DNA of 7,568 bases, taken from positions 1 to 7,568 of the IMG/VR virus record IMGVR_UViG_3300022559_000060, one strand, 5' to 3'. The translations under genes were made by a program, and so were the position numbers. The notes under the pieces are model-generated. The model was not told where the DNA came from. It saw only the letters and a list, made by a program, of their open reading frames with translations, and made no database searches. This document shows positions 1 to 7,568 of the stretch, one piece after another (within the stretch, counting starts at the first letter, position 1; every line of letters begins with the position of its first letter). Origin of the DNA: a virus.

Positions 1-77
1 GGCGAGGTACGAGCCGGCGCGCAAACCGTCTTTCTGTCCTCTTTTCTGCATTTATACTTAGTGCGCTTCGCATAATG
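1..77. repeat. Left copy of the 77-bp terminal direct repeat (identical to 7492-7568)
   Basis: Base-by-base comparison: ggcgaggtacgagccggcgcgcaaaccgtctttctgtcctcttttctgcatttatacttagtgcgcttcgcataatg occurs at both ends. Confidence 0.95.
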
Positions 78-95
78 GCCGGCCTTATGTTGAGC
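65..95 (+). other. dif-like XerC/XerD recombination site (candidate attP)
   Basis: GCTTCGCATAA-TGGCCGGCC-TTATGTTGAGC compared with E. coli dif GGTGCGCATAA-TGTATA-TTATGTTAAAT. The left arm matches 9/11 and the right arm 8/11 (TTATGTT intact). The central region is 9 nt and GC-palindromic instead of 6 nt. Confidence 0.5.
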
Positions 96-147
96 GGCGT
101 CCGGAAAATCCGCGCAGCTCCGGGCGTCGGTTAACATAGGGCCGATT

Positions 148-384
148 ATGCGACGGCCTATCTCTCTCGAAATTCCCGCTCACCTGGTCGAATCCGCCCA
201 GCTCTACGCCCCGACCCGCCATGAACTCGACGCCGTTTGCTACGTCCTGGAGCGATACCCAGACGTGGTTGCGGATATGCGTCGGTTGACTGCCAGAGTC
301 GCCCAGCTCGATGCCGAATCAGCCCAGCTCGACCACCTGGTTACCGAACTCCAGGCAATCGCCCGGCGTGTCCTCGATCTTTAG
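148..384 (+). CDS. Putative ribbon-helix-helix DNA-binding protein with C-terminal coiled coil (78 aa)
   Basis: High GC3 ORF with a weak SD AGGG at 138-141. The N-terminus ISLEIPAHLVESAQLYA...LDAVCYVLERY fits a beta-strand/helix/turn/helix RHH pattern. The C-terminus RRLTARVAQLDAESAQLDHLVTELQAIARRVL is heptad-like. It aligns without gaps to the 516-782 product. Confidence 0.6.
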   Translation: MRRPISLEIPAHLVESAQLYAPTRHELDAVCYVLERYPDVVADMRRLTARVAQLDAESAQLDHLVTELQAIARRVLDL

Positions 385-386
385 CA

Positions 387-512
387 GGTACCGTTTCGGT
401 CTTCCTGGTTGTCATCGAGCACCAAAAAAGGTACCAAAACAGTTGACGCCTTCTGCCATTATGGTACTGTTTTCGCTACCTGGTCGCCGACCAGGACAAT
501 AGAAAAGGTACC
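387..512 (+). promoter_or_regulatory. Operator/promoter region: four GGTAC(C) motifs flanked by A/T tracts, bracketing a sigma70-like promoter
   Basis: GGTACC occurs at 387-392, 430-435 and 507-512, and GGTACT at 463-468. The -35 TTGACG is at 443-448 and a candidate -10 TACTGT at 465-470 (16-nt spacer). The inverted repeat AAAACAGT (436-443) / ACTGTTTT (466-473) brackets the promoter (its left arm overlaps the first base of the -35, its right arm the -10). The palindrome CCTGGT-cgccg-ACCAGG lies at 479-495. Confidence 0.45.
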
Positions 513-515
513 GAT

Positions 516-782
516 ATGCTGGTAAAAATTACTGACTTCCCCGACTCCCTGGTCGAAGACCTCAAGCACGCTACCGGCCAAGCGACCGGCTCTAAGGCTG
601 TTTTCTTCGCCGCCTCTAAGTTCGTTGAGATGGCCGAGGAGAACACACGTCTTTCCTTTGAGTGCGCCCAACTTCAAGAGCGAATCGATCATCTTCACGA
701 TGTTCTAGCCAGTGCTCGACACGCTTGCGGCCACTTTCTTGAAACCATCAATCAGCGCGATCTGTTCGAGAAGGATGCCTAA
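516..782 (+). CDS. Putative ribbon-helix-helix DNA-binding protein with coiled coil (88 aa), paralog of the 148-384 product
   Basis: SD AAAGG at 504-508. The N-terminus VKITDFPDSLVEDLKHATGQATGSKAVFFAASKFVE is a classic RHH pattern. The central ENTRLSFECAQLQERIDHLHDVL is heptad-like. The stop lies 3 nt before the next ATG. Confidence 0.6.
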   Translation: MLVKITDFPDSLVEDLKHATGQATGSKAVFFAASKFVEMAEENTRLSFECAQLQERIDHLHDVLASARHACGHFLETINQRDLFEKDA

Positions 783-785
783 GCC

Positions 786-1013
786 ATGAACCCAGAAGAA
801 CTTTATTCGTTTTCCGATAAGGCCCTAAATCTTGACCGAATCCGCGCCTTCTGCGACCAGATCGAGGACTGCCGAAACCCTGATGATTTCTATCTTGCAT
901 CCCAAAAGGCCCACTGGCTTCTGTGTGCTTTTTGGCACGGTTGCAGGCACCAATTCGACCATGCCCGCGAAGTCATTAGCGCCGCCTTAGACAAGGCCGA
1001 AAGCCGATTCTGA
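786..1013 (+). CDS. Hypothetical 75-aa protein, Cys/His-containing, co-transcribed with the RHH gene
   Basis: The ORF is tightly coupled to 516-782 (TAA at 780-782, ATG at 786). Its codons are more AT-rich than those of the structural genes. I recognise no motif; it contains C..C...C..WHGCRH..H. Confidence 0.55.
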   Translation: MNPEELYSFSDKALNLDRIRAFCDQIEDCRNPDDFYLASQKAHWLLCAFWHGCRHQFDHAREVISAALDKAESRF

Positions 1014-1140
1014 TCCCTACTTCTCACTGTTCGCCCGCTTTCCGCAACGGTAGGTGGGCGCCAGGTTTATTCGGTGTTTGGTCCCGGAGGCAATTTCCGT
1101 AGATCTTTGATAGGCGCACCGCCCGCCCAGCTGGCCCACA

Positions 1141-1166
1141 AAGAAAAACCCCGGCTTGCGCCGGGG
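1141..1166 (-). terminator. Rho-independent terminator for the - strand 65-aa gene (also sits between convergent genes)
   Basis: Stem CCCCGGC (1149-1155) / GCCGGGG (1160-1166) with loop TTGC. On the - strand the hairpin is followed by TTTTTCTT (complement of 1141-1148), and it lies 5 nt past the stop of 1172-1369. Confidence 0.8.
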
Positions 1167-1171
1167 CTGTT

Positions 1172-1369
1172 TCAGAACGGTGTTCCCTTGATCCTTTTGA
1201 TTATCCGGTTGCCTAACCACCGCGCTATTTCTTGGTAAACCTCGAAATCTGCGTCTGACTGGCTGCTTCCGTAATCGTTTCTTTCGTCGATTCCGTCTAG
1301 TAACTCTATCGCCTCTTTCACGTTGTCCATTTCTTCTTCGGTCAGAGTGATTTTGTATTCGCTTTTCAT
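1172..1369 (-). CDS. Hypothetical acidic 65-aa protein (moron-like stand-alone cassette)
   Basis: Strong SD GGAGG 8 nt upstream of the ATG on the - strand, and its own intrinsic terminator. GC is about 45% by hand count, against about 65% in a sampled stretch of the Zot-like gene. The protein has an acidic core (EEEMDNVKEAIELLDGIDERNDYGSSQSDADFE) and a basic tail (NRIIKRIKGTPF). Confidence 0.7.
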   Translation of the reverse strand: MKSEYKITLTEEEMDNVKEAIELLDGIDERNDYGSSQSDADFEVYQEIARWLGNRIIKRIKGTPF

Positions 1370-1397
1370 CGTGGCCGCCTCCTGAGCGATCGTCTAG

Positions 1398-1675
1398 CTG
1401 ACGTCCGTCAGGGGGAGCCCCAGCGGGGTTCTGTCAACGACCGCTTGCGGCCCGGCCTGATCGTTGACGGGTTCACGCTGGGGCTCACACTGGCAGTCAG
1501 TTAGATGATGCGTCTATCAGGCTGTCTTCGATGTGTTAGGCGCTGGAGCGGGTGAGGGGCGCAGCCCCTCAAGGGTCCCCGAAGGGGCTGCTTTTGCTTC
1601 TTGCCGGCGAAGCCGGGTCCACCATCTCTAATGGTGGACTTTTGTGTCATGGTGACACTTTTGGTTGATTTTTGA
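1398..1675 (+). other. Hairpin-dense non-coding block: candidate packaging signal and/or complementary-strand origin
   Basis: Stem-loops are at 1398-1411 (CTGAC/GTCAG), 1554-1570, 1604-1616, 1618-1638 (8 bp) and 1644-1658. A 72-nt nested hairpin spans 1415-1486, with an 11-bp outer stem GAGCCCCAGCG/CGCTGGGGCTC and an 8-bp inner stem GTCAACGA/TCGTTGAC. Alternative pairing is possible at 1562-1590. Several are followed by T tracts on the + strand. Confidence 0.5.
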
Positions 1676-1915
1676 TCAGCTTTTCGCGCGCTTCTTTGGT
1701 TTTTTCGTGGAGCCAAATTCTTCTTTGTATTCAAGGACATCCTTGGTTGTCACCTTGTCCAGATACCGCCATAGAGCAGCGTTCACTAGGTCGGCTTCTG
1801 CGATGTCTTCCCGGGTCTCGATGATCATGTTGATCCGGCGCTCTTCTAGCACCTCTACGAATTCTTCTTTGACCCTGTAGACCTTGCTCACTGGCTCACT
1901 TCTCGTCTGTTGCAT
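1676..1915 (-). CDS. Putative ribbon-helix-helix transcriptional regulator (79 aa), divergent from rep; candidate phage repressor
   Basis: KVYRVKEEFVEVLEERRINMI...EADLVNAALWRYL fits the RHH strand/helix/helix pattern, with a Lys-rich tail KKPKKRAKS. It is divergent from the Rep gene across an operator-like palindrome. Confidence 0.6.
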   Translation of the reverse strand: MQQTRSEPVSKVYRVKEEFVEVLEERRINMIIETREDIAEADLVNAALWRYLDKVTTKDVLEYKEEFGSTKKPKKRAKS

Positions 1916-1940
1916 GGCGACCCCGTAATTTTGTCACCTG

Positions 1941-2000
1941 TTGCACTGTTACACGTTACAGCGTATAAATCGCATAAATCGTAACTTGTAACGGCGTTAC
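1941..2000 (+). promoter_or_regulatory. rep promoter with overlapping GTTAC operator palindrome; possible + strand origin
   Basis: The -35 TTGCAC is at 1941-1946 and the -10 TATAAA at 1964-1969 (17-nt spacer). GTTACacGTTAC (1948-1959) is inverted against GTAACttGTAAC (1981-1992), matching 11/12. Tandem ATAAATCG copies lie at 1965-1972 and 1974-1981. An extra GTTAC lies at 1996-2000. Confidence 0.5.
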
Positions 2001-2002
2001 AG

Positions 2003-3229
2003 ATGCTCGACAAACTGCACCTTTTCGTCCCTTTCCGCCTCGAGCACATCAAGTTGCTTGGCGCTGACGGTCGTAGCTACCCGGTGCACTTCGTCGACCT
2101 CGAAGCCCTGGAAGTTCCCCTGCAAGGCCAGATCAGCAGGGCAGACGATGGCAGCCTCCATGCCGAACGCCTGCGCCACGCCTGGGAATCGCTTTCTACC
2201 GGTTTCACACCGCTGGCGTTCAAGGTCTTTCACGAGTCGCTCGGTAAGCGACTGATGCCCGGCATCGAGATTAAGGCTAGTCCGGCCAAGCTCCTTCAGG
2301 GGCACAACGTTTTCGGCCCTGTCTGCATCGAGAAGGGTGCTTTGGTCATGCTCAAGTGGATTGCCGGCACCTATCCGAAGCTCGCGCAGATGCTCGATAT
2401 CTCGGCCACCCAGGTCTACGCCCTGGACTGCACCTATAGCGCCCGCATGCCCAACGAGCGCACCGCTCAGCAGGTGATTGATGCATTGCGCGGCACCTCC
2501 AACGGCCACACCAAGAGCCGTGGCGACAACTACCAGACAACCGCGTATTGGGGCGCTAAGGAATCGCGCCTCAAGCGCCTCAAGGCGTATTTGAAACACC
2601 CCGAGTTTCTGCGTCAGCTCGAAGACGCCAAGCGGGCAGGGCGGGGCGATTTGTCTGCTGCTCGCACCATGAAGGTACTGAGCAACCCATTACTCCAGGA
2701 GCACGCTAAGGACTTGCTCCGTTTCGAGGCCACGGTCATGCACCGATGGCTTGAGCGTCGCGGCGTCTCGTCGCGGCTTGTTGATCTGATCGCGCACCAG
2801 CAGAAGCTCCTAGGGGAGGGGCGTTGTTTTATTCAGGAGTGCTGGCAGGCGGTTACAGCCCCGATCTTTGCGGCCTTTGAAGGTATGACGATGAAACAGA
2901 TTGATGATGAAAAAGTGCTGGCCGCACTTATTGAGAAACACACCAAGTACGACCGCCACGGCAAGCCCAGTGACAGCTATGCCAAAAACCTCTTCCGGAC
3001 CTATCTCAGCCTGAAAGATTACGGCTGGGAACACACGAAAGATCTCGGCCCGCGCACGTTCTACCGCCACGTTAACGACATCTGCGAAGCTGGTCTCTCC
3101 AAAGCCGCCTTGCAGAAGCTCCACGAAGTGGACCGGGGTAATGTCGTGCCGCTGCTGCGCTTCGTGCAGGTCGACTTCTCGGCCCAGCGCCCTGACTGGT
3201 ACGTCGAGCCAACTGTTGAGGCTGCCTGA
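2003..3229 (+). CDS. Rolling-circle replication initiation protein, filamentous-phage gene II/X-type family
   Basis: 408-aa ORF with high GC3. The N-terminus MLDKLHLFVPF and the motif KASPAKLLQGHNVFGP resemble gene II-type phage replication initiators as I recall them. It is the first gene of the long + strand operon. There is no clear SD before the ATG at 2003. Confidence 0.75.
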   Translation: MLDKLHLFVPFRLEHIKLLGADGRSYPVHFVDLEALEVPLQGQISRADDGSLHAERLRHAWESLSTGFTPLAFKVFHESLGKRLMPGIEIKASPAKLLQGHNVFGPVCIEKGALVMLKWIAGTYPKLAQMLDISATQVYALDCTYSARMPNERTAQQVIDALRGTSNGHTKSRGDNYQTTAYWGAKESRLKRLKAYLKHPEFLRQLEDAKRAGRGDLSAARTMKVLSNPLLQEHAKDLLRFEATVMHRWLERRGVSSRLVDLIAHQQKLLGEGRCFIQECWQAVTAPIFAAFEGMTMKQIDDEKVLAALIEKHTKYDRHGKPSDSYAKNLFRTYLSLKDYGWEHTKDLGPRTFYRHVNDICEAGLSKAALQKLHEVDRGNVVPLLRFVQVDFSAQRPDWYVEPTVEAA

Positions 3230-3423
3230 TGATTCCTGAAATTCTTGATTTCGAGCAATGCGAGTGGTGCGCAGAGGTTACCGATTGCGTTCGCTGTGAG
3301 CTTTTGAACGGTCAATACGCGCTCCTTTGCGAGAGCTGCGAGGACCATCTCGACCAGCAGATTGAAGAATACGACGAATCCCAACCGGGCCAGCCGGCCC
3401 AACGTTCCCCCCGAGAGGTGTAA
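3229..3423 (+). CDS. Small Cys-rich (three CxxC pairs) protein with acidic tail, zinc-ribbon-like (64 aa)
   Basis: The start overlaps the rep stop (TGATG), with SD GAGG at 3218-3221. The Cys pairs are CEWC, CVRC and CESC, followed by the acidic tail DHLDQQIEEYDE. Confidence 0.65.
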   Translation: MIPEILDFEQCEWCAEVTDCVRCELLNGQYALLCESCEDHLDQQIEEYDESQPGQPAQRSPREV

Positions 3424-3426
3424 ACC

Positions 3427-3774
3427 ATGCTACTGCTTACCGGCCTGTGCCACGGCTACAAAGCCAATACCCGCCGTAATGGCTCCAACGAATTTACCGA
3501 CCATCTTCTGTTGCTTGAGGTGCAGGACACCAACCAGTACGGCATCCCTGAGACCAAAACGGTCGGCATCAAGCTGTCGAAAGCCGATGTAGAGGGCGGT
3601 TTGCAGCACCTCTATGACCAGCTAAAAGGCAAGGCTCTAACCGTGCCCGTTCGCGTCGGCCCTTGGGCGTCCAAGGCCGGCAACGCCGGTTACGACTTCT
3701 GGCTTTCTGGCGACCGCAAGCCCGTCCAGATGCAAATCAAGCCGCCTGCTTCTGCCGTCCAGGCCGCGAGCTAA
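3427..3774 (+). CDS. Putative ssDNA-binding protein (gene V analog), assigned by position only (115 aa)
   Basis: SD GAGAGGTG at 3413-3420 and high GC3. It occupies the gene V slot between Rep and the small coat/TM genes. I recognise no diagnostic motif. Confidence 0.45.
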   Translation: MLLLTGLCHGYKANTRRNGSNEFTDHLLLLEVQDTNQYGIPETKTVGIKLSKADVEGGLQHLYDQLKGKALTVPVRVGPWASKAGNAGYDFWLSGDRKPVQMQIKPPASAVQAAS

Positions 3775-3789
3775 GGGGAGGGCGCCGCC

Positions 3790-3984
3790 ATGCTGATCGT
3801 TGATCGCGTGCTGTGTGACTGCTGCGGGCAACCCATGGGCCAGCTCTACAACCAGTCCGCCCCCAGCCCGATCTGCTGCCCTACCTCAGCAGGCGGCCCC
3901 ACTTCGCCGTCTGCCCCGACTGCGAACCCTCCGAACAAACCGCCGACCTCGAGCAGGCCGGCGAATGAATTTCCTCGCCTGTGA
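3790..3984 (+). CDS. Small Cys-rich ORF (64 aa as drawn); its 3' half may actually be read in the -1 frame, ending at 3968
   Basis: Strong SD GGAGG at 3777-3781, 8 nt before the ATG. The N-terminus is VLCDCCGQP. After a C5 run (3860-3864) the -1 frame has better GC3, encodes CPDCE, and ends in a TGA that overlaps the next ATG (ATGA at 3965-3968). Confidence 0.55.
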   Translation: MLIVDRVLCDCCGQPMGQLYNQSAPSPICCPTSAGGPTSPSAPTANPPNKPPTSSRPANEFPRL

Positions 3985-4174
3985 CGGTGACTGGCTGCAA
4001 GGCGTGGACGGCTCGCCTGTCTGCTCCGGCCAACTAGTTTCCCTCACGGTCGAGGAAATGCAGGGCCTCTACGGCTCTGCACTGACCTGGGACCAAGTCT
4101 CCGAGCTGCAAGGCGAAGCGATTGTTCTGTTCGCCATCGTGTTCGGCTTCCTGGTCCTGAAAAAAGCCCTGTAA
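3965..4174 (+). CDS. Small protein with C-terminal transmembrane anchor (69 aa); candidate minor coat/assembly protein (g7/g9 slot)
   Basis: This uses an internal ATG of the 3800-4174 ORF; the Arg-rich TTG-initiated extension looks like off-frame sequence. The C-terminus AIVLFAIVFGFLVLKKAL is a TM segment plus basic end. The gene lies just upstream of the major coat gene. Confidence 0.6.
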   Translation: MNFLACDGDWLQGVDGSPVCSGQLVSLTVEEMQGLYGSALTWDQVSELQGEAIVLFAIVFGFLVLKKAL

Positions 4175-4190
4175 CAATGAGGTATCACCC

Positions 4191-4400
4191 ATGCAACTGA
4201 ACAAGCACTTCATCAAGAAAATCGGCCTCGGCGCTGCCGTTGCTCTCTCGGCTGTAGCCGGCTCCGTCTATGCGGCAGTCCCGGCCGAAGCCACCGCGGC
4301 GCTGGATACCGCGGGCACCGACGTCGGCACCATCGGCTGGGCCGTCTTCGCTGTGATCATCGCCGCGATGGCGTTCAAGTACATGCGCCGCGCCCTGTAA
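4191..4400 (+). CDS. Major coat protein precursor (g8p-like, 69 aa)
   Basis: SD GAGGT lies 7 nt upstream. The 28-aa signal peptide ends in SVYA. The 41-aa mature part has an acidic N-terminus (AVPAEATAALDTAGTD), a hydrophobic core (IGWAVFAVIIAAMAF) and a basic C-terminus (KYMRRAL). A strong terminator follows, as after gene VIII in Ff phages. Confidence 0.85.
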   Translation: MQLNKHFIKKIGLGAAVALSAVAGSVYAAVPAEATAALDTAGTDVGTIGWAVFAVIIAAMAFKYMRRAL

Positions 4401-4434
4401 CCGGGAGCCGCGCACTGCATGTGCCGAAGCAAAC

Positions 4435-4463
4435 AAACCCCGCTCCGGCGGGGTTTTCTCTTC
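4435..4463 (+). terminator. Rho-independent terminator after the major coat gene
   Basis: Stem CCCCGC (4438-4443) / GCGGGG (4448-4453) with loop TCCG. The stem is extendable by AA/TT and is followed by TTTTCTCTT. Confidence 0.85.
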
Positions 4464-4476
4464 CAGGGGAACGCCA

Positions 4477-4548
4477 ATGAGCTACGAACTGTACGTCCTG
4501 ATCCTTACCACCCTGGCGTTTTATCTCGTGTTTTTTGGGCGGGTGTGA
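4477..4548 (+). CDS. 23-aa hydrophobic micro-ORF (MSYELYVLILTTLAFYLVFFGRV), absent from the ORF track
   Basis: SD GGGGA lies 6 nt upstream of the ATG at 4477. The peptide has a single TM-like span. Its stop TGA (4546-4548) lies 1 nt before the ATG at 4550 of the g3p-like gene. Confidence 0.5.
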   Translation: MSYELYVLILTTLAFYLVFFGRV

Positions 4549-4549
4549 T

Positions 4550-5941
4550 ATGCGCAGACTTAGGCTGTATTTTTCGCTGTTGCTGCTGGTTGTTTTGGCA
4601 GGGGGGTATTCGGTGTCTACTTTTGCCGAAGACTATTACTGGACTACCAACTTTTCCGGCCAAATGCGGTTCTCTTCACCAGTTGAGGCCTGCACTTATT
4701 CAGGTCGCGCCTCCACACAAAATTGGTTTCCTGTTCGTAATACAGATATACAGTTCCGTTGCCATCGTACCTGTGCAAGTAACGAGGCATTTACTGGCTG
4801 CCCATCTAATTACGCCACCAATGTTCTCGTTTACCGGGGTGGCGATGGGTGCACCTCTCCCGCCGTGTACAACAATCAAACGGGCTTATGCGAAGCTCCT
4901 CAGCCCAGCCGCTGTGAATCCACCATCGGCCAGGTCGTCACGCACGAACACAAGTTGAAAGAAGCGGTTGGCCAGCCGCAGATCGAACCGCCTGGATCGG
5001 TCTGCGCCAATAGCTGCCAGTACGTCTTCGGCTTCACCGCGCCCAGCAACGTCTACGCCTACACCAGCGGTAATCCGCCTGGCGTGTTTGGCGTTTACAG
5101 CTATACCGGCAACGGCATCGAGTGCAACGAAGACACGCGCAAGGACCCGGGCAGTCCCGGTCAGCAGACTGATCCCGACGAAACCCCAACCCCTGATCCT
5201 GACAACAAATGCCCGGACGGCTACGTCTGGAACGGCACCTTCTGTAGCAAGGAACCGCCCCCGCCATGTGATCCCGAAGTCGAGGTTGGCGGTTGCGACG
5301 ACACCGGGAACCCCGATCCTGACAACCCTGGCGACGGTGACGGCGAAGGGGATGGTAACGGCGATGGAGACGGTGACGGTTCCGGCGAAGGAGATGGCAG
5401 TGGTGATGGCTCCGGTGATGGGTCTGGAGACGGCTCGGGCGAGGGCGAAGGCAGTGGTGACGGCGACGGATCGGGTGAAGACGATGGCGAAGCCGAATGC
5501 GACCCGGCCAAGGATCCAAACAAGTGCGGCAAGTCCAGCGTAGAAGGCGAAGCCTGTGACGCTGAGCTGAAGTGCACCGGCGATGCCGTGCAATGCGCGA
5601 TCCTCCGCCAGCAAAAGGCACTGCGCTGCCACGCCGAAGAACAGGCCGACTTTGAAAAGTACGAACCCGCCATTGAATCCGCGGTCCAGGGCGACGAGTT
5701 CCAGCTGGATGAAGGCTCCGGCGTCATCGACGTGCCTTCTTTCATCAACCAGGGCACCCGCTTTCTGCCGTCCGCCTGTCCTGCCGATGAGAGCTTCAGC
5801 CTGACCACGGCGGGCGGTGCCACTTTCCAGCTCAGCTACGAACCGCTTTGTCGCGCTGCCAGTGACCTGAGCGGCTTGTTTGTGGCCGTGGCTACCGTTC
5901 TTGCCGCCCTGTATGTAGGCGGCTCAGTAAGGGGTCAGTAA
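4550..5941 (+). CDS. Minor coat / adsorption protein (g3p-like, 463 aa from ATG 4550)
   Basis: It has a signal peptide MRRLRLYFSLLLLVVLAGGYSVSTFA, Cys-rich N-terminal domains, a Gly/Asp/Glu/Ser linker and a C-terminal TM anchor LFVAVATVLAALYVGG. It sits in the position of gene III. The track start at 4535 is a TTG; the ATG at 4550 gives a cleaner signal peptide. Confidence 0.75.
   Translation: MRRLRLYFSLLLLVVLAGGYSVSTFAEDYYWTTNFSGQMRFSSPVEACTYSGRASTQNWFPVRNTDIQFRCHRTCASNEAFTGCPSNYATNVLVYRGGDGCTSPAVYNNQTGLCEAPQPSRCESTIGQVVTHEHKLKEAVGQPQIEPPGSVCANSCQYVFGFTAPSNVYAYTSGNPPGVFGVYSYTGNGIECNEDTRKDPGSPGQQTDPDETPTPDPDNKCPDGYVWNGTFCSKEPPPPCDPEVEVGGCDDTGNPDPDNPGDGDGEGDGNGDGDGDGSGEGDGSGDGSGDGSGDGSGEGEGSGDGDGSGEDDGEAECDPAKDPNKCGKSSVEGEACDAELKCTGDAVQCAILRQQKALRCHAEEQADFEKYEPAIESAVQGDEFQLDEGSGVIDVPSFINQGTRFLPSACPADESFSLTTAGGATFQLSYEPLCRAASDLSGLFVAVATVLAALYVGGSVRGQ
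5330..5491 (+). repeat. Low-complexity (G-D/E/S/N)n linker-coding repeat within the g3p-like gene
   Basis: It encodes GDGDGEGDGNGDGDGDGSGEGDGSGDGSGDGSGDGSGEGEGSGDGDGSGEDDGE using varied synonymous codons, so the repeat is at protein level rather than an exact DNA tandem. Confidence 0.85.
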
Positions 5942-6324
5942 TGCAGTTTCTATTCATCGTGCAGATGCTCGTCATCATCCTCGGCCCGCTGGTAAAGATG
6001 GTGCTGAAAATGATCGGGTTCGGCTTCGTCTCTTATGTCGGCTTCAACCTCATCATCGGCCAGGCCCAGGACTACCTGTTCGGGCTGATTGGCGATTTAG
6101 GTCCGGTGATCCAGGGGATTCTCGGGCTTGCCAAGTTCGATGTGGTGGTGAACCTTTACTTCGCCGCTATCTCGACGCGCTTCGTCCTCGCCGGGATCGA
6201 CAAGGCCACCGACCGCAAACGCAATCAGGTCTGGCGCGCGCGGGCGGCACCTCCATCGAAGCCTAAGGAGGCGCCGTTATGCTCGTTATCCGTACCGGCA
6301 AGCCCGGCCATGGCAAGACCCTGA
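5941..6324 (+). CDS. g6p-like small membrane protein (127 aa)
   Basis: The start overlaps the upstream stop (TAATG). The N-terminal two thirds are hydrophobic (FLFIVQMLVIILGPLV, IGFGFVSYVGFNLIIG, VVVNLYFAAI). It lies between the g3p-like and Zot-like genes, as gene VI does in Ff. Its 3' end overlaps the next gene by 46 nt. Confidence 0.6.
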   Translation: MQFLFIVQMLVIILGPLVKMVLKMIGFGFVSYVGFNLIIGQAQDYLFGLIGDLGPVIQGILGLAKFDVVVNLYFAAISTRFVLAGIDKATDRKRNQVWRARAAPPSKPKEAPLCSLSVPASPAMARP

Positions 6325-7472
6325 ACACCATCCGCGAAGTGGACCAGAAGGCCCATGCCGAAGGCCGGGTGGTCTACTTCCACAACATCAACGGCCTCAA
6401 GCCCGATCTGCTGCAAGCGCAGTGGTTCGAGTTCGAAGATCCCGAGAAGTGGTTCGAGCTGCCAAACGATTCGATCATCGTCGTGGACGAAGCTCAGGGC
6501 TGGTTCGGCGCACGCGATCCACGAGCGCGCCCGCCCGAGCACATCACGCGTTTCGAGACCATGCGCCACCAAGGCCACGAGGTGCACCTCGTCACCCAGG
6601 ACCCGCGTTATCTCGATGTTCACCTGCGCCGGCTGTGCAACTCCCATATTCACTACTGGCGCGTGTTCAAGTCTGCCCAGCTGCTGCGCTTCGAGTCGGA
6701 AGTGGTGGTGGAAAAGGTCGAGCTGAAAACCAGCTTCAAGGACGCCGACAAGAAGTCGCTGCGCCTGGATAAGCGTTACTTCGGCGCCTACACCAGCAGC
6801 AACGCCAAGCACCACTTCCAGACCAAGGTGCCGACCAAGTTCATCCTGGCGTTGTGCGTGATCCTTGGTGCCGGCATTCTCGTTTATCGCGCCTATGAGC
6901 GCTACGCCGCCGAGAAAGTGCAGGCCGCAACAGCCACCAGCGCGCCGGCCGGGAGCATGGTCGATCAGGTACGGGATACGGTCGGGTCGTTTATCCGGCC
7001 AAGTGCTTCCGAAGACGGCCAATCGGCACCGCTCACCGTCGAGCAGTACCTGGGCAAGCGCGTGCCCAGGGTACAAGACCTGCCGGCATCCGCGCCGGTG
7101 TATGACGGCCTGACCGGCCCGCAAGCCTTCCCGAAACCGATCTGCATCGCCACCACCGACCGCGATCTGATCGCCCGCAACTACAAGCGCATGCAGGTCG
7201 GCGATAGCGATGAAGGGCTGACGGGGTGCCGATGCAACACCCAGCAGGGCACCCGCCTGGATGTGTCGTTTCGCTTCTGTATGTCGGTCGTGCAGAACGG
7301 CTACTTCGACGACACCAAGCCCGACCGCGGTTCGCCTCAGGACCAGCGAAATCAGCACGCCCAAAACGCCCCGCCACCGACGATGCCTCCCGCTCACGCT
7401 GCAGCTGTGCAACCGGCGGGAGGCCCGAACCTGACCGTCGTGCCGTACCAGAAGGGGCAATTCCTGTGGTGA
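6279..7472 (+). CDS. Zot / g1p-family phage assembly ATPase (397 aa)
   Basis: SD AAGGAGG at 6265-6271. The Walker A motif GKPGHGKT is at aa 7-14, with a Walker B-like IIVVDEAQ and a central TM segment FILALCVILGAGILVY. The domain order matches gene I/Zot proteins. Confidence 0.85.
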   Translation: MLVIRTGKPGHGKTLNTIREVDQKAHAEGRVVYFHNINGLKPDLLQAQWFEFEDPEKWFELPNDSIIVVDEAQGWFGARDPRARPPEHITRFETMRHQGHEVHLVTQDPRYLDVHLRRLCNSHIHYWRVFKSAQLLRFESEVVVEKVELKTSFKDADKKSLRLDKRYFGAYTSSNAKHHFQTKVPTKFILALCVILGAGILVYRAYERYAAEKVQAATATSAPAGSMVDQVRDTVGSFIRPSASEDGQSAPLTVEQYLGKRVPRVQDLPASAPVYDGLTGPQAFPKPICIATTDRDLIARNYKRMQVGDSDEGLTGCRCNTQQGTRLDVSFRFCMSVVQNGYFDDTKPDRGSPQDQRNQHAQNAPPPTMPPAHAAAVQPAGGPNLTVVPYQKGQFLW

Positions 7473-7478
7473 TGAGCG

Positions 7479-7540
7479 GGTTTGCACGCCGGGCGAGGTA
7501 CGAGCCGGCGCGCAAACCGTCTTTCTGTCCTCTTTTCTGC
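7479..7540 (+). terminator. Rho-independent terminator at the end of the structural operon
   Basis: Stem GGTTTGCaCGCCGG (7479-7492) / CCGGCGcGCAAACC (7505-7518) with one A/C mismatch and a 12-nt loop, followed by the T-rich GTCTTTCTGTCCTCTTTTCTG. A partial copy lies at 1-48. Confidence 0.7.
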
Positions 7541-7568
7541 ATTTATACTTAGTGCGCTTCGCATAATG
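7492..7568. repeat. Right copy of the 77-bp terminal direct repeat
   Basis: Identical to 1-77. The repeat starts inside the stem of the terminator hairpin after the Zot-like gene, which argues for circular-contig overlap rather than a biological att or LTR. Confidence 0.95.

Follow-up and report, generated by a model that had tools for sequence, protein, structure and literature searches.

A filamentous phage genome that encodes no integrase was found to carry two inverted dif-like sites which, as we judge with a probability of roughly 80%, together form (positions 65–156) a CTXphi-type attP(+), the Xer-exploiting attachment site of the phage. The original prediction had described the first of these sites; the second was absent from it. 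On the modelled fold, site 1 is best read as one half of a two-site inverted arrangement that would fold in (+) single-stranded DNA. Three lines of evidence, each observed or computed directly, bear on this: the two sites themselves, the fold with its covariation among homologues, and the location of related prophages at dif together with the positions of their junctions.

Two dif-like sites in a phage without a recombinase gene

The window (the whole stretch of DNA analysed, 7,568 nt) comprises a circular genome of 7,491 nt and a 77-nt assembly overlap, with a G+C content of 58%. Its open reading frames are those of a filamentous phage: Rep G2P, a G5P-like single-stranded DNA-binding protein, major coat, g3p-like and DUF2523 (g6p-like) proteins and Zot/pI, with further small leftward and rightward ORFs of no assigned function. 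Searches of the window ORFs against Pfam, PHROGs and NCBIfam matched no integrase, transposase or serine recombinase family, which bears out the earlier statement that no integrase ORF is present, and the phage is thus an element without its own recombinase, as CTX-type IMEXs are. The closest relatives of its pI were in prophages of Stutzerimonas and Pseudomonas (63–88% identical), Rep showed ~75% nucleotide identity to Rep of integrase-less P. aeruginosa Pf phages, and in whole-genome megablast the matches were confined to Rep and short stretches of P. aeruginosa Pf phages; we infer a host in the Pseudomonas/Stutzerimonas group. The features referred to below are as follows.

65–75 (+): putative XerC-binding arm of site 1, GCTTCGCATAA, assigned by similarity to dif
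76–84 (+): upper-strand overlap (central) region of site 1, TGGCCGGCC, 9 nt
85–95 (+): XerD-arm-like sequence of site 1, TTATGTTGAGC, 8/11 to TTATGTTAAAT
129–156 (−): site 2, inverted and dif-like, CCGTCGCATAA-TCGGCC-CTATGTTAACC, canonical 11-6-11
146–156 (−): XerC arm of site 2
140–145 (−): central region of site 2
129–139 (−): XerD-like arm of site 2
148–384 (+): 78-aa ORF (phrog_13909), its start ATG within the site 2 XerC arm (ATTATGCGA)
2003–3229: Rep G2P, by family assignment
6279–7472 (+): Zot/pI assembly gene (Pfam Zot), the last gene before attP on the circle
7492–7568 (+): terminal duplicate of 1–77, the assembly overlap of the circular contig

In the terminal duplicate the XerC arm of site 1 appears again (7556–7566), followed by the first two nucleotides of its spacer; this is no additional site.

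The two arms of site 1 match those of E. coli dif at 9/11 and 8/11, where they had originally been placed, and are separated, as had also been noted, by 9 nt in place of 6. Likeness of this overlap to that of dif is confined to the XerC side, where the first one or two nucleotides (T, TG) agree, again in line with the earlier description; similarity on the XerD side is absent. Comparison with dif of candidate hosts, which the original prediction had proposed, gave closer matches for the XerC arm than the 9/11 of E. coli: 11/11 to its counterpart in the dif that adjoins a prophage of Stutzerimonas kunmingensis (L003) and in metagenome dif sites, and 10/11 to the dif of P. aeruginosa PAO1, GATTCGCATAATGTATATTATGTTAAAT (PMC2731167). 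Against the Stutzerimonas dif arms, with spacers of 5–13 nt allowed, site 1 scored 19/22, a score reached by none of 100 shuffled genomes (maximum 18). It differs from a chromosomal dif, a 28-bp 11-6-11 site at a chromosome's replication terminus, in being an 11-9-11 site on a 7.5-kb phage circle. A BLAST comparison of 55–165, the attP region, with a phage collection gave chance matches only.

Site 2 lies close by in inverted orientation (65–95 on the (+) strand, 129–156 on the (−) strand), the arrangement of a CTX-type IMEX. It scored 17/22 against the dif arms at a spacer of 6. Its spacing is thus canonical, as the 9-bp spacer of site 1 is not, and of its central TCGGCC just the initial T (or TC) agrees with dif; from this sequence it is plausible that site 2 would be incompatible with dif as a duplex. 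The motif TCGCATAAT occurs at 68 (+), at 145–153 (−) and in the terminal duplicate, against an expected 0.04 occurrences.

Two other stretches of the genome drew attention. At 4886–4896, within the g3p-like ORF (codons G-L-C-E-A), the XerC arm recurs a third time without mismatch, in inverted orientation (reading TTATGCGAAGC on the (+) strand) and with no neighbouring XerD-like arm; we estimate ~0.004 chance matches. Relatives do not share it, and we treat it as coincidental or unexplained. Between leftward small ORFs, positions 1381–1660 contain long imperfect inverted repeats and several terminator-like hairpins, and a 42–59-nt stretch (1604–1662) is 88–95% identical to P. aeruginosa phage NEU2023 and to two of the relatives described below (L022 and L161); this intergenic region is a candidate replication origin or packaging signal.

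A predicted hairpin and its conservation among homologues

Folded as single-stranded DNA, the (+) strand of 55–165 formed one long hairpin (dG −31 kcal/mol, z −4.77) that none of 200 shuffles equalled in stability, with pair probabilities of 0.81–0.98 and the following parts.

68–153 (+): whole folded attP(+) hairpin, predicted
68–76 with 145–153: XerC-arm stem, predicted
77–79: upper-strand bulge GGC, G77-G78-C79 predicted unpaired and T76 paired
80–93 with 131–144: central and XerD-arm stem, predicted, in which C80–C84 form the overlap pairs with G140–G144
95–105 with 119–129: distal stem, joining the two sites
106–118: loop, 13 nt

The XerD-like arm of site 1 (85–95) is predicted to pair with 129–139, and in the fold the distance between XerC and XerD arms is 6 nt along the lower strand but 9 nt along the upper, so that the ‘expanded spacer’ amounts to a 3-nt bulge. 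By computation, therefore, the two sites would form in (+) single-stranded DNA a stem around an overlap with unpaired bases. A different single-stranded fold had been suggested earlier, the local palindrome CATAA-t-GGCCGGCC-TTATG; it did not survive, its pair probabilities in context being ~0 as against those of the long hairpin. The (−) strand also folded significantly, although more weakly (−27 versus −31, z −3.6), and for this reason the assignment of the strand draws on the wobble pairs described below and on packaging, inoviruses packaging the coding strand.

Homologues were collected by scanning viral contigs for the pattern CGCATAAT-N4-14-TTATGTT-N30-60-ATTATGCG, which was found in at least 120 contigs, mostly of 4–9 kb; the pattern demanded both sites, and the size of this set consequently says nothing about how frequent the design is. 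From among the matches listed, 30 G+C-rich homologues were aligned on the structure of the window, the blocks fixed by the pattern being uninformative for covariation. In this alignment 95.5% of cells were paired, versus 35–41% when the partners were slid, and changes on both sides were seen at 11 pairs (49 cells); none of 500 shuffles reached any of these measures. Compensatory changes occurred in overlap pairs that the pattern left free (GC to AU, CG to GC and CG to UA, columns 18–21/77–80) and in the distal stem (columns 34/64, 36/62, 38/60 and 39/59). Three G.T wobbles were near-invariant (30/30, 27/30 and 27/30) and become A.C mismatches in the complementary strand, which makes the (+) fold the more stable; across 96 distinct hairpins among the matches listed, mean fold energies were −25.1 for (+) versus −22.8 for (−) (Wilcoxon p 3e-8).

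The spacing was as regular as the pairing. In the same 96 distinct hairpins among the matches listed the upper overlap was 9–13 nt, while the lower was 6 nt in 67 and 5–7 nt in 86; an upper spacer of 9–13 nt was present in 114 of 118 segments among the matches listed, and the long spacer is therefore normal for the class and no oddity. Bulges differed in both length and sequence. Homology of the overlap to dif was restricted to its XerC side: it starts with TG, as does TGTATA, in 27 of the 30 homologues, and in one element whose host has a TCTATA dif it starts with TCT.

The hairpin was not confined to contigs found with the pattern. Relatives obtained independently of it folded alike, with z from −5.1 to −6.6 (P. 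aeruginosa phages Pf 97-1 and 42-1, L020/L023, L022 and L161), and P. aeruginosa NEU2023 and 5a-DAzarov have the same double site as Pf 97-1 and 42-1, making four integrase-less phages. Contigs with the E. coli-type XerC arm GGTGCGCATAA (L054, for example) also carry the double-site hairpin, with upper spacers of 11 nt, and the hairpin was likewise present in viral contigs partly similar to an A. baumannii filamentous phage (14% coverage, 86% identity). An exact 25-mer across site 1 is common to three otherwise different viral contigs.

That the dif likeness arose by chance, or is a decayed and non-functional remnant, is in the light of these data hardly credible. Such a reading can point to the XerD arm, which matches at only 8/11, and to the fact that no prophage of the exact phage was found; set against it are the shuffled genomes, none of which attained the score of site 1, the 25-mer held in common by different contigs, and the strong covariation.

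Three contigs (L024, L025 and L026) match the window from exactly the XerC arm (65) to ~284, 1101 and 380, respectively, and upstream of it their sequence is unrelated. This suggests, from sequence comparison, that phage backbones exchange a lysogeny module (attP with small ORFs), with the Xer site as the point of exchange. ORF 148–384 travels with attP in this module; it is coiled-coil-like and 49% identical to a homologue in the same place in L003. Its possible role as a Xer activation factor was looked into: the one family match was phrog_13909, with DUF6284 below threshold and nothing in NCBIfam.

Where the distal stem meets the loop (106–118; alignment columns 40–46) there is a conserved motif, GGA(A/C/T)AAT, which Xer binding leaves unexplained. 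Intergenic hairpins of inoviruses are often origins or packaging signals. The hairpin might, then, serve mainly some other single-strand role (minus-strand origin or primer promoter, packaging, or control of ORF 148–384), its dif-like arms being secondary; this motif and the placing of a conserved ORF's ATG within site 2 would suit such a role. We consider it very unlikely as the main function. The conserved blocks are exactly dif half-sites, relatives lie at dif and their crossovers map to the XerC border, and integrase-encoding relatives are without the structure. No sigma-70-like promoter was found in a scan of 1–2100, which leaves the CATAAT of the XerC arm unsupported as a −10 element, and the large inverted repeats at ~1381–1520 would suit an origin or packaging signal better. 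It is possible that the hairpin has a second function added to its role as attP.

Integrase-less relatives integrated at dif

Integrase-less relatives adjoining dif were found in Stutzerimonas, in Pseudomonas and on metagenome contigs. Among 23 genomic loci found with pI, only three (L003, L020 and L022) had a canonical dif. A metagenome scan for dif with this XerC arm returned 14 contigs, which comprised native dif sites and three further inovirus prophages, with pI directly upstream of dif. Both junctions could be read in L003, L020, L022 and L161, and in each the crossover falls where the XerC arm of site 1 meets the spacer, and dif has been re-formed on one side; these observations are of relatives of the window phage.

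The prophage in L003 matches window 4910–7491 and then 2–78 at 97%, ending after GCTTCGCATAA-TGG. Beyond this right junction comes TGGAGA-TTATGAAATGA, which belongs to the left end of a 185-bp element; dif follows as GCTTCGCATAA-TCTATA-TTATGTTAAAT. At the left junction, similarity to the window starts exactly at 65 with GCTTCGCATAA-TGACACTGGCC-TTATGTTGAGC, and site 2 follows. In comparison with a 97%-identical contig (L148), synteny begins exactly at dif. The host dif overlap is TCTATA and that of the prophage TGA..., with only one nucleotide in common, a weaker homology than the rules known for CTXphi suggest and one that counts against the attP(+) reading.

In L020, L022 and L161, attL consists of the XerC arm, the long phage spacer and site 2, and attR of phage sequence, the XerC arm and TGTATA-TTATGTTAAAT; for L020, the junction of the phage itself was read from L023. 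Arms of attL and attR differ at arm positions 1–2 (position 2 in L020/L022), as if attR keeps the phage arm. Of the metagenome contigs, L161 encodes a Rep 59% identical to the window Rep and has the double-site attL, and in L158 the one feature seen is pI upstream of dif. In a tandem inovirus prophage with a period of ~6.8 kb (L152:2627 and 9424), the two copies meet at an intact double-site attP and the second is followed by a canonical dif, an arrangement typical of CTXphi and Ypfphi lysogens. In all six of L003, L020, L022, L152, L158 and L161, pI is followed by dif in one orientation throughout, as (+) upper-strand exchange at A75/T76 predicts.

As originally predicted, then, integrase-less phages of this kind do occur at dif between hybrid junctions. 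This part of the prediction stands for relatives; for the exact window phage, the predicted attR hybrid (GTGC, XerC arm, NTATA, XerD arm) gave 0 matches in a metagenome scan of its own. Likewise, the proposal of an integrative phage exploiting Xer is upheld by relatives at dif with junctions at site 1; its other element, one duplex site whose spacer is unusually long, is not the best reading.

We weighed the latter as a route of its own, in which the double-stranded replicative form recombines through site 1 alone, as in VGJphi, with XerC acting across the 9-bp spacer and the hairpin irrelevant. The junctions of L003, L020, L022 and L161 fit this route equally well, position alone being unable to tell single-stranded from duplex DNA, and VGJ-type integration likewise uses XerC only (PMC4246890). 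A VGJ-type site is, however, a single duplex attP with a normal central region at the crossover; here the spacer of the junction site is 9 nt, and 9–13 nt in relatives, and among the readable junctions of relatives none mapped to the 6-nt site 2. Spacers of 9–13 bp clash with the 6-bp Xer geometry, and the 12-bp attP1 of CTXphi is stated to be unsuitable as a duplex (PMC4246890). Recombination through duplex site 1 would further leave unexplained the presence of site 2, the covariation of the overlap, the constant 5–7-nt lower spacing and the (+)-specific wobbles. We regard it as unlikely, and retain the folded attP(+).

The dif region of S. kunmingensis BUN14 (L003:1–11484) is itself an array of Xer-exploiting elements. 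It includes two tandem copies of a 1461-bp satellite-like element that has its own double-site hairpin and ORFs of 76 aa, 118 aa (a weak ribbon-helix-helix match) and 125 aa; the phage at 2192–11282, in which an internal 2344-bp tandem duplication doubles the Rep gene; and, between phage and dif, the 185-bp mini-element (L003:11272–11484), whose left end, GCTTCGCATAA-TGGAGA-TTATGAAATGA, has normal 6-nt spacing and whose sole ORF (53 aa) has no family match. The mini-element may be a minimal or decayed Xer-exploiting element. The L152 tandem and the L003 satellite array would fit a CTX-like need of tandem copies for regeneration of the genome by rolling circle.

Integrase-bearing relatives provide the contrast. 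The pI relatives L001 and L010 have their own tyrosine integrase, a tRNA gene lies 2.5–5 kb downstream of pI in 12 of 15 loci, and no dif-like site was found at these integrase-type or tRNA-side pI loci. The window phage, with no integrase, falls outside the integrase-dependent Pf phages, which combine a tyrosine integrase of their own with a tRNA/tmRNA or direct-repeat attB.

Proposed route of integration and its place among Xer-exploiting phages

We propose that, in the packaged (+) strand, site 1 (65–95) would pair with inverted site 2 (129–156) to give a hairpin (68–153) that mimics dif, comprising a XerC-binding stem, an overlap (lower strand 6 nt, upper strand 9 nt with the GGC bulge) and a XerD-binding stem. 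Host XerC and XerD would bind the folded site, and XerC would cut the upper (+) strand after CATAA, at A75/T76, and exchange it with the equivalent strand of chromosomal dif. Since there is no homology on the XerD side, no second strand exchange would follow, and replication would convert the pseudo-Holliday junction into a prophage. Read from the left, this would run from the XerC arm of the host through the spacer and site 2 of the phage and the phage genes up to and including pI, and would close with a hybrid in which the XerC arm comes from the phage and the central region and XerD arm from the host, a regenerated working dif. ORF 148–384 would become the first gene of the prophage, parted from the pI operon, so that it might be expressed differently in prophage and free phage. 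Binding and cleavage by XerC/XerD and the choice of strand at the folded site are predictions; catalysis by XerC alone, a single-stranded substrate, replicative resolution and irreversibility would be expected by analogy with CTXphi.

In CTXphi, attP(+) is made up of attP1 and attP2, which are inverted relative to each other and have central regions of 12 bp and 5–7 bp, respectively; the packaged (+) strand folds, leaving unpaired overlap bases, and XerC alone exchanges one pair of strands with dif, homology being needed only beside the XerC cut. The resulting pseudo-Holliday junction is resolved by replication, and the attachment site can no longer be re-formed from the integrated duplex (PMC4246890, PMC3442271). 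Our comparison was made by description, from reviews and a 2012 EMBO J paper. Shared with CTXphi are the lack of a phage recombinase, an inverted dif-like pair in which one central region is over-long (12 bp in CTXphi, 9 here) and the other 5–7 bp (6 here), a (+) strand fold (here predicted) in which the sites make up the stem and some overlap bases stay unpaired, dif homology on the XerC side only, and prophages (here, of relatives) that lie at dif, restore it on one side and can form tandem arrays. The window phage differs in that its sites are ~33 nt apart (96–128) rather than ~90, forming a simple hairpin of ~86 nt rather than a fold of ~150 nt; its overlap is mostly base-paired with a discrete 3-nt upper-strand bulge; and its backbone is unrelated (Pf-like structural genes, G2P-type Rep) and its host group another, the case being known here computationally. 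Ypfphi of Yersinia pestis and CUS-1phi of E. coli are enterobacterial IMEXs related to CTXphi (PMC3442271); they belong to other hosts and phage lineages, and were likewise compared by description.

XacF1 and other phages have been reported to integrate at dif through host XerC/D. VGJphi, in which XerC mediates a single-strand exchange (PMC4246890), resembles the window phage as an integrase-less inovirus that integrates at dif (here, as judged from relatives). Its attP, unlike the one described here, is a single duplex of ~29 bp with a central region of normal length, and its integration is reversible; the 9-nt crossover spacer of the window phage would need its partner site for the geometry to be restored.

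Among Pseudomonas phages, the closest structural and assembly genes are those of Pf4/Pf5-type prophages, which unlike the window phage have a tyrosine integrase, lie beside tRNA-Gly, -Met, -Ser or -SeC (PMC7549136) and show no dif-like site. The integrase-less P. aeruginosa Pf phages (groups 4–7: Pf 97-1, 42-1 and others; NEU2023, 5a-DAzarov) resemble it in Rep and in having the same double site, and differ in XerD-like arms beginning TTACGT..., an upper spacer of 11 nt and a branched distal part. Their prophages have been described as bounded by 11–12-nt direct repeats in an ‘intergenic region’, with the comment that they ‘may use host-encoded integrases’ and with dif unmentioned (PMC10675462). 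We found these terminal repeats to be TTCGCATAATG(T), in which nine nucleotides from the end of the XerC arm are followed by the first 2–3 of the overlap.

All P. aeruginosa Pf prophages identified in one study carry integrases, and that study contrasts them with Xer users (PMC7549136); for A. baumannii filamentous phages, use of host machinery is only presumed (PMC11209303). In the searchable literature we found no description of a folded Xer attP in Pseudomonas/Stutzerimonas phages. In each feature that could be tested, the window phage (or, for the prophage at dif, its relatives) is as a CTX-type IMEX should be; the mechanism itself is already known.

The finding proposes a concrete integration mechanism for integrase-less filamentous phages of the Pseudomonas group. 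The site also fixes exact prophage borders, from XerC arm to regenerated dif, which in IMEX arrays tend to escape automated tools. The spacing of 6 nt on the lower strand with a bulged upper strand (5–7 nt lower in 86/96 hairpins, from more than 100 viral contigs, among the matches listed) would allow single-strand Xer integration to be flagged from sequence, and as architecture and spacing rule are apparently widespread, the result has modest general value.

Whether the folded two-site attP(+) is a general Xer route of integrase-less inoviruses across many Gammaproteobacteria, with a fixed spacing rule, seems to us evenly balanced. The rule would be 6 nt on the uncut strand and, on the exchanged strand, a bulge of 3–7 nt of free sequence placed 1–2 nt 3' of the XerC cut. 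Candidate hosts would then include Pseudomonas/Stutzerimonas, Acinetobacter and Enterobacteriaceae, and not just Vibrio and enterobacteria; the first overlap nucleotides would act as a tunable key to host-dif specificity, and the Xer site would be a breakpoint for the shuffling of modules between phages.

Follow-up and report, generated by a model that had tools for sequence, protein, structure and literature searches.

Genes A, B, and C, which occupy positions 148 to 1013 of the window (the whole 7,568-nt stretch of viral DNA analyzed here), probably make up an accessory module with a regulatory role, with B as an autorepressor and C as its payload; it is located where attP lies in an integrase-less, dif-integrating inovirus. 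The module has two layers: gene A is the fixed component at the attP hairpin, and a B-C cassette is inserted after it. An earlier note on this DNA had delimited three open reading frames (ORFs) here, with products of 78, 88, and 75 amino acids (aa), and this gene anatomy was confirmed, with all three ORFs on the plus strand (Table 1).

Table 1. Features of the A-B-C module and its surroundings in the window
Feature	Position	Strand	Evidence or remark
attP1, dif-like XerC/XerD site, gcTTCGCATAATGGCCGGCCTTATGTTGAGC	66-95	+	Recurs in related loci
attP2, inverted second dif-like site, reverse complement CGTCGCATAATCGGCCCTATGTTAAC	127-152	-	Read from sequence
CTXphi-type attP hairpin: attP1, inverted attP2, GC-rich apical stem	66-155	+	Single-stranded DNA folding
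Gene A, 78 aa	148-384	+	phrog_13909 (no assigned function), E = 1e-28
Operator hexamer O1, GGTACC, -129 from B start	387-392		Position kept in L004, L023, L025, L027, and L029
Operator hexamer O2, GGTACC, -86, just 5' of -35	430-435		Sequence and comparison of loci
Putative -35 of B promoter, TTGACG	443-448	+	TTGAC(N) in five diverged loci at constant O2/O3 distance
Putative extended -10, TGgTACTGT	462-470	+	TGGTACCAT at the equivalent place in relatives
Operator hexamer O3, GGTACT, -53, within extended -10	463-468		Sequence and comparison of loci
Inner inverted repeat between O3 and O4, CCTGGTCGCCGACCAGG	479-495		Conserved with either hexamer type
Operator hexamer O4, GGTACC, -9, ribosome-binding region of B	507-512		Sequence and comparison of loci
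Gene B, 88 aa, ribbon-helix-helix-like plus long helix, putative autorepressor	516-782	+	phrog_8031, E = 6e-20
Gene C, 75 aa, acidic, invariant W-x-L-C-A-F-W-x-G core	786-1013	+	Homologs, codon-position bias
Phage backbone, conserved noncoding sequence	1017-1100		Directly 3' of the A stop in A-only phages
Hairpin with A and T runs at its flanks, candidate bidirectional terminator	1144-1171		Inverted repeat
79-aa homolog of annotated repressors of phages 36-2 and 97-1	1676-1915	-	BLASTP, phrog_5219

Phage genome and integration site

The window is a circular inovirus genome of ~7.49 kb (77-nt overlap between its ends). Its ORF list and family searches yielded the inovirus core genes and no integrase ORF, and the phage is of the small filamentous, Pseudomonas type. 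Small integrase-less filamentous phages of Pseudomonas have been described recently (PMC10675462). The accessory genes of such phages stand without annotation. As the earlier note had proposed, the module lies outside the canonical inovirus core, since it is missing from phages 97-1, 42-1, and 5a-DAzarov.

Folded as single-stranded DNA, the attP hairpin reaches -31 kcal/mol (z = -4.77), and none of 200 shuffled sequences equaled the native one. The locus has the properties of a CTXphi-type IMEX attP, namely two inverted dif-like sites in a hairpin, no phage integrase, and relatives at dif. Integrated copies adjoin a true dif, CGCATAATGTATATTATG, and prophage 36-2, with TTCGCATAATGT repeats on both flanks, is integrated at dif; dif integration is also seen in a Pseudomonas sp. 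chromosome, and in Ectopseudomonas mendocina tandem copies are integrated there. Integration at dif would proceed via the host XerCD recombinase.

A 79-aa protein with 64% identity to the annotated repressor of phage 36-2 and 41% to that of 97-1 (BLASTP) is encoded divergently from the replication gene (2003-3229). This arrangement indicates that neither A nor B is the primary immunity repressor of the phage. Downstream of the module, the hairpin at 1144-1171 would end both the A-B-C unit and a convergent 65-aa minus-strand ORF; the terminator-like call applies to the minus strand only, and use on the plus strand is suggested by the sequence past the stem. An Rfam search of the window gave no match.

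Genes A and B are distant paralogs

The gap-free alignment of A with B reported in the earlier note, at a one-residue offset with about 13 identities, held up: at offset -1 there are exactly 13 (P, LVE, AV, RL, AQL, L, and L). Taken pairwise, the signal is marginal (P = 0.046 in a shuffle test of the best ungapped offset; E = 0.002 by BLASTP as a single comparison). Profiles made from close homologs only aligned in hhalign with a probability of 38% (E = 3.4e-4). Diverse family profiles, with 23 A-type and 125 B-type representatives, aligned over 73 columns in the unchanged register with a probability of 97.5% (E = 6.5e-12), a value to be read with the caveat that a merged A+B profile had served to collect the two sets. 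Each half also matched by itself, the N-terminal one at 91% (1e-6) and the C-terminal one at 90% (1.8e-6). Judged by these family profiles, the paralogy is solid, and A and B are true but distant paralogs. Their superfamily comprises at least 157 representative clusters at 50% identity, without curated annotation.

Each protein reads as a short N-terminal strand-helix-loop segment followed by a long heptad-patterned helix. AlphaFold2 monomers of the two have the same topology; in both, an extended N terminus leads into a helix of 10 to 11 residues, a loop of 4 to 5 residues, and then the second helix. The helices span residues 11 to 20 and 26 to 77 in A (pLDDT 92; extended N terminus) and residues 10 to 20 and 25 to 87, the latter 63 residues long, in B (pLDDT 91). 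In A, the N terminus is very short and contains a Pro, the loop between the helices is a conserved AQLYAP(T/S)R with the AP(T/S)R element, and 82% of heptad a/d positions in the coiled-coil helix (26 to 77) are hydrophobic. B, which is acidic overall (pI 5.2), begins with the putative strand MLVKIT, followed by helix A and a TGxxT(A/G)SK loop. The B-family N-terminal consensus, MLxKxxDxxDxLxxxLKxxTGxxTASKAxxxAAxxY, follows a strand/helix A/loop/helix B pattern, in which TGxxTASKA covers the loop and the beginning of helix B. No beta strand is present in the monomer models. This is expected of an obligate dimer, and the monomer models are therefore uninformative on the strand.

The earlier note had read a ribbon-helix-helix (RHH) N terminus and a heptad helix in both proteins. 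The long heptad-patterned helix is borne out for both; the RHH fold itself lacks statistical support, as no A/B family member gave a significant match to a curated RHH family or a solved structure in searches of Pfam, PDB profiles, and Foldseek. Below threshold, the Pfam family FitA-like_RHH matched 2 of 148 full-length members (best E = 1.4e-4, below the curated cutoff) and was the commonest such match among N-terminal domains (6 of 70; E = 0.008, also below the cutoff). RHH_1 reached 0.17 and VapB11 0.24, and several of the single Pfam matches were of RHH type (RHH_1 and VapB_antitoxin). Alignment with one bona fide RHH_1 protein gave an hhalign probability of 0.9%, and Foldseek with the B model returned nothing significant (E of at least 3.8 against PDB and at least 0.46 against BFVD). 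When A, B, C, and the N-terminal domain were each compared with PDB profiles, only coiled-coil noise, a marginal ZapA match, and tryptophan synthase noise came up. In GenBank, the 36-2 homolog of B is labeled "7NUV-like DNA-binding protein"; 7NUV is the tetramerization domain of the RHH protein Aux2 from plasmid pLS20 (PMC8829557). Neither the B profile nor the 36-2 homolog matched 7NUV, TraM, or Aux2. We infer an RHH fold and DNA binding for B from the N-terminal pattern and from the operators described below.

The marginal ZapA match raises the idea that A and B are coiled-coil proteins acting on the host division machinery (FtsZ) instead of on DNA. ZapA forms dumbbell-shaped tetramers via its long helix, and the B-family profile aligned with Escherichia coli ZapA (4p1m, E = 0.0024; 9isj, E = 0.44) along 72 residues that take in a helix, a loop, and the long helix. 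We consider this extremely improbable: the match consists mainly of coiled coil, Pfam ZapA is not recurrent among the 148 members, and operator arrays that co-vary with strand residues favor DNA binding.

A conserved operator array at the B promoter

In the whole 7.5-kb genome, GGTACC occurs three times, each time between positions 387 and 512. Together with O3, these sites form a four-site layout (around -130/-86/-53/-9, or -129/-85/-63/-19) that recurs 5' of B homologs down to ~32% identity, with TTGAC(N) conserved 16 nt 5' of a -10 that overlaps site 3. The -10 of the window matches the consensus at only 3 of 6 positions, and a consensus scan of positions 1 to 2100 found no promoter; this weak -10 explains why the B promoter was missed by a simple scan. 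The inner repeat (CCTGG...CCAGG) is likewise conserved and is left unexplained by the autorepressor model.

The hexamer sequence tracks the predicted recognition strand. Homologs starting with ML(V/I)K are preceded by GGTACC, and those with a T-(I/L)-R strand are preceded by GCTAGC, GATAGC, or GCTATC; the switch from GGTACC to GCTAGC accompanies a change of strand residues from K4/T6 to T4/R6. The -63/-19 layout is found with either hexamer type (17897 and NEU2023 versus 36-2). Because the subfamily probes P0045 and P0161 had no viral loci, this co-variation spans two hexamer classes only, and it may reflect just one or two evolutionary switches. As an exception, one K4-type lineage (L046 to L048) has no hexamer array. 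Comparison of loci argues for sequence-specific operator binding through the strand residues by B and not by A. The operator-rich promoter that the earlier note had assigned to the module is borne out for B, in the form of four hexamers that keep their positions and change in step with its strand residues, and not for A, which has the attP hairpin upstream instead. Around A in A-only phages, the only operator-like repeat found was the dif-arm motif ATTATG.

The recurrent layout and the switch in concert with K4/T6 make B very probably an autorepressor controlling C. Dimers of B would read the palindromic GGTACC with their strand residues, most likely K4, and would fill four hexamers that bracket or overlap the sigma-70 promoter of B itself (O2 at the -35, O3 in the -10, and O4 at the ribosome-binding site). 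In this way, B would repress transcription of the whole cassette, both of itself and of gene C, which is coupled to it downstream. Oligomerization through the long helix probably couples hexamer pairs 43 to 44 bp apart.

Proximity of the A/B family to attP

The A/B family is closely tied to attP. Homologs of A fall into 22 clusters, and gene A always adjoins attP in the loci compared, with the attP1 equivalent 79 nt (76 nt in one locus) 5' of the A start in most of them. The A start codon (ATG, position 148) lies inside the XerC-arm sequence of attP2, the right arm of the hairpin, and the constant spacing is consistent with this overlap; a promoter had been considered as the reason for the spacing and was dropped in favor of the overlap with the inverted dif-like site. 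In 36-2, 17897, NEU2023, L044, L049, and L052, the B array begins ~10 to 20 nt from attP2, and almost always one A/B-family member sits directly beside attP2. At L035, 7 and 3 hexamers flank B on its two sides. Gene A is also kept in a ~2-kb dif-integrated element without replication or structural genes.

These observations speak for an architectural role, in which A and B, rather than serving mainly as gene regulators, would form a nucleoprotein complex beside the dif-like sites and modulate XerCD recombination, replicative-form maintenance, or packaging. Accessory sequences and proteins are known to modulate Xer recombination at cer and psi. Small accessory DNA-binding proteins also have precedents in dif-integrating inoviruses, namely XafT, an accessory protein of TLCphi (bioRxiv 10.1101/2024.03.19.585677), and PSB15, which is reported to act in packaging in Xanthomonas phages (PMC6744903). 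We nevertheless rate such a role as rather unlikely. No family member has XafT or PSB15 homology or a DUF3653 match, the related dif-integrating phages 97-1 and 42-1 are without any family member, the B array of the window lies 235 nt from attP2 with gene A in between, and no co-variation of A with attP sequence was seen. A broader version, in which the A/B family is an unrecognized class of attP-proximal architectural proteins that assemble on hexamer arrays beside the folded attP and control XerCD integration, loss, or replicative-form maintenance, with the translation start of A embedded in the recombination site and C as an effector released at disassembly, is very unlikely.

The B-C cassette and its payload

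In A-only phages, the stop codon of A is followed directly by conserved backbone sequence, which in the window resumes after C; B-C is therefore an insertion after A. The GC content of B and C is 0.52, compared with 0.59 to 0.63 for A, the replication gene, and Zot. As the earlier note had observed, B is translationally adjacent to a 75-aa Cys/His protein (3 nt from the B stop to the C start; 4 Cys and 4 His), and the gap ranges from -4 to +5 nt across six loci. The cassette thus has a compact, coupled bicistronic layout with promoter-overlapping operators.

The inability of the earlier note to place C in a family was justified: C and its homologs had no match in PHROGs, PADLOC, or PDB and, in Pfam, only a weak subthreshold one to DUF6756. 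Its description of C as an orphan was not. A word-indexed homolog search with C returned only C itself, and C-profile scans of viral and genome collections found no further homologs; reading the ORFs beside B homologs overturned the orphan status, with C homologs of 89, 63, 52, and 32% identity located directly 3' of B homologs in four other phage lineages. In the loci compared, C always follows a B homolog. C is under purifying selection, and differences among homologs fall at third codon positions in 48 cases versus 21 and 12 at the others. A noncoding reading of C, which arose from 2 synonymous and 6 nonsynonymous changes relative to L004, was dropped after comparison with more distant homologs. 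For B, the same pair of loci differs by 7 synonymous and 1 nonsynonymous codon changes.

B and C are not an obligate pair. Most B-family genes are solo (36-2, 17897, NEU2023, L006, L022, L035, L044, and L049) and keep an equivalent operator array, and the C-terminal motif of B is conserved with or without C. Moreover, the C homolog with 89% identity has as its partner a B with just 61%, which indicates recombination between the two genes. These findings bear on the suggestion of the earlier note that the cassette is of toxin-antitoxin (TA) type. In a type II pair, B would be an RHH antitoxin that neutralizes toxin C via its long C-terminal helix, autoregulates, and stabilizes the prophage or episome. 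The arrangement is what such a pair would show, with the antitoxin-like gene first, a small partner coupled to it in six loci, and palindromic operators overlapping the B promoter. The weak fold and sequence matches of B are also to antitoxins: FitA (2bsq), MazE, VapB, and 1y9b, a putative transcription factor of Vibrio cholerae that we take to be antitoxin-like. A precedent exists in Pf4, where the PfiT/PfiA TA system modulates phage production (PMC13048266). A TA pair is quite improbable all the same, as C had no toxin-family match in Pfam, PHROGs, PADLOC, or PDB, is acidic (pI 4.2 to 5.4) unlike most RNase-type toxins, and recombines independently of a B that is mostly solo.

A secondary immunity region of the Arc/Mnt/Ant kind, with A and B as paralogous repressors and C as a low-expressed antirepressor, superinfection-exclusion, or host-interference effector, is unlikely. 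It would account for two paralogous RHH-like proteins, each with an oligomerizing helix like that of Mnt in the P22 immI region, for a small acidic protein under a tightly autoregulated promoter, and for the moron-like low GC and inserted position of the cassette. RstC, a 74-aa antirepressor of RS1, the satellite of CTXphi, is a precedent. However, homology searches linked C to no antirepressor or exclusion protein, and A has no detectable operator array. At least three unrelated kinds of repressor accompany C (in the window, L004, and L025), which argues against a repressor-specific antirepressor. The Arc/Mnt-like label of the earlier note survives as a fair analogy and not as demonstrated membership.

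With B as the autorepressor, C would be the regulated payload: conserved, acidic, soluble, and 75 to 80 aa long. Our guess is that it acts as a phage or host modulator (e.g., as an anti-regulator or in superinfection or host interference) and is no classical toxin. Since B is the only module gene in many phages, repression of itself alone would not fully account for its retention.

Significance

The model offers a concrete, testable proposal for phrog_13909 and phrog_8031, specifying for B a promoter, a likely recognition pair (K4/T6 versus T4/R6), and GGTACC or GCTAGC as the operator. It also newly defines C as a conserved payload family and places the module at a CTXphi-type attP, with part of it inside that site. 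Should the specificity of B prove reprogrammable, as suggested by the co-variation, B and its hexamers would make a compact, orthogonal set of repressor and operator. An effect of A or B on Xer recombination or phage production, if there is one, would bear on prophage persistence in clinical and environmental pseudomonads.

Comparison with known systems

Among known regulators, B resembles P22 Mnt and TraM/pLS20 Aux2 in its presumed short N-terminal strand, two helices, and extended oligomerizing helix and in short repeated or palindromic sites overlapping its own promoter, and the side-by-side paralogs recall P22 Arc and Mnt. The A/B family matches Mnt, TraM, and Aux2 significantly neither in sequence nor in fold, and its helix B runs unbroken, with no linker, into the long helix. 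In contrast to P22 immI, the module has no antirepressor homolog, and rather than the relaxase or oriT context of TraM and Aux2, the family has an inovirus attP hairpin beside it.

With type II TA operons that have RHH antitoxins (FitAB, ParDE, VapBC, and PfiAT of Pf4), the cassette shares a DNA-binding gene in first place, a coupled small gene in second, a location at the prophage end, and probable autoregulation from palindromic operators. It departs from them in an acidic C of no toxin family, a mostly solo B, and independent recombination of C. The short-repeat arrays around and inside its own promoter, with up to 10 sites at L035, liken B to the RHH proteins of plasmids that bind centromeres and autoregulate (ParR on parC, ParG, and omega), and cooperative higher-order binding is plausible for it as well. 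Unlike those systems, the module has no partition NTPase gene and no sequence match, and its repeats are 6-bp palindromes 22 to 44 bp apart instead of tandem iterons.

XafT (TLCphi), PSB15 (phiLf-UK), and RstB/RstC (CTXphi/RS1) are, like the products studied here, small nonstructural proteins encoded near attP in phages with integrase-less dif integration, yet they have no homology to A, B, or C. The DUF3653 domain of XafT and PSB15, with its LTG, WAGFxF, and TPE motifs (bioRxiv 10.1101/2024.03.19.585677), has no match in A, B, C, or superfamily members. The double inverted dif-like attP of the window is of CTXphi type. Overall, the module is not a new kind of system but a new example of a familiar regulatory design.

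Two distant paralogs in the attachment-proximal region

Genes A, B, and C match the open reading frames described in the earlier note, and its count of 13 identities between the A and B products at a fixed one-residue offset was exactly reproduced. Taken pairwise, the A-B signal is marginal (shuffle p=0.046; BLASTP E=0.002; probability of 38% by hhalign with shallow profiles). A merged A+B profile search of 1.84 billion representative proteins retrieved 157 relatives, which were divided into 23 A-type and 125 B-type sequences, with one profile each. Aligned with each other, the profiles match along their whole length (probability of 97.5%, E=6.5e-12), and the N-terminal halves (91%, 1e-6) and C-terminal halves (90%, 1.8e-6) also match by themselves. 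Distant A-family members are matched directly by the B profile, and AlphaFold2 monomers of A and B (pLDDT 91-92) have a common topology: an extended N-terminus, a helix of 10-11 residues, a short loop, and a single very long helix, in which a/d heptad positions are hydrophobic in 82% (A) and 64% (B) of cases. Based on the profile matches and the common predicted topology, A and B are real but distant paralogs, as had been proposed.

Features of the window (aa, amino acids; empty cells, no entry)
Feature	Position	Strand	Remarks
Terminal duplication	1-77 and 7492-7568		Same 77 nt
attP1	66-95		dif-like (gcTTCGCATAATGGCCGGCCTTATGTTGAGC)
attP2	127-152		Second dif-like site, inverted
A	148-384	+	78 aa
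Inner inverted repeat	479-495		CCTGGT...ACCAGG
B	516-782	+	88 aa
C	786-1013	+	75 aa
Common hairpin	1144-1171		
Acidic ORF	1172-1369	-	65 aa; convergent with C, ends at the common hairpin
Big hairpin	1409-1492		Arms of 32 nt
Noncoding block	1560-1670		Beside the big hairpin
Repressor homolog	1676-1915	-	Divergent from the replication gene; homologous to the annotated repressor of 97-1 and 42-1
Replication protein, G2P-type	2003-3229		Pfam Phage_CRI, E=2.6e-45
ORF overlapping the replication-gene stop codon	3229-3423	+	64 aa; three CxxC pairs (zinc-ribbon-like), acidic tail
Single-stranded-DNA-binding protein, G5P-like	3427-3774		
Coat, adsorption, and minor-coat genes (probable)			From position and size
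Zot/gI (assigned)	6279-7472		397 aa; from gene order and 28.5% pairwise identity to the matching E. mendocina prophage ORF, without a Pfam scan

B as a probable autorepressor

Every GGTACC in the genome (three sites) and one GGTACT fall within the 131-nt spacer between A and B, at positions -129, -86, -53, and -9 relative to the B ATG (sites 1 to 4). This arrangement of four sites, spaced 44/33/44 nt, is found upstream of B homologs at five related loci (L004, L023, L025, L027, and L029), and a 44/22/44 variant occurs in NEU2023, 17897, 36-2, and other related phages or prophages, with B identity down to ~32%. Site 2 is followed by a TTGAC(N) motif; 16 nt further, site 3 provides an extended -10 element (TGGTACCAT in relatives, TGgTACTGT in the window), and site 4 lies at the B ribosome-binding site. 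A consensus promoter scan did not call this putative B promoter (P_B) in the window.

Where an array is present, Lys4 proteins (starting ML(V/I)K) always have GGTACC, while Thr4/Arg6 proteins (MLLTIRD, KTITIRD, TLTLRD) have GCTAGC, GATAGC, or GCTATC at the same positions; the 22-nt layout holds both hexamer types (17897/NEU2023 versus 36-2). One K4-type lineage lacks the array. In ribbon-helix-helix proteins (Arc/MetJ superfamily), bases are read by exactly these alternate N-terminal strand residues. The family consensus, MLxKxxDxxDxLxxxLKxxTGxxTASKAxxxAAxxY, follows a strand/helix A/loop/helix B spacing, and searches against ribbon-helix-helix families and structures gave no significant match to the A/B family.

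From this comparative evidence, B is very probably an autorepressor, and we consider repression of P_B by hexamer-bound B likely. The full explanation, which adds a ribbon-helix-helix fold and oligomer bridging of hexamers 43-44 bp apart, is favored with less confidence. Bridging by B oligomers is suggested by arithmetic, as 63 helical residues would span ~95 angstroms and 44 bp ~150 angstroms. B would keep its own promoter, and hence C, under tight negative control.

The inner inverted repeat recurs at the corresponding place in every B locus, between the hexamers of each pair. It is kept (as CCTGG...CCAGG) with GGTACC and GCTAGC hexamers alike, so the variable strand residues of B do not read it. 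At locus L035 (1237-1941; IMGVR_UViG_2912953232_000005), the B homolog has seven GGTAC(C/T) hexamers on its upstream side and three on its downstream side, the latter right after attP2; this array is far larger than autoregulation alone would require. A GCTAGC-type B homolog with two GCTAGC hexamers upstream is also present in Pseudomonas phage vB_Pae_U10 (L021 2501-2794; PP003922.1), whose record is annotated with a DNA primase and a GpN-type capsid gene, a context unlike that of an inovirus; the A/B family is thus not limited to filamentous phages.

B-C as an inserted cassette with a conserved second gene

In A-only relatives, a conserved noncoding sequence (cactgtccaacccgctttt...ggtttattcggtgg...) directly follows the A stop codon, whereas in the window it resumes only past the C stop codon. 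The GC content is 52% for B and C versus 59-63% for A, the replication gene, and Zot. B-C is therefore an insertion after A. Relative to the nearest relative (IMG/VR UViG 3300006192_000003), the window differs at 17.7% of nucleotides in A and ~3.5% in B and C; relative to L023, it differs at 6% in C and 36% in B. Given this unequal divergence, the region is mosaic, and B and C are separately exchangeable.

An indexed (word-based) protein search with C returned C as the sole match. The description of C as an orphan is nevertheless refuted by ORFs immediately 3' of B homologs in four further lineages, which are 89, 63, 52, and 32% identical to C. The homologs at 89% and 63% sit on contigs of the same collection as the indexed search, so "orphan" results from that search need a gene-neighborhood check. 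The B-C gap ranges from -4 to +5 nt, the C genes of the window and L027 differ mostly at the third position of codons (48 differences, against 21 and 12 at the other two), and residues W44, L46, C47, A48, F49, W50, and G52 are invariant. With a pI of 4.2-5.4, C is acidic; it is not hydrophobic, and in Pfam, PHROGs, PADLOC, and the PDB it has no match beyond a sub-threshold DUF6756 stretch. C is thus a real, conserved partner of B and a new small protein family. In blackswan219-6 (L003 5515-6108; MZ474488.1), the ORF coupled to the B homolog, 3 nt away, encodes 94 aa and is not related to C; apparently, the position after B can be occupied by varying payloads.

The TA-like module proposed earlier stands as far as architecture, which fits a toxin-antitoxin pair formed by B and C, but two defining features tested are lacking: C belongs to no toxin family, and B, mostly found without a partner, has no obligate one. 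Such a pair is also hard to reconcile with an acidic C and with the exchange of B and C independently of each other. An Arc/Mnt/Ant-like secondary immunity or host-interference cassette comprising A-B-C would be a reasonable analogy, although C is found alongside unrelated repressor types.

A and the phage attachment site

As single-stranded DNA, attP1 and attP2 fold into a long imperfect hairpin (66-155; -31 kcal/mol; z=-4.8), with 0 of 200 shuffles as stable. The window attP is of the CTXphi type. The 36-2 prophage has TTCGCATAATGT repeats on its flanks, and an element in a Pseudomonas sp. chromosome is bounded by a hybrid site and true dif (CGCATAATGTATATTATG). This element of ~2 kb (L018 9931-11931; GCA_044543505.1, contig JBITWE010000004.1), lying between the hybrid dif-like site and an intact dif, contains only an A homolog, a conserved noncoding block, and two ORFs, one of 124 aa whose C-terminus is ribbon-helix-helix-like and one of 119 aa. 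Replication and structural genes are absent from it, and it resembles a satellite or a dif-integrated element in decay. In Ectopseudomonas mendocina (CP176620.1, L034 8886-15452), prophage copies lie in tandem, ~6.2 kb apart, with a dif-like junction, and each carries an A homolog 86% identical to that of the window. In a CTXphi-like lifestyle, virion production needs a tandem array. The tandem prophages suggest a host range in the P. mendocina group.

The A start codon lies inside the XerC-arm sequence of attP2, where TTATGCGA is the reverse complement of TCGCATAA. This embedding accounts for the distance of 79 nt between attP1 and the A start in related loci (76 in one) and for the conserved N-terminal Met-Arg of A. 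The start codon and ribosome-binding region of A both fall in the right arm of the hairpin and would therefore be sequestered too in any mRNA spanning both arms. An operator-rich promoter ahead of A was not borne out: a recombination site lies upstream, and A has no recognizable operator array. The N-terminal segment of A is short and Pro-containing, and DNA binding by A is uncertain. A is an attP-embedded paralog of B.

An architectural role at attP (a Xer accessory function, packaging, or replicative-form maintenance) is possible, in that attP2 is nearly always abutted by one family member, 7+3 hexamers surround B in L035, and A is retained in the 2-kb dif-integrated element devoid of replication and structural genes. 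However, the proteins lack homology to XafT and PSB15, and the relatives 97-1 and 42-1 do without the family; an attP-proximal nucleoprotein device is improbable.

Genomic context

The terminal 77-nt duplication indicates that the window is a circularly permuted complete genome of ~7491 nt. It carries the inovirus core gene set, with no integrase among the window ORFs. The closest named phages are 97-1 and 42-1, with 75% nucleotide identity confined to the replication gene; both are recently described small P. aeruginosa prophages without an integrase (PMC10675462). The noncoding block is 83-95% identical to those of blackswan219-1 and NEU2023 and is found in most relatives, including the 2-kb element; together with the big hairpin, it is a candidate packaging signal or replication origin. 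For the 64-aa ORF, neither a matching family nor, among the loci fetched, a homolog was found. The 65-aa ORF is absent from every other locus fetched and, being restricted to the window genome, may be another moron.

Comparison with known regulators

The earlier observation of two related proteins followed by a small partner is confirmed, with its interpretation only partly supported. The best-supported statement on the module is a regulatory one, with B controlling its own promoter and C. B very probably represents a new lineage within a familiar type of regulator, and its comparative operator signature is unusually clear.

Follow-up and report, generated by a model that had tools for sequence, protein, structure and literature searches.

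The leftward 65-aa gene of a small inovirus is carried on a 472-bp cassette that, as judged from genome alignments, is a distinct module, exchangeable as a unit, that fills a variable slot near an ori-like core. The window, the whole 7,568-nt stretch of DNA that was analyzed, is the complete record of a circular inovirus; its ends overlap by 77 nt from assembly, which leaves a unique length of 7,491 nt (~7.49 kb). It has a GC content of 58.5% and holds 87 ORFs of at least 30 aa. Its nearest isolated relatives are Pseudomonas aeruginosa inoviruses, to which the Rep DNA is ~75% identical. Inoviruses reside chronically in bacteria, and the host is often altered by the few accessory genes that they carry, for instance through superinfection exclusion, effects on motility, or the carriage of toxins. 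We somewhat favor the explanation that the 65-aa ORF is a genuine accessory (moron-type) gene in a module swapped between inoviruses at an intergenic slot, transcribed leftward, and encoding a protein-binding helical hairpin directed at the host or at competitors.

The genome surrounding the cassette is organized as follows:

148-384, plus strand: gene with a family match to phrog_13909
516-782, plus strand: gene with a family match to phrog_8031
786-1013, plus strand: 75-aa ORF, from the ORF list
1615-1655, no strand assigned: conserved ori-like core, outside the cassette, 93-95% identical in the related genomes L004, L006 and L007
1676-1915, minus strand: 79-aa leftward gene, divergent from Rep (phrog_5219, E 2.4e-18)
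2003-3229, plus strand: Rep (Pfam Phage_CRI, 2.6e-45)
3427-3774, plus strand: G5P-like ssDNA-binding protein
4191-4400, plus strand: putative coat protein, by position and size only
4535-5941, plus strand: putative g3p-like protein with GDGS repeats, by position and size only
5941-6324, plus strand: putative g6p-like gene, by position and size only
6279-7472, plus strand: Zot-like gene, so named in the first-pass annotation, by position and size only

Only two convincing genes are found on the minus strand, the 79-aa ORF (1915-1676) and the 65-aa ORF (1369-1172). The slot occupied by the cassette has the rightward accessory genes on one side and the ori-like core on the other, and overlapping matches to this core are present in the Pseudomonas phages NEU2023, 42-1, 97-1 and 5a-DAzarov as well as in phage blackswan219-1. 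The parts of the cassette, several of which are shared with a second genome, L002, are these:

1102-1573, minus strand: exchangeable cassette of 472 bp, consisting of a 3' conserved tail, terminator, ORF, Shine-Dalgarno sequence, and structured leader
1147-1168, minus strand: intrinsic terminator hairpin with a T tract down to ~1139, found by a terminator scan; identical in L002
1172-1369, minus strand: 65-aa ORF (P0001), acidic, predicted two-helix hairpin; ATG at 1369, stop TGA at 1174-1172
1378-1383, minus strand: optimal Shine-Dalgarno sequence AGGAGG with an 8-nt spacer to the ATG; identical in L002
1370-1572, minus strand: structured leader of 203 nt; a long imperfect hairpin spans ~1384-1513, the arms of its core being 1409-1440 and 1461-1492

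The first-pass annotation had described a self-contained minus-strand cassette with a GGAGG Shine-Dalgarno sequence, a 65-aa ORF, and a strong hairpin followed by a T tract, and all three elements are present. The terminator hairpin (1168-1147) has 9 pairs, 7 of them G-C, and a GCAA loop, and it is followed by TTTTTCTTT. Its folding energy is -21.3 kcal/mol (z -3.15), and none of 200 shuffled sequences was as stable. The term "self-contained" is restricted to the Shine-Dalgarno sequence and the terminator, because the search of the cassette for a sigma-70-like promoter was negative: there is no consensus match in the window and no match inside the leader even with relaxed criteria, the scans covering consensus-type promoters. 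The plus-strand ORF at 1074-1238 overlaps the cassette, spans its boundary, and lacks conservation relative to L002.

The low GC content of the ORF, estimated earlier at about 45% against about 65% in a sample of the Zot-like gene, was computed as 44.9% against 62.6% for the whole Zot-like gene. Windowed GC and codon adaptation had been proposed as a check. The ORF has the lowest GC among all 198-nt windows of the genome (0.1 percentile), the lowest GC3 among the 13 genes (0.56), and the lowest codon-adaptation (CAI-like) score, 0.44 vs 0.56-0.76 in the other genes. The dip is largely driven by amino-acid composition, i.e. by codon positions 1 and 2 (GC1 0.47, GC2 0.32), and the leader has a GC content of 64.5% though it is part of the same cassette. 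GC alone is thus weak evidence of foreign origin.

A 65-codon antisense ORF by itself is within chance in a genome with this many ORFs, and the ORF is judged real because it is conserved. A search of 5.8 billion proteins and 1.84 billion cluster representatives yielded a family of 10 distinct sequences (P0001-P0003 and P0005-P0011), each 65-66 aa long and without frameshifts. Their identity to the window's protein is 42-94%, and all are located on contigs of 7.6 kb or less. At the DNA level, where 2 of the 10 family members were compared (the window and L002), 13 of 198 positions are substituted; 9 of the 13 substitutions fall at third codon positions, and 6 codons are changed synonymously. 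From this one DNA pair and its 13 substitutions, dN/dS is 0.25 (synonymous vs non-synonymous, p=0.019). The comparison indicates that the ORF is coding and under purifying selection. Antisense ORFs of this length are common in a genome of 58.5% GC, and the adjoining non-coding DNA is conserved even better than the ORF, both of which would fit an antisense ORF that arose by chance in conserved intergenic DNA and is no gene at all. Such an origin is barely credible when frame and length are kept in ten distinct sequences with identity down to 42%, the substitutions are biased to third positions with the dN/dS given above, a strong Shine-Dalgarno sequence precedes the ORF, a terminator follows immediately downstream, and the predicted fold is confident and amphipathic. 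The first-pass annotation had regarded homologs without coding conservation as evidence against a gene; the homologs found have kept the frame in all 10 sequences.

As delimited by these searches, the sequences are a previously unnamed protein family of ~10 members, confined to small inovirus-size contigs. A search for longer or fused homologs found none, and searches of phage GenBank records, plasmids, IMG/VR, and 185k reference genomes turned up no family member other than those of the window and L002. One candidate for a fused form, P0004 (5,841 aa, E 6e-12 in exhaustive HMMER), was rejected; it is a K/E-rich repeat protein in which 20 stretches of 1.5-5 bits are added up, a repeat-summing artefact. 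There is no paralogy between the 65-aa ORF and the neighboring 79-aa gene.

The cassette is considered an exchangeable module because the same block is found in the unrelated backbone of L002, and other DNA is found at the same boundaries in L007 and L004. The block in L002 corresponds to window positions 1102-1572 and is 96.4% identical over 471 nt. The Rep of L002 cannot be aligned with that of the window (BLASTP E 0.04), the small gene that diverges from this Rep has no relationship to the 79-aa gene of the window, and its ssDNA-binding protein belongs to a PHROG that differs from the window's. L007 is 92.5% identical to window positions 65-1101 and its homology is back at 1574; between these points lie 183 nt of different DNA made up of short GC-rich hairpins. 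Homology to L004 also ends at 1101, and its Rep and 79-aa gene region is 89.6% identical to that of the window. L004 carries the same 183-nt block as L007 together with a different, 64-aa signal-peptide-like ORF. On both sides of the slot, L007 and L004 are far more similar to the window than L002 is. The slot is without an ORF in L006, L008, and L009, and it is filled by unrelated leftward genes in Pseudomonas phages 42-1 (139 aa, "RepB") and NEU2023 (168 aa).

Extra or differently filled DNA between related sequences, one of the marks of a moron, is seen in the comparisons with L007, L004, L006, L008, L009, and L002. Two further marks, an own terminator and a deviant composition, are also present, the latter in the ORF though not in the leader with its 64.5% GC. 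Separate acquisition of a moron-type cassette, which had been proposed earlier from the GC content, is well supported, by the comparative genomics of the cassette rather than by GC, which is the weak part of the original argument. An Xer-mediated origin was considered from the dif-like look of the left boundary (GGTGCGCCTAT...) and rejected: judged by eye, the XerD arm agrees at only 5 of 11 positions, and what the junction in L002 shows is plain microhomology. The cassette holds one conserved ORF only, and the adjacent co-oriented toxin gene of a type II toxin-antitoxin pair is not found in it.

The leader upstream of the ORF, which the first-pass annotation had passed over, is more constrained than the ORF. 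In the two DNA copies on which this comparison rests (window and L002), 2 of 203 leader positions differ. The ORF differs at 13 of its 198 positions (Fisher p=0.003 relative to the leader), and 6 of its ~37 synonymous sites are changed (Fisher p=0.0002). Because it is more conserved than the ORF, the leader is taken to be functional in its own right. Folded as RNA it has a z-score of -3.1; folded as DNA, where it forms a hairpin of ~125 nt (inverted repeat I1), the z-score is -3.7. Rfam gave nothing significant for the leader (best window matches at E 0.37-0.59), and an exact-pattern search did not find the hairpin in other viral contigs. It may act as the leader of an mRNA, or in cis within the single-stranded DNA, for example as a packaging signal or a complementary-strand origin. 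Ff-type phages have their packaging-signal and minus-origin hairpins in the corresponding part of the genome.

It is possible, if somewhat doubtful, that the selected unit is this non-coding hairpin, serving as an alternative packaging signal or complementary-strand origin in the plus ssDNA, with the ORF as a passenger or trans-acting partner and the cassette as one allele of an essential cis module. The near-identity of the leader next to a more variable ORF, the stable DNA hairpin, and the location shared with the Ff-type elements all agree with such a role, as does the finding that L007 and L004 replace the cassette with a hairpin-rich 183-nt block beside the ori-like core rather than merely lacking it. 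But the intergenic space is only ~195 nt in L008 and ~350 nt in L006, both of which are without either hairpin block, so that neither block is obviously essential. The ORF in turn shows purifying selection, and its conservation extends to proteins of only 42% identity, which argues that it is not a mere passenger. A related proposal, to which we assign a slim chance, treats the cassette as a cis/trans pair: the hairpin would be a private packaging signal or complementary-strand origin and the 65-aa protein its dedicated recognition or recruitment factor, the pair being swappable with the 183-nt block. If true, inoviruses would possess interchangeable "intergenic alleles".

Under the favored explanation of an exchanged accessory gene, the 65-aa gene would be transcribed as the distal gene of a leftward (maintenance/immunity) transcript, to judge from its strand and the lack of an intervening terminator, and the protein would then be produced while the phage resides in the cell. 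No minus-strand terminator was found between the 79-aa gene and the cassette, and the cassette's own is the first, and only, one downstream. The 79-aa gene, located leftward between the ori core and Rep, has the position of the HTH repressor in Pseudomonas phage 42-1 (HTH_3 match at 1.4e-15), and by position only it is a putative repressor. A ribbon-helix-helix fold was not called for the 79-aa protein, whose AF2 model is of low confidence (pLDDT 61). The layout of L002 is alike but is built from unrelated genes, with a small gene pointing leftward and then a DUF1482-like ORF, also small, ahead of the cassette and the terminator. That the 65-aa ORF sits in a leftward transcription unit, behind a repressor-position gene, was another feature overlooked in the first-pass annotation.

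The shared leftward unit, seen in both the window and L002, is also what would be expected of a protein that regulates the phage's own cycle, for example by modulating replication or by acting on the leftward gene product (co-regulator or anti-repressor), and the gene in the equivalent slot of phage 42-1 is annotated as "replication regulatory protein RepB". A regulator of this kind is nevertheless unlikely. The 65-aa protein is unrelated to the slot genes of 42-1 and NEU2023 (hhalign probability <1%). It is absent from close relatives with the same Rep and 79-aa gene, such as L004 at 89.6% DNA identity, and from L005 and L006, in which the 79-aa gene is conserved at 83% and 70% protein identity, respectively; and it occurs in L002 with an unrelated Rep and an unrelated regulator. 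A role directed at the host or at competitors is favored because the gene is present with another Rep and regulator and is absent from phages that have the window's Rep and regulator.

The 65-aa protein contains 15 acidic (D+E) and 9 basic (K+R) residues, which gives a net charge of -6 and a pI of 4.5. The acidic core and short basic tail recognized in the first-pass annotation are family traits: helix 1 is acidic (-5 to -8) and the C-terminal tail is basic (+2 to +5) in 10 of 10 members, and the net charge ranges from -4 to -7. An AF2 model built from the 10-sequence alignment (mean pLDDT 80.6) consists of two antiparallel helices that form a hairpin. Residues 1-10 are extended and are followed by a helix (11-31), a loop (32-38), and a second helix (39-62), the helices being 21 and 24 residues long. 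The loop carries a conserved DRxDYGSxxSD motif, both helices have a hydrophobic stripe at positions a and d, and the basic tail of the family ends in (T/I)PF.

No family had been recognized in the first-pass annotation, and the searches agree with this. Pfam, PHROGs, NCBIfam, and PADLOC yielded no family (best PHROG E 0.023); Pfam at E up to 1 gave sub-threshold matches to FCD and FadR_C only. The PDB contains no sequence relatives, the 4y6c and 4y6w rows being repeat-summed 5-bit matches, and the ESM Atlas gave no usable feature match. Structure searches with Foldseek (PDB and BFVD) and an exhaustive VIA-align scan retrieved generic antiparallel helical hairpins only, at background scores.

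An early idea, based on a strand-like N-terminal YKITLT motif and a G-S-S turn, was that the protein is a ribbon-helix-helix DNA-binding regulator. The order of elements in the sequence (strand-like, helix, turn, helix) and the extended residues 1-10 of the AF2 model are in keeping with it, but the modeled monomer is composed of long helices and the matches superpose on helical hairpins at 1.4-2.0 A. No ribbon-helix-helix protein is among the structure matches shown, no such family appears in Pfam (E up to 1) or NCBIfam, and the protein is strongly acidic. With the AF2 model and the structure and HMM searches all failing to support it, this assignment is highly improbable. The model suggests instead a dimeric four-helix bundle that binds some partner: the protein is predicted to be an amphipathic antiparallel two-helix hairpin that most likely dimerizes, and its partner is probably a protein and not DNA.

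The acidic character had led to the idea, in the first-pass annotation, of a DNA mimic or an inhibitor of host defense or host machinery; in a more specific form, the protein would imitate DNA or act like Gam against a host nuclease or defense system. The net charge of the family and the low pI of the window's protein are compatible with such a function. There is also a marginal distant match to a 76-aa acidic ORF in L003, a 59.8-kb tailed-phage contig (hhalign probability 88% over 41 columns; HMM E 3e-4, in a very small database). This ORF is directly upstream of a putative YqaJ-type exonuclease and a RecT-type recombinase, both named from their sequence by eye; lambda gam occupies this position. 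The match, however, was found through an exact 8-residue pattern, its significance is uncorrected for the size of the collection, and the sole relative of the L003 ORF, in L013, shares another segment of the protein. No PHROG or PADLOC family, those of anti-defense included, was matched, and by sequence the protein is a member of none of the known anti-defense, anti-CRISPR, or defense families. Ocr, ArdA, and Gam folds are not among the structural matches, and the protein is basic in its C-terminal quarter. Such a mimic or inhibitor is on these grounds quite unlikely. For the favored accessory protein, the likeliest target would be a function of the host or of a competing phage, as in superinfection exclusion or the inhibition of a host machine. 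Two of 10 inovirus hypothetical proteins expressed in Pseudomonas led to superinfection exclusion (PMC6813254).

The cassette is an ordinary instance of phage mosaicism that carries a new protein family, and nothing in it contradicts current understanding. It maps a recombination slot by the ori-like core at which inoviruses exchange small leftward genes and hairpin modules, and, as a clean unit of 472 bp with a single ORF and a single hairpin, it lends itself to tests of what such add-ons do. Of the loose ends, the most interesting is the hairpin, which is tightly conserved and moves together with the 65-aa gene.

Among known structures, the two-helix hairpin resembles DHp of histidine kinases, CsoR, the T3SS co-chaperones AscE/PscE, and XseB, on which it superposes with Z 6-7 and an rmsd of 1.4-2.9 A over 50-65 residues; the ESM Atlas model reaches a TM of 0.70 to XseB-like clusters. 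The Z values are at background for helical models and come with no sequence signal, so the likeness reflects a shared architecture and is not evidence of kinship or function. In size class (30-70 aa), and as an accessory gene of a Pseudomonas-type phage, the 65-aa gene is comparable to those of Aqs1 (DMS3), Tip (D3112), and PfsE (Pf4). Small host-interference proteins of Pseudomonas phages can bring about superinfection exclusion by binding pilus proteins. Aqs1 is a helical-hairpin protein, as the 65-aa protein is predicted to be. The 65-aa protein has no sequence similarity to any of the three, and with Foldseek its match to Aqs1 (6v7u; E 5.3, TM 0.47) falls short of significance. PfsE is a short hydrophobic peptide, whereas the window's protein is soluble and acidic.

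The closest positional counterparts are the slot genes of 42-1 and NEU2023. These genes occupy the same slot in the same orientation, convergent with the rightward genes, and like the 65-aa gene they are downstream of a repressor-position gene and the ori-like core. Their sequences are unrelated to that of the 65-aa gene (hhalign <1%), and they are two to three times longer.

The moron concept of Hendrix and Juhala describes an extra gene, inserted between two that are neighbors in related phages, which brings transcription signals of its own and deviates in composition. The cassette departs from the morons of temperate phages in that it resides in an ssDNA inovirus, in an intergenic/ori region, and no promoter of its own was found; in two relatives it replaces a hairpin module, and it carries a leader more conserved than the gene. 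In other respects it agrees with them. The cassette is a discrete block with fixed boundaries, missing from close relatives, with its own terminator and Shine-Dalgarno sequence and the lowest GC of the genome. Its gene is part of a transcription unit that should be active while the phage resides in the cell.

A short core at window 1615-1655 (within 1589-1670), near the right boundary of the exchangeable cassette (window 1102-1573, minus strand), is 93-95% conserved in the closer inovirus relatives L004 and L007 and in L006, a relative with no ORF in the cassette slot. Stretches overlapping this core are also matched, at 80-100%, by several Pseudomonas aeruginosa inoviruses. The core, with small hairpins at 1622-1637 and at 1644-1658, probably serves as the Rep-side origin or as some other cis site that is essential. 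The boundary itself is spanned by a terminator-like plus-strand structure (window 1561-1600), a hairpin with CTTTTGCTTCTTG after it. No plus-strand gene reads into this structure; it may terminate an antisense transcript or be a mere member of the hairpin array.

In L004 and L007 the slot is filled by an alternative 183-nt element, the two copies of which are 94.5% identical:

L007 2178-2360, slot filler
L004 3559-3741, slot filler

It is built from numerous short GC stems whose loops are of the GAA/GCAA type (GCCCGAAGGGC, GCGCGAAGCGC, GGGGCAAGCCCC) and looks like an ssDNA cis element.

To the left of the cassette lies a second indel, a two-gene block that is present in L007 and missing from L004 and from L002, the contig carrying the same cassette:

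window 389-1101, two-gene block
window 516-782, phrog_8031 gene
window 786-1013, 75-aa ORF

At the junction in L002, window 376-388 and 1102-1114 share ~13 nt of microhomology. Farther left, window 58-100 holds a dif-like sequence, TTCGCATAA-TGGCCGGCC-TTATGTTGAGC, a candidate XerC/D-type attachment site; no candidate integrase ORF was seen among the part of the phage's ORFs that was scanned. Elsewhere in the window, the g3p-like adsorption protein has a (G-D/S/E-G) linker that is encoded by ~11 degenerate repeats of 12/18 nt (5312-5503).

The leftward unit has a second small accessory family, encoded immediately behind the repressor-position gene:

L004 3356-3550, plus strand, accessory protein
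L002 2453-2653, plus strand, accessory protein

These 64-66 aa proteins are 40% identical to one another (E 8e-7), have a hydrophobic, signal-like N-terminus, and give a weak, sub-threshold match to DUF1482.

An ORF with marginal similarity to the orphan acidic 65-aa family of the cassette is found in L003, a 59.8-kb tailed-phage contig:

L003 5887-6117, plus strand, 76-aa acidic ORF

Its start overlaps the stop of the upstream gene (GTGA), and it lies directly upstream of a putative YqaJ-type exonuclease gene and a putative RecT-type gene, both assigned by eye. With these putative neighbors, the position of the ORF is gam-like.
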